Source: Chrysemys picta bellii (taxonomy: Eukaryota). From it: a stretch of 64,000 nucleotides of DNA. A program made the position numbers and the translations under genes. Shown piece by piece: positions 1 to 64,000 of this stretch. The notes beneath the pieces were generated by a model. That model searched no databases. It was not told where the DNA came from and worked only from the letters and a program-made list of their open reading frames with translations. The stretch is from positions 109,430,001 through 109,494,000 of the forward strand of contig NC_088798.1 of assembly GCF_011386835.1 (NCBI RefSeq), in the 5' to 3' direction. Each line of letters begins with the position of its first letter. Positions within the stretch are counted from its first letter, which is position 1.

Positions 1-172
1 AGCTCCCGGCCTCCGGGCCGCCTCCCGGCCTGCCCCAGCGCCCCCCCGGGCCACTCCCGGTACCGGGCCTCTCCCCTCCCAGCGACGCCTGCCCAGCCCG
101 GAACGCCCCCCCCCGGGCCTGTCACGCCCCCGCCCCCACAGCTCCCGGCCCGGGCCTCCCCCGCCCCCGTAC

Positions 173-420
173 CTGGGCTCTCTCGCCCGGCGCTACCAGG
201 CCGGCCGGGGCCGCGGGCCGGACGGCGGCAGGAGGCGAAGGCCGCCCGCGGCGGGGCGTGGGGCAGGGCGGCTCGCAGGCTCCATGGCGCGGGCCCGGCC
301 GAGTCTCCCCCTCAGCCCCCGCTGAGCGACCGCGATGGGGTGGGGGAGGGGCTGGGCGGAGTATATGTAGGGCTACGGTCCCGCGAGACTTCGGTGTCGC
401 AGAGTGGAAGATGGCGGCGG
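173..420 (-). other. Probable non-coding first exon of a minus-strand gene leaving the window (KIAA1191 by synteny only)
   Basis: Minus-strand donor CAG|GTACGG at 173/172 inside the CpG island; promoter motifs at 408-455. Identity rests on human order KIAA1191-ARL10-NOP16; no coding sequence seen; 5' boundary is a guess. Confidence 0.4.
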
Positions 421-455
421 CGGGCCGCCGCGAGGCAGGCTGGGGATTGTAGTTC
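408..455. promoter_or_regulatory. YY1 motif plus ZNF143/THAP11 (ACTACA-type) motif
   Basis: AAGATGGCGGC at 408-418; TGGGGATTGTAGTTC at 441-455 (reverse complement GAACTACAATCCCCA). Confidence 0.6.
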
Positions 456-1598
456 TCGGCCCGGTGGGGCCCGCGGCCCGGAGCGCTCAGCGGGAGCAGA
501 CTCCCCTCGCTCCCAGGCTCGGGGCCCGCAGAACTAGCCCCGCAGCCCCTTAACGGTCACGCGGGGGGCTCGGTCCAGGGACTCTGGGGGGCTGCAGCCT
601 GGCTACGCTTCCCCAGGGTTCCCCGGGAACGTGTTTAGGGGCTGCCAGCCTCCGAGCGCGGGGGCGGGAGAGCCGTCGGGTCTCCCCCCAGGCCCCGCTG
701 TCTGGGCACGCGGGAGCAGCCCACGCGTGACACAGCACTGGCCAGACCTGGGCTCCATCTCGCCCACCACCCTGGCGCCGACAGCGGCCAGCAAACGCTG
801 CCGAAGAAGCGGCCGCAGCGCGGGCAGGAAGCAGCGATGCTCCGGTCCCGGGAAGGGACGTTCCGGTCCGAGCCGGTCCGCGCGTGGCTGGCTCGCAGGC
901 GGTGCGAGGGGCAGAGCGAACGCGGCTGTCCGGGCTGCCGGGATCCCCGCGGGTCCCATCCGAAGTGCCCGGACCCTGCTCCACTGGCCGCCCTCCCCGC
1001 TGCGGGACTGGAGCGGGTGTCCCACAGTACGCCAGCCAGGTGCGGCAGCAGCGGCCACGGGCCGAGACGGGTGGGCCCCTACGTGGCATGAGCAGGGCAA
1101 AGTGCACCGAAGGGGGAGCTGAGAAACACGGCCCGAGTAGTAGTGCCCCACCCACAGCCGCCGCCAGCACGCGTGGGGGCTTTGGAGGGTTCTTGCAGAA
1201 CCCCTGCTAAGTCCCGTGTTTAGCCCACACGGGCAGCCAAGGTTCGTGGGCGGCCCTGACCCTCCCTTTGTAGCCGCGGCACCTCAAAGCACAGCGAGCA
1301 TCTCCCGCGTGGGCAAGCCCCGCGCGCTCACATCCACTTGCGGCCGGCCGGCGGCCCAGCCCACGGGAGCCACCCCGCCTGGCCTGTGAACAGCAACAGG
1401 AAGAGGAACCACCTCGCTCGCCGCCACTCGCCCGCCTGCCTGCCTGCCTCCCTCCTCCCCACGCGCGACGGGAGCAGAGCGGCGCGGCCCCTTTAAGAGC
1501 CTGGCTGGCGGCCCGGCCCAGCCACGTGCAGCGGGGGGTCAGGCGCCCCGGCCGGCGGGGGCTCGAGCCCTGCGGGCGGCAGGCTCCGCCGGGCTCCC

Positions 1599-1751
1599 AT
1601 GGCTCCTCCCGGCGCCTTCGGACACCTGAGCCTGGCGCTGGGCGCCGCCGTGGCCGCCCTGGGCTCGCTCCTCTTCATCGCCTGGAGAACCTACTTCCCC
1701 GGCGGCGGCCGCTGGGGGGCGCGCTGGGAGCCGCCGCTGGCCGCGGGACAG
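1599..1751 (+). CDS. ARL10: ADP-ribosylation factor-like GTPase 10, exon 1 (N-terminal transmembrane anchor)
   Basis: MAPPGAFGHLSLALGAAVAALGSLLFIAWRTYF resembles the ARL10 N-terminus; donor CAG|GTAAAG, phase 0. Model: 1599-1751, 2956(or 2905)-3124, 3558-3733, 4553-4729. Confidence 0.9.
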
Positions 1752-2955
1752 GTAAAGCGGGGGGGGGGGGGTGTCTCTGGGACCCGGGCCCGGGCCGCGC
1801 ACGTGACTGGAGGACCCCCCCCCCCAATTTCCCTGCCAGCAGCAGCGGCAGGGCGCCAGCTCTCTGCTCCGGGACAGGGGCTCCGCGGGTGCAAAGCCGT
1901 GCGCCCCATTGCCAGGGCTGGGGGCACCTCCCTTCTTGCCCAGCTGTGGCTGGGATCGGTCAGTGGCTGCGCCCCCCAAACCCGCTTCTTTGCAGCACTG
2001 GGTGAGGGGGCCCCCGCACCCAGCCCTGTCTGCATCCCACAGAGCCCACACTAGGCGTTTTAGCGCTGGGGCAAGCAAGCATATTTCTGCCCCTGCCGGT
2101 CGTTTCCCTCATTTTTCCTCCCAGAGGTGACGGGGGTGTCATGTGCCCCCCCCCGATTTTTTGTATTGCACCCCCAACCCGGACAGGCTGGGTGGCCAGC
2201 TAAGGTGAGTCAGGGAGTGGATGTGGTGACCTCCCTCGAGCCCCACCCTGCCAGGCTTTACACATCACCTGTTTCCACCCGGTTTTCCCGCCCTGTCTCT
2301 GGCTTGCACCCTGGGTGCCCGCCCTGCTTCCCCCCACGCTGGCATTTTGGTCCTGGCATTCAAAGGGTTAACTGCAGAGCAGCCTGGGATACCTACTCCG
2401 CTGGCGAGCTGTGGCTGCTTCCTGGATGTGGCTATGTCCTGGCATCAGCTCCCTCCCCCCCCCCCGCCTGCCCCACTGCAGAAACTCCCCTCCGCCCCTC
2501 CAGTTACAGAAATGGCATAGAGCCCCCAGGTTGTGCCAGGCCAGGGCGAGCCCATAGGGCACATACTGGGGCAGGGAGAGGAGGGCACCTGAGCTGGAGA
2601 CTGCAGGTTGAAGTTGTGGGGTAAACCCCCTCGCTATCCACCTCGTCAGTGAGGGACCTTTACTAGACCCCTGCTTAGCCACCCCCTGCCATAACCCGTG
2701 GACCCCAGGGGTTACAGTGTGCAGGGCTCCAAGCTGCCAGTGGGTGGCACCGGGCCCTGCACGGGGCGGGGGGGCTGATGTTGGATTGTGGTTCTTGCAG
2801 GGGACATGGGGCACCATGGGGCCACTTCCTTTGCTTGTGCTTGGCCCAGGCCTGGGCAGCACCTCTTTCAGTTACCTGGGAGAACGCCGCCCTTCCCTTT
2901 CCAGGGCCCTGCATCAGCCGCTCCTCCTAATTCCAGTCCCTTGCTCTCCTGGCAG

Positions 2956-3124
2956 CTGGATTTCTCCATGCGGCAGGTCCTGGTGCTGGGCCTGGAGGGA
3001 GCTGGGAAGAGCAGCGTTCTCCACTACATCTCCAGCGAGGCAGCCAAGGACCGCACAGCTCCCACCCAGGGCTTCAACTCAGTCCAAGTGTATGCAGACG
3101 GTTTCCAGATCGACCTGCTGGAAC
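2956..3124 (+). CDS. ARL10: ARL10 exon 2 (G1 GLEGAGKS, G2 PTQGFN)
   Basis: LDFSMRQVLVLGLEGAGKS...GFQIDLLE; acceptor TCTCCTGGCAG (in-frame alternative at 2904/2905); donor C|GTAAGT, phase 1. Confidence 0.88.
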
Positions 3125-3557
3125 GTAAGTCTGGCCCTGGGCTCCTTTGGCGGGGTGGGGGTGACCTCTTGCCAGAGCAAGGAGCTTTTAAACATGTCCA
3201 CAGGGCTGGCCCACCTGGAGAATCCCAGCACTTGGAGCCACCTGCCCGGGAATGACCTTCAACTCCCTGTTTGTCTCGGTCACCAGCTGCTAGAGCACCT
3301 GCGTAGGTCAGGGCCTCTCAGTCTGGCTAGAGATGCCTAGGCCCCTGCGCACTGCTTCTCCCCCACGGCAGGAGGGAGTTTTGTCTCCTTCCTGATGCCA
3401 CCAGGAAACACGTTTAACAAAGCACCCCCCCACCCCGTTTCCCATGTCTTCTCCCCGGTTTAAGCCTGGGGTGCAGGGCCCCCGAAATGCTCCCCTGACC
3501 CCTCCACCCCCCATTCCTGGGCTGGCCGCGTAGCTGACGTCTGGCTCTTTGTCTCAG

Positions 3558-3733
3558 TTGGCGGCAGCCAGAACCTGCGGTTTTACTGGAACCAGTACCT
3601 GAGTCAGGCCCACGTGCTGGTGTTCGTAGTGGACGCTGCAGACAGGCCGCGCCTCCCCGCAGCGCGACAGGAGCTGCAGTGGCTGCTGGCTGAGGACCCT
3701 CGCTTGCCCTTGGTCGTCCTGGCCAATAAACAG
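3558..3733 (+). CDS. ARL10: ARL10 exon 3 (G3-like LGGSQ, G4 NKQ)
   Basis: [30 protein letters not shown]...VVLANKQ; acceptor TTTGTCTCAG, donor CAG|GTCAGA. Confidence 0.93.
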
Positions 3734-4552
3734 GTCAGACTCGCAGCATCTCGTCCCGCTGGGAACTGGTACGGCTCTGGCTGGCCCGGGACAAGGCAGT
3801 TGTAGCAAAGGATTTTCAGACCCCTGAGGCAGGGCTGCTTGGGCCCAAAAGGGGACAGGTGAAGTCCAAGAACTAAGGACCCTCACAAACCTCCCCACCG
3901 CTGCTCAGACGGCGCTCCAGTACTGCGGTATAAGAACCACCGTAGACTAGAAAGTGAAAGGCATCGTTCTTTGGCCTCGCCTTTGCTAATGTGTGTGTAC
4001 ACACAATACATCTAGAAAAGCCTCAACAACCCCTTCTCCTGCACATACTTCTGCCCCCGGGAGAGGAGGAGAGAAGCCCAGGACAGAGGAAATCCCAGTG
4101 CTCAGCGTGGTATAAGAACCTGTAGAGAACAGAATTTAGTTCAAGCAGAGAACTCAGACCTCCAGCTTTCTAGCTGGCACCAGTTTGTTGTTCTTCCCCT
4201 GGAAACCACAATTTATATAAATGACCTCAATGCAACAGGGGGGCTGAGGCTCACCTAATCTGCAGTCCTCTGGCCCAAGCAGCACCCTGAGCGTCACAGT
4301 CCGGCTCGCCCTACGCTGCAGGGATCCCTTCTAGTTCTTGGGTTCTGAAGCTAGGCCCAAGTGCAAACCCATCGCTTTCTGGGGCCACCTTTCCCACTAC
4401 GAACGGGCGTCAGCCCCGGCAGCTCCATCCATGCAAGGCCCTGCCTAGCCCGAGCCAGGGTGCCTGCTGCGTAACCCTGTCGGAAGGGGCGCTGCATGGG
4501 TTAAAGAGGTGGGTGACACCATTCAAACCCAGCTGGTCCTGGTTTCTCCTAG

Positions 4553-4729
4553 GACAAGAGCGATGCCCTGAGCGCGGCTGAGCTGCACCGGGAGCTGGCC
4601 CTGCACACGCTGAACGAACAGAGGGAGTGCTTCCTGCTGCCTACGAGTGCCACGCACGCCGCGCTAGCCACTGCCACCAGCATCCGGCACGTGAAGAGTC
4701 TGCTGGTGGAACTGCTCTCCCAGCTCTGA
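4553..4729 (+). CDS. ARL10: ARL10 exon 4 (terminal)
   Basis: Acceptor TTTCTCCTAG; DKSDALSAAELHRELAL...VKSLLVELLSQL then TGA 4727-4729. Confidence 0.92.
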   Translation, partial: DKSDALSAAELHRELALHTLNEQRECFLLPTSATHAALATATSIRHVKSLLVELLSQL

Positions 4730-5555
4730 CGTGCTCTTCACACCCTAGGGACAGGCAGGTTGGACTGACCCTGCTGCTGCTCGTGTTTGCCTGGACTGGA
4801 GACTGCTGGCTCTGCACTGACGGGCCAGAGCCGCTCTACTCCCATGCACTCCTTTGGGGCCTATGCAAGCTGCCCGCAGCTGGCCGGCCCAGTCATGGAT
4901 CTGTGGCGAGAGGGGAGAAAAGCCTTTGTCCCCTGGCAGCTCAAGGGCAGAGTCTCCCATCTCTAGATGGGGCACGGTGATGTTTACACACAATATCCCA
5001 AACCCCGCGCAGCAGGGGCGGATGGGCACCATTCAGCCTGGTGCACGCGGCACAAAAGGGGCCCCGCAGTGCCACAGCCCGTAAAGGCCCTGCTGTTTTG
5101 CAGCCCAGTTAGACGGTTGTGCCCCAGGTAAATGACATTTAAATTGACAACTCTAAATGAAGGATGTGCAGGCAGGCCTGGTGGGTGCTTCCTGGCCCAG
5201 GGAGGGCGGGCCATGGGGCAGAGGAGGGGCCGTAGGAGCTTCTGCAACGAGGCTCTTCTCTGGCAGGCAGCAATTGTCTTTCCATGGTGTGAAGGGAGCA
5301 GAATCCCCCCTGCGGCCAGGGCTGCTGCAGGGGGCAGGTGCCTGACAGACAGAGCCACTGGTGCCAGTCCAGCCTCCAAGCAAAAGGCTGCAGTTGGTGC
5401 AGTTACTTCCCTGCACTCACACACGCACCCCCGCCGTGAGGAAAGGCAGTCGCGGCACCTACCGGCCTGGAGCAAAGCTCCACTGGGAGAGTAAATCACC
5501 CCCAGATCAGTGGCTGAAACAGGGTGGGGCAGGGGTTGAGGGGAAGGGGTTGAGG

Positions 5556-6128
5556 GCCAGCAGATCGAGGGATATGATCGTTCCCCTTTATTCGACATTG
5601 GTGAGGCCTCATCTGGAATACTGTGTCCAGTTTTGGGCCCCACACTACAAGAAGGATGTGGAAAAATTGGAAAGAGTCCAGGGGAGGGCAACAAAAATTA
5701 TTAGGGGTCTGGAGCACATGATTTATGAGGAGAGGCTGAGGGAACTGGGATTGTTTAGTCTCCAGAAGAGAAGAATGAGGGGGGATTTGATAGCAGCCTT
5801 CAACTACCTGAAGGGGGGTTCCAAAGAGGATGGAGCTTGGCTGTTCTCAGTGGTGGCAGATGACAGAACAAGGAGCAATGGTCTCAAGTTGCAGTGGGGG
5901 AGGTCCAGGTTGGATATCAGGAAAAACTATTTCACTAGGAGGGTGGTGAAGCACTGGAATGTGTTACCTAGAGAGGTGGTGGAGTCTCCTACCTTGGAGG
6001 TTTTTAAGGCCCGGCTTGACAAAGCCCTGGCTGGGATGATTTAGCTGGGAATTGGTCCTGCTTTGAGCAGGGGGTTGGACTAGATGACCTCTTGAGGTCC
6101 CTTCCAACACTGATATTCTATGATTCTA
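5556..6128 (+). mobile_element. CR1 LINE, 5'-truncated 3' end
   Basis: Open ORF2 C-terminus ([20 protein letters not shown]...LDKALAGMI, stop 6044) followed by the CR1 tail ATTCTATGATTCT. Confidence 0.95.
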
Positions 6129-7253
6129 AGGGGGAGGTGCCTTGCTGGGAGACAAGGGAGGGGCAGGCACCTGCTGTTACACAGGAGGGGTGCGTCTGCC
6201 CGTTCCTGTCTCCAGTTGCGTAAGGGCCAGGTGCTTCCCTGGCTTGTAATCCCAGCCTGCGTGTGGAAGAGCCAGGGGTAGGGTGGTCGGCCTGCCCCAC
6301 GCTCCACAGCAGATGGGTGTAGAAGGGGAGAGAGGCGGTTTCTGGAGCTGGTTGGATGCTCCTTGGGGAGTGACTCTTCCCCAAGCTGAGCGGTACCCCG
6401 ATTCCTTCCCCTCGCCCTGCGTTAAGAGGCAGGACGGGGGCGGAGGAGCCACTGGTGCAGCGCTACTTTACTGCATTCAGGCCGTTTGCTGCTGCCAGCC
6501 CCGGGGCTGGAACTGCAGAAGGGCACAGGCAGAGGGATCTGGTGCGGGGCGGAGTGAGCAGAGCCCGGGGTCAGTAGCCCCGAGGCGGCGAGGGGCTGAC
6601 ACCCTCCTTGCTGTACCACTGAAGAGCCCCTGGAGGGACAGGGGTTCTCTCGGGCCAGTGACAGTCAGCCTGAGACACAGGAGCAGCGAGTGGCTCTTTG
6701 CAGCACCTGACGTCAGGATTAACCAATCAGGATGCTTTTACTAGATTAACCACTTGCAGCTGATAAAATACTTGGTCAGTCGTTTTGCTGTGAGAATAAC
6801 CTATAAAAACGAAATCTCTCCCTGTCAGACTGTTTAAATACGACGAGTACGATAGTAAACGGAACGATGAATTCACACGACTGTGGCTTTTGGGGTACCG
6901 CTGATCGCTAATCTGGCTCCTGACCCCCGGAGGCCCGAGTATCACTCTGTAGAGATAAGGGCAAGTGTGCGTCCCGGCAGGTGAACGTGTAGCGCTGGGG
7001 AAAGGCAGCACCCTCCCACTCCCAGGGCTGCTGTTCCGAAGCAGAGAGCAGCAAAGCCCTGTGGACTCCTGCGTGGGGACTGTGAACAATCCCGCCCCAT
7101 GGCTGCACCGGGCAGGGGGCCACAGCACCACCCGTGAAGAACCAGAGCAGTTCCCAGAATGACGACTTCCTTGGGTCAGCGCCGGGGCCACCCCGACTCC
7201 ACACAGTGCAGGCAGGAGCTGGAGCCAGCTGCACTCGGGTGTATTCACGCTGG

Positions 7254-7259
7254 TTTATT
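7254..7259 (-). terminator. Probable NOP16 polyadenylation signal
   Basis: AATAAA on the minus strand about 260 nt after the NOP16 stop. Confidence 0.65.
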
Positions 7260-7519
7260 GTAACTCGGAGCTGCAGGACACAAGAGACGGTCTCTTCCCT
7301 TCGCCCCCACTAGGGTGAGGCAGCAGCTGACTCCCCAGCAGCCGTACGGAGGGGCCCGTTCTAGCGCACGCTCGTTCCCACCTTCTAGTTCAGCGAGCCC
7401 CAGCCTGCGAAGGGTGAAATGGCACCAGCAGGCAGAGACAATCTTCCCTGGGTTGCCTGGGGAGTGGCAGCACAGGACCTGCAGCTGCGGGTGGGTCCAA
7501 CAGGGCAGGGTGGGAGCAG

Positions 7520-7663
7520 TCACTGCTGGTCCATCTTGACCTGCTGCAGGGATGCAGTGAAAGCCTGGAACTCCTCCGGGTAGAAGCGCTTATACACACT
7601 GATCTTCCTCTTGATCTGCTTGGGCGTGTCCTGGTAGTAGTTCTTCTCATCGCGAGCCATGTC
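7520..7663 (-). CDS. NOP16: Nucleolar protein 16, exon 5 (terminal)
   Basis: DMARDEKNYYQDTPKQIKRKISVYKRFYPEEF...MDQQ stop; acceptor CCCCCAG. Confidence 0.95.
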   Translation of the reverse strand, partial: DMARDEKNYYQDTPKQIKRKISVYKRFYPEEFQAFTASLQQVKMDQQ

Positions 7664-8109
7664 CTGGGGGTGGGGAGAGGGGACAGTCAGGGAAGCTGCC
7701 TCGTGGGGGCTGGATGGAGCAGACATCCAGGAGACCCCCACAGCCCAAGAACAAGCACCTCCACGGCCGGCTGCACGCAGCACAGGGGTGGCACCTCGAG
7801 CCGCCCACCCGACTCCACTCACAGGCAGGTGTGGTTAGAGATTGGGTGAAGTTTCATGCAGCCCAAAGGTGACTCAGATGCAAACCAGGAGATTCAAAGA
7901 GCCGCTTCCCTGACAGAGCCACCAGACTGGGATGCAGGCTCCAGGGCACAGAACACCTCTGGCTGCTTCTCGCCGCCCCGCCCCCCCAATGGCTAAGAAG
8001 TTGCCGTGATGGGGTTGCCCTGTCGCTCTCCCACTGGCCACAAGCACTGAGGCAGAGGCTCCCAGACACCTCCTCCAACCCTCCCCCCGCAAAGGCAGGG
8101 ACCACCCAC

Positions 8110-8216
8110 CTTGTAGTTCTCGCCATGGTTCCGTACCATGTACTGCACATAATCGATAAGGTCTCTGGAGAGCGTCTCCGACTTCTTCTCCGGGAGGCTG
8201 GCCTCATACTCCAGCT
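8110..8216 (-). CDS. NOP16: NOP16 exon 4
   Basis: LEYEASLPEKKSETLSRDLIDYVQYMVRNHGENYK; TAG acceptor, AAG|GTGGGT donor; phases fit. Confidence 0.95.
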
Positions 8217-9459
8217 CTAGGCACCGCAAGCAGAGACACAGTGACGCAGGCAGACAAGAGACAGAACCATGCAGTGTTTCTAAGGAGCCCTGACCTGGTA
8301 TCTGTGGAAATGAGACTGAGCCATCGTCACTGGCAGTGGCTAGTCTATCTCGGGGACATGTCCCGCATTAATGGCCACTCCCCGTTCGTGGCGGCAGAGA
8401 CACCAACACCTAGTAACCCGGGGCACTGCAGCTCAGTGGCTTAGAGCAGACAACACGCGTTCGAAGTTCCCAGACTCAAGGCCGCCTACCGCATGTGATG
8501 TGTGTCTGCCTCATCGGCTCAGTGGCCAGCTCCAGTGCTCAGATCTGAGAGCAGGCAGGAGGGTTGGCATGAAGAGAGATGCCCTGGCTGGGGGAGCAGA
8601 GATCGAGCGATTAAATCCCAAGCCAGGGACAGAAGCTGGCAGGGCCTTTGATGCTTTTGCCAGAGCAGATGCTTTGAGGGCTTCGGCTGGTGACGTTCAG
8701 GGGCGAATGACTCCGAAACCCAGCTGGGCCAAGGTCCAGCTCACACATCACTATGGGACAGTCTCCCTAACAGCCTGTATTATACTAAGCACAACTGTCA
8801 TCTCCCACCTCACAGCCACACGCTACTACGTCTCCGAGGGCTCAGACGGGAGGAGCTGCCGCTGCAGGATGCTCCTGGGGGCTTGTAGTCCTGCTACAGA
8901 AACCAGCTTTCACCCACCCCCTTTTTGATATGACCACAAGCCAACAGGCTTTGCCTCTTTGTTTCCTTGTTGCAAAGAGCACCAGAGATGAGTGGGTCTC
9001 GGAGAATGATCAGAGCTCTCCCTGGTGAGAAGAGCCAAGGCAAGGCCCAGAGGAGTGGGGAGGGGAATCCATCAGCCGGATCCTCCCCTAGGGCACAGGG
9101 CAGAGCACATGAACCAGTGGTAGCTCTGCTCTAGGAACAGGGGTTGTTGGCTACTTGAGCTCCCTCTGCTGGCTGCCCCCACAAGAGAGCTCTAAAGCCA
9201 TTTCTGACATCGGTGGCAAAGCAACGGCTCCATAAGAACACATGCCAGAGTCGTGGCACAGCAGGGATCCGTAATCCTCGGCTGAAGGGTGCCTACTGAC
9301 CCAAGCTTTGCCCAATTGAGGGCAAGTTACCAGCCCACCCAGGAGCCTGAGAGCTGCACCTCGTTCGCAGGAAACGAGCACAGTGGGAACTGCAGTGCCC
9401 AGAGGCTGCCGCGGCCAGCAAAGCGAGCGCTCGTCGAACCAGAGGAAGGTGGTACCAAC

Positions 9460-9529
9460 CGTCCAGGACGTAAGGCTTCTGCACGACTCTCTTCCCTTTG
9501 TCTTGGCCATCAACCTCCATGTCCATCAC
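9460..9529 (-). CDS. NOP16: NOP16 exon 3
   Basis: VMDMEVDGQDKGKRVVQKPYVLD, 70 nt, phase 0 to 1. Confidence 0.92.
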
Positions 9530-10290
9530 CTGCATTGAATGGGAGACGAGACCGCTCAAGAAAACTCCATTCACCTGGGGCTCATGCATCCAGACATGGC
9601 CTTGGTGGCTGTTCCTTCCCCAGCCAGCCATTGCACCACTGACCGGCTTAAACACATTTCCTAGTCCATGTAACTACGACCACCTCGGCGTTTGAAAAGC
9701 CTCATTTACCCTTCACTTCTTATGCCGTTTGGCTGGCCTAGAGTCACTGCCCAAGTTGAGGAAATGCCTATGTGAACATAGATGCTTTCAGGTTTTTGAT
9801 CACAAGCCCTGTGACAATATTTGCTAGGGCCAAGTTTGGCCTGACAGCATCTGCTTTAACAAAGAGGAGGACTGATCCCTGCTTTCTGCCCCTCTGAGCC
9901 AAGTGAAGCGTCTCCAGGCTAACCCCACTGCCCCTCGCTAACGAATCCCCAAGGAAAAGAGACAGCAGCTCCTTGCACATGCGCGTAAGCTCTCCCTGCA
10001 TTGCCACCCCCACCCTCCACACACACACTCACTAGAGAAAGAATCAAGATGGCAGACCCCACTGAGTCCACACACCAGGGACCAAGGCAGGGCAGATTTT
10101 CTAGTACCTTGTCCAGTCTAGTTAGGGGTCTCCTATTGTGACTGGGCATCCACCAGTGCCCTTGGAGAATTGTCACCCATCCAAGTGGGGGAGTGTTGCC
10201 AGATAACCCAGCTGATGTTTTCCCTTATGTTCATTTCCACTCCTTGGGCCCCCTCTTGATCCATGGGGTTTAGCCTCTTGGGAGAAGTGT

Positions 10291-10482
10291 AAAAAGCAAC
10301 AGAGAGTCCTATGGCACCTTTAAGACTAACAGATGTATTGGAGCGTAAGTTTTCGTGGGTGAATGCCCACTTTGTCAGACCCACGAAAGCTTATGCTCCA
10401 ATACGTCTGTTAGTCTATAAGGTGCCATAGGACTCTCTGTTGCTTTTTACAGATCCAGACTAACACGGCTACCCCTCTGATA
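10291..10482 (+). mobile_element. Penelope-derived fold-back mini-element in NOP16 intron 2
   Basis: Long inverted repeat of the Penelope 3' terminus around a degenerate hammerhead; 14-bp TSD CTTGGGAGAAGTGT at 10277-10290 and 10483-10496. Confidence 0.88.
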
Positions 10483-10518
10483 CTTGGGAGAAGTGTGTTT
10501 CTCTTATGCTGTACTTAC

Positions 10519-10633
10519 CCGTAGCTGCCTTTTCCGGATGGGAATCGCCTTGTTGGGGTCTGCAGCCAGCCCCATTTCAGCCAGGTTCTGAGACACGGAT
10601 TTGGTTCTGTCCCACGCATGTCTGATGTGGGAG
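10519..10633 (-). CDS. NOP16: NOP16 exon 2
   Basis: SHIRHAWDRTKSVSQNLAEMGLAADPNKAIPIRKRQLR; donor CGG|GTAAGT. Confidence 0.95.
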
Positions 10634-10974
10634 CTGGCCAGAGACAAAAGTGGGAGGAAAGTGGCTATTTCACACCCATCACCACATCAATCAATGGCCC
10701 ATCCATGCAGCAAGAGCCCTGTTCCCACTACCTGTGTCTGGCCAGAGGAACCTCAGGAAACCCCACACTTCCACCCCTTCTGGGGCCAGGGCAGACACTC
10801 CCAGGAGCAGGGTCTTTAATTCTCATGCAGTACCGGTGACCCCTTTATGGGGTGGCTCGCACCCTAGTGGGGGGGGGGGGGCTGTCCCGAGGGGCGCAGC
10901 CTCCCCCCGACCCACTACACGGCCTAACCACCAATGGAGTCCAGAATACTGCCCACTCTTCCCCACGGCAGGGA

Positions 10975-11280
10975 CCCACCCTCTCCCCTCGGTCCAGATC
11001 CCACCGCTCCCCCCCAGTCCCTCCTCCTCTCCGGCCCGCTCCCCCCTCCCAGCGTTTCCTTCCTCTTCCCCCAGCCCCTCCCCTCGGTCCAGATCCCCCC
11101 CGCTCCCCCCCAGTCCCACCTCCTCTCCGGCCCACTCCCCCTCCCCGACCCCCTCCTCCCAGCCCCTCCTCTCCCCCCACTTCGGCCGGGCCCGCTCCCC
11201 CCTCCCAGCCCCTCCCCTCGGTCCAGATCCCCCCGCTCCCCCCCAGCCCTTCCTCTCCCCGGCCCGGCCCGGCCCGGCCC
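10975..11280. repeat. C-rich degenerate tandem repeat in NOP16 intron 1
   Basis: Three copies of CCCCTCGGTCCAGATCCC in C-tracts; G-rich on the transcribed strand. Confidence 0.7.
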
Positions 11281-11286
11281 ACTCAC

Positions 11287-11393
11287 CATTCGATACGGGG
11301 CGCCGCCCGCTTGCGGCTCTGCCGGTTCAGCCGCTTGCGGTTGACGCTGTAGCCGAACTTTTGGCGCCGGTTTTTCCCTTTGGCTTTCGGCAT
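11287..11393 (-). CDS. NOP16: NOP16 exon 1
   Basis: MPKAKGKNRRQKFGYSVNRKRLNRQSRKRAAPRIE; donor TG|GTGAGT. Five exons total 543 nt = 180 aa plus stop. Confidence 0.97.
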
Positions 11394-11694
11394 CGCGGCG
11401 GCTCCGAGCTCACGCGGCCGCAGTCAGAGACCCCAGGGCCGCCGGGCTGGGCCGAGCGCTGGGCGTGATGGGAAATGTAGTTCTACCGTGAGGGCTACCC
11501 TAAGACCTTCGCTAGGGGCCGGTCTGGGGTGGACTACATATCCCAGAAGGCCTTGCGCTAACACGACCGCTGCAACCGTATGGCCTGCTGGGATATGTAG
11601 TCCCACGGCTGCAATTGACTTCCGTTCCAAGTACGGTGGCTGAGGAGGCTCCTTGGCAGTCACCTTCCTGTGCATGGTCGCGGGAGTGGTGACC
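11394..11694. promoter_or_regulatory. NOP16/HIGD2A bidirectional promoter
   Basis: 301 bp between divergent ATGs; ACTACA/SBS (ZNF143/THAP11) motifs at 11469-11483, 11531-11552 and 11582-11603; ETS ACTTCCG 11618-11624. Confidence 0.88.
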
Positions 11695-11833
11695 ATGGCT
11701 CAGAGCTCCCCGCCGCCCTTTGACCCCAGCAGCCCCCCCCTTATCGAGGGCTTCATCCCCACCCCCGTGCACCGGGAGGGGTTCCGGGACAAGTTCCTGC
11801 GCAAGAGCCGCGAGAACCCGCTGGTGCCCATCG
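11695..11833 (+). CDS. HIGD2A: HIG1 hypoxia-inducible domain family member 2A, exon 1
   Basis: Kozak ACCATGG; MAQSSPPPFDPSSPPLIEGF...RDKFLRKSRENPLVPI; donor G|GTGAGT. A weaker in-frame ATG lies at 11674. Confidence 0.95.
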
Positions 11834-11839
11834 GTGAGT

Positions 11840-12150
11840 GGGAGTGGGTCGGGGGGGGGCGAGGGGCTGGGGGCAGTGGGAGCGGGTTGGGGGGGAGGGA
11901 GGAGCCTGGAGGGGCGGGTCTGGGGGGAGTGGGAGCGGGGGGGGCGGCGGGAGCGAGGGGCTGGGGGGCACAGGGGGGAGTGGGAATGGGGGGGCGGGAG
12001 CGAGGGGCCGGTGGGGCGCAGGGGGGAGGTGGGAGCGAGGGGCCTGGGGAAGTGGGTTGGGGGGAGGGGCCTGGGTTGAGTGGGGGGGCAGGGGGCGGGT
12101 CTGGGGGGAGCGAGGGGTCTGGGGGGAGTGGGCGTGAGGGGCCGGGGTGG
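11840..12150 (+). repeat. G-rich low-complexity tract in HIGD2A intron 1
   Basis: Dense G4-G8 runs with repeated GGGAGCGAGGGG units. Confidence 0.65.
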
Positions 12151-12653
12151 GTGGGAACGAGGGGCCTGGGTGAGACAGAGTGCGTTAGAGGTCAGGGGGA
12201 AGGTGTGGCATGGGGGAAGCTAGGGGGCTGGGTGCCTGTTGGGGTGTGGGGGCATATCTGAGGGGAGTGGGGAGCTAAGAGTCTGGGGGGATGGGGGAGT
12301 TAGGGACCTGGGGGTCCAGAATCAGGGGCAGGGATGATGCGAGGACGAGTAGGAGGAAGCGGAGCTGAGTGAATACCCTTCCCCATCCCATCAATGAGGG
12401 GTTTGGGAATGCTCTGGAAATGGGACATAACCCGGGGTGGCCCTCTCCTGCCGGAGGGTGTTATCCAGTGCCTACTAACCCTGAGGGCAGGGAGAGGGAG
12501 GTGAAGCAGGGGAAATGGGGTGGGGAGGGAGGAGACATTGAGGTTTGGGGAAAGGGGTGGAGTGAGGGGTGACCCACAGGGGCCCTGAACCCTGCCCCAC
12601 AGACTTCAGCCTACTGCCCCCCACTAACCTCCCAGTGTTGTCCCTCTCTGCAG

Positions 12654-12820
12654 GCTGCCTCTCCACTGCAGGGGCTCTGATCTATGGACTCATTTGCTTC
12701 CAGAAGGGCAATACCCACCAGTCCCAGGTGATGATGCGGGCCCGTGTCCTGGCTCAGGGCTTCACCATTGCTGCCCTCATGGTGGGGGTAGTGGCCACAG
12801 CAATGAAAGCTCAGAAGTGA
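12654..12820 (+). CDS. HIGD2A: HIGD2A exon 2
   Basis: Branch point CACTAAC, acceptor TCTCTGCAG; GCLSTAGALIYGL...QSQVMMRARVLAQGFTIAAL...MKAQK stop; total 101 aa; ATTAAA at 12947-12952. Confidence 0.95.
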
Positions 12821-15435
12821 GGTCAGGCTGGCCATGAGCCGCAGTCTCCAGGAATGGACAGACAACCTTTGCTTCATGTCGCAGAAATGGGCCCTTTGGC
12901 TGCTCTCATCTTGCTGGGGGACCAGCTCAATGGTGGTGGAGCAATTATTAAAGATCCTACTGGGTTCTAGAGTTTTGGAAATGCAGCGAATACACCTGAG
13001 TGATTCAACCTAAAACCTGACCCGTGAGATTTCTTGACTCCATGGGCACTCATCCTTTCCTGGGGGATCCACAGGCAGCATCAGGATAAGGCCTCTGTCT
13101 CTAGCACCCAGCATTATTAATGGCCGTTGAACCCATTGCCTTGGTGACCCCCATGGGGAAGGGGCTGTGCTGGGGCTTAGGCAAATCAAGTGATGCACCT
13201 TTCCGGGCAGGGAGTGGGAGCAAGAGAGCAGTCCCCCTCTCTGGAGCTAGATCCTGTCTAGAGAGATCACATCCCATGACCAGGGCTTGTCTGGAGAGAA
13301 TGGGTGATCAATTAGGTTACCAACCATAAGCCAACTGCACCCGTGCTTCGTAAAGAGAAAATTGCAGTGAGATTCTGATCAGGACATTGAATTCCAAAGC
13401 AGAGGGAAATTGTGAAGGGTTCTTCCGTACTATATGGAGGGGGGGAGAACAGGTAGAGAACCACTACCTTGCTGCTGTAGTGATGGAGATTAGGACACAG
13501 GAAATGTAGCTTCCTGTTAGAATGTGTGAAATTGGAGGGTTTCAAAGGTGGGGTCAGATAAGGTCTGTGTTTTTTTAATAATATTTTGATTGGAGTTTAA
13601 CTGCTGTGAAACTAATCAACCTTTGTCAAGAACTAAAACTTCCTGCGTTCTGAGTTTCTAATGCCCAACGGGAGCAGTATTTTCTCCTGTCTTAACAAAC
13701 TTCCCAGCAGGAGATTCCATTTGAAAGCTCTCCATGCATTAATTGGAACGTGTTTAGTATTAACATTGAAAGATGGGGGGGGGGAAAACCCAGATAAGGG
13801 CAAAAATCTCAATGAATAAGGATCCTCCTTTAGCAGATATTGATGTAGTTCCAAAGTATTATAAAGAATCTTTGGTCTTCCTAGGTCAGACATGCAGAGC
13901 TGGGGTGGGAGGATTTAATGAGAGGGAGGGAAATGGGTCTGTTGAATCTAATCATCATATCTGCTGGGTGTAGTTCTCCTGTCCTTCCTTTTGGCAGCTG
14001 CGTAGTGCAGGACTCTGATGGAGAAAGGCAGAAAGCAGATGGTATTGACCGCACCAAACTGGTGGCTGGGGTCCTGCATTGAGCAGCTGACAAAAGGAAG
14101 GACATGAGGAGCTACACACAGCAGACGCGATGATCTATGCAGAAGATTTGTGCCATGAAGGGGTCTCCATGCCATATTGTGTCCAGGGAATCTTTGTGAC
14201 TGGGGAGGGTCCCAGCTTTCCTCTCGGAGGTTTGCTGTCCTGTACTCGTAAACAGCCAAATGGCCTAGAATCTTTGAGACCGTGAATGCGGAAGCCTATG
14301 AGGGCAGCTTCTCTGAGTAGAATAAAGCTACTTGGAGCTGGACAGAAGGAAGTCAGAGAACAAAGACTCCCATCCCCCTTCCCCTGGCCAGAGCCCAGGG
14401 GCTTGCATTGGCCATTTGGATGGACAGGGGGGGTTGTTTCAGTCAAGGGTGCTGTGGCTTTGCCTCTCGGCACAGGAGGAAGGGATTGCCGGGTTAGTCT
14501 GACAAAGTGCCTTGTTCGTTTGCAATCTGGTGGGGCTCAGAGCGGTGGGGTTGGCTCATCTCGCCCAGCCAGGATCTGCTTCACAATGGGCTGTTTGGAT
14601 TTAAGGTAATGGGAGTTTCGCTATAGCTGACGCCCTAGCGTCAGGCATGCTGAGGTCCTTGTCTCTGTTGGGAATAAAGACAGCCAGGTCATGTGAACCT
14701 CCGCTTTGGAAGTAGCCCGTAGAGTCAATTCAAGCTAGAAGAGCAGGTCCTGGGAGGTGGCCTGCAGGAGGCCAGTGCATTTGTATCTGATCGTGTTGAC
14801 AGGTGAAACTGTTTCTCTTCAGTGGGGTGGCGGCTGCTGTTAATAAACCTTCCTTTGGCTGAAGAAGCTCCATGTCTTGGCTCTATCCCTTGTGCTACCT
14901 CCAAAGAGGACTCTGCATTGCACAACTGGAGCTGACTTGTTTCAGGCCAGGAGGCAGCTGCTTCTACCATCCCAGCCAGCAAGGCTCTGAGCACCCCTCC
15001 CCTGGGGGCACGTGCCCAGTTCCGGGAGAGGGTCCGCACAACAAAAGCTTCCCCAGATGCTGCCGTCTGAATGGAGCGAGACTGGCGATGTCTGCTCAGG
15101 AGAATCCAGCTGTGTGGGGGACGCCCAGCTCCAAACACGATCCCGATTAGCTCTCTGCTTCCTGGAGGCTCCGAATTCATCAGCCACCCCGAGCCGAGCC
15201 CACAGCAACTGCTGGAGGTAAAGCTGCAGAGTGAACCCACCTCACTCCTGCTTTTCCTTGAGGTGGGCTCCCCTCCCTAAGGTCTCCTTTGAGCCCTGCT
15301 GCGAGCGAGGCCCCAGGCTGCGGGGTGCTTTACGTGCTCAGCACCGCAGCGGATTCCCCCACGCCCGCTCAGAGACGCGTCAGCCTAGAAAGAAAGCGAG
15401 CGGCTGCTCCTTGGGCTGGGTGGGAGTCATGTCAG

Positions 15436-15441
15436 TTTATT
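15436..15441 (-). terminator. Candidate CLTB polyadenylation signal (about 2.4 kb 3' UTR)
   Basis: First minus-strand AATAAA I found downstream of the CLTB stop at 17849. Confidence 0.45.
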
Positions 15442-17848
15442 TGTACAAGGTCACATATACCAAAGCTGGGGGGACACAGAACAGCCAGAGCTGCCACCTG
15501 GGATGGAGGAGGATCCGGGCCCTTGTCTGTAAAGCAGCAGCACCAGCTATCACCCTGGGGTCCTGCTCCCTGCTAGAAATGAGGGCGGGATGCCTAGGCT
15601 GTGCTTCCTGCTGGTAGGCGTACAAGGCAGGGTAGGGGGACTCTCCCATGGGCTAGCCGGGCGGCTTAGGCTCCCCAAGCCTGCAGAGGCTGGGCTACCG
15701 CCCTCAGCCGCTGACACACCCAGTAATTATCAGACCTGCCCAGCAACGAAGCCTGGGAGCGGCCCGCACAGCCCGCGTGAAAGGAGGCATCGCTGTCACT
15801 GGAATGGAAGTCAAACCCACCCTCCATTCGTGCAGGCGCTAGGCCCAGTTTCAGGCTGCTGCTCTGCCGCTCTCAGGGTCCTGGAGCAGGGAATCCCGGC
15901 CGGGCGTCTCTGAGCAGCCACGTCCTCCTGCCAAGAGCCGCAGCCCTAAACCTGAGCAGCAGGACTCAGCTGGGGCAGGGCTGGGTCTGCAGGGGAGAGA
16001 GGTTCCCCTGTGCCTCACCCCCTTGGCTGGAAGGGGCTCCTGGCTTTATGGACTTTGCCCTGAGCTCCCTGCCAGTGTCTCCTCCCAGCCTGCTCTCCCC
16101 ACCCAGCACACCAGGCTGCATGCCCTGGGCGAGCTGTCCCACGCCTGACCCAGTCCCTGCCCAAGGCGAATGCGGCCAGGACAGAGACGGCAAGAACATG
16201 GCAGGAGGCAGAGCCCCAGGGCGAAGTGGGTCTAGCGGGCCTGTCTGCTCCTGAGTGCACAGATGGGTTCTGGGCTCCAGGCTCCCTGTGCTGGGCGCTG
16301 CCCTGACCTCACCAAGCACCTATTGACAGAGCAGCTGAGAAGGGGCTTGGGGAGGAAGCTGAGCCCCCTCCCCAAAGGGCATCACGCAGGGGAGGAGAGT
16401 GGAGTCCCTTTAGCTGGCAGGCCAGGGGTGGGACAAAAGAAACATGCAGCCACAAGCCACTAGGCCAGGCTGCCTCAGCCGGTACCTGTCCCCACGCCAG
16501 GCCCTCCCCTTACTTTTCCAGGGCCCATCAGTTGCTCAGAGGCAGGGCAGAGTCCAAACACCAGAGCTAGAGTTTTTCCTTGGGGAGTATCAAGTCCATG
16601 CGGGGGGAGGGGGGCGGGTGGGCAGGGGTTTTCTCTCCCTGGCCAAGCTCAAAGGGGGATCTCAGCCCGTGTCTCCTGCAGCAGGGCAGGGGCAGCTCTG
16701 CACTCCCCTCCCTTCACATAGGAGCAGAGGAAGTGCCGGAGCAGCTCAGCCCAGGGGCCCATCGAACCTGGTATCCCGGCTCCATGATAGGCCAGGAGCG
16801 GGTGCTCCAGAGGGAGGAACAAGACGTTCCCTAATGAGCAGTGGTGGAATAGGCTCCCCTAGGGGAGATGTCTCCTGAGCCCTGACCTTGACTTGTCAAA
16901 GACATCGCTGTGTCCTTAGCCAGCCACATGCCCAATCCCGTGAGCTCAGCCTCAGCCCTGTCCTGTGGCAGAGAGTTCCCCAGGGCAGGGGGAGCCGCTG
17001 CCATTGCCTCTCCAGTCCTGCAATGCCAGAAACACAGACTAACACGGGAGGAGGAGCTGGGGGTTATGCTCCTGCCTGCTCTCAGCTCTGCCTTGCCTGG
17101 AGTGTCCCCGACTGAGATTCTCCTTTTTCCCTGGCAGCTTGTGTGCAGCCAGCCGCTGCCTCCAGCCGACGTCACACCTGTGCAGCCATGAACCGGCCCT
17201 GCCCCTCCCAGTGTCACAGCCCCCCCCTGCAGGCAGCGCAGCGTCATCCCCCGTTACAGGCGGACACACGAGGGCCAGGGTCCCATGAGAAGTTGGGATT
17301 GGAACCCAGGCGTCCTGGCTCCCAGCCCCATGCTAGGATACTAGCCAATGCTGCCTCTCATCCCACTCTCACCCAGTGCCGTGGCCAAGAGGCGGCAGGG
17401 TCTGCACCCACCGGACTGGCTCAGCTCTCTGCGTCTGAGGCAGAGATGGGAGAGTCGATGTGAGGGACGGCAAGGAGACCCCGGGATCTCTCGCAGCGTC
17501 AGGCCTGTGCCTGGCCTGTCGGCGTCGAGCTCCCTGCCCCAGAGGCAGCGGGGGAGGGAGCCCAACCCTGTTGACCAGGGAACCACCATGGTAATAAATA
17601 AGTGTAAAAAGAGACCAATGCACCCTTTAAGCAAAGGAAAATCAGGGGACGGTTACAACCAGCAACCCAACCAAGCCAGCCACGCACACCAGGGAGCAAA
17701 GGGGGCGGGGGAGCGGAGGCAGGGGCAGCAGTGCCCCTTGCTGGCGTCTGACTGAACCTGCTGTGCTTGTCCAGGCGAGCCCGCTGGCGGAGGAGTGGCC
17801 CGTGTCCTCCCCTGCCCCCCCCACTCTTTGGTCGTGCTGGGTGGGCGG

Positions 17849-18020
17849 CTAGCGGGACAGGGGCGTCTGTTTGAGGGAAATGAGCACCGAGCGCATCCTC
17901 GACACGTCCTTCCATTGCTTGCTGCTTTTGGGGTTGAAGTCACACAGCTGGGCCACCTTCTCCCACTCTGTGCCGGGGTTTTCTTCCTTGGACTCCTTCA
18001 GGAAGACTTCCTCCGAGGCC
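17849..18020 (-). CDS. CLTB: Clathrin light chain B, exon 6 (terminal)
   Basis: ASEEVFLKESKEENPGTEWEKVAQLCDFNPKSSKQWKDVSRMRSVLISLKQTPLSR stop. Confidence 0.96.
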
Positions 18021-18925
18021 CTGCGGGAGACGCGGGGGTCAGTCCCTGAGGGAGAGGGGGCTGCTGGGCCTCCCTCCTGAGACCAGGGCGGTTCCTGTTT
18101 CCCAGTGGGTCGGACCCAGGCGCTGCTAGGCACCACACTTGCCCTCCCACCCGGTTCACCCCCATCGCCTCTCCCATGATCAGGCAACGCCCCCTCCTTC
18201 CGGGACACAGAGTCCTGGCTGGGCCATTCCAGAGCAAGCGCTTGGGGCCCCAGCCAGCTGCTCCCAGGAGAGACCAGCAGCCCGCCCCTTTGCTTTGGGG
18301 TTGTGGGTAGCCCAGTGTCACAAACAACAGCCTCGCGACTAGCCTGGCCATTGCTATCCTACTGTCCTAGAGCCGCTGGGCTCAGCACAGCCAACCTGCC
18401 TGCCCGAGCCTGGGCCAGCCCCAACCATGCACACGCCCAGCTTGCAAACCATCCTCCCCGTCCAGCTGCTGGGCTCACGCTCCCGGATCTCCAGGCCCGA
18501 GGCAGCCGGCTCCCAGCAGCGAGCGAGGCTCTTACACACCCAGACAGAGCCGTCTGCCTCACGTGAAGGGTGCCCCAGGTGCCGACCCTCCCTGCGCTCA
18601 GACTCCGGGGGGCCTGCGCTCACCTGGGACGTTGCCAGCCAGCCCTGGGGAGGCAGGTGCAGCAATCCCTCCCAGGGGCGTGGGGGGGCAGATTCTTGAT
18701 GGGGCACCTCCCCCCTTTCTACCTGCCTCAACAGGCTTGATCCAAAGCCCCACTCACCTCTTGTGAATCCGCCAGTAGGACGTGCTCAGCTGGGTGCCCC
18801 CCCCTCCCCCCGCCCTGGAGGCCAAGGGCCCCTGGGAACCCCTATCTGGGCAGTGAGTGTCTCTGAGGGTTGAAATCCCCAGGGCTCTCTAGGGAAAGGA
18901 CACAGAGACAGCAAGAGGCACATAC

Positions 18926-18979
18926 ACGTAGCCGATCACGTCGGCGTCCGGCTGCTGGTAAAATGCTTTGTCAGCAATC
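18926..18979 (-). CDS. CLTB: CLTB exon 5, 54-nt neuron-specific cassette exon
   Basis: IADKAFYQQPDADVIGYV, the known brain insert of LCb; upstream UCUCUC- and UGC-rich tract. Confidence 0.93.
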
Positions 18980-19568
18980 CTAGCGCATGAGCAGGAGACA
19001 GGGAGAGCAGACGCAGAGCAGCCAGGCAGGCAAAGGGTTAGATAGAGAGAGAGAGACGGGGTTAGTGTCCTTCCCCAGCCCGACGGGGCAGGGAACCCGT
19101 TCCGATTCACTAGTGAGCCCGGGCTCCCGGCAGCAGGGCAGGAACATAGAAACCCCCCAGTGCGAGGCAGGCAGTGAAATCGGACTGACTCGGTGCTTAG
19201 ATGCCACAGCACCAGCATCACGGAAACAAGCGTCTCGCAGCATCCGGACGGGATGAGACCTTCCGAAGCGAGGCATCTCCTCCGCAGGGCACCTCTCAGA
19301 GGAGTAGGGGTGTGACCCCATTTCCTGACAAAGATCCCCACCACCACTCTGCTGCTGGGCTCCAGCCCAGGGGTGGCTGCATTTCAAGGCCCCAGGGGAC
19401 TGGGAGCTGTTATTGACAGTGACTATTGCCAGTGAGAGCCACTGTGGATCTGGCTTTAGGACTCTGGATGGACCAGCCCCGGGCACCTCCTCTGGCTGCA
19501 CGCAGCTCAGCTGAGCGACAGGCTCCCTGCATCCCCGGCCGGCCCCACCGCCCCATCCCCCACCATAC

Positions 19569-19680
19569 CTGTTGTTAACTCGGTTCTTCTCCATCTGCTC
19601 ACTCTGACGCACATTCCACTCCTCCAGGTCCTTCTTGGCCTTTTCACGCCATTCCTGCTCCATCACCTTCGAAGCAGCAT
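19569..19680 (-). CDS. CLTB: CLTB exon 4
   Basis: AASKVMEQEWREKAKKDLEEWNVRQSEQMEKNRVNN; AG|GTATGG donor. Confidence 0.96.
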
Positions 19681-20272
19681 CTAGAGCACAAGCAGGACGG
19701 GCGGTCAGCAGGCTCTGCTGCAGGGGTCAGCTCGCTCCCTTGGCGGGAGAACAGAAGCAGACAGGGCTGTACAGGCAGCAGGGGCCCGGGTCAGAGACTC
19801 TTCTCCTGGGGCAGATGCTCACGTCACCAGACCACCCTGCTGCTCCAGCACGAGCTTCCCATCCTCCCAGTTAAGCGCATGCCCGAGGGACTCTGCAGCC
19901 CCCAAGGACGAGGCTTTCAGCGCCTGCGTGTGGCCCACTCTCTCCAGGCCCGCCGAGCAGCAGCACTCCCGCTGCAGAAGCCGGGTGGAGCGCGCAAGAG
20001 GAGGCTTCAGTGAGAGAGGTGCTGCAGGCAGCGTAGGAGCTGGGGCACCCACCCACACTTCCTGCCGGGAGCCCGGCCGTTGGGTTGGCGCCCCAGCCAG
20101 GGTCAGGGAACACGAGCCTGGGAGAGCAGGGTGTCTCCCCGGGTGCCCTGGGAGTGTGGCAATGCAATAGAAAGGGCCTAGGAGCCCATGTTCTCCGCAG
20201 CTGCTAGGGACAGAAGCGGGCAGGGTCTCCACGCTGGGTAGAGGAGCCGCCCGCCCCGCCCACCCCACTCAC

Positions 20273-20390
20273 CCAGCTCCTGCAACCGTTTCTTTTGCTC
20301 CTCCCGCCATTTGCGGATGCTCTCGGGCTCCTGGGTCAGCCTGTCAGCCCGGGCGATGGCTGCGTAGCCATCCGTGGGGCCATTGGATTC
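20273..20390 (-). CDS. CLTB: CLTB exon 3
   Basis: ESNGPTDGYAAIARADRLTQEPESIRKWREEQKKRLQEL; G|GTGAGT donor. Confidence 0.96.
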
Positions 20391-21305
20391 CTGCAGGGGA
20401 CAAGCACTTCCCCATGAAAAGCAGCCCTCTCCAGCACTCCCTGCCTGCCCCCAGACCCTCCCTAAGCATGGCACAGCAAGGGCACGTGTTCAGAGGAGCC
20501 CCGGCGGGTGGAACCCCTGCAGAGGGGTGAAGTGTGATGCCCCCCTCTGGATTGATAGTGACCAAACCCACTGAGGGGCCCAAGAGGAAGAACTGGGGGA
20601 CTCAGTCTGTTCCCACATCCATAGCAAGGAGCCCACCCCCGTGGCTGACCCCAAGCACCCCCTCAGCACAGAGACAGGGGCCACCAAGGCCAGACGCCCT
20701 CCTCTCCGACAGGCCAGCTAGCACCTTCTAACAGCATCAAACCCGTCCCACTGCCCAGTTCCTCCCACCCGCCTCCTGCCGAGCAGCCACTCACCGGCGC
20801 AACCCGATAGAACTTGCCATTCGCTGCCAACACGACTTTCATGTCTGTCCCCGTTACACCCCCATCAGCTGCTGCTGCTCTGGGGAGGGGCTACGGGCTG
20901 CACCTTTGTGACATCATCCTAACAACTGGCATCACGGGGCAGACGCAGTCACCTGGCTAATGCGCCTGTGAAGTCATAGTCATTCTGACGGGGCACTGTC
21001 CTGCTACCGATCCCTCCACCCCGCTGGTTGGAACCAGACGCCTCCCTTTTTCTGGGTCCTAGTGTCATACTGTTGGCGTCACACCCTGCCTCTGTGGGGA
21101 GAATCCTGGTGTCCCGCCCGCACCGCCGAGTCCCCGGAATGAGGGGCCGGGCACAGTCACCGATAACAAGGGGTGTTCTAGCTCTGGCCAGGGGAGCGCC
21201 GAAGCCTCAGTCCACAGGGCCTGCAAGGTGGTGCTGTTCTGCCCAAGCAAACCCACTGGGGGACTGTTCCTAAGTGCAGGGCAGGGCAAAGGGTCTGGCT
21301 CTCAC

Positions 21306-21352
21306 CTGAAAGAAATCTCCGTTCACAGTGGCCCCCACGTCCTCAAAATCAG
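21306..21352 (-). CDS. CLTB: CLTB exon 2
   Basis: 47 nt, DFEDVGATVNGDFFQ; CAG|GTGAGA donor. Confidence 0.93.
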
Positions 21353-22489
21353 CTGCATTGGAGGCAAGGGAGAAACATGTTACCCAGCTGTTAGCAGCAC
21401 ACGAGGGACCCAAGATTGCTGGTTTCAGCTTGGCACACAGAGCTGTCTGTGTGTGTTGGGGTGTGCAGAGCTCATGGCTGAAATAGCAGGGGGCTGGGGG
21501 ATCATGACTGAACAGCACTGGGAGAGCTGGGGGGGGGTGAGCCCAGGGCCGGGTTAGTGGGGGGCTGTGGGTCGGAAATGAAGGGCACTGGCAGAACTGT
21601 GAGCGTGGGGCTGTGGGTCAGAGCTGTGCTAAGGGAAGCTTGTGCAGCACTATCTCCCTGGCTCTAGTCAGTAAATCCCTCACCTTGCTGACAGTAATTC
21701 CCTTGGCTTCACTTCAGCTCATGCAAAAGGCAGCATGCCCCTGCTCCCAGCATTATGATCACATTCTGCCCACCCGCCCTGCCTCCTCCTGGCTGCCTGG
21801 GGAGAGGTGGAGGGATTCTAAGCTATCACGTTGGGATTTAAAGCCCTTATAGCCGAGGGACAAAGGAGGGCTCAGTGCTAGCCCCAGGGTGTGAAACTCC
21901 CTCTCTGAGGAGCATGTCCCTCCGCCTCTCCCCACCAGACATGTGTGTCCGAGGGGATTCGGCTCCGGTGTATTTATGTCCTTATGACACTTTTCCTGGT
22001 GCTTTATCTGATCCAGTGATTAGAGCAATTGCAGGGCACTGCTCCCAAGCCCCCAAGCCGGGAGGCTGGCCAGGTTTAAGCCGCACTGATTGTTATTATG
22101 ACTATTATTAGTAACAACAAATATTCCCCCAACTTTCAAACATTCCAACCAAAGCCAAGGTCCCTGAGCGGTGAGGTCACACATGGGCACATCATGTGAT
22201 TGGTCATTCACAGGGGCAATCAGCTGAATCCCTCCAACCAGCTCCTGGGACTCCCAAACAGAGGCTGGACCATTTTGACTCCACTTTGCCTGTGCTGTGC
22301 CATACCCAGTTGAGGCAGGCAGGAAGGTCCCAGAGCCTTTGGCGGGGCAGCCTGCAGATGGGCCGCACAGCCAGCTAGGCGCATGGAGCGGTGGTGCTGT
22401 TGTTGGGCCCACAAGACCACCAGGGAGTCCCAATGCCACACCTGGGGCAATGCTCCGACGGGGCAGAGCTGGGAGGAGGGACATTACAT

Positions 22490-22685
22490 AAGGGCTGGGA
22501 ACTGGAAGCTCTGGGTTCTACTCACAGCACAAGCATTGACGCCCTATGACTGGGCAGGTCCCCTCCCTCTGTGGCTCAGTCTCTCCCCCTATAAAATGGG
22601 CAGAATTATCTTCCCCCACCCGCTCGCCCCTTCAGAGATCTGTCCCTGAGATGAGCCTGTTGGGCATATTGACCAGGCTCTCGGC
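22490..22685 (+). mobile_element. MIR-like CORE-SINE relic
   Basis: CTATGACTGGGCAGGTCCCCTCCCTCTGTGGCTCAGTCTCTCCCCCTATAAAATGGG resembles the MIR core. Confidence 0.6.
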
Positions 22686-23496
22686 TGTTAGGTTGTGGAA
22701 TAAATATGAAAGTAAAGAACTAAAGTTAGCTTTGGTTAAGAAAATATACGCACTGTGAAGCAAGGTACTGACTAGCTAGTAGAAGGAAGGCTTTGAAAAT
22801 CATGAGTTATGGGGCCAGAAGGAATGAAGGAGGAAGGATGTCTGGTTCAAAAAGTAATTAACGAGGCAAGGGACAGTTTCTACAAAGACGGCCTCTGATC
22901 GGTAGGGGAGACTGCAGACGGTTTCAAATAAGACAACAAGAATCTGTCTTAAAAGGAGCCAACATGGACTCTCTCACCCCAGATACCTGTGCTATCTTAA
23001 AACTAAAGGCTAGGTGAGCCCAGGTGCCATGAAAAAGCTGTTGGACAGCAGGTAGGAGGGGAAGAGATGAGGAGGAAAGACCTTGGGAGAACGGAGGTTG
23101 TAAATCCTCTCTGGATTAAATTTGAAAACTAGGGTGAACTGTCTCCAAGTATTTGTTAGCTCAAGTGGTAATGGGCTATGGCAGCATTGGTTTGTTGGGG
23201 GTATAAAAAGTGTGATGAGTTTGAGGGTTCTTTGTCAGACCCTACGTCATCAGGCTGGAGCACGCCAGGATGAGACTGTTTTCCCTAGATCTGGCCCATC
23301 CATAAGTATACCGAATACATTGTGACTGTCTCGGGTGTAATGACTGCTTATTTTTAGGCAGTCAGGCATGTTTTGAGCAACTGTATAAAGTATTATTTGG
23401 CCTTTGGACTCAATAAAGGAATGTACAGTTAAATTAGTGTCTGGTAGTCTCCCATATTAATATTAATTATTTCTAATATTACTAATAATTCCAACT
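22686..23496 (+). mobile_element. Probable solo LTR in CLTB intron 1 (antisense to CLTB)
   Basis: AT-rich island starting TGTTAGG, TATAAAA 23202-23208, AATAAA 23412-23417, ending ...TTCCAAC(T); no clean TSD. Confidence 0.5.
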
Positions 23497-24636
23497 GAGG
23501 TGAAGGCTATTTGGGGCAAAGGGGAGCCAGACTCCAGCCCCTTTGATGGCCTTGGAGGGGTAGTGGAGCACCGAGAAGAGGCCCCTGCCTCCATCTAGAG
23601 AGGGATGTGGGTTCTCCCCAATGACATGCAGGCAGGCAGGGGCCTGCAGCTCAGTTGGACCCCCATGTCCTGGATTCACACAGCCAATGCAGCCGGGCAT
23701 GGGCCAGACCAGCCATGGGGCTCACAGCTTCCTTCCTGGGAATCAGGCAACTTCACAGCTACAGTCCAGCTGAGCTAATGGCCTTAGGGGAGGCTACTCA
23801 GGGGAGAGACAGCATGAAACAGGGGCATGAGGAAGCAGACTTCGACCTTCCACCCTGCCAGCTGCTCCAGTCAGAGCAGGGCCTTAGATCCCTCTCTGTT
23901 GCTGCTTCCTATCCCTGCACAGCCGCACCCTCCTTTCTCTTCCACCCTGTCACACTCCTGCACACACACTCTAAGTAGGTGGCTACACCCAGTGCCGTGG
24001 CTTGCTAGATCTTGTCTGGCAGCATTTCCAGCTGCCACTCCCAATGCCTCCCTGGGCCCCGAGTCTGGCTCTGCTGTGAACTCCACTGACCTGTCCCTAC
24101 GCTGGGCTAGAGGAGAGCCAGGCCTGCTGCCTTCCCGGCCCTGGTGTGCTCATGTCAGTGTGACAAGCTGACCACCCTTCACAAGCTCACCCCCCAGCCA
24201 GCATGAGGGGCCCCTTATTGCCTGAATGAGCCACAAAGACTGAGCCTCCGCTCCATGGCAGCGGGATCACGGCAGGGCAGAGCTGGGGCAGCTCGCCTTC
24301 GCCCTGCTGCTGTCTGACTTCAGCCCAGTAGTCCTACGGGGCAGGAGCTCCGGGGGCACGTCACACTGAGAAGTGGCGGCTGTGTCCTGATCTTTAGTAA
24401 GCAGCACTGGGAGAGCAGAGACCAAAGCCAGCAGAGCCAGGAGCAGCCATGCTGTCCATTGAACTCCAGGGTAACATCATCTGTGCTCGGCCCACGCCAG
24501 AGCTCCAAGTCCTGTAGAGATGGGACCTGGGAACCCTGAGAGCCCTACTCCCCGGGCAGGCAGGTGAGCCCATTCCACCCCTGGCAGAGTGGGGAATGGA
24601 ACCCAGGAGTCCTGACTCGCAGTCCCTCCCCATGTA

Positions 24637-24809
24637 CACCTCTACCCCGATATAACGCAACCCGATAGAATACGAATTCAGATACAACGCGGTAAAGCAG
24701 TGCTCCGGGGGGGGGGGGGATCAAAGCAAGTTTGATATAACGCGGTTTCACCTATAACGTAGTAAGATTTTTTGGCTCCCGAGGACAGCGTTATATCGGG
24801 GTAGATGTG
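24637..24809. mobile_element. Tc1/mariner (Tigger-like) MITE
   Basis: 22-bp TIRs CACCTCTACCCCGATATAACGC (1 mismatch), TA on both flanks; sister copy at 55904-56076. Confidence 0.85.
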
Positions 24810-25104
24810 TACTTTAACCATGAGACCATGCTCCTGTGTCCAAAACCTCTCTTCTATTCCTGGGACAAAGCAGTTACTGCCCAGCTCCAGCCAGGTTGCT
24901 GGCTGTTACCAGCCCGACATCCTTCCCCCAGCCACAAGCGGGAAGAGGAGTTAGAAGGAGACAAATCCCCACAGCTAGGTCCCCCAGACCCACCCCAGTG
25001 AAGGACATGGGGACATGCTCCTAAAAGGGGAGGGGGGGGGCTGCTTGTCAAGCCAAAGGAGGCCGTTGCTCACAGCTGTAGCACCATGTACAGTCAGCAT
25101 AGGG

Positions 25105-25660
25105 GACGCAACTGTGCCCCAGGGGTCATGGCCCACCCCCAGCAGAAGACCCAGGCTGGGACCAGCCCCGTGGGGGGGGGAATCCCCATCACCCAGCCCC
25201 ACTGGGGGCCACACACCATGCCCAGCCCCGGGGGGGGGGGGGTCATGGCCCACCCCCAGCAGAAGCCCCAGGCTGGTCCCAGCCCCCTGTGTGTGTGTGT
25301 GTGTGTGTGTGGTAAGCCCCATCACCCAGCCCCACTGGGGGTCACAAGCCATGCCCAGCCCCGGGGGGGGGGGTCATGGCCCACCCCAGCGGGGGCCCAG
25401 CCCCGGGGGGGGGGTAATCCCCATCACCCAGCCCCACTGGGGGCACACGTCGTGCCCAGCCCCGGGGGGTCATGGCCCACCCCAGCGGGGGGAATCCCCA
25501 TCACCCAGCCCCACTGGGGGCACACGCCATGCCCAGCCCCGGGGGGGGTCATGGCCCACCCCAGCGGGGGCCCAGCCCGGGGGGGGGTAATCCCCATCAC
25601 CCAGCCCCACGCCGTGCCCGGGGGGGGGGGTCATGGCCCACCCCCAGCCCAGCAAGGGCC
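25105..25660. repeat. GC-rich minisatellite at the start of CLTB intron 1
   Basis: 5 copies of CCCCATCACCCAGCCCCA and 6 of TCATGGCCCACCCC with variable G-runs; contains a (TG)n tract near 25290. Confidence 0.8.
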
Positions 25661-25691
25661 CTGCCCCAGCCCGGCTCCCCCCCGCACTCAC

Positions 25692-25857
25692 CCCCCACGT
25701 CCGGGGCCTGCCCCGGGCCCCCGTCGGCCGCCCCGAAGCCCTCGTCGTTCTCGATGCCGGCGATCTCGCTCTCCTGCTGGGCCAGGAAGGCGGCGGCGGG
25801 GTCCTCCTCCGGGGCGCCGCTCTCCGACGACGAGAAGAAGCCGAAGTCGTCGGCCAT
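25692..25857 (-). CDS. CLTB: CLTB exon 1
   Basis: MADDFGFFSSSESGAPEEDPAAAFLAQQESEIAGIENDEGF; G|GTGAGT donor. Six exons total 669 nt = 222 aa (204 aa without exon 5). Confidence 0.97.
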
Positions 25858-27740
25858 GGCGGCCCCGCCGGACGAGCACGGGCGCTGCCTGGCCGCCGCG
25901 CAGCGCTCGGAGCCGGGAGGCGGACGGGGCGGCGGGGCCCGGGCGCGGCTGTCACTGCGGCGGGCGGGCGGGCGGAGCCAGGCGGCGGGCGGGGCGCGGG
26001 GGGCCCGGCTTGCTCTGGGGCGGAGCACAGCGCCCGCGAGGTGGGCCAGGCTCGTCCCCCTAAGGCGGGACCCTCCGCGGAGCAGGGCCGCGGCGGGGCG
26101 CCCTAGAGGGGACCCCCAGGCGGGCGCTGGGGGGGTGGAGCGGGTGCGGGCCGCTGGGACACCAGCTCCCCATAGCGAGCAGCCTCCCAGCCCCCGGCCT
26201 GCCCCCCGAACCCGCAGGCACAGCGGAGGGGTGCGGAAGAGACCCCCCCTCACTTCGCAGCCACCCGCTCCTTTCCCGGAGCCCCGGGACGCTCCTTGGG
26301 GCAGGGCCCTGATCTGCAAAGCCCCGAAGGCACCGGGGGAACAGGCCAGGATTCCTGCAGGATGCCCGTGACCGGGCACATCGGGAAATAGACTCCCGGA
26401 CTCAGCAGAGCCTGTGCCCTAAGAAACAGACGTGCGCTTACCTGCTCAAACCTGCACAGGGCTCAGTTTGTTCCCTTCTTCTGAATTTGGCCCGGCACAT
26501 TTTTTGTAATGTCTTGGGACAGCTTTTACCCATCTCACCTTGAGCCACAGCTGGTCAGTGCGGAGACAAGCCGGCACCATAAGGCATTAGTTACCAAACA
26601 TGGAAACACCACCCTTCTCCTCCTCTGGGTACCCAGAAAGTGTGTGTGTGGGGTGATACCCCCCGGCCACGTCAGCCCTGCCAGTCCAGAATGGCTCTGG
26701 GATGTTTCTGGAGTGTGCAGCCAGGGGTGTTCTTGGGAGTCTGCCCATAATCTCAGTTTCTCCCAAGCCCTCTGCTTTGACAATTCCTCACATTCACTAA
26801 CCCTGATGCTGGCAAAGAATCCAGGCGAGGACACCAGTTTGCAGATCTGTAAGGGAGTGTACTGGAGGGGGACAATCGCCCACTATCTGGTGCCATTTGT
26901 TACCGGTGTGAAGGGGGGGTGATGTGTGTATGTACAGGGGGGTGGCCATTGGGGGTGGCGGGAGATGGTGTGGGGACGTGAATTCAGCAGAGGGCAAGAA
27001 CGAAGTTCACACAAATGATCAGGGACTGTCAAAACAAGCCTATCCCCGGTGACAAGTGAGTGCTCCAGCAGACATTGGGGCAGGAATGTTAAACCCCCGT
27101 TTCAGGATTAAACCAGACACTATTTGAAACCAGGAGGAGACCTGGGCGGGGGATGGCAGGGACAGATTCTCCCCGTTTGGCCCCGGCGGGTTCTGGCATC
27201 TCCCTCTGCAGCACCTGGTGCTGAGCACAGTCAGAGATTGGGACCTGGGGCCTGTCCTGTGTCCCAGGAGAGAGGAGAAAGGTTGCCCAGGCCTAGGAGA
27301 ATGCAGTGCGGGGAGCTGGCCCCGTCCGTGGCCTGTGCAGCCCGGCAGCTGTGCCCGCATGGAGCTGAGGCTGCAGCCCCAGGAAGCCAGTCCCATGGTC
27401 ATGGAAGGGCCAGGGCCAGGGCCAGGCTGTGGCCGGAGGCCAGATTCGAACCAGGCAGTCCACAAGTGACCACGGCCTTCGGGCGTCTCCGGACAGCTTC
27501 GTCCCGAATTCGGGAACCTCCGCTGGTAGGTCATGTGGAACATGTGCCAGGGTTCGGGTATTTCCGGACAAGCCCGAGTGAGGTTCGGGCATCTCCGGAT
27601 GGCGCTCGGCCGTTTCCGGCTGGCCCAGAGAAGCGGCCGTTGGCCATGGGGCCGGCTAACCAGCGCCAGGCCGGAAGTGCGGCGGCGTGGTACGTCAGTT
27701 CCGGAGAGTGACGGAGCGGCGGGTCAGAGGCGGCAGCAAA
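25858..27740. promoter_or_regulatory. Divergent CLTB and FAF2 promoters (CpG-rich at both ends)
   Basis: GC boxes near 25900-26300; ETS CCGGAAGT 27671-27678 and further TTCCGG cores; YY1-like AAAATGGCGGC over the FAF2 ATG. Confidence 0.7.
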
Positions 27741-27803
27741 ATGGCGGCGCCTGAGGAGCGGGAGCTGACGGCGGAGCAGACCGAGAGGCTGCTGCAGTTC
27801 CAG
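27741..27803 (+). CDS. FAF2: FAS-associated factor 2 (UBXD8), exon 1
   Basis: MAAPEERELTAEQTERLLQFQ; CAG|GTGCCG. Eleven exons total 1338 nt = 445 aa with UBA, membrane hairpin, UAS, coiled coil and UBX regions. Confidence 0.96.
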
Positions 27804-28530
27804 GTGCCGGCCCGGGGGGAGCCGGGCCTGGGGCCCCGCAGCGGCCCGAGCGGGGAGCGGTGTGAGGGGGCCGGGCCGCCCCGGCCTCGACTTCCCCGGC
27901 GGGGCCTCGGGGGCCGCCGACCCCTCTCCCGTTAGGGGCTCGCTGGGCTGAGCCGGGCCCTGCCCCCGGGAGCTGGAGCGCGGCCGGGAGCTCCACCCGG
28001 GGCGGTTATCGGGCGCCGGTCACGCGGCTGGGCAGGACCCTGGGCGAGGGGCCGGGCCCCGGGGGGGGCGTTGCCAGGGGCTGCAGCTCACGGACCGTCC
28101 GTGCACGGGGCCCGGAGCTGTGCAGCCCTCGGGACGGGGCCTCCCCCTGCAGCCCACGGCGCGGGCACAGCGCCCACGCGGAGCCCTCCGGGAGCAGGGG
28201 CATCGCTCTGCCCCTCGCAGCCCCCATGCTGCCCCCTGGTGCTCTGGCTCGCCGGCGCTTCGGGCCGGGGGTTAGCTATTTACTGCTTCTGCAGAGTGCA
28301 CTGCTGGACGCTGCTGGTGATTGGTGAACACGGGAAGTGAGTTGTGAATGAGTCAGTGCACCTGCCTGCAGGAAAATCTTCACGGACTGCCCCAGCCTCT
28401 TTAATTACATGGTCTCGGACATGCCTTGCATGCTTGCTAGTGCGGAGCCGGAAGCTTTCCGTGGGGGGACTAAGCAGGCAGTTTCTCATTCCCTTTGTCA
28501 AATAAGCTGCTAACCTCATCGTTTTGAAGG

Positions 28531-28615
28531 GCATAGATTTTTAAGGCTAGAAAGGACCCTTGTGATAATGTAACCTGACCTGTATAACATAGGCCATAGA
28601 ACTTCAGCCAGTAAT
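28531..28615 (-). mobile_element. Short CR1 3'-end fragment
   Basis: CATAGATTTTTAAGGCTAGAAAGGACC...CATAGGCCATAGAAC resembles the reverse complement of a CR1 3' UTR. Confidence 0.55.
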
Positions 28616-28828
28616 CAGCCACACACTTTGTTTGTGGATGTTGAGTACAATTATTTAGATATTAGCTGTGATTTTTCACATACATCATGAAATTTGCATG
28701 GCTAAAAAGCATATATGGAGATGTGACCCCATGAGTGCTTTGCAAAGCATGCATGTCCCAGATGTAGGTGAACATGATGGGGGAAGTGGTGGTCAGGAAA
28801 CCATGTTGGTAGACCGGAAAGAGACAGG

Positions 28829-30375
28829 TTTCAAAGTGGTAGCTATGTTAATCTGTATCAGCAAAAAGAACGAGTACTTGTGGCACCTTAGAGACTAACA
28901 AATTTATTTGAGCATAAGCTTTCGTGGGCTAAAACCCACTTCATCAGATGCATGCAGTGGAAACTATAGTAGGAAGATATATATACACAGGACATGAAAA
29001 AATGGGTTTTGCCATTACTAACTATAACGAGAGTAATCAGTTAAGGTGGGATATTATCTGCAGGAGAAAAAAACTTTTGTAGTGATAATCAGGATGGCCC
29101 ATTTCCAACAGTTGACAAGAAATTGTGAGTAACAGTAGGGGAAAAAGAAATTAGCACAGGGAAATACATTTTACTTTGTGTAATGACCCATCCACTCCCA
29201 GTCTTTATTCAAGCCTAATTTAATGGTGTCAAGTTTGCAAATTAATTCCAATTCTGCAGTTTTTCGTTGGCGTCCGTTTTTGAAGTTTTTTTGTTGGAGT
29301 ATTGCGACTTTGAGGTCTGTAATTGAGTGACCAGAGAGGTTGAAGTGTTCTCCGACTGGTTTTTGAATGTTATAATTCTTGATGTCTGATTTGTGTCCAT
29401 TTATTCTTTTGCATAGAGACTGTCCGGTTTGGCCAATGTACATGGCAGAGGGGCATTGCTGGCACATGATGGCATATATCACATTGGTAGATATGCACAT
29501 GAACAAGCCCCTGATGGTGTGGCTGATGTGATTAGGTCCTATGATGGTGTCACTTGAATAGATACGTGGACAGAGTTGGCAATGGACTTTATTGCAAGGA
29601 TAGGTTCCTGGGTTAGTGTTTTTGTTTTGTGGTGTGTGGTTGCTGGTGAGTATTTGCTTCAGGTTGGGGGGCTGTCTGTAAGTGAGGACTGGCCTGTCTC
29701 CCAAGATCTGTGAGAGTGAGGAATTGTCCTTCAGGATAGGTTGTAGATCCTTGATGATGCGCTGGAGAGGTTTTAGTTGGGGGCTCAAGGTGACAGCTAG
29801 TGGCATTCTGTTACTTTCTTTGTTGGGCCTGTCCTGGAGTAGGTGACTTCTGGGTACTCTTCTGGCTCTGTCAATCTGTTTGTTCACTTTAGCAGGCGAG
29901 TATTGTAGTTGTAAGAATGCTTGATAGAGATCCTGTAGGTGTTTGTCTCTGTCTGAGGGGTTGGAGCAAATGCAGTTGTATCTTAGAGCTTGGCTGTAGA
30001 CAATGGATTGTGTGGTGTGATCTGGATGAAAGCTGGAGGCATGTAGGTAAGTATAGCGGTCAGTAGGCTTCCGGTATAGGATGGTGTTTGTGACCATCGC
30101 TTATTAGCACTGTAGTGTCCAGGAAGTGGATCTCTTACGTGGACTGGTCCAGGCTGAGGTTGATGGTGGGATGGAAATTGTTGAAATCATGGTGGAATTC
30201 CTAAAGGGCGGCTTTTCCATGGGTCCAGATGATGATGATGTCATCACTGTAGTGCAAGTAGAGTAGGGGCGTTAGGGGACGAGAGCTAAGGAAGCATTGT
30301 TCTAAGTCAGCCATAAAAATGTTGGCATACTGTGGGGCCATGCGGGTACCCATAGCAGTGCTGCGGACTTGAAGG
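28829..30375 (-). mobile_element. Penelope-like retroelement (RT C-half plus GIY-YIG endonuclease), 5'-truncated
   Basis: TAMGTRMAPQYANIFM and degenerate YSDD RT motifs with stops near 30370-30110; ORF 29171-30097 with VIYAIMC..MYIGQT GIY-YIG; 3' terminus with hammerhead. Confidence 0.93.
28912..28951 (-). ncRNA. Minimal type I hammerhead ribozyme in the Penelope 3' terminus
   Basis: GCAU-CUGAUGA-A-GUGGG(UUUUAG)CCCAC-GAAA-G-CUU/AUGC: full core, 5-bp stem II, 4-bp stem I, palindromic AGCU stem III. Confidence 0.8.
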
Positions 30376-31370
30376 GTGAGATAGTAACACAGTGGAGGCA
30401 GGAGGTTATCTTGGAAAGAATTGAGCCCATCCCTGTGTGGCTTGCAGGGTCCACGTGGACTTTTGTCATTGATCAGTTCTTAAATGTTTATAAAAACCTA
30501 AGGAAGTTTTTAATTAAAAAAAAAAAAATAACCTGGAGTTAAGGTTAAAAGGATCTATTATACATGGACTGTTTGTTACTTTAAAGAAGACTGCAGTCTG
30601 CATAACAGCTGTATAATTAAAAGGTAATTAAAGTCTTTAAGGTCAGTGATAAAATGAAACCAGGTGATGAAAGGATAATGTTTCTCAACTTTTGGTTGTT
30701 TACATGATTCCCTTATGAACGGAGGGCAGAGTTAAGGTGGTTTGAGTTAACTGTGCATTTGTGTACTTACAGGTATCTTGGATTTCTTTTTTAAATGGGG
30801 AACTTTAACTTGGAATTTCCAGGCTCAATAAGGTGTCTACTGAGAAAATTCATAGTTCTTGAAAAAACAAACCCTTGAAAAGAAGTGATTCTTTCAACTT
30901 CAAATTTCTGTTTGTTATAGAAAAATAGCTTCTATTTTAAGTCAAACATAAATATGAAGTGCTTTTGTATCCTTGAATTGTCCTATCCAATACTGTGTGA
31001 GCAACAAAAGGTTCTTAATTTGGTTTTGGTCAAGGGCTGTCTTTTGGGACATCTGTAGAGAGAAGCTGGATGTGAGTAGGTTTGGGCAATCCAGAGAGAG
31101 ATGCACTCCTGTTTGTTAGGAGCTAGAACAAAGTGAGGCTGCTTTTGTAGGATTTAATTATTGATCCATGTTCATTTCTGGCCTGATTCTCAAACTTCTG
31201 ACTGTTTAATGTAATGATGGTTGAGCGTTGGCTTTCCTCTGCAGACACAGAATGGGATAGTTTCTGTTGTGATGAGAATAAATTTGCTTTCAAAACTGTA
31301 GTGTCATTCAAAAAAAAAAACCTGAACCTACTTTTAAGCTAAATTAATTTAAGCTAACAAAAGTAAAATA

Positions 31371-32148
31371 CAACAGAGGGTCCTGTGGCACCTTTAAGAC
31401 TAACAGAAGTATTGGAGCATAAGCTTTCATAGGTGAATGCCCACTTCATCAGACGCAAGTAATGGAAATTTCCAGAGGCAGGTATAAATCAGTATGGAGA
31501 TAACTAGGTTAGTTCAATCAGGGAGGGTGAGGTGCTCAGCTAGCAGTTGAGGTGTGAACACCAAGGGAGGAGAAACTGCTTCTGTAGTTGGATAATCATT
31601 CAGTCTTTGTTTAATCCTGATCTGATGGTGTCAAATTTGCAAATGAACTGGAGCTCAGCAGTTTCTGTTTGGAGTCTGGTCCTGAAGTTTTTTTGCTGTA
31701 AGATGGCTACCTTTACATCTGCTATTGTGTGGCCAGGGACGCTGAAGTGTTCTCCTACAGGTTTTTGTATATTGCCATTCCTGATGGCTGACTTGTCCAT
31801 TTATCCTCTTGCGTAGTGACTGTCCAGTTTGGCCAATGTACATAGCAGAGGGGCATTGCTGGCACATGATGCCATATATAACATTGGTGGATGTGCAGGT
31901 GAATGAACCGGTGATATTGTAGCTGATCTGGTTAGGTCCTGTGATGGTGTTGCTGGTGTAGATATGTGGGCAGAGTTGGCATCGAGGTTTGTTGCATGGG
32001 TTGGTTCCTGAGTTAGAGTTGTAATGGTGCGGTGCGTGGTCGCTGGTGAGAATATGCTTAAGGTTGGCGGGTTGTCTGTGGGCGAGGACTGGCCTGCCTC
32101 CCAAGGTCTGTGAAGTGAGGGATCATTGTCCAGGATGGGTTGTAGATC
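31371..32148 (-). mobile_element. Second Penelope-like fragment (GIY-YIG region), different subfamily
   Basis: Frameshifted GIY-YIG (VIYGIMCQQCPSAMYIGQTG); 11-bp TSD AAAGTAAAATA at 31360-31370 and 32149-32159; hammerhead 31417-31456 with G-U wobbles. Confidence 0.9.
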
Positions 32149-32999
32149 AAAGTAAAATAGTGGCATGCCGCTGAAAGGAGCCAAACATCTCTTTAGTTTG
32201 AGAAGTGGAGAGAGATGAAACTTGTTAGCAAAATGCCACTGATACTTTGGGCATCACAGTACATATCAAAACCCTTGATAAACAGCTTGCAAAGAAATTC
32301 TCTTCTAAAAAAGATTTGGGAAAGGCTTTTGTGTTGCTAGACGTCAGATGCTCTTCACCCTTGGAAACATAATTCTCTGGAATTTGGCAGTGGGTTGGGA
32401 ATTAACAGTAGTGCCAGTTATGAGGGTGTGAGGACTTGCATCTTGTATGTGATGTTTCAACATATGAGTCTTCCAGAGAAAGAGCAACTTCCTTAAAGTC
32501 TAATATACAAACCCCCACGATCTTATGCTTACTAGTACTGACCTCTTGAGCAAATATGCTACTAAAACATTGAATTCCACTTCTCACTGCTTTGAGCTGA
32601 GACGCTTTCAGGGATTTTAATCTGCATCTCAAAACTGTAGGGAACAGACTGCCTCACAAAGCAGCTTCAACCTTTTTTATTAAGGTTCTGTATCTTATAT
32701 GAGAAGTTGAAGTGGTATATGGGAGACAAACGTTGAACTTTCTAGATGCTTGTTTTTAATGGGGCTTTTGTGGTTCTTGATATTTTAGTTTTGGAAAGTT
32801 TCTATTATGTAGTGCATTCAGCATTCATGCATTCTGAGCCCTCATGTTAGGTTGCATTGTTCTGCTTGGGAGCCTGTTTGTGACTGCTGGTTTGCTGGGA
32901 TTAGCTTTTTTTTGTTATCTCTTTTATATTTGTCTAAAGGTGTAGTAAGAAGTAAAGCGAATTGAGTAAAAGCACAAGGCCTGTGAATTCAGAGAGAGA

Positions 33000-33499
33000 T
33001 ACAGTACATAGATACTCTGGTGATGGAAGGCTTCTGACACTCGGGGTGCCACGGCTCTGGGCAGGGGGCTCAGGGCTTCTGCCCCACAGGAGCACTGGGG
33101 TTCAAGGTTTTAGACCTGGGGGGGAGCACTGGGGCTCAGGGCTCTAGCTACAGGGGGGCTGAAACAGGCGCTCCCCTCATAGCTAAAGCCCCAGCGCCTC
33201 CTGTGGGGCTGAAGCCCCAAGCCCAGCACCCCACATGAGGCGGAAACCGGGAGTGGAGCTGCAGGGCTGAGCCCCCGCCTGGAGCCCTGACCACCCCTCC
33301 ACCTTGCGACTGCAGTTCCAACCCCCTGTGGCCGAAGCCCTGAGCCCCAGGGCTAGAGCCCCAAGGCAGTGCAGTATTTGCTTTTTGTTTGGGTTTTTTG
33401 TCTGCGCTGCTGCCTGATTGATTTACTTTCAATTCCACAGGTTGTCCAGTTGACCAGTAAGACACTAACTCTGATGCTCATATCTGAGGTTCTACCGTA
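33000..33499. mobile_element. Degenerate non-autonomous DNA transposon with GC-rich interior
   Basis: GGGCTGAAGCCC-type internal repeats; right end GAGGTTCTACCGTA resembles a Tigger-type terminus; left end unclear. Confidence 0.4.
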
Positions 33500-35142
33500 T
33501 AGCAATAAAGGGGAAAATTATGGTTAAGTGGAATTATTTGAAAATGTCATTTGGGCACTTGAAACTAAAGACTAATAAAATGTGCTTCATTTCCTTGCGG
33601 GAAAACCTTTACGTGATGATATCTGACAAATTCACATAGATACTGGAAATTAAAGCTGACTGCAATTGAAGTGTGGTATTTACTTCAGATTTCTAACATG
33701 GTCTTGCTGGCTAGTGTTTTTAAAAAAAAAAAGGCGGGGGGGGGGGGGGCGGGCGTCTTGCTGTTAATACAAAGGTCCCTAAAAGCTATAGGAAAACTAC
33801 ATTAATATTTTGCCAGCAAGAATGGTCTAAGCATGGTTCTTGACTGACAATTTGAACTGTAGTCATACCAGGCATTAACATTCAGTGGGAAAACTATTTT
33901 CAGCATCAATGAGAGAGTTCAGAGATGTTCATAAATTATGTTGCCTCTACTCTGGAACGTGGTAGTAAGAGTGCTGTTTAACAACCTAATGCTGGTACCT
34001 GAGGTTGCATCTACACAGGCAGTTTTGAAGGAAACCTCCCATCACTGCACCATCACCAGTACATCTCCATTGGTTGTAACAATGCTGGGAGTACTAACGC
34101 AAATTGTGGTCAAAATGTTGTAGGCTGGTCTACACTAATGCTCCCACTCCTGGAAGTTTTCTTGAAAATTGCCGTTGTGGATAAGGCCTGGAATGTTACC
34201 AAGAACACAACTGCCATACTACAGTGATGGTCAGTGAATAGTGTTGTGAATTAGTACTCCTCAAAACATACACATAGCTAACCAGCTCTGTAAGCACCCC
34301 TGCAAATGTTCTAAAGATCAGCACTCTTTAAAACAAATGGAACTTAGGCAACAAACTGTGATGTATATTTGCTTTTCATCCAAAAACTGCTACTGTATTT
34401 TGCATAACTTAAAAAGGAGAGAATGTTCTGTCAGGGCAGGCAGTCCTGTTAACAGCGCCCAGCAGTAATCCTGATCTGTAGAAACAAAGGTGTGAACAAG
34501 TTTCTGAATCTTGTAAATATGCAGTCGCTAGCAGCATTTCAGGGTTATTAAAAGAGGTGGTGATGAAGAGCTTTACAACACATGCTATTCAAAGGCTTAG
34601 ATGCTCCACTGTAAAAACTCAAATGCCTGAACAAATAGGAGGCACAGGGATAAAGTATATGCTTGTGTCCACTCAGGTCCAGTGCTTTGAAAAGGCATCC
34701 AGAATGTACATGCATTGAGGTCTAGGCTCCACTACAACGTTAGGTCAATGTAAGCCACCTTGTGACAACCTAGTTATGCATGTGTCTACACTTACATTTG
34801 TCTCCTACCTAGGTAAGCACGCTGTTACATTAATGCAGTAACACCATCTCCCCAAGTGGCATTGGGCCATGGTCAATGTACTGAGGTCAACACAGTACAA
34901 GTGTAGATACCGCATTTCCTATGTTAACCCTAACAGACTTCCTGCAGCTGTCTCACAATGCCCGAAACCAACCACTCTGGTCAAAATTGTGAATTTCAGT
35001 GCCTGGGGTCACAGAGACCGGACGCCTCCCCCCGACACCAACCTGTTAAAGCACTGCAGATTTTTGAAATGCATTTTCCTGATTGTCTTGTTTGACGAGC
35101 ACAACTAGCAGTTCTCCAATGTTGTGTGTAACTGCCCAGCTG

Positions 35143-36830
35143 ACCATGTCAGCTACGTGCTCCAGATGCATTCTGGCTTGGAATAGACCGAAGATATTGG
35201 CTTTCCTGGGCCTGTGGGGAGAAGAGGACATCTACGAGCAGATTGCATGGGATGCAGGAGAAGGCATATGAGAGAGAGCAGCGGCAGTGCTACATGAAAG
35301 CAAAGGAACTGCGGCAGGCATATCAGAAGGCCAGGGAGGCCAACAGTTGGTCCAGTCTGAGCTGCAGACCTGCAGCTTTTACAAAGAGCTGCATGCCTAC
35401 TTGGCAGAGACCCCACCGCCACTCTGCACACCACCATGGATCTCTCCGAGAAGCCCAAGTCACAGGCCCCTAGTTTGAACAGCGAAGAAGAGGAGGAGGA
35501 TGGGGGACATGTGACTGATGGGTCCGGCTGCACTGCGAGCCAGGACCTGTTTAAGACTCCACTGCAATCCAGTCAGTCCTGGCAGTAGAGCATGGACAAG
35601 CCCAGAGCAGGGGAAGGAACCTCAGGTAAGTGTAAATGTATTTCCCATTACAGTGATGTACTGATGGCATCCCCAACTTAACAGGGCACAGCTATGGACT
35701 TTTCATTAACTTACTCATACTAGAAGTGGTAGCGGTACAACAAAGAGAGGCAGAGGTGTTGTCTGCTTTGCATTCCCCTGTACAGTTAGGCAGGGGGGCA
35801 TGCAGAGCAGTTGGATGTCACTTGAATCTTCCTGAGAGATCTCAATGAAACTTTTGTGGAGGTACTCTGCAATCCTCTCCCAAAGGGTTCTGGGGGTGGC
35901 AGCCTTATTTCTTCCTTCCCAGTTTCCCATGCCAGTAGTCAATAACTTCAGCAGGCACCACTGCAATAAACAAGCTGGCAGCAGATGGGCCCAGGTGTTT
36001 TGGGACCAGCAGCAGCTGTGCTCTCTGTGCCTGTCACCCTCAGGAGTGAGATATCAGCTAAAATCACTACTGCGTGTGGAAAATGGTTGCAGTATTCAGT
36101 TCCATTCTCTATACTAATCGTTTAACATCGGATGGGTAGCCGTGTTAGTCTGTATCCACAAAAACAACGAGGAGTCTGGTGGCACCTTAAAGACTAACAG
36201 ATTTATTCATGCATAATCTTTCGTGGATTAAAAACCCACTTCTTCAGATGCATGGATCAATAAATCTGTTAGTCTTTAAGGTCCACCGGACTCCTTGTTG
36301 TTTTTGTGATAGTTTAATGTAACTGAGCCATTCCCCCTACATTTTCTACACCAAGGCTAGTTCTGTGAGTGGTGCCATGCATAAGCGCTCTGAAGCAGAA
36401 GTGTCAATGAGCATGTCTTGTTTAAAACTTTGGGGCAGGGGGGAGCAGGGAAGGGAGTTCTGAATCTTAACTTCTGCTTTCCGTTGTAACTGTACTGACA
36501 ATGGTATGTTTGTGTGTTTTATCTGTAGTTGCTGCTGTTGTGGCTGTGAGAGATTGCTCTTCCATACCTGCCAAATGCTGAGCCAGATAAAGAGGAAAAA
36601 GAAGAGAACTCAGGATGACATGTTCAGCGAGATCATGTAAGCTAGTGCTGTATCAGACCGGGAGCAGAGGGCCTGGAGGGTGAATATTGCAGACTGTATG
36701 GAGGAGGACAGAGCTGACAGAAAAAAGGTGGAGAAAAAGGAGAGGAAAATGCACCAGGACACAATGGAGCATCTCCGGCAGCACACACAGATGTTACAGA
36801 CTCTCATGGACCTAAAGGTTCAATAGTCAT
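35143..36830 (+). pseudogene. Harbinger Myb/SANT-like DNA-binding protein remnant (2 exons)
   Basis: AWNRPKILAFLGLWGEEDI, QCYMKAKELRQAYQKAREAN, CSFYKELHAYL; donor 35625/35626, acceptor 36528/36529; frameshifts and stops. Confidence 0.75.
36126..36308 (-). mobile_element. Penelope fold-back mini-element nested in the Harbinger intron
   Basis: Inverted arms of the Penelope terminus; hammerhead 36211-36251 (CUGAAGA core, stem III mismatch); degenerate TSD ATCGTTTAA/ATAGTTTAA. Confidence 0.8.
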
Positions 36831-37399
36831 GGGCTCGCTTCCCTATGCAGTCCAGGGAGAACTCCATTACAGCACTTCTCTATATTCCCCTCAACATTCC
36901 ATGTGGCATCAGGGACCCACATCTCTACTCTGACCACTCCACGTCAGGGGACATTAAAAACAGCTACACTTTCACATGCACTGACCTGTGAAAGCCATGG
37001 TTGCTGTATGTGTAGCTAAAATGGTTGTGAATGTTCCTTCCCCTTGTAAAGTTCTGTTCCATACATTTAGTCAGTTTTTAATGTTTTTGCTTTTAAATTG
37101 CACAGAGTTTTCTTTGCATTGGTTTTGTTACTCAATAAAATTCTGTTGGGAAAATAATTACATATGCTGCAGAGTGGCTAGTGGTACTGAAAGCACCTGC
37201 TTACTTGTTATTGTACAGAGTGACACAACTCAGGATCAGTGACAAACAGTATCATCATAAATGCACAGCAAGTACTATAAAATTAAGTTACTTTGACAGT
37301 ATTATATTCATAGATGTACACCAAGCACCACACAATTCCTAACAGGCCTCAAAACAGCATGTCCAGGTAAAGCCCAGTACACCACAACACGTTACTGGG

Positions 37400-38640
37400 A
37401 TTCACTCTTCAAGTGCTCTTCCAAAGCTTCCCTAAGCTGTAGAGTTCCTTGTTGTGCTCATCTGATAACCCTTGTGTCTCGGTGTTCAGAGTCAGCAGAC
37501 AGCCACTCTACCTCCACCCCGCTGGCAACTTTCCCCCTTCCCTTCACAGATATTATGCAGGACAAACAGGCGGCTGTAATGGCTAGGATAGTCTTTTCAC
37601 TCAGATTCAATCTTGTGACCAAACAGTATCAGCATCCCTTCAAGCTGCCACAAGTGCATCCAACTGTCCTTCTGCACCTGCTGAGCTGATAGCTGTTGAG
37701 GTGGCAGGTGTATGACTTCGAGTTGGGAGTAGGCTGGGGCCCCAGGATCACTATTGGAATGTCAACATTGCAAATGGTAATCTGCTGGTTGGGAAAGAGA
37801 GCACCTGGTGGTAGCTTTCTAGAAAACTGCGTTCTTAAAGATGCAAGCGTCATGCACCTTCCCTGACCAGCCAACTTCGATGTTGATGACTCATCCCTGG
37901 TGATCCACCAAGGCTTGCATAAACATAGAAAAGTAGCCCTTTCTGATGACATACTCTGTGGCATGATGATGTGGTGCCAAAATAGGGATATGTATGCTGT
38001 CTCTTACTCCATCGCAGTTTGAGAACCCCATTGCTGCAAATCCATCCACTGTGTCCTGCACTTTGCCGAGAATCACAGTCCTGCATAGCCAGAGACAGTT
38101 AATGGCCCTGCACACTTGTAGGACCAGGGCTCCCACAATGGATTTTCCATCTCTCAAATGACTTCCCACTGACTGGTAGCAATCCAGCATTGCAAATTAC
38201 CACAATGCAATCGCTATTCACTTCTCCGCTGTCAGTGCAGCTTTCGTTCTGGTGTCCCTACGCCGGAGGCCTGGAGCAGACTCAGCACGTGGATCTGGGA
38301 ATGCGACTCATCATCCTAAGCCTGCATTACGGTGCAATCCCACCGCTCAGTGCTCGTTTCTCAGGCCCAGAAGCGGCACTCCGTCATTTGCAGCTGCTTC
38401 ATGAATGCCACCAACGATCCTGAATTGGTTCTCGCTTGTCTCTCAGCAATCTGCCCTCCAGCAAATCGTCCCGTTCCCCACGTCTCCTCTTGCAGCTATG
38501 CCAGTACTGGAGGATTGTGCGTCTTGTGCTTGCAACACTTATGACAGTAGTGCAGAGCTGTTCGGGCTCCATGATTGTGTCAGAGATGGTGAGCGAGGAG
38601 GGCTGCACTGGTTCATAGGATCTTTAAACAGGTGAAAATT
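37400..38640 (-). pseudogene. Harbinger transposase (HARBI1-like DDE) remnant
   Basis: FAAMGFSNCDGVRDSIHIPILAP..RKGYFSMFMQALVDHQG and downstream GKVHDA-like motif; multiple frameshifts. Confidence 0.82.
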
Positions 38641-39114
38641 GTGGGCTATAGATGACATGGAATGGAGACAGCTGTACGCTTGTAAGTTGACCCCTTTCTC
38701 CCAGTCACCCCTGCATGACTAGTTTCTGCCAAAACTTACCAAAAGACAGTGTGCTGGATGGTGGCGGGTTGTGTGCTGGGATACCTACTCGGGGTGCACC
38801 GTGCTGTGTATCAGCACAGCCACTCCTGGTGAATACGTGCAGCACTGATGCAAGGAGCCAAATATGAAGAGAAACCAGCAATATACTAACTGCGGTGGCT
38901 TAATGCCAACGTAACTTGTGGAGGCAAAAGTTCGTATAGTAGACATGCCCTTACGAACATAGTTTATCCATCTCCTGGTTTCAGAAGGATACTTCATAAT
39001 GGCAGACAATGAAGTGTGGCTGGAGTTAAAAGCATGGAATTTAGTTGAATGACAGCAAATTTTGTAAAAGATCCTTAAAGCTGAGGCTTAATGGCCATGA
39101 AACTTGCTGATAAG

Positions 39115-39419
39115 TAAGGATAAGATTGTCACAGAAGTCAGATTCAGTGACTTTCAGAGACCTCCATGACACTTTCCCTTCAGCCCTGGGGCAGTGGGGC
39201 TGGAGCTATCAGCCGGTGAGGCAGCCCCAGATCTCCCAGATGCTGCGGGTGGCAGGGGGGCCCCAAAGTCCCCAGCCACAGCGGGGCTCCGGGTCTCTTC
39301 CCCCCCTATCATTTTTAGTACAAGTCACAGACAGGTCATGGCTTCTGTGACTTTTTGTTTATTCCCACAACTTGTCTGTGACTTTCACTAAAAATAACCG
39401 TGACGAAATCTTAAACTTA
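39115..39419. mobile_element. hAT-type MITE
   Basis: Imperfect TIRs (TAAGGATAAGATTGTCAC / GTGACGAAATCTTAAACTTA) with exact 8-bp TSD CTGATAAG at 39107-39114 and 39420-39427. Confidence 0.85.
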
Positions 39420-39517
39420 CTGATAAGATATTTCAGCAACAAAAGCAGGTGTCATTGAATTGGAGATCTCAGATGAACAAGAATACCAGGCTAGAAACAC
39501 CTGATTTAAGTGACTGA

Positions 39518-39972
39518 GGGCTTGTCTACACTTGAAACCCTACTGCGGTGCCGCTGCATTGCTGCAACTGTGCTATTGTAACACTTCAGTGTAGACACTA
39601 CCTATATCGACAGGAGGGCCACTCCTGTCAGCCTAGTTAAGTCATCTCCCCAAAAGGCGGTAGCTAGGCCAATGGAATAATTTTTCTGTCCTAGCACAGT
39701 CTACACCGGGGGGGATCGATCCAAGTTACGCAACTTCAGCTCCGTGAATAACCTAGCTGAAGTCGATGTACTTAGATCGACTTACCGTCGTGTCTTCACT
39801 GCGGTGAGACTGCTGCAGCTGCTCCCCCATTGACTCTGCCTGCGCCTCTCGCGGTGCTGGAGTACAGGAGTTGACGGGAGAGCGATAGATTGATCGCTGC
39901 CCGCCGATCCGGCAGGTAGTGTAGACATACCCTTAGCTGGGTTGACGTAATTTTGTATTTTTGTATGTACAC
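39518..39972. mobile_element. Nested Harbinger-type MITEs
   Basis: Outer start GGGCTTGTCTACACT; inner element about 39703-39932 ending AGTGTAGACATACCC then TTA. Confidence 0.7.
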
Positions 39973-42070
39973 TGTCACTGAGTGGTGTCAGGCTAATGAG
40001 AAAAGGTCCAGTCTTGTAGCTGTGGCAAAGAGTAGATGGACATAGGGTGCTCGGGAGCAACAGAATCCTGATTTAGTCCAAGTGCTAAATCTCAAGCACT
40101 GCTCTTGTTTACAAGGTGAATTAACAGTTGAGGGAGAATCCAACATGTTTGTGTGGGGAGAAAAATCTCAGGTTCCTAAAACAGATGAGCCATCCATCTT
40201 CAGTAAGGCAACTGAAGTCCCTTGATCCTCAAAACATTCTCATGTGGACAGCCAAATGTTTTTGAGAGGACCTGGATATCTGTTCTAAAAGAGCCAAGTA
40301 ACTTGGGGAGGTAGCAAGCAAAATTAAACAGGAATAGCAAAAGTGGACTGGAATGAAAGGTGCACAGATGTAGAAAATGGATGGCTATAATTGGAGACTG
40401 CCCAAAGGAATTTATATCAGATTACCACTCCACCTTCACAGCCAGAGCATGCTGTCTCTTGCAGTAAAGCAAACCCATCTTGTGGGGCAGGTTGGATCTT
40501 GCCAAGTTTCTGTAAGGCTCAAAATTAAAATAGGAAACCGAACTTAACCCAAAATATTCTCAAGTACTGAATGAGAACTGACTTAGTGAGAGCTTGTCTC
40601 GCTATTTTACAGAACTGGGAGTCCAAGTGGTAGACACGATGCTTGTTGCATTTGGCTAACTAACAGATCCTCCGTACCTCAGAGGACTTCATCTGTGATG
40701 AGTAATGTGCAGTTTAGGTATTAGGAGCTGTAGCACCAAGCAGCCATATCCTCTATGCTATAGGGCACCTTCAAATTTCAGACACCTGACAGCCCCTTAT
40801 TAGATATCCCAGCACCCACGATACCTCAGCAGCTTGGGGTAGGAATGAAGAGCCTGGGCTTTTCACCAGTGTGTTTTCCCGGGACCTCCCTGACCGTGTA
40901 GGCTTAACCTATTGATATATTTTGCTTTCCACAACCAACTCTCTGTACAATTTTTCATGAGTGATGTACCTGAGTATTCGGATTCTAATATCTAAACTGT
41001 ATTGTTATATTTATTCACCTACATTTGGGTTATTGCTGATTATGCACTATATGTATCTTATTACTTTTAAAACAAACTTTGTATTTGTGGATAGTCTAAG
41101 CACTATACCCAGATGTACAGACACCCTTTTCTTAACTTGTGTACTATATAATTTTTTAACATTAGCTTTAATAAAAAATTTAAATCTATCTCCGGCCATC
41201 AGGTTTAATCCCAAAGCTAGATGTCCACTAAATCTTTCAAGCCACTGTGATAGGAAAGAAACTGAAACAGTCTGTGCAGACAGTGAGTCAGTCCAGAACA
41301 TGAGCTACTTAATCTTAATAAAGCTTGGCCTTACGAGAGATCTTGCTGAGGGAGTTGGTACAAGAAATGAGGCAGAACGGGAAACAATGGACTCTGGCTT
41401 AAAAGGGTCAGTGCGCATTGGAAGGTGCAACAACTAAAATGAATCGTGTCTTCCCTTGCCACTCACCTCCCCATAACATTACTACTACAAATATAAGCTC
41501 TCCCCAGGGGCTTCCAGTTTACCAACCGGAACAGGATTTTCCTACTGGTTTGTTTTTTAATAGAGCAGAAGCCAATGGGGCTTTCTTTTATTTACTTTTA
41601 AGTTTGTGCGCCAACATCACTTAATGTCGTCTCCCATACTGTGCCTAACTTTCACGGACTGCTTCAAGTAGTTGCTTCTACAGGGCTAACAGCAGCATGG
41701 CTTTCCATAAATCTGTATATGTGGTCAGATACCATGGTGATGGACACACACAAAATAAAACTTTACTATGTATTTTAGAGGAGGTTTTTAGTGGGTGGTG
41801 TGGGGAGAGATTTATTTCTCCAGCATGGTGACAGGAATGTTCATTTTAACCAAAGATTTTTGTCCTCATTCAAAAGTTATGTCAGCTTGCTATCTTATAA
41901 TATCAGATGCCCACGTCCATGTGACTTCTTGTGCAGAAGTTTTGATTAGCAAGGATTTAAATTGTGCTTACCTGCTGTTGAATGAGTACTGAGAGCCCCA
42001 GTTGCTGTGAGGTCTGTAGGTGGTGGTTGGGTCTTTTTTGCACAAGTACTGAGTTTCAGATCACATTGTA

Positions 42071-42478
42071 GAGGTCTGTCGCATCTTACGCACTTTTAAC
42101 ATGCGCGAATTCAGCTTTACGTGGTCAGCAAAAACAAAAGAGAAAAATAGCAATTTAAATACTGGTTTCAGAGTAGCAGCCGTGTTAGTCTGTATCCGCA
42201 AAAAGAAGAACAGGAGGACTTGTGGCACCTTAGAGACTAACAAATTTATTAGAGCATCCGAAGAAGTGGGCTGTAGTCCACGAAAGCTTATGCTCTAATA
42301 AATTTGTTAGTCTCTAAGGTGCCACAAGTCCTCCTGTTCTTCTTTTAATTTAAATACTGTTCCTGTAGTGCGGGCGATTCCGTCCGCCATTACACGCAAT
42401 GTAATTTTAACTATACGCGGTTTTCGCTTTACGCGCTGACTGTGGAACGTAACCCCAGCGTAAGACGAGACAGACCTG
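42071..42478. mobile_element. Tc1/mariner MITE interrupted by a Penelope hairpin
   Basis: TIRs GAGGTCTGTCGCATCTTACGC / GCGTAAGACGAGACAGACCTG with TA flanks. Confidence 0.8.
42165..42346. mobile_element. Penelope fold-back mini-element with hammerhead at the hairpin apex
   Basis: 57-bp perfect arms 42201-42257 and 42290-42346; 13-bp TSD AATTTAAATACTG at 42152-42164 and 42347-42359. Confidence 0.92.
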
Positions 42479-42588
42479 TAATATGTTCAGAGTGCTGTAT
42501 CTGTATAAACTGGATGACGTACACGACAGCATATAGTGCAAAGCTGAACAATGCTATATCTTCAATAATATCACTCATTTCACCTGAA

Positions 42589-42775
42589 GGGGGAGGGATA
42601 GCTCAGTGCTTTGAGCATTGGCCTGCTAAACCCAGGCTTGGGAGCTCAATCCTTGAGGGGGCCATTTAGGGATCTGGGGCAAAAATCTGTCTGGGGATTG
42701 GTCCTGCTTTGAGCAGGGGGTTGGACTAGATGACCTCCTGAGATCCCTTCCAATCCTGATATTCTATGATTCTAT
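42589..42775 (+). mobile_element. Tortoise Pol III/SINE (tRNA-derived head, CR1 3' tail)
   Basis: A-box TAGCTCAGTGCTT, B-box-like GAGCTCAATCC, tail nearly identical to the CR1 end at 6050-6128 including ATTCTATGATTCT. Confidence 0.88.
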
Positions 42776-42915
42776 TAATCGCTTTACAGTTGCAATGAAT
42801 TGTGGCTGAAATAACGGGCTGGAAGGCTTGCCAATGGCTTCCCTCACTCCCTGCTAGGCAGGAGCTAGGGGGGCGGGGGTGACCTTTGTGTGTATTTATT
42901 TTTAGGAGTAGCCTC

Positions 42916-43434
42916 TGTGATGAAGTGGGAATGTTCATAATGTTTTCTCTGAATACTGTGTGGGTGCCTCAGTTTCCCCTATGCAGTTCTCAAGTATCTA
43001 GGTGGTGGGAGAAGCGGGTGTGATTGTTGCAGAGCCCTAGAGGGCAGATGTGATGCTGTCTGGAGAGAGAATGGCCAACACTCTGTCTCCTGGCAACTAA
43101 TGGCCTGGGCCCCTCCTCTACAATGGTGCTAGCTGAAGGTATTGGAGAACAAAGAGATTAGGTGACCTTCTGGCCCGGGAAAGGGACAAGGGGGGAGGAG
43201 GAGCTGGAGAGTTTCAGGTTGGGGCTGGCTGGGGAATTGGAGGGAACCCCAAGGCTGGGGTCTAAGATCCTTACCCCCCAGAAGGACCTGACTAAGGGGT
43301 CCTGTTTATGCCTACAAGCTCTGGTTTGGACTGTGTTCCTGTCGTCTAATAAACCTTCTGTTCTACTGCCTGGCTGAGAGTCACGGTGAATCGCAGGAAG
43401 CCGGGGGTGCAGGGCCTTGTCTCCCCCAAACTCC
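42916..43434 (+). mobile_element. Probable solo LTR
   Basis: Starts TGTGATGAAGTGGGAAT, AATAAA near 43348, U5-like end; right terminus imprecise. Confidence 0.6.
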
Positions 43435-43816
43435 CATTCCTTCTAGAGTGGAGGGGAAGGCTCCGAGGCAGTAAGGCGGATTGAATTGCTCAGTCTGCCT
43501 AGAAGCTGGTAATGGGTAAGATACTTACCTAACTTGCAGAAGTGCTGGGGATCGCTTAGTAGTGGGAGAATGTAAAGTCCTGTCTGAGAGGATTGCTGAC
43601 ATTCAGCATTTCACAGAAGAAATAAGAATACCTACAAAAGTTGCATGATTTTCATGAGCAACTGCCGGAAGCAATCAGTGCTGAATTGGGAGGGGAAACT
43701 TTTTAAACGAAAGGGGCTGGTTATGGTTACACGCCTCTGTTCAAATACAGCAATGAACTATAGAAATATTACACTTCCTTAGCACTCATCCTTTGTTTTT
43801 TTCCTTCCTTCACCAG

Positions 43817-43885
43817 GACTTGACTGGCATAGAGTCTATGGACCAGTGTCGTGACACCCTGGAGCAACACAACTGGAACATAGAG
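43817..43885 (+). CDS. FAF2: FAF2 exon 2
   Basis: DLTGIESMDQCRDTLEQHNWNIE; GAG|GTACCA. Confidence 0.95.
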
Positions 43886-44327
43886 GTACCAGTTAGAATT
43901 ATAGTTGAGGCACTTTTTTCTTTCCAGCAACTTAGATGACGAGTCTGAATGACTGTGGGGCTCTCAAAGTAGAATTTTCTTTCTTAAAGGATCCTTGTAG
44001 TGACATGAGTAATTATAATCAAGGTCATATTATAAAACCATCGTGCTTACACGTCAAAAGTAATCTCCAAGCTCCTGATCAGCCCCACCCCAGCAAGCTT
44101 TATTCCGTTGCTTATTGTTAAGAATCTTAGGTGGTCTCATTTAATTGTGGTTGTTCACAATTTCCATTCATATTGAGTTGTGCATTGAACTGAGTGTACC
44201 CTCCACTCTCTAAATTGCAGTTCTTTATCTCGTATTCCTTTTTTCTTGATCTCCAAGTGTAAATCGGAAAACACGTCCCTAGTGGATGCATTCAGACCTT
44301 GCTAATGTTGGGAAACATGATGGAAGC

Positions 44328-45133
44328 TGTCACCGACCCCAGGGTCTGGTCTATGCCCCAGCCTGTACCCAGTCCCTTGGAAGTGACCACTTTAGTATGC
44401 CAGCCCCCAAGAACCCACGTGATTCCACGGGGGCAGGCCCATGGATTCCAAAACTGGTCCTTCAGGCATCAGCGATCTCTGTCTGTCTTCATGGCTCCCT
44501 GCAGCGAATCCAGCCCAGCCAGACTCCTGTGGGAGGCTTGTACTGTACCCCTTCAGGGTGCAATACTCTCAGTGAGTATTTGCAACTACCCAGGTGACCT
44601 TTTCCACACAGTCACCTGGCGTACAGCATCGGAAAGTCCTTAAGCTAGCAAAGAGAGGCAAAGGTTAAGAGAAAGCTCAACCTGGCCACTTCAGCAATGC
44701 TGCTATCGAAGCTCTTTCTTCCTGTCTCTGTCCCTTTGTCCTTGGTCCCAGCCAGGTGAGTGTCACTCCAAAGGCCAGCTCTTAACCCAGCCACATGACA
44801 CCTTTCCCCTCTGTTCTCCACCTGGGGCCTTTGCTCTGCTCTTCTGCCGAGGGGTTGGGGGAAATCTCTTTCCTCGTGGCTGCTGGTTGCTAGCAGTGAA
44901 CGTGCTAGTGATTGGGGTTTCCATTGTCTTTCCACATGCTCTATTGCTATGGGTTGGTTTCAGCCAGTCCTTCAACACTCAGACAGGTGTGTGAGGCACT
45001 CACCTCATGTCCCCCTGCTCTCCTCCAAGAGCTTTTTAACCCTTCACACTCCGTGCATAGCAGTGCAAAGCACAGAGGGACACTGAGGCCCAGAGTGGAA
45101 TCAGAAAAATATTACCAAAATTCCCACTTCACA
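44328..45133 (-). mobile_element. Probable solo LTR related to the 42916 LTR
   Basis: Minus strand begins TGTGAAGTGGGAATT and ends GTGACA; TSD not clean. Confidence 0.5.
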
Positions 45134-45464
45134 ATAGCTATGAACTGAATTCAGCCCAATCACACTTGCTGTAAAACTGCTCATTATTGTTACCACTTCA
45201 ATCCATTTAGAATGAAGCTGCCAAAATTGGGTTTTTTTTTTTTTTTTTTTTTTTTTTGCCATATTGAATCTCTGTACTGACCTCTTCTGTGGCTCTGCTC
45301 CCATTTACCTCTACTCCTCTTGCACACTTTACAAGCACCCCTCTAAACCACTCTTAAGTCTTAGCGTCTTCAACCATGCAGTCCCCTACACCTCTACAAG
45401 CCTTCCAGGCAACATGCATGCAGTTCTGTCACGCCTTTTAAAACATTCTTAACACCCACTTAGA

Positions 45465-46195
45465 TCATGACACACAAGAACGGCCACACTGGGTCAGACC
45501 AATGGTCCATCTAGCCCAGTATCCTGTCTCTGACAGTGGCCGTTGCCGAATGCTTCGGAGGGGATGAACAGAACAGGGCGATTATCATGTGATTCACCCC
45601 TGTCATCCAGTCCCTGCTTCTGGCAGTCAGAGGCTTAGGGATTCCCAGAGCAGGGGGTTGCATTCCTGACCATCTTGGCTGATAGCCATTGATGGACCTG
45701 TCCTCCATGAACTGATCTAGTTCTTTTAGGAACCCAGTTATACTTCTGGCCTTCACAACATCCCCTGAAAACGAGGTCCACGGGCTAAGTGTGCGTTGTG
45801 TAAAGAAGTACTTCATTCTATTTGGTTTAAACAGTCTGCCTATTAATTTCTTTGGGTGACCCCTGGTTCTTGTGTTATGGGAAGGGGTAAATAACACTTT
45901 CCTAGTCACTTTCTCCACACCAGTCATGATTTTATAGACCTCTGTCATATTCTCCTTTAGTCGTCTCTTTTCTAAGATGAACAGGCCCAGTCTTTCTAAT
46001 CTCTCCTCACGTGGAATCTGTTCCATCCCCCTAATCACTTTAGGTGCCCTTTTTCCAAATCCAGGATATCCCTTTTTTAAAGGAATGACTAGAACTGCAT
46101 TCAGTATTCAAGTGCGGGTGAACCATGGATTTATATAATGGCATTATGATATTTTCTCTCTTAATCTATCCCTTTCCTAATGGCGCCTAACATTC
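45465..46195 (-). mobile_element. CR1 LINE 3' fragment (second subfamily)
   Basis: ORF2 C-terminus [27 protein letters not shown]..., 45511-46038. Confidence 0.88.
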
Positions 46196-46547
46196 CACTG
46201 ATGACCTCCTGCCATGTGCCTGCATTTTTTCCTATACTACCGCTTTGAGCCTCTAGACTGGGAGGTAGGACTATGAACAGATTGCTTGTTTGGCACAGCT
46301 CTCCAACTGTACAGCACCATGTAAGCTCAGTGTTGTACAAATGCGAGACCCCTTGGAAACACCTAGTCTGGAAATTGGCAGCAGTTACTTTATTTTGATG
46401 TGTTAAGTTGCACGTGTCCAGTGCTCTAGGCATAGAGACAACTAACACCTACCACAAACTTCAGAATGGAACCAGTGTATTTTCTCTAACCTGCACGTAT
46501 CCATTGCAACTTTTGATGGGTTCCTTTTGCTGCTCCTCCTATGATAG

Positions 46548-46682
46548 GCAGCTGTACAGGACCGGTTGAATGAGCAAGAGGGTGTCCCAAGTGTCTTCAA
46601 TCCACCTCCATCCCGGCCGCTGCAGGTCAATACAGCCGACCACAGGATCTACAGCTATGTTGTTTCAAGGCCACAACCAAGG
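46548..46682 (+). CDS. FAF2: FAF2 exon 3 (GC donor)
   Basis: AAVQDRLNEQEGVPSVFNPPPSRPLQVNTADHRIYSYVVSRPQPR; AGG|GCAAGT. Confidence 0.93.
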
Positions 46683-47109
46683 GCAAGTTATTTACTAGTT
46701 TGGGTTTGTCTCGTTGTGTGGAATGGGTGATATCTCTGAAGAAGGAAAGAAATCCATCAACAGGGAAAGGAACTCCGTTTCCTTAGCAGATCTGCTTTCT
46801 TGTTTCTAAATATTTTCTCCTGAAAGCTACAAACAGTGCAGCTCCCTGGGCAGAACTGTTCTTACCCTCTCCATTACTACTTTGGATGTTTTCCTTTCTG
46901 GTATTTATCACTAGTACACAACAAACTCCTTCCTGCCCATATAGCTTGGAGTGAGGGCAGAGCAGAATTCCAATTCAGTTGTCCCAATTCAGCTAGAATG
47001 CTCTCTTGCTGTAGAACCATCTATTTGTATGACAGCCTGCTGAACTGATGTGGTCTGCTTTATGTGTGCTAGTATAAGATGTCAATTAACCTGACTGCAG
47101 ATGGTTAAT

Positions 47110-47395
47110 ATGTAGCACTTGTATAACACTTCAGTCTTCACAGAACCCCTGTAAGATGAGTAAGTGCTGTTATCCTTATTTCACAGGTAGGGAAAGTGAG
47201 ATGGAAGATTAAAGCCCAACTTTTGAAAAGTGGTCACTGGCTTTGGGTGCCTAAAATGTCTCAGGTTGGGCTCTCAAAGTGAGGCACCTGTTGGTGACTA
47301 CTCAGAAGATTTGGCTTGCCTGAGGTCATCCAGCAAGTCACTAGCTTACAGGCCTGAGATCAGAGCACTAGACCACACTGCCTGTTTCACATATA
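47110..47395 (-). mobile_element. MIR-like SINE relic with an internal insertion
   Basis: GTTATCCTTATTTCACAGGTAGGGAAAGTGAG...TTGCCTGAGGTCATCCAGCAAGTC resembles the reverse MIR core. Confidence 0.55.
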
Positions 47396-47488
47396 TTGCA
47401 GCGTGTTTGATGCTGGATAGAGGGTTATCTGCACTACTGTGTCTCATGGGGCAGGGATAAATACCTAACACTTTGTTTGTAATTTCAG

Positions 47489-47565
47489 GGCCTGTTGGGA
47501 TGGGGTTACTACTTGATAATGCTTCCATTCCGATTTACCTATTACACATTACTTGATATATTTAG
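47489..47565 (+). CDS. FAF2: FAF2 exon 4 (membrane hairpin)
   Basis: GLLGWGYYLIMLPFRFTYYTLLDIF; AG|GTAAGT. Confidence 0.95.
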
Positions 47566-48758
47566 GTAAGTACTTTTTTGTGCAGGTTGTTTATTGATTG
47601 TAGCAAAGCAAAATCTAACTCCAAGTATGGCTGTGCTGCTTTTGGTGTTAAATCTAATAAGACCATCAGGGTTTGTATTAAGCAAATACTCACACTTCAA
47701 AGTTCTCTGTAGCGTTGTCTGGTTTCTGTGTCTTGGAGACCTAGAACATAGAAGTTAGTAACAAATGAATGTTGTATAGTAGAAAGTAGATTTCAGAGAA
47801 GAATTATCTCCAAGAACTCACGGAGCATGGGTGAGGTCGCAGAGGACTAGAGAAGGGGGAACAAAGAGGACCCAGGGAATTATAGACCAGTCAGCCTAAC
47901 TTCAATACCTGGAAAGATACTGGAACAAATTCTGAAACAATCATTTTGTGAGCACCTAGTGTTGTACTTAAAGTACTGCACAGGATCTTTTCAGGGGGAA
48001 TAAGACAAAACGCCACATTTATTAGTAATACATGTATTCATTAACACTGTATTATATGCATATAATATATTACACTTACACTCACACACACACACACAAA
48101 CACACTCCGTCTTGTTGTTACCAATTAGTTGCTCCCCTTAACTTCACTGGCCAGGTGAGTTAGATGGAGGAGGGGGTGGAGCCGGGCTTCTGCCGATCCG
48201 GATCGATGCTCCCATGTTGACAAGACGAGACCCGGGGTCCTGTGCAAGACACCTCACTTTTATAGCAGCTTTCCTGTTATGCAAATCTATACCAGATTCA
48301 AACTCTGTGTCTGTGTCCATTGGTCCTTTGTGCTGCTTTCTTTTGAGTGTTGTCCCAATGCTGCAAAGAGGGTGTTTCCAAAAGAAGGTGCTTGCTTCTA
48401 ACCCCCGAGGCCGTCGGTATGTCTGCTTGTCTTTAATGAGCCCACTTGACACGTTTTATTGTCCTTGGGTCTGGCTCCCAGCCCCTCTCCAACAGTTGAG
48501 GCTGTCTGGAGGTGCTGCCTTCCATGCCTTCCTCATTCACACCTCATTCATTCAACAGGGCAATTGATTAAGAGTGGGGGGGGGGGAGAGCTCTTGTTCT
48601 ACTGCTAGCAAAAAGAAATTTTTCTTCTATCTTATTCTATCCTTAGGGGCTATAATATTATACCAAGGGCAATGCAAAGTTTCTAAATGAGGCTTTGATA
48701 CAAAGTTCCATGAAAACAGAGGTCACACGTGGGTAGACCCACCACAAGGTTATATGAA

Positions 48759-48957
48759 TCAGAGGGGTAGCCGTGTTAGTCTGAATCTGTAAAAAGCAAC
48801 AGAGGGTCCTGTGGCACCTTTGAGACTAACAGAAGTACTGGGAGCATAAGCTTTCGTGGGTAAGAACCTCACTTCTTCAGATGCAAGAAGTGAGGTTCTT
48901 ACCCACGAAAGCTTATGCTCCCAGTACTTCTGTTAGTCTCAAAGGTGCCACAGGACC
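48759..48957 (-). mobile_element. Penelope fold-back mini-element inside the 3' LTR
   Basis: 74-bp perfect arms 48804-48877 and 48885-48958; TSD CAAGGTTATATGAA at 48745-48758 and 48958-48971; single copy at 52043-52056 in the other LTR. Confidence 0.95.
48844..48884 (-). ncRNA. Minimal hammerhead ribozyme, core intact
   Basis: GCAU-CUGAAGA-A-GUGAGG(UUCUUA)CCCAC-GAAA-G-CUU/AUGC. Confidence 0.7.
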
Positions 48958-50798
48958 CAAGGTTATATGAAGAGGCACAATGTAAAGTCATATGAAAATT
49001 ATCAGAGATTGATCTACATTGTCCCCCTTTTGACCTCTCAAGAACAATTCTTGAGTGGTCACCATATAAATCTTTTGTATTTGTTGCAAACAAACCAAAC
49101 AATTATAACCAGGTGAATATAACTAAAACCATTACAATTGACTAAACACCAGATATAACATAAACACAAATGCAAACAATTATAATTATAATAATTGGAA
49201 ATACAACAAAACCATTACCATTACAATAATTGGGTACATTGACAAACAAAATGAGGCCCAAGTTTGATGCTGCAATAGCCATCAAACAATAAAAGTCACT
49301 GAGGTCAGGACCTTCTTAAGCACACACAACAAATAAGATTTTGTAGGAGTACCACAGTTGTTATCCAAGGTTAAGCTGATTTGGACTTAAACTAACATTC
49401 AGTTGCTAAAATGTTGTAGAATTCCCTATTTTTAACAGTTGTTCTTAGAGGTTTTTGGGGACCTGAAAGATGGGGCCATACAATTATGGGCCAAGGTCTT
49501 ACAGGTTATGGGGGCCCAAGAACTGCCCTTTAGGGCTTGGGGAAGTAGAACCAGAGTGCATAGAGCAAAGTGTGGAATTAATAATAATACAAGCAAATGT
49601 AACTAACAATACAAATGTATTAATAACAAAAATTAACAACAAAATGACTATAAGAGAACCTAACAAAAAATAAACCTGATGCATTGGGGACCAAAGTCTT
49701 TTGGACACAAGGGGTGATTGATAAATTGGATGGACATGGGGGAAGTAGAGAGAGGAAAAGACATTTGCCCTGTCTAGTGTAGTATCCCCTCTTTTTCTAG
49801 ACCCAATGCTAGCACAGGACACCACTAGAGACAGACACAGAACATGCAACACAGAACACTGAACACAGACTTTGTCATGACACTATAACCATGGTATTTT
49901 ATAACTCTTCAGCTGGTACCAGCTCTCCTGATGTTCCGGTTCAGAGCCTGAAAGATAGAAGCTTGGAAACAAATTAGCACAGTGCTTCCACCCTGGCAGA
50001 ACCTGCTTGGTCTCTGCCACAGTGTGTTTGGTACTTGGGGCTGCACAAATGCTGATTAAGTGGTGCATTTTTTGTGAGTGTAAATCCTCCCTTTCTTTTA
50101 GTAAAAGGGGGTTAACACTCCATTTAGAAAAAATAAAATTCTGTTTTAAAATTTCCAGCCATTTTGCCATGGCCTGGAGATTTGAGGCAGAAGCAGGCAC
50201 TGTTGTTAACTGTTTCAATGGCATTTTGGCCCTGGGAGGAGGAATTTACCCAAATATCCCAAATATCCCCCGTCCCAATCTCCAGAGGGGTCCCAAAGGT
50301 CTGCCCCCTTCTGGGGTCTTAAATGTTTTTTCTCCTGATGTTACTGCTGCTGTAAGATTTGAGAGTGCTGTTTTAACTCTCTGTACCCAACCTGTTTTTT
50401 TAGTTTTTTTATTTATTGTTTGCCTGGGCCCGATCCTGCTTTTTTCAATAGACAGTTTCTTTTCATGGGCACAAGCCTTGTTTCACTACCAATTTAGCAA
50501 GGAGGGTGGGCTTTTTAACTAGCCCCCACCCTTCCTGGTTCCGTTTCTTAAACATTTTTTTAAAAATTGTGAAATTACCACAATATTACTTACCAAAACA
50601 AAACAAACAAACATAAACCACACTACACTGCCCAAACTCCTATATCCTTCAGAGTTTGGTTTAACAGAACAAGATCTGCATCTTATGTTTTTAACCCACT
50701 CTGGGCCAGAGGGAGAGATGCTAAGCTTCCCTCTGTATTACTCGGTCTGCTACCACCGAGGGTTCATACACCAATTATACAAATCCTTCCCCGGATTA

Positions 50799-51131
50799 GA
50801 TCCTTCCCCGGATCAGAGTGAAAAACACTAAGTTCTCCTCTTTAGCTCAGTCTTGCTACAGCTGAGGGTGTATGTACCTCTATAACACAATTTAAACCTA
50901 AACTCCTATATCCTTCAGAGTTTGGTTAATCCTTCCCCGGATCAGAGTGAGAAACACTAAGTTCTCCTCTTTAGCTCAGTTATGAACACAATTTAAACCT
51001 AAACTCCTATATCCTTCAGAGTTTGGTTAATCCTTCCCCGGATTAGAGTGAGAAACACTAAGTTTTCCTCTTTAGCTCAGTTATGAACACAATTTAAACC
51101 TAAACTCCTATATCCTTCAGAGTTTGGTTAA
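50799..51131. repeat. 101-bp tandem repeat in the retroelement leader
   Basis: CCTAAACTCCTATATCCTTCAGAGTTTGG at 50897, 50998 and 51099 (period 101); related copy at 50631. Confidence 0.88.
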
Positions 51132-51238
51132 TTAACTGAAAGTTTACGCTCTTTTTTCTATAGTGCCAGGCTTGCTAAAGCTGGCAGTGTGCACACCAGT
51201 TTTATAATAACTGTGGATTTTATGCTTGCTCCCCCTTT

Positions 51239-51252
51239 CGCATTCTCCACCA
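51239..51252 (-). promoter_or_regulatory. Primer-binding site, tRNA-Ala type
   Basis: TGGTGGAGAATGCG 3 nt after the 5' LTR; complementary to the 3' end (CGCAUUCUCCACCA) of vertebrate tRNA-Ala(AGC) as recalled from memory. Confidence 0.75.
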
Positions 51253-51255
51253 AAA

Positions 51256-52103
51256 TGTTGTACTTAAAGTACTGCACAGGATCTTTTCAGGGGGAATAAG
51301 ACAAAACGCCACATTTATTAGTAATACATGTATTCATTAACACTGTATTATATGCATATAATATATTACACTTACACTCACACACACACACACAAACACA
51401 CTCCGTCTTGTTGTTACCAATTAGTTGCTCCCCTTAACTTCACTGGCCAGGTGAGTTAGATGGAGGAGGGGGTGGAGCCGGGCTTCTGCCGATCCGGATC
51501 GATGCTCCCATGTTGACAAGACGAGACCCGGGGTCCTGTGCAAGACACCTCACTTTTATAGCAGCTTTCCTGTTATGCAAATCTATACCAGATTCAAACT
51601 CTGTGTCTGTGTCCATTGGTCCTTTGTGCTGCTTTCTTTTGAGTGTTGTCCCAATGCTGCAAAGAGGGTGTTTCCAAAAGAAGGTGCTTGCTTCTAACCC
51701 CCGAGGCCGTCGGTATGTCTGCTTGTCTTTAATGAGCCCACTTGACACGTTTTATTGTCCTTGGGTCTGGCTCCCAGCCCCTCTCCAACAGTTGAGGCTG
51801 TCTGGAGGTGCTGCCTTCCATGCCTTCCTCATTCACACCTCATTCATTCAACAGGGCAATTGATTAAGAGTGGGGGGGGGGGGGAGAGCTCTTGTTCTAC
51901 TGCTAGCAAAAAGAAATTTTTCTTCTATCTTATTCTATCCTTAGGGGCTATAATATTATACCAAGGGCAATGCAAAGTTTCTAAATGAGGCTTTGATACA
52001 AAGTTCCATGAAAACAGAGGTCACACGTGGGTAGACCCACCACAAGGTTATATGAAGAGGCACAATGTAAAGTCATATGAAAATTATCAGAGATTGATCT
52101 ACA
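51256..52103 (-). repeat. 5' LTR (848 bp)
   Basis: Matches the 3' LTR by eye except a G13 versus G11 run and the absent insertion. Confidence 0.92.
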
Positions 52104-53989
52104 CTAGAGGATAACAGGGTTATAAGGAATAGCCAGCATGCCAAATCACCCTGATTTCTTCCTTTGGCAGGGTTACTGGCTTAGTGGATGGGGGGGAAAC
52201 ATTAAAATCAAGATATATCATAGCTACTAAAGCTTTTGACACAGTCCCACGTGACACTCTCATAAGCAAACTTGGGAAATGTCTCTAGATTAAATTAGTA
52301 TAAGGTGGGTGCACAACTGGTTGAAAGACTGTACTCAGAGTAGTTAACAAGGGTTCGCTATCAAACTAGGAGCGATTACCTAGTTGGATCCCACAGGGGT
52401 CAGTCCTGGATCCAATATTATTCAGTATTTTCATTAATGTTTTGGATAACTGAGTGGGAGAGTATGCTTATAAAATGTGCAGATGACAATATGCTGGGAG
52501 GGGTTTCAGGCACTTAGGAGGACAGGATTAGAGTTGAAAATGACCTTGACAAATTGGAGAATTGGTCTGAATTCAGCAAGATGAAATTCAGGAAAGATAA
52601 GTGCAAAGTACTTTACTTAGGAAGGAAAAATCAAATGCACAACTACAAAATGAGGAATAATGCCTAGATGGTGGTGTTGCTGAAAAGAACCTGGGGTTAT
52701 AGTGGATCACAAGTTGAATATGAGTCAACTGTGTGAGGCAGCTGTGAAAAAAGTTGTCATTCTGGGGTGTATTCACAGAAATGTCATATGGAAGACAAAG
52801 GAGGTAACTGTCCCGCTCTACTCCGCACTGGTGAGGCCTCAGCTGGAGTGCTGTACCCAGTGCTGGGTGCCACACTTTAGGAAAGATGTGGACAAACTGG
52901 AGCTAGTCTAGAGGAGAGCAACAGAAATGATAAAAGGTTTAGAAAACCTGCCCTATGTGGAAAGGTTTAAAAAAACGGCCTGTTTACACTTGAGAAAAGA
53001 AGAGCAAATATGTGAAAGGCTCTTCTAAATAGGACGATGATCAGTTGCTCTCCATGTCCACTGAAGGTAGGACCACAAGTATTGGGCTAAATCTGCAGCA
53101 AGGAAGTTTTAGGTTAGAAACTAGGAAAATCTTTCTAACTCTAAGGGTAGTTAAGCTCTGGAATAGGCGATGGAGATTTTTAAGAACAGGTTGGAAAAAC
53201 TCTTTGTCAGGGATGGCCCAGCCGCTGTGCTGAGGCAGGACGTGATGAACTCTTGAGGTCCCTTCCAGCCCTACGATTTGATTCTATTCCTAGCAGTGTC
53301 TTCTGAATCTGTAAAGGAAACTAATGTATTTAATCCTAACTTGAAATCAGGCTGACACTTGCAGTTCCTAAATATTAAGCAATGGAGACCAAACAAGGAA
53401 TGGGCACACTTCTATCTATTGAGGCAGTGCCCAAAGGTTCCCCTCGGGAACAAGCATGTAGGGTAACACAGTCCCGGCCTCCGAGCTTACAGTCTAAAGA
53501 GCCAAGACACAGACAACAGGCTGTAATTATTTGCTCCCTGGTGTAATCTCCTCTTCCAGCAGCTGCCTAAAATAAACAGTCGTGCGTTAAACCCTCTGTG
53601 CAACAGAACTGCAGTTCTGGAAGAGACTTGGCCTGATCGACTTCCTGTGAATTGCCAGCCAATATAAGACCAGTGAGCCCTTAAATCTGGTATCTTGTCT
53701 CTGGCTGTGGCTTATGCCTGGTGTTTCAGAGGATGTTGAACCTTACACACACACACAATACACCTGGCCTTTATGCAGCGCTGTTCATGGAGGGAGTGCA
53801 GGTGAGGAAATCCATCATAACCTCTGGCAATCAGCTGATGCTTTGGAGCACGGAACTTTACCTGGCTTAGGTTTTTCTCTAGGGTGCTCAAGATGGAGTA
53901 GTCAGTGTGTTAGCTGTAAATGTTGACCAGAAAAAGTTCTTCAGAAAGTCAGTAAGCTGAATTTCCAGTGTCCTTTGCTTTTTGCCTAG

Positions 53990-54128
53990 GTTTGCCGTGC
54001 GTTTTATACGCCCTGACCCTCGCAGTAGGGTCACGGACCCAGTGGGTGACATTGTTTCGTTTATTCATATGTTTGAGGAAAAATATGGGAGGATACACCC
54101 TGTCTTCTACCAGGGAACATACAGCCAG
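53990..54128 (+). CDS. FAF2: FAF2 exon 5
   Basis: FAVRFIRPDPRSRVTDPVGDIVSFIHMFEEKYGRIHPVFYQGTYSQ. Confidence 0.96.
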
Positions 54129-55382
54129 GTCAGTAGGGCATGTTGGTGCAAAGGTATGTGGGACTATCTTGCTGGTATTGCCTGGCACACTGGCTCTAAA
54201 GAGGAATGACAAAAACCATTTTGCATTTTAAAAGTCCAGTACTAATGTTCAGACTCAGTAACGAGGTAATGGAGATCTCAATTATGAGCCTATTAGGAAC
54301 CCGAGTCCAACCCACTGTAGGCACTTGCCATGGTGGGGTCTCCGCCAGTCTCAGGGACGTGCCAAACAATTGAAGCTGGGAAGGCAAAGCTGATCTGGCA
54401 GTTTCTCAGCAGTCTCTGTGGTTCAGAAACCCATACCTCTTCTTTTGTTCTGCTAGTATCAGTTTTATAAGCTGACGTAGTGGCCCAAAGTCTGTCCTGA
54501 TGTACACCCCATTGGAAGTGACCGGGGCTGCGCCACGGTGCAAGTATGAGCAGAATTTAGCCCAATAACTTCAGAAACTTGGGGAAATGGCCCCTTTGAG
54601 TCCAGGAAGTAAAAGGAGAGAATAGATCCCTCTTTTGTTGGATTGGGGTGATGATTCTTCCCAGAAGAAGAGGGGCTCCCTAACATGTGTCTGTCTCTGC
54701 CCCCCCCCCTTCCAGTCCCAGCCCCAATGCGCACACACTCCTCTGTTGTGGAGTCCATCCCAGCAGGTGGCTGAGTGCCAGAGAGCACTGCTGAGCCTAT
54801 ATCCCTTAGCTCTACTCAAGGGCTGAGGTCATTCCCTCCAGCAGTCCCTGCCCCCAGGAACAAGGGGCCATACTTAGAACCCAAACTTAGCCCAGCAGCC
54901 CTATGGTGATCTATCAGCAGCTCAGTGCCAGTTCAGCAGAGGCTTGCGGAGTGACGTGTTTCAGCTGAGAAGTGGGGGTTACAGAGATCAGCTTAATAAC
55001 GAGTTTCAATGGATGTGGTCGGAAGGTTGGATCCTACATCATCCACATTGGAAAATGGAGCCAAAAACTGCCCGATTCTGGGCCATGGGAGTCCTGCAGG
55101 CTGAGCCAGAGAAACCCTTCTGGGTCACTAGGTGTGCAGTGCTTTGCCTGCCATTCTCCCAAGGCCCTGCCTGCCAAGGAACAGTGAGGAAAGCCCAGTC
55201 AAGGGTTCCTTTCTCCTGCAGGCAGAGAATTCACTGGGCACATGGGTGTGGAGGGAGGTCTGGCAAGTTCTTCAATTAATACCACATTAGATTGAAAAAC
55301 TGCTTCCCCTGGCCTATCCCACCCTAATACCAAAGGGGCAGCAGGCCCCTCCCACTCCAGCTTTTCTGTGCTCTCTCCCCAG

Positions 55383-55468
55383 GCGCTGAATGACGCTAAG
55401 CGGGAGCTGCGCTTCCTGTTGGTTTATCTTCACGGTGACGACCACCAAGATTCAGACGAATTCTGTCG
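55383..55468 (+). CDS. FAF2: FAF2 exon 6
   Basis: ALNDAKRELRFLLVYLHGDDHQDSDEFC; CG|GTAGGT. Confidence 0.96.
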
Positions 55469-55551
55469 GTAGGTTGGAGAGCGTTTTCTTAAATAACTGG
55501 CCATGTGTTTGGGACCCAGCTCTATGTCTGCCATCTCTTCTCTTCCTCCAG

Positions 55552-55643
55552 CAACACTCTGTGTGCCCCGGAGGTGATCACCCTCATCAACACTAGGATG
55601 CTTTTCTGGGCATGCTCCACAAACAAACCAGAGGGATACAGAG
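55552..55643 (+). CDS. FAF2: FAF2 exon 7
   Basis: NTLCAPEVITLINTRMLFWACSTNKPEGYR; G|GTGAGT. Confidence 0.96.
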
Positions 55644-55903
55644 GTGAGTGTCCCCCTGCTGAACTCTTCCTGGTTCTTGTTAAATCTGCACTAAACAGAT
55701 TGGGATTGCAGACAATGTGCGTCTGTTCTGCAGGCTTGATCATTTCCCTGTGCAGGTGAGTAAGTGATAGGCCCCAGAGACCAGCCTGTGATCCCTTACT
55801 ACACCGAGTGGAATGGGGCTACTCCAGACCATGTTCCGCATAACCGAGGACATACCATATCTGAGACTAATATTGCAGCCCAAGGAGCCCTCTGCTCTTA
55901 ATA

Positions 55904-56076
55904 CACCTCTACCCCGATATAACGCTGTCCTCGGGAGGCAAAAAATCTTACCGTGTTATAGGTGAAACCACGTTGTATTGAACTTGGTTTGATCCGCCGG
56001 AGTGCGCCGCCCCGCCCCCCCGGAGCACTGCTTTACCACGTTCTATCCGAATTTGTGTTCTATCGGGGTAGAGGTG
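55904..56076. mobile_element. Tc1/mariner MITE, same family as 24637-24809
   Basis: CACCTCTACCCCGATATAACGC start, ATCGGGGTAGAGGTG end, TA flanks; interior inverted relative to the other copy. Confidence 0.85.
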
Positions 56077-56790
56077 TACTGGCTGTTTCACAGTCATGTC
56101 TCAGCAGAGTTAGCTGTTGTTCCTTTGCAGTCGGCATGCTGGCTTCCTTCAGTGGCCTTGTCATAGGGGCGTTAGGCTGAGTGGGGAAGCAGGTGCCGAA
56201 TGATAGTGGTTTGTGTTGTGCCTGGAGACAAAATGGCCACAGGTGATTCCTTGGGTTTTTCCCGCCCCCTCAGATCTCAGGGGCCTTCTTAGGACTGGAT
56301 GTGGGGCAAGAATGTCCACCTACTAGTCCACACTAGGCTTTGCAGCATGCCACTAAATCCTTTCCGAGCCCGTGATGCCTGTCCTACGAGTGCCTGGTGG
56401 GGGTTGTGCTGAACAATGTGTGCCCTCTTCCCAAGACTGCAAAAGGGGGTTGTGTGGTAGTTTAGATCCTTCGTGGCCCACAGAGTGAGCAGCTGGGTCC
56501 ACGATTTGAACCCGGGACTGCCAGGCTACTGAGCTCTTGGAGGTGTCACTGTCTCAGGAAGAACACCTCTGACAGATGTCTTGGTTGTCCCCTAAAAAGG
56601 GAGCGGACTAGTGGGTTGGCAGCCATGGAGTCTGAAGCTGTGTCTCTATGCCCAGCAAAGGGACTGGCGGGACCGCAGGAGCTGCCCACCTCTAGAGGCT
56701 TGGGGAGGGAGGCAATTCTAGTCTTATGACCCCTTGGCCTCTCTGTTGGGACAGCCAGTAGTGACGGTGGTTTCTGCGCCCATCTCCCAG

Positions 56791-56968
56791 TGTCCCAGGC
56801 TCTGCGTGAGAACACATACCCATTCCTCGCCATGATTATGTTGAAAGATCGCAGAATGACGGTGGTGGGACGACTAGAAGGCCTCATCCAGCCTGATGAC
56901 CTCATTAACCAGCTGACATTCATCATGGATGCCAATCAGACATACTTGGTGTCTGAGCGCCTGGAAAG
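56791..56968 (+). CDS. FAF2: FAF2 exon 8
   Basis: SQALRENTYPFLAMIMLKDRRMTVVGRLEGLIQPDDLINQLTFIMDANQTYLVSERLE. Confidence 0.96.
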
Positions 56969-57786
56969 GTACCAGGCTGGGAACTGGAAGCCCCAGTAAT
57001 ACTTATCTCATGGAGTTGGGAATTCCCATGGAGTGGGTCAGATCTAATTGAGGGGGGCTGTGAGTGTGCTGCACTTGGTTCTGCAATGCATTCAGTGGCC
57101 AGTGGAAATGCTGGTGCATGCGGTGCACCGCCCTGATGTGTACATTCAGACTACACTGCATTCTGGGAATTGAGGTCTCCCTGGGCAACATTCCTGCTCC
57201 AAGATGAGTAACCACAATCTGCTCCATTTTTCTGGAGGTTTGGGGCAGTCTGGAGCGGCTGGCACCTTTCAGGCAAAGTCTGGATGTTGCTGGACTCTCT
57301 GACTGTGGCTAAGAGCGTAACTGGGCTCCAGGCATTTCGGCCAGAGTCATGCTGATACCTTCAGCCAGTCTTGTATGGGAGTCGCCGGCCCCGGGTGGCT
57401 GTGCTGCTGAGTTAAGGCTGCATTTGTGATGTCCTGCTGCCGCCTCATTGACACATGTCCCCTCCAGGTATTGATGTGGGCTCCATTCAGACTGAGAGCC
57501 GATAGGACGCCAGCTCCGTGTCTCAGTCCCTTAATCCTTCCTGCTCCCCAGTCAGAGAGTGTGCCTTGCTGATGGGCAGACCTGTGGGTTTCTAAAGGGA
57601 GTCAGGAACGGGCTAAAGAAACATGGGACTCACTAGCTGCAGCAGATGGGTGCAGTGTGCATGGCACCTGCCCACACTACAGCCCTCGTTTGTGCATTTA
57701 TCCTCAGCCTGAAATCGAGGCCATCTATGCCAGGGACTAGTCACCATAGAGAGCCCAGCCCCCTTCAGGAGCGGGAAACCTGCATT

Positions 57787-57903
57787 GTTTCAGAGCAGCA
57801 TCAGCCGGGTTAGTCTGTATCCGCAAAAAGAACAGGAGTCCTTGGGGCACCTTAGAGACTAATGCTCAAATAAATGTTAGTCTCTAAGGTGCCCCAAGGA
57901 CTC
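57787..57903. mobile_element. Shortest Penelope fold-back mini-element (no hammerhead core)
   Basis: 27-bp perfect arms 57836-57862 and 57877-57903; terminus GTTTCAGAG..AGCCGGGTTAGTC; no clear TSD. Confidence 0.8.
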
Positions 57904-58044
57904 GGGTTCCTTCTGCAGCGTCTGTGTGCTCCTCCTTTGGGAAGGTGTTAGTGCTGTGAAGGCTATTGTCTTCCTCTTGCCCTGCCCTGCCTATGTTTCT
58001 GGGTGTGTTGATATTAACCACCCCTCGTTCCCTGACGTTTGCAG

Positions 58045-58216
58045 GGAGGAGAGAAACCAAACACAGGTCCTGCGGCAGCAGCAGGATGAGGCCTACCTGG
58101 CTTCCCTGCGGGCGGATCAGGAAAAGGAGCGCAAGAAAAAGGAGGAACGGGAGAGGAAGAAGAGGAAGGAAGAAGAGGTGCACCAGCAGAAGCTAGCGGA
58201 GGAGAGGCGGCGCCAG
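58045..58216 (+). CDS. FAF2: FAF2 exon 9 (coiled coil)
   Basis: EERNQTQVLRQQQDEAYLASLRADQEKERKK...AEERRRQ. Confidence 0.96.
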
Positions 58217-58500
58217 GTGAGACGGAAGTGTTCCTGGGAAGCACAGCAGTAACACTGGCTCCAAGCTCTCTTGCTGCTGCTTCCTGCTAGTTTCCCACTC
58301 TGGGGCTTCCTCCCTTCCTGGTCGGCCTGCCCACTGGTTTCCAATCAGGCGCTGAGTTCATATAATCCTGCATCTGCCTCGTACGTCCTTCTCGGGGGTT
58401 TCCTGGGGCGCGTCCTCTCCTGTGCAGGACACGCTATGCCTTGGCATTGAGGCCAGCTCCATGCCAGCCTGGTGCTCTGATCTTCTTGGTTGCTTTTCAG

Positions 58501-58644
58501 ACTCTGCAGGAGGAGAAGGTGCGCAAATCGGAATGCCTTCCACCAGAGCCGCACCCTGATGACCCAGAGAGTGTGAAGATCATTTTCAAGCTGCCCAACG
58601 ATTCCAGAGTGGAGAGGCGATTCCATTTCTCACAGTCATTAACG
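58501..58644 (+). CDS. FAF2: FAF2 exon 10 (UBX N-half)
   Basis: TLQEEKVRKSECLPPEP...VKIIFKLPNDSRVERRFHFSQSLT. Confidence 0.96.
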
Positions 58645-59134
58645 GTGAGGGGAGTCAGGAGTGGAAGGCGAGGGATGTCTGGAGCAGCAGCAGAATCCCA
58701 AATTCTTAAGCTGGCTGGACAGGCTGGGGGTGGCCACGCTCTCACCCTTGCTACAGCCTCAGTAGGCAGAGGTGATGTGCTTGCATGAGGGGGAGGGAAA
58801 GACCAGATGTCAAGCTGAAATACTGCTTATCCCCTCCTAAACGTGGGCTTCCTGCTGCTTCTCAGGCCGTGGGTCTGCTCTGGAGTTCCTAGGAGCACAG
58901 AGACCAGCCTCTGGCATGCCTCAAGCAGGGACTTGAAAAACAGCTGTCCCTAGTGGGCAGTCTGGTTCTGTGTCTTCGTGCAGGGTTCAGGTTGTCTTTA
59001 GTGTTTGACAAACTAAACGCTCCGACCGCTAAGAGACTAGCGGTCTGGCCCCCACACCAGCTGGGCGTTTGAGTACTTGAGAATTACTGCATGCTGCTTT
59101 TCCATTGGCAAATGCCTCTGTGCTTCCCTTCCAG

Positions 59135-59317
59135 GTGATCCATGACTTCCTGTTCTCCTTGAAAGAGAGCCCAGAGAAGTTCCAGATTGAGGCCAACTTC
59201 CCTCGCCGTGTCCTGCCCTGCCTCCCTACAGAGGAGTGGCCCAACCCCCCCACGCTGCAGGAGGCTGGACTCAGCCACACGGAAGTTCTCTTTGTTCAGG
59301 ACCTCACGGACGATTGA
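59135..59317 (+). CDS. FAF2: FAF2 exon 11 (UBX C-half, terminal)
   Basis: VIHDFLFSLKESPEKFQIEANFPRRVLPC...TLQEAGLSHTEVLFVQDLTDD stop. Confidence 0.96.
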   Translation: MIHDFLFSLKESPEKFQIEANFPRRVLPCLPTEEWPNPPTLQEAGLSHTEVLFVQDLTDD

Positions 59318-59846
59318 CACTTTTCCAAAACACGATGGAAGGAAAAATTCAGATTATAATACAATATTTTTTTTAAAGACTGCTGCGTACAAATGAGGGA
59401 TCAGAGACCACGTCACCCGTGCCAGCCATGCTGTGTGTCTGCGCTGGCGCGAGAAAGCTCACCTACTCCCACGCACAGTCATCCCCTTACACTTGAGGGC
59501 AGAGAGGGAGGGGGGCCACCATTGCCCTCCCCAGGGAAGGGCAGAAAAGGCAGCTCTCGGTCAATATTACTTTTACTAGACCCCCAAGGCCTGCCGTCCT
59601 GTGAAGATTTGATACTTTGCTGCTCCTGGTGGCCAAAGGACACTGCACCTGTGCTGGGGAGGGGAGGGATGGACAGAATTTCTTCAGCTTCCCACTGTGT
59701 ATAAAAACCTTCCTTTTACTAGTTCTCTTGCTTTGTAATGACCAAAGGAGACTGGAGTTGACAATGGTATTAATTTTTTGATAAAGAGCTGGTTGAAGTT
59801 CTTAACGCCATGGGATCTTGCCCAGGGTTCTTAGCCTGCGTAGTGT

Positions 59847-59852
59847 AATAAA
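59847..59852 (+). terminator. Candidate proximal FAF2 polyadenylation signal
   Basis: AATAAA 530 nt after the stop, followed by GT/T-rich sequence. Confidence 0.5.
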
Positions 59853-61714
59853 CTCTGCCTCTAGCGTGCCTGTGCTAATGCTTCTGGTGTCAGTGCTTTC
59901 CTCTCCACGTAGGCGGCTCCCATTCCAGCCGCAGAGCGTGGGGGGCACTCTGAGCTGGTTCTAATGACCAACCTGCACCCACCTGGAATGAATCTGGTTT
60001 TCACTCTGTGTTGCAAGGTTAATCTGGCTCTGTACTTGTCTTAATTCAGCCTTCTTGGCTCCAGTCGCTGTGGAGCAGCCACTGCCTGTGTCATGTCCAG
60101 TAGAATTGCAAAACTCAGCAGCTACTAACGTATAAAAATGGCTAATGCTCTTAGGAGATGAGGCAATCTAGGAACTCCTGCTGAGTGGGGCCCTATGAAG
60201 TGCAAGTGCTCTCCCTCGGGGGGCAGGGGAAGGCAGGCTGCCTTCACTTCGCTGGCTGTCCAAAACTTCATAGGGTTTGCCTAGGAGTGAGAGTCGGGAC
60301 TGACTAACTAGGGCTGGCCAGATGCTATTCGTGGAGTTGTCCAGTGCAGAAAGACAACACTGCCAGCTCTGCTAGTGCCTGCGCTTGCGTGGTGTGGGGA
60401 ATCGTTCCTGCATCTTACCAGCCCTAGAGAAGTAGAGCCACTCAAGCGCCTTCCTGGGCTGCAGCCTCCTTCCAGCTAGCACTGGGCTGCACAAGAAAGA
60501 GGGTTGGTTTGTCACTGTTATTGAGGTCTCTGAGCTGGCTCCTGAGTCAGGATGCAGAATTCCCCCCCTTCCCATTATGCTGCCGTGCGTCTGCATGGGG
60601 GAGTTGTGGACTGAGGGAGGGAGGTGACCTTGAGGTCTCTGGTGTGATGAGAAACAGGCAGGAGTGTTTCTGTTACACAGGTGCTAACCAGAGTCATTAC
60701 AACTGCAACTTACCTTCCTCATGTTGGCTGTTACCCCTTTCCCAAAAGGGCTTTGAGTTCCACAGAAGGTTAAGAGCAGAGCAAAGGAACGTTAATTAGT
60801 CCTTTGAAGGAAGCCTAACCCATTTGTCCTGTTGATTGTAGGTATGTCTGGCTGAGTTCCCGCTCCCTTGACCAGCCCACTGCTGAGAGTCTGTTACTTT
60901 CCCCTGGAAGGACCCAGGTACCAGGAACTATGAAGGCAGCAGACCTGCAAGGGAATTTATTGGTCCCCTTTCTTTGGCTGCGGCTCAGCCAGGCTGCCTG
61001 AAAATACTCTTGCATCTTTACTGGCCTTTTTTGCTGACAGAGTGGGAACAGCGCTCCGGGCCTTCTTAACTGAAGAACTCTACTGAAGAAGTGCTGCCCT
61101 GGGTCTTTACAGCCCCAGGTACTATCGCTGGGTATCAACCACAGATCCCTCCCTCCCCCCAGGGCTGCTTTGTCCTGCCTGACTCCCAACTCCCCTGCCA
61201 GCATGAGATTCCAGGCAGGTCACCTCACACCCATCTTCATTCCCTTGTTACTCAAGTGTGCAGCCAGGATTAAAGGAAGAGTTACTGCCGCTGGGGCGCG
61301 GAGCTCAGGGACTCTGTAATCCCTGCACTGAAAGCCCACCTGCAGCAGGCCTGTGCTCGCTCACCTTGGAGAGCCAACCTGTAGCATTTCACAACAGGAT
61401 GCTGCCAGCCGGCAGGTGCAGTTGATAGCCCCTGTGCATCTCCAGCAGCTGCCAGATCCCATCTTGGCGCCTGCTGTGACCAGCCGGCAATGGGGGGCTA
61501 TGCCCCTTGGAGCTTTGGCTCAGCCTGGAGAGGACATCTCACTGTTCTCAGACAGGACCCTGGGCTGGACTGATAGTGGAAGCTGCACGTGGGGGTACGC
61601 TAGCTGACCTCTCTGAAGGGGTAGCTGACTTCCTGTCTGGGAGCAGCCAGGGAGGAAGTGCCAGCCCACAGGAAGTGGAGACTACACTGAGCCATACTGA
61701 CAGGTGAACAGTCA

Positions 61715-62460
61715 GGCTGGAGGGAGGTTGTTAAAGTTCCACAGGGAGCTGTCTTGGGGCCAATCTTCAACAACATTTTCATTAATGACCGTGGCACAAA
61801 GTGGGAGGGTTGTAATAAAATTTGCAGATGACACAGCTGGGAGCTAGTGCCAATCTGGAAGAGGACAGGACTAGCAGACAAGATGTGGCTGCTGGGTATA
61901 ATAAAAATGGGATGAAATGTAATAGTGCACAGTGTAAGGTCATGCACTTAGACTAGCAACAAGAATTTTTGCTATAAGCTGGGGCTGTATCAGATGGGAT
62001 GACTATGAGCTGGCACTGTGATACAGACATGAAAAAAGCTAATGCAGTCCTAGGATGCCTCAGGTGAGGCATTTCCAGGAGAGAAGGGAAGTGTTAGTGC
62101 CATAATACAAGGCACTGGTGAGACCTCACTGGGAATAGTGTGTGTAGTTCTGGTCTCCCTTGTTAAGAAAGATGAAATCACACTGGAACAGATGCAGAGA
62201 AGATCAACTAGGATGATCTGAGGACTGGAAAACCTACTTTCTAAGAGGAGACTCAGAGAGCTTGGTCTAACTGAACAAAGGCTGAGTGGAGATAGGATTG
62301 CTCTCTATAAATACAGCAGGGAGGGAGAGGAGTTAAGGGCCAATGCTGGCACAAGAACAACCGGCTATAAACTGACCCTCAAGTTTAGGCTTGAAATTAG
62401 ACAAAGGTTTCTAACCATCAGAGAAGTTCTAGAACAGCCTCCCCAAGGGAGTAGTGGGGG
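61715..62460 (+). mobile_element. Old, degenerate CR1 fragment
   Basis: AAAATTTGCAGATGACACAG RT motif, ACAAGGCACTGGTGAGACCTCAC and AGGCTTGAAATTAGACAAAGGTTTCTAACC segments. Confidence 0.75.
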
Positions 62461-63144
62461 GCACAAATCCAAACTGGCTTCCACCCCTGCGGCCTGGCCC
62501 GGCCCGAGTGAAGCTGTGCTCACCTGCAGTACCTGAGCTGCACCTGGTGCTCAGAGCAGCCTGTAGCTTCGGTGTATTTCCACCCACCGGCTCCTCGTTA
62601 CTGCTGCAGCAAGCTGCTGGGGAGGGGACTGCAGAGCCCAGGTGCCCCTGACAGCATGGCAGAGAGCCCAGGACACTGTTTCAGCTGCTCGTGCAAACCT
62701 CATTTATCACCGGACGTGGAGCGGGTCCTTCCCAGGGCCTGGCCCCAGCCTGGCTGCCTGCTCCCATCAGTCACAGGGATCCAGCCGTGCCTCTCACTTG
62801 CAGGCTCCTGCCCCTGTGCTAATGCAGGCCCCCCTGTCCTACAATGCAACCCGGCCCCCTCCCCCATGCAGTGCCTGGAAGCTGCAGGCCCAGCATGCAG
62901 TGCAGAAGGGAAGCTAGAGCATTGCATGCTGGGACCTGTAGGCTCCAGGTCATGCTGCCTGGTGTGCTGGGTGTAGACTCGGTGCTGGGAAGTGGACGAT
63001 GTGATTGGCAGCTGGGGGAGCAGGTGCCGACCCCCATGATAAGAGGGTGAACAGCCAGGGCCCCGGGCTAGCATAAGCACAGGCTAGGGCCAGCATTGGC
63101 CAGAGGCAGCGAGAAGAGAGAGGCAGGGAGGCTGGGTACGGCGC

Positions 63145-64000
63145 GTTGGTATACATCATACATTTATTAGTGAATATCCCTCTCAAAATCAGCCACAACA
63201 TTAAAAAAAATAATGATTGCACTACTTGATCAAGCCGAACTAGCAACTTTCATTTTAAAAAAAGTACAAATCTGTTAAAAATTTCAATCCGTATAATACA
63301 CATATATATAATACAACAGACTAGGTATGTTAAATGCTACAAAACCAATATGAGTCCAATGGAATGGAAAAAAACACTTTTCGAGCTTTAAGAACCTTTT
63401 TCTCNNNNNNNNNNNNNNNNNNNNNNNNNNNNNNNNNNNNNNNNNNNNNNNNNNNNNNNNNNNNNNNNNNNNNNNNNNNNNNNNNNNNNNNNNNNNNNNN
63501 NNNNNNNNNNNNNNNNNNNNNNNNNNNNNNNNNNNCGTCCTAGCACCATCCAGGGGGGCCGCTGAGCTGTCCCTCTGGAGGGCCTGGGGACTGGAATAAT
63601 AGAACAGTAAACAGTCCACTACCCCACCACAGGAACTCATTGGTAACAGTGGTATCTACAGCGCAATCAGCAATCACAAACATCCTAAATAATTGGGGGG
63701 CTGTTTTTAAATGAGACCTTAGCTGCTCATTGGAATAAATTCTGCAGCACACGAGCTGTGAGCTTTCGAGTCACCATCAAAAGAACCGTAAGGCTTTTCA
63801 CCGGGCATCTTAAAGGGGGGTTAAAACAGGTGGATGCCAACACTGCTCCGATTGGCTATACACAGAGAAACGTCACCTGCGGCTATGTACAGAAGAGACC
63901 TTTGGTTAGTCGTGTCCGTGAAATAAAAACGTTGAAAACGGGGGAGGAGGGGCTGGCCGGGGCACCTGGTCCCCCAGGAGCTGCTGGTGTCTGTGCGGTT
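63145..64000 (-). other. AU-rich terminal 3' UTR of a convergent gene (RNF44 by synteny only)
   Basis: Abrupt AT-rich shift with minus-strand AATAAA at 63163-63168; no coding sequence in the window. Confidence 0.5.
63405..63535. other. Assembly gap (131 N)
   Basis: Run of n characters. Confidence 0.99.

Follow-up and report, generated by a model that had tools for sequence, protein, structure and literature searches.

How a gene-less LTR element with two identical LTRs came to lie inside an intron of FAF2, and what moved it there, is the question raised by a window of 64,000 nucleotides from Chrysemys picta bellii (contig NC_088798.1, positions 109,430,001 to 109,494,000; coordinates below are those of the window). 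The preliminary description had read the locus as a four-layer nest (FAF2 intron 4 > CR1 > LTR element > Penelope hairpin) and had proposed that the LTR element was mobilized in trans by an active or recently active helper. FAF2 exons 1–5 lie at ~27741, ~43814, ~46.6 kb, 47489-47565, and 53990 onward, which places the insertion in intron 4, and the layers of the nest are borne out as follows:

47489..47565, plus strand: FAF2 exon 4
47566..53989, plus strand: FAF2 intron 4, host of the nest (GT at 47566, AG at 53988-53989)
47810..47959 (start approximate), plus strand: CR1 LINE fragment left of the insertion, its frame joining the right part; high-copy by contig depth
52104..53290 (end approximate), plus strand: CR1 LINE fragment right of the insertion
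47956..47959: target-site duplication CTAG, left copy
52104..52107: target-site duplication CTAG, right copy

The LTR element lies on the minus strand, antisense to FAF2, and splits a reading frame that we take to be that of a CR1 element, yet this frame is uninterrupted when read across the insertion. Global alignment of 47960-49018 with 51256-52103 gave 846 aligned columns and 0 substitutions, in agreement with the earlier estimate by eye, and the two LTRs differ only by a 2-nt indel in a G run (G11/G13) and by a 213-nt insertion in the left LTR. Identity of the two repeats, and nothing more, would suit an assembly duplication, the condition under which the preliminary description would have fallen. 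This reading has a vanishingly small probability, as the repeats differ in the G run and the insert, the target-site duplication, continuous CR1 frame, and correctly placed primer-binding site (PBS) and polypurine tract (PPT) all speak against it, and the family to which the element belongs, with 152 independent junctions, excludes it.

The element itself, a copy of what is here called family A, is composed of the following parts, some of them common to a second non-autonomous family (B) or to a coding lineage (C):

47960..49018, minus strand: 3' LTR, family A, U3 interrupted by a Penelope-type insert
49019..49035, minus strand: polypurine tract AAAAGGGGGACAA, same as that of lineage C
49079..49319, minus strand: internal segment common to family B, ~90%
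49415..50181, minus strand: internal segment common to family B, 90-95%
50018..50206, minus strand: decayed gag (capsid) scrap with no usable frame (tblastn 46% over 63 aa, E 1.5e-11)
50387..50800, minus strand: leader end/gag start common to family B, 83-86%
50691..51253, minus strand: 5' leader common to lineage C, 94-96%, likely packaging region
50884-51132: 101-nt tandem repeat within the 5' leader
51239..51252, minus strand: primer-binding site, tRNA-Ala(AGC)
51256..52103, minus strand: 5' LTR, family A, 848 nt (TATAAAA 51561-51555, AATAAA 51319-51314)

Every signal that had been claimed could be located: the CTAG duplication flanks LTR termini of the form TG..CA, TATAAAA and AATAAA stand at LTR positions 543 and 785, and for the PBS, TGGTGGAGAATGCG, a match was located at the 3' end of the genome's own tRNA-Ala(AGC) genes. 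This match covers 14/18 nt in the FAF2 copy and is longer in three other copies of the family. A long tRNA-end pattern had no genomic match, genomic tRNA genes being without CCA, and a shorter pattern matched loci of which 6/12 are tRNA-Ala genes according to ARAGORN. The element has no gag, pol, or env coding frame, as had been noted, and a Pfam search of its own frames returned no match, although the capsid scrap means that the interior is not wholly anonymous. The remark that CpGs are retained holds only in that the two LTRs are undiverged from each other (CpG observed/expected 0.31 vs 0.22 in the CR1 flank).

Following the LTR through the genome, as the preliminary description had suggested, revealed both a family and a partner lineage bearing pol and env. 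Family A is a non-autonomous ERV family of at least 152 copies (152 exact LTR-PBS junctions; 190 PPT-LTR junctions were counted with A, C, and mosaics pooled) that keeps every cis signal, and a literature search found no paper on it. Judged by its resemblances, it is a mosaic that combines an old LTR type (77% to the LTR of a lineage D), the leader of lineage C, and internal scraps common to the pol-less family B. Both the FAF2 element and its family appear recent. Zero substitutions separate the LTRs in 11/35 scorable two-LTR copies (median divergence 0.47%), and a 4-bp target-site duplication accompanies 26/35 scored copies. "Very young", as the element had been called, is supported loosely, 0/846 substitutions placing the age below ~0.9-4.5 My by assumed rate. 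The insertion may be polymorphic, as had been suggested; contigs from 4/4 runs left the unique flank uncovered, and no piece listed spanned the junction. An older insertion, whose LTRs were homogenized by gene conversion within a dead and possibly already catalogued turtle LTR family, is improbable. The slow reptile rate lets 0/846 reach 4.5 My, the U5 end is abundant in the run of a second organism (X7), and painted-turtle LTR families have been deposited in Repbase Reports, going by a reference in the available part of a crocodilian survey (ref. 27 of PMC4299795). Against this, identical LTRs recur in copies with different flanks, the copy nearest to the FAF2 element is 99.4% identical in the LTR and 98.6% in the interior, and an insert present in one LTR only would, under gene conversion, tend to be duplicated or lost.

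That insert, in the 3' LTR, is the innermost layer of the nest:

48759..48957: Penelope-type inverted end fragment, 199 nt
48745..48758, second copy 48958-48971: 14-nt duplication of the insert
48804-48877 and 48885-48958: arms of the insert, 74 nt each, 100% complementary
~48846-48880, minus strand: minimal hammerhead core

GIY-YIG elements of the window match the fragment at their 3' end (79.5%/127 nt and 85.6%/97 nt), the open reading frame scoring E 2.5e-4 for GIY-YIG (21.7 bits, slightly short of a cut-off of 22.6), and Rfam returned only hairpin-driven miRNA matches for the insert, all sub-threshold. With its inverted end repeat, target-site duplication, and minimal hammerhead core, the insert agrees with the Penelope-like elements described in the available text of PMC4209133 in end homology, long duplication, and hammerhead, shows no notable difference from them, and is an ordinary young copy. 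Its presence in the 3' LTR only makes it later than the LTR element, and in another family A copy (L181) both LTRs contain this Penelope insert, so that the family was still moving while Penelope was active. The four-layer nest is ordinary and expected by chance, since Penelope-type inserts occur in 9/50 family A copies. A preference of Penelope for these LTRs was considered and rejected (5.4 inserts/100 kb inside elements vs 10.1 in flanks). The nest is unremarkable by itself, but it puts a predicted 74-bp RNA duplex into the intron.

The absence of pol extends to the whole of the family that was read: none of 65 copies with A LTRs (50 + 3 + 12, from at least 152) has a pol of its own. None was seen either among 20 PPT junctions picked for want of a standard PBS junction, and a search for A LTRs followed by another PBS type gave, among the matches listed, only 3' ends and solo LTRs. 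Lineage C, with gag, pol, and env, 22 junctions in the same genome, and LTRs unlike those of A, is the candidate source of the missing functions. The U3 regions of A and C are unrelated. Their leaders are 93.8-96.4% identical over internal positions 3-565 in the 5/5 C copies aligned, and two leader segments of A recur in 19/19 C copies (medians 96.3% and 93.3%); the same segments reach 82% over half the length in B and its pol-bearing relatives and have no match in lineage D. A and C also have an identical PPT-LTR junction, identical last six LTR bases, the same tRNA-Ala primer site, and 4-bp duplications (5/7 C copies with both ends seen), while other young pol-bearing lineages have different PBS/PPT sequences. 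The LTR pairs of C, with 0/865, 0/826, 1/877, 1/747, 2/858, 2/860, 8/860, and 11/875 substitutions, make it about as young as family A.

The FAF2 element is thus best read as a recent gene-less family A copy for which lineage C, a retrovirus of Ovex1/SnRV-like kind, probably supplied packaging, reverse transcription, and integration in trans. RNA transcribed from a family A 5' LTR would enter C particles via the common leader, by analogy with mouse VL30, and would be primed by tRNA-Ala at the common PBS and by the common PPT. The C integrase would then read the common TGTAGA...ACAACA ends and insert the A cDNA with a 4-bp duplication, the FAF2 copy thereby landing antisense in an older CR1 in intron 4, after which a Penelope-type end fragment would have inserted into its 3' LTR. 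Helper packaging and copying of A RNA are inferred from the common leader, PPT, and ends, together with a chimeric locus (L151/L152) that begins with a C 5' LTR, changes from C to A within the common leader, and continues as an A interior and A 3' LTR. This chimera represents one event, lies on two small unplaced contigs, and is flanked by a single CTTC duplication that keeps the phase of the satellite around it; it could also stem from recombination after integration. The earlier proposal of mobilization in trans is thereby supported at the level of sequence and given a specific candidate.

No unbroken gag-pro-pol was found among the 22 C junction loci read, which carry stops, frameshifts, a recurrent deletion in the RT region (6 copies), or contig ends, so that trans-complementation or an unassembled or exogenous source must be assumed for C as helper. 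This same lack lends some weight to another helper, either an unsampled or unassembled autonomous element with A-type LTRs or pol-bearing relatives of B or of lineage D, as do the unread remainder of family A, the likeness of the D LTR to that of A together with the same PPT, and the tRNA-Ala PBS of pol-bearing B-type copies. Such a helper is unlikely, though less so than an old insertion: the 20 junctions mentioned above gave no A-LTR element with pol, the B-type pol copies carry stops and a common leader of only ~78 nt at ~81%, and the sole D copy, its LTRs at 90.6%, is old.

In lineage C a TAG (amber) codon separates gag from a pro-pol in the same frame. C also has a Gag without a CCHC zinc finger but with weak coiled-coil-type Pfam hits at residues ~105-215, protease LIDTGA, RT YVDD, and integrase tail WVGPY. 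Its whole pol scores 638 bits to Ovex1 vs 391 to gamma-like and 284-304 to ERV-L-like sequences, and names assigned automatically as "NYNRIN-like" appear among the pol hits. RT trees place C outside the class I clade (98/99 and 96.6/88 in two trees); FastTree joins it with Ovex1 (support 0.995), whereas in the IQ-TREE trees the grade that contains C and Ovex1 (P0009) has weak support (UFBoot 39-55). C is placed in an unclassified Ovex1/SnRV-like grade, in which the RT trees do not firmly group it with Ovex1. Among bird pol sequences, the clade closest to C is not Ovex1, for it keeps YVDD and is without Ovex1 motifs. A HMMER search found 79 relatives of the C env, a word-indexed search none, and a PDB sequence search none. 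C Env aligns over ~500 aa, taking in the cleavage site and fusion peptide, with chicken Ovex1 ORF3 (P0129 = LOC422926; phmmer E 4.1e-21, 20% over 507 columns). Although Env had no hit to Pfam PF00523, the structure predicted for it (pLDDT 64) resembles paramyxovirus F in fold (Foldseek E 1e-9; Z 10.1, rmsd 6.5, 263 aligned).

Among known systems, the Lokiretroviruses, as portrayed in the accessible text of PMC7947760, resemble C in their dual RNase H (C pol has a tether and a second RNase H) and in an env with signal peptide, RxxR site, fusion peptide, coiled coil, and F-like fold. The label was rejected for C; in three trees, none with a labelled Loki sequence, its RT stays apart from a fish clade (P0077/P0080/P0084, support 100/100) that is taken as probably Loki; turtle Loki are called highly degraded in the same text (PMC7947760). 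ERV4 of crocodilians and turtles likewise resembles C as a non-class I/II ERV with env and no gag zinc finger, but is given a 5-bp duplication and no GPY/F in the part of PMC4299795 available, and was rejected on the 4-bp duplications of C and its WVGPY motif. Cmyd.ERVi.2 of the green sea turtle (PMC10435555) appears by eye to be of the same broad grade, so that an active turtle ERV of such a grade is less of a novelty. The supplementary files searched there (12/14) did not contain a 10-residue RT motif of C, but their alignment is trimmed.

The Ovex1/SpeV/CrocERV37-39 group, left unclassified by the crocodilian survey (PMC4299795), shares with C the in-frame TAG split, zinc-finger-less coiled-coil Gag, LIDTGA, WVGPY, and env homology, judging from the available text of both reports (PMC2717909; PMC4299795). 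C has LTRs, a PBS, a YVDD motif, and copies of recent date, whereas Ovex1, >100 My old, exists as one catalytically dead copy without LTRs; its ORF3 was published as a doubtful envelope whose nature is an open question (PMC2717909). C provides recent LTR-flanked relatives of Ovex1, by which ORF3 becomes testable as an F-type fusion protein. We tentatively propose, as a joint reading somewhat short of an even chance, that an Ovex1/SnRV-like retrovirus with a paramyxovirus-F-type envelope replicated very recently in the turtle lineage and drove a swarm of leader-capturing gene-less mosaic parasites (A, B, and further recombinants), that the C/A provirus directly records an encounter of helper and parasite cDNAs that preceded integration, and that chicken Ovex1 ORF3 is an F-type fusogen domesticated without loss of its cleavage site and fusion peptide. 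Turtle genomes are held to be slow and their retroviruses have been catalogued mainly via RT, whereby gene-less families are missed; a young helper-parasite system would supply population studies with insertion markers and extend the VL30-like mode beyond mammals. Family A differs from mouse VL30, as presented in the available text of PMC4859993, in that its candidate helper is not a gammaretrovirus, its primer is tRNA-Ala, and its packaging is inferred, and no descent of sequence is implied. It is like VL30 in its near-identical LTRs, PBS, PPT, target-site duplication, lack of a coding frame, decayed gag scraps, and hundreds of copies, and, as VL30 does, would depend for its transfer on a helper retrovirus whose LTRs differ from its own (PMC4859993).

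The studied element, a pol-less family A copy, lies on the minus strand of the window, where the relevant features are:

47566-53989: FAF2 intron 4, with the studied element antisense within it
29174-30100 and 31658-32253, minus strand: truncated GIY-YIG elements of Penelope type, both within FAF2 intron 1
~10.3, 36.1 and 42.2 kb: further Penelope-type end fragments

Alignment of its LTRs (47960-49018 and 51256-52103) revealed 0 substitutions in 846 columns, the differences being confined to a G11/G13 run and a 213-nt insert in the left LTR. Both LTRs have TG..CA termini, and CTAG stands on each side. In minus-strand reading, the 5' LTR is the right repeat; TTT and the primer-binding site (PBS) TGGTGGAGAATGCG come after it. 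The left repeat forms the 3' LTR, with the polypurine tract (PPT) AAAAGGGGGACAA directly before it. The anatomy proposed in the preliminary description is confirmed. The primer is tRNA-Ala(AGC); a longer PBS form, taken from related elements, has 14 genome matches, and 6 of the 12 examined are tRNA-Ala genes. The interior holds no useful reading frame and a capsid scrap (E 1.5e-11). The element splits a LINE frame, which we take to be CR1, that continues across the target duplication. The observation of 0/846 gives a 95% divergence bound of 0.35%. With the crocodilian rate given in PMC4299795 this bound equals 4.5 My; if rates of 2e-9 and 1e-9 are assumed instead, it comes to 0.9-1.8 My.

The LTR of family A returned 1648 first-look genome candidates, which should not be read as a count of copies; the best 40 stand at 98-100%. 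Its exact LTR-PBS junction occurs 152 times. The copies read comprise 40 junctions taken in the order listed, the 10 whose interiors matched best, 3 with the longer PBS, and 12 A-type copies among 20 PPT junctions chosen because the standard PBS junction was missing. Own pol was found in 0 of these 65 copies; two contain unrelated nested ERVs, and interiors are mostly 1.8-2.3 kb. LTR pairs were scorable in 35 of 51 copies tried, with a median divergence of 0.47%: the two LTRs are identical in 11 copies and show no more than two differences in 15, and a 4-bp duplication is present in 26. In the list-order subset, 8 of 26 scored copies have identical LTRs, two of the eight in tandem arrays. Since many separate copies carry near-identical LTRs and 4-bp duplications, the possibility that the LTR repeats are an assembly duplication is excluded. 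A sequencing run of a second organism is likewise rich in the LTR end, and family A is thus not limited to one species. Tandem arrays of copies with common LTRs lie at C6:105.41-105.43 Mb of this genome (G000; locus L056) and at L033, with five PBS junctions ~3 kb apart. Flanks of copies L021-L060 are GC-rich (median 0.55 over 200 nt, 30 copies), and many of these copies are close to contig ends or on small chromosomes.

The insert in the 3' LTR is a 199-nt Penelope-type hairpin fragment with perfect 74-nt arms, flanked by a 14-nt duplication. The 3' ends of the GIY-YIG elements within the window match it, and it contains a minimal hammerhead core that, by prediction, is held fast within the hairpin (compare PMC4209133). 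Copies elsewhere are 97-100% identical, and its presence in one LTR only makes it younger than the provirus. The layers of the four-layer nest described earlier are all present. Such inserts occur in 9 of 50 family A copies (three being paralogues of one event), and their density in A copies, 5.4 per 100 kb vs 10.1 in flanks, makes the nest ordinary. In locus L181, a 326-nt inverted Penelope-type insert is found in both LTRs with 1 difference; it therefore went through LTR reverse transcription, and the family A and Penelope bursts overlapped in time. Independent inserts of 132 and 112 nt at the LTR TATA box of L012 and L054, with 12-13-nt duplications, suggest a possible endonuclease hot spot.

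Three sources of family A parts were traced through relatives. The young, RT-deleted family B has internal positions 456-869, 1075-1841, and 1937-2177 in common with A at 83-95%; the old lineage D, the LTR at 77% plus the PPT region; and the gag-pol-env lineage C, leader positions 3-565, including a 101-nt repeat, at 94-96%. C and A also have the same entire PPT-LTR junction and last six LTR bases, while the C U3 is unrelated. Over two leader segments, A copies match other A copies at 97.5% and C at 96.3% and 93.3% (19/19); their likeness to B, to the pol-bearing relatives of B, and to D is much lower. Family B (L091-L104), with ~1040-bp LTRs mostly 98.7-100% identical, a tRNA-Ala-type PBS, and an RNase H-integrase scrap, is likely another passenger. 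Loci L174, L177, and L179 are additional mosaics, and the B-type proviruses L068 and L074 have interiors inverted relative to LTR/PBS.

The proposal that the element was moved in trans by an active or recent helper now has a candidate: judged from the common leader, PPT junction, LTR ends, and age range, lineage C is probably the helper of family A. All 22 exact C junctions were read. In eight clean LTR pairs, the two LTRs are distinguished by 0-11 sites out of 750-880, and 4-bp duplications occur in 5 of the 7 copies whose two ends were both seen. Gag frames of ~600 aa are open in seven copies and a 668-aa env frame in three. Counting against this role, each copy read is broken in pro-pol, deleted (six have one common RT-region deletion), or cut by a contig end. 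It must therefore be assumed that copies complement each other or that the source is exogenous or missing from the assembly. The primer sites of other young pol-bearing lineages differ from those of C and A; among these, L131-L136 have long pol frames and, in some cases, identical LTR pairs.

Two of the 22 C junctions represent one chimeric locus on two small contigs (L151 and L152, on C1597 and C1649). It has a C 5' LTR, a C-type leader to 127, A-type sequence from 499, and a 3' LTR that is of A type up to its final base, which places the switch within the common leader at ~127 to 499. The provirus stands within a single CTTC duplication in a 227-bp satellite, and the empty-site context occurs 11 times in the adjoining satellite. 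Most simply, a cDNA with one C end and one A end integrated once; two insertions at an identical satellite position may instead have recombined, or the locus may be misassembled.

The C pol contains RT, tether, RNase H, and integrase domains, and three RT trees place it outside class I, the ERV-L clade, and a fish clade (probably Loki). FastTree joins C to Ovex1 pol (P0009, taken as such by three motifs from PMC2717909) at 0.995, but IQ-TREE places both in a weakly supported grade, and the two may not form one clade. The two are alike in an amber codon between gag and pro-pol, a coiled-coil gag without a zinc finger, an LIDTGA protease, and a WxGP tail, by the description of Ovex1 in PMC2717909. 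The ERV4 label does not apply, since the 4-bp duplication and GPY are contrary to ERV4 as portrayed in PMC4299795, which leaves Ovex1-related crocodilian ERVs unclassified. In bird genomes, the P0012 cluster, adjoining or fused with SCARA3 models, is a conserved pol-like protein with YVDD kept. It is sister to C in the RT tree (81/97), is not Ovex1, and is possibly a second domesticated gene of C's grade.

The C env frame encodes a signal peptide, RQRR, a hydrophobic peptide, and a ~440-aa second subunit, with no CKS-17-like motif by eye. It matches chicken LOC422926, which is Ovex1 ORF3 (E 4e-21), and that protein (P0129) can be aligned with C env along ~500 aa, with the RxRR site and adjoining hydrophobic peptide within the aligned part; other relatives occur in softshell and box turtles, frogs, bichir, and birds. 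A predicted model of turtle C env (pLDDT 64, 49 rows) matches the F proteins of paramyxo- and pneumoviruses (Foldseek E 1e-9; Z 10.1, rmsd 6.5, 263 aligned). It also matches foamy and walleye virus Env, so Loki is not alone in having an F-type fold.

The studied element is thus real and young and has an identified probable helper, and what makes it of interest is this helper, together with the Ovex1 link, and not the nest. Family A is described in none of the papers that the literature searches listed; Repbase and Dfam, outside the search, may hold it. Invading ERVs are known in turtles, and one described in PMC10435555 is, by eye, of the same broad grade as lineage C. Although family A is not a member of mouse VL30, its working mode, as it would appear from sequence, resembles that of VL30 as described in PMC4859993.
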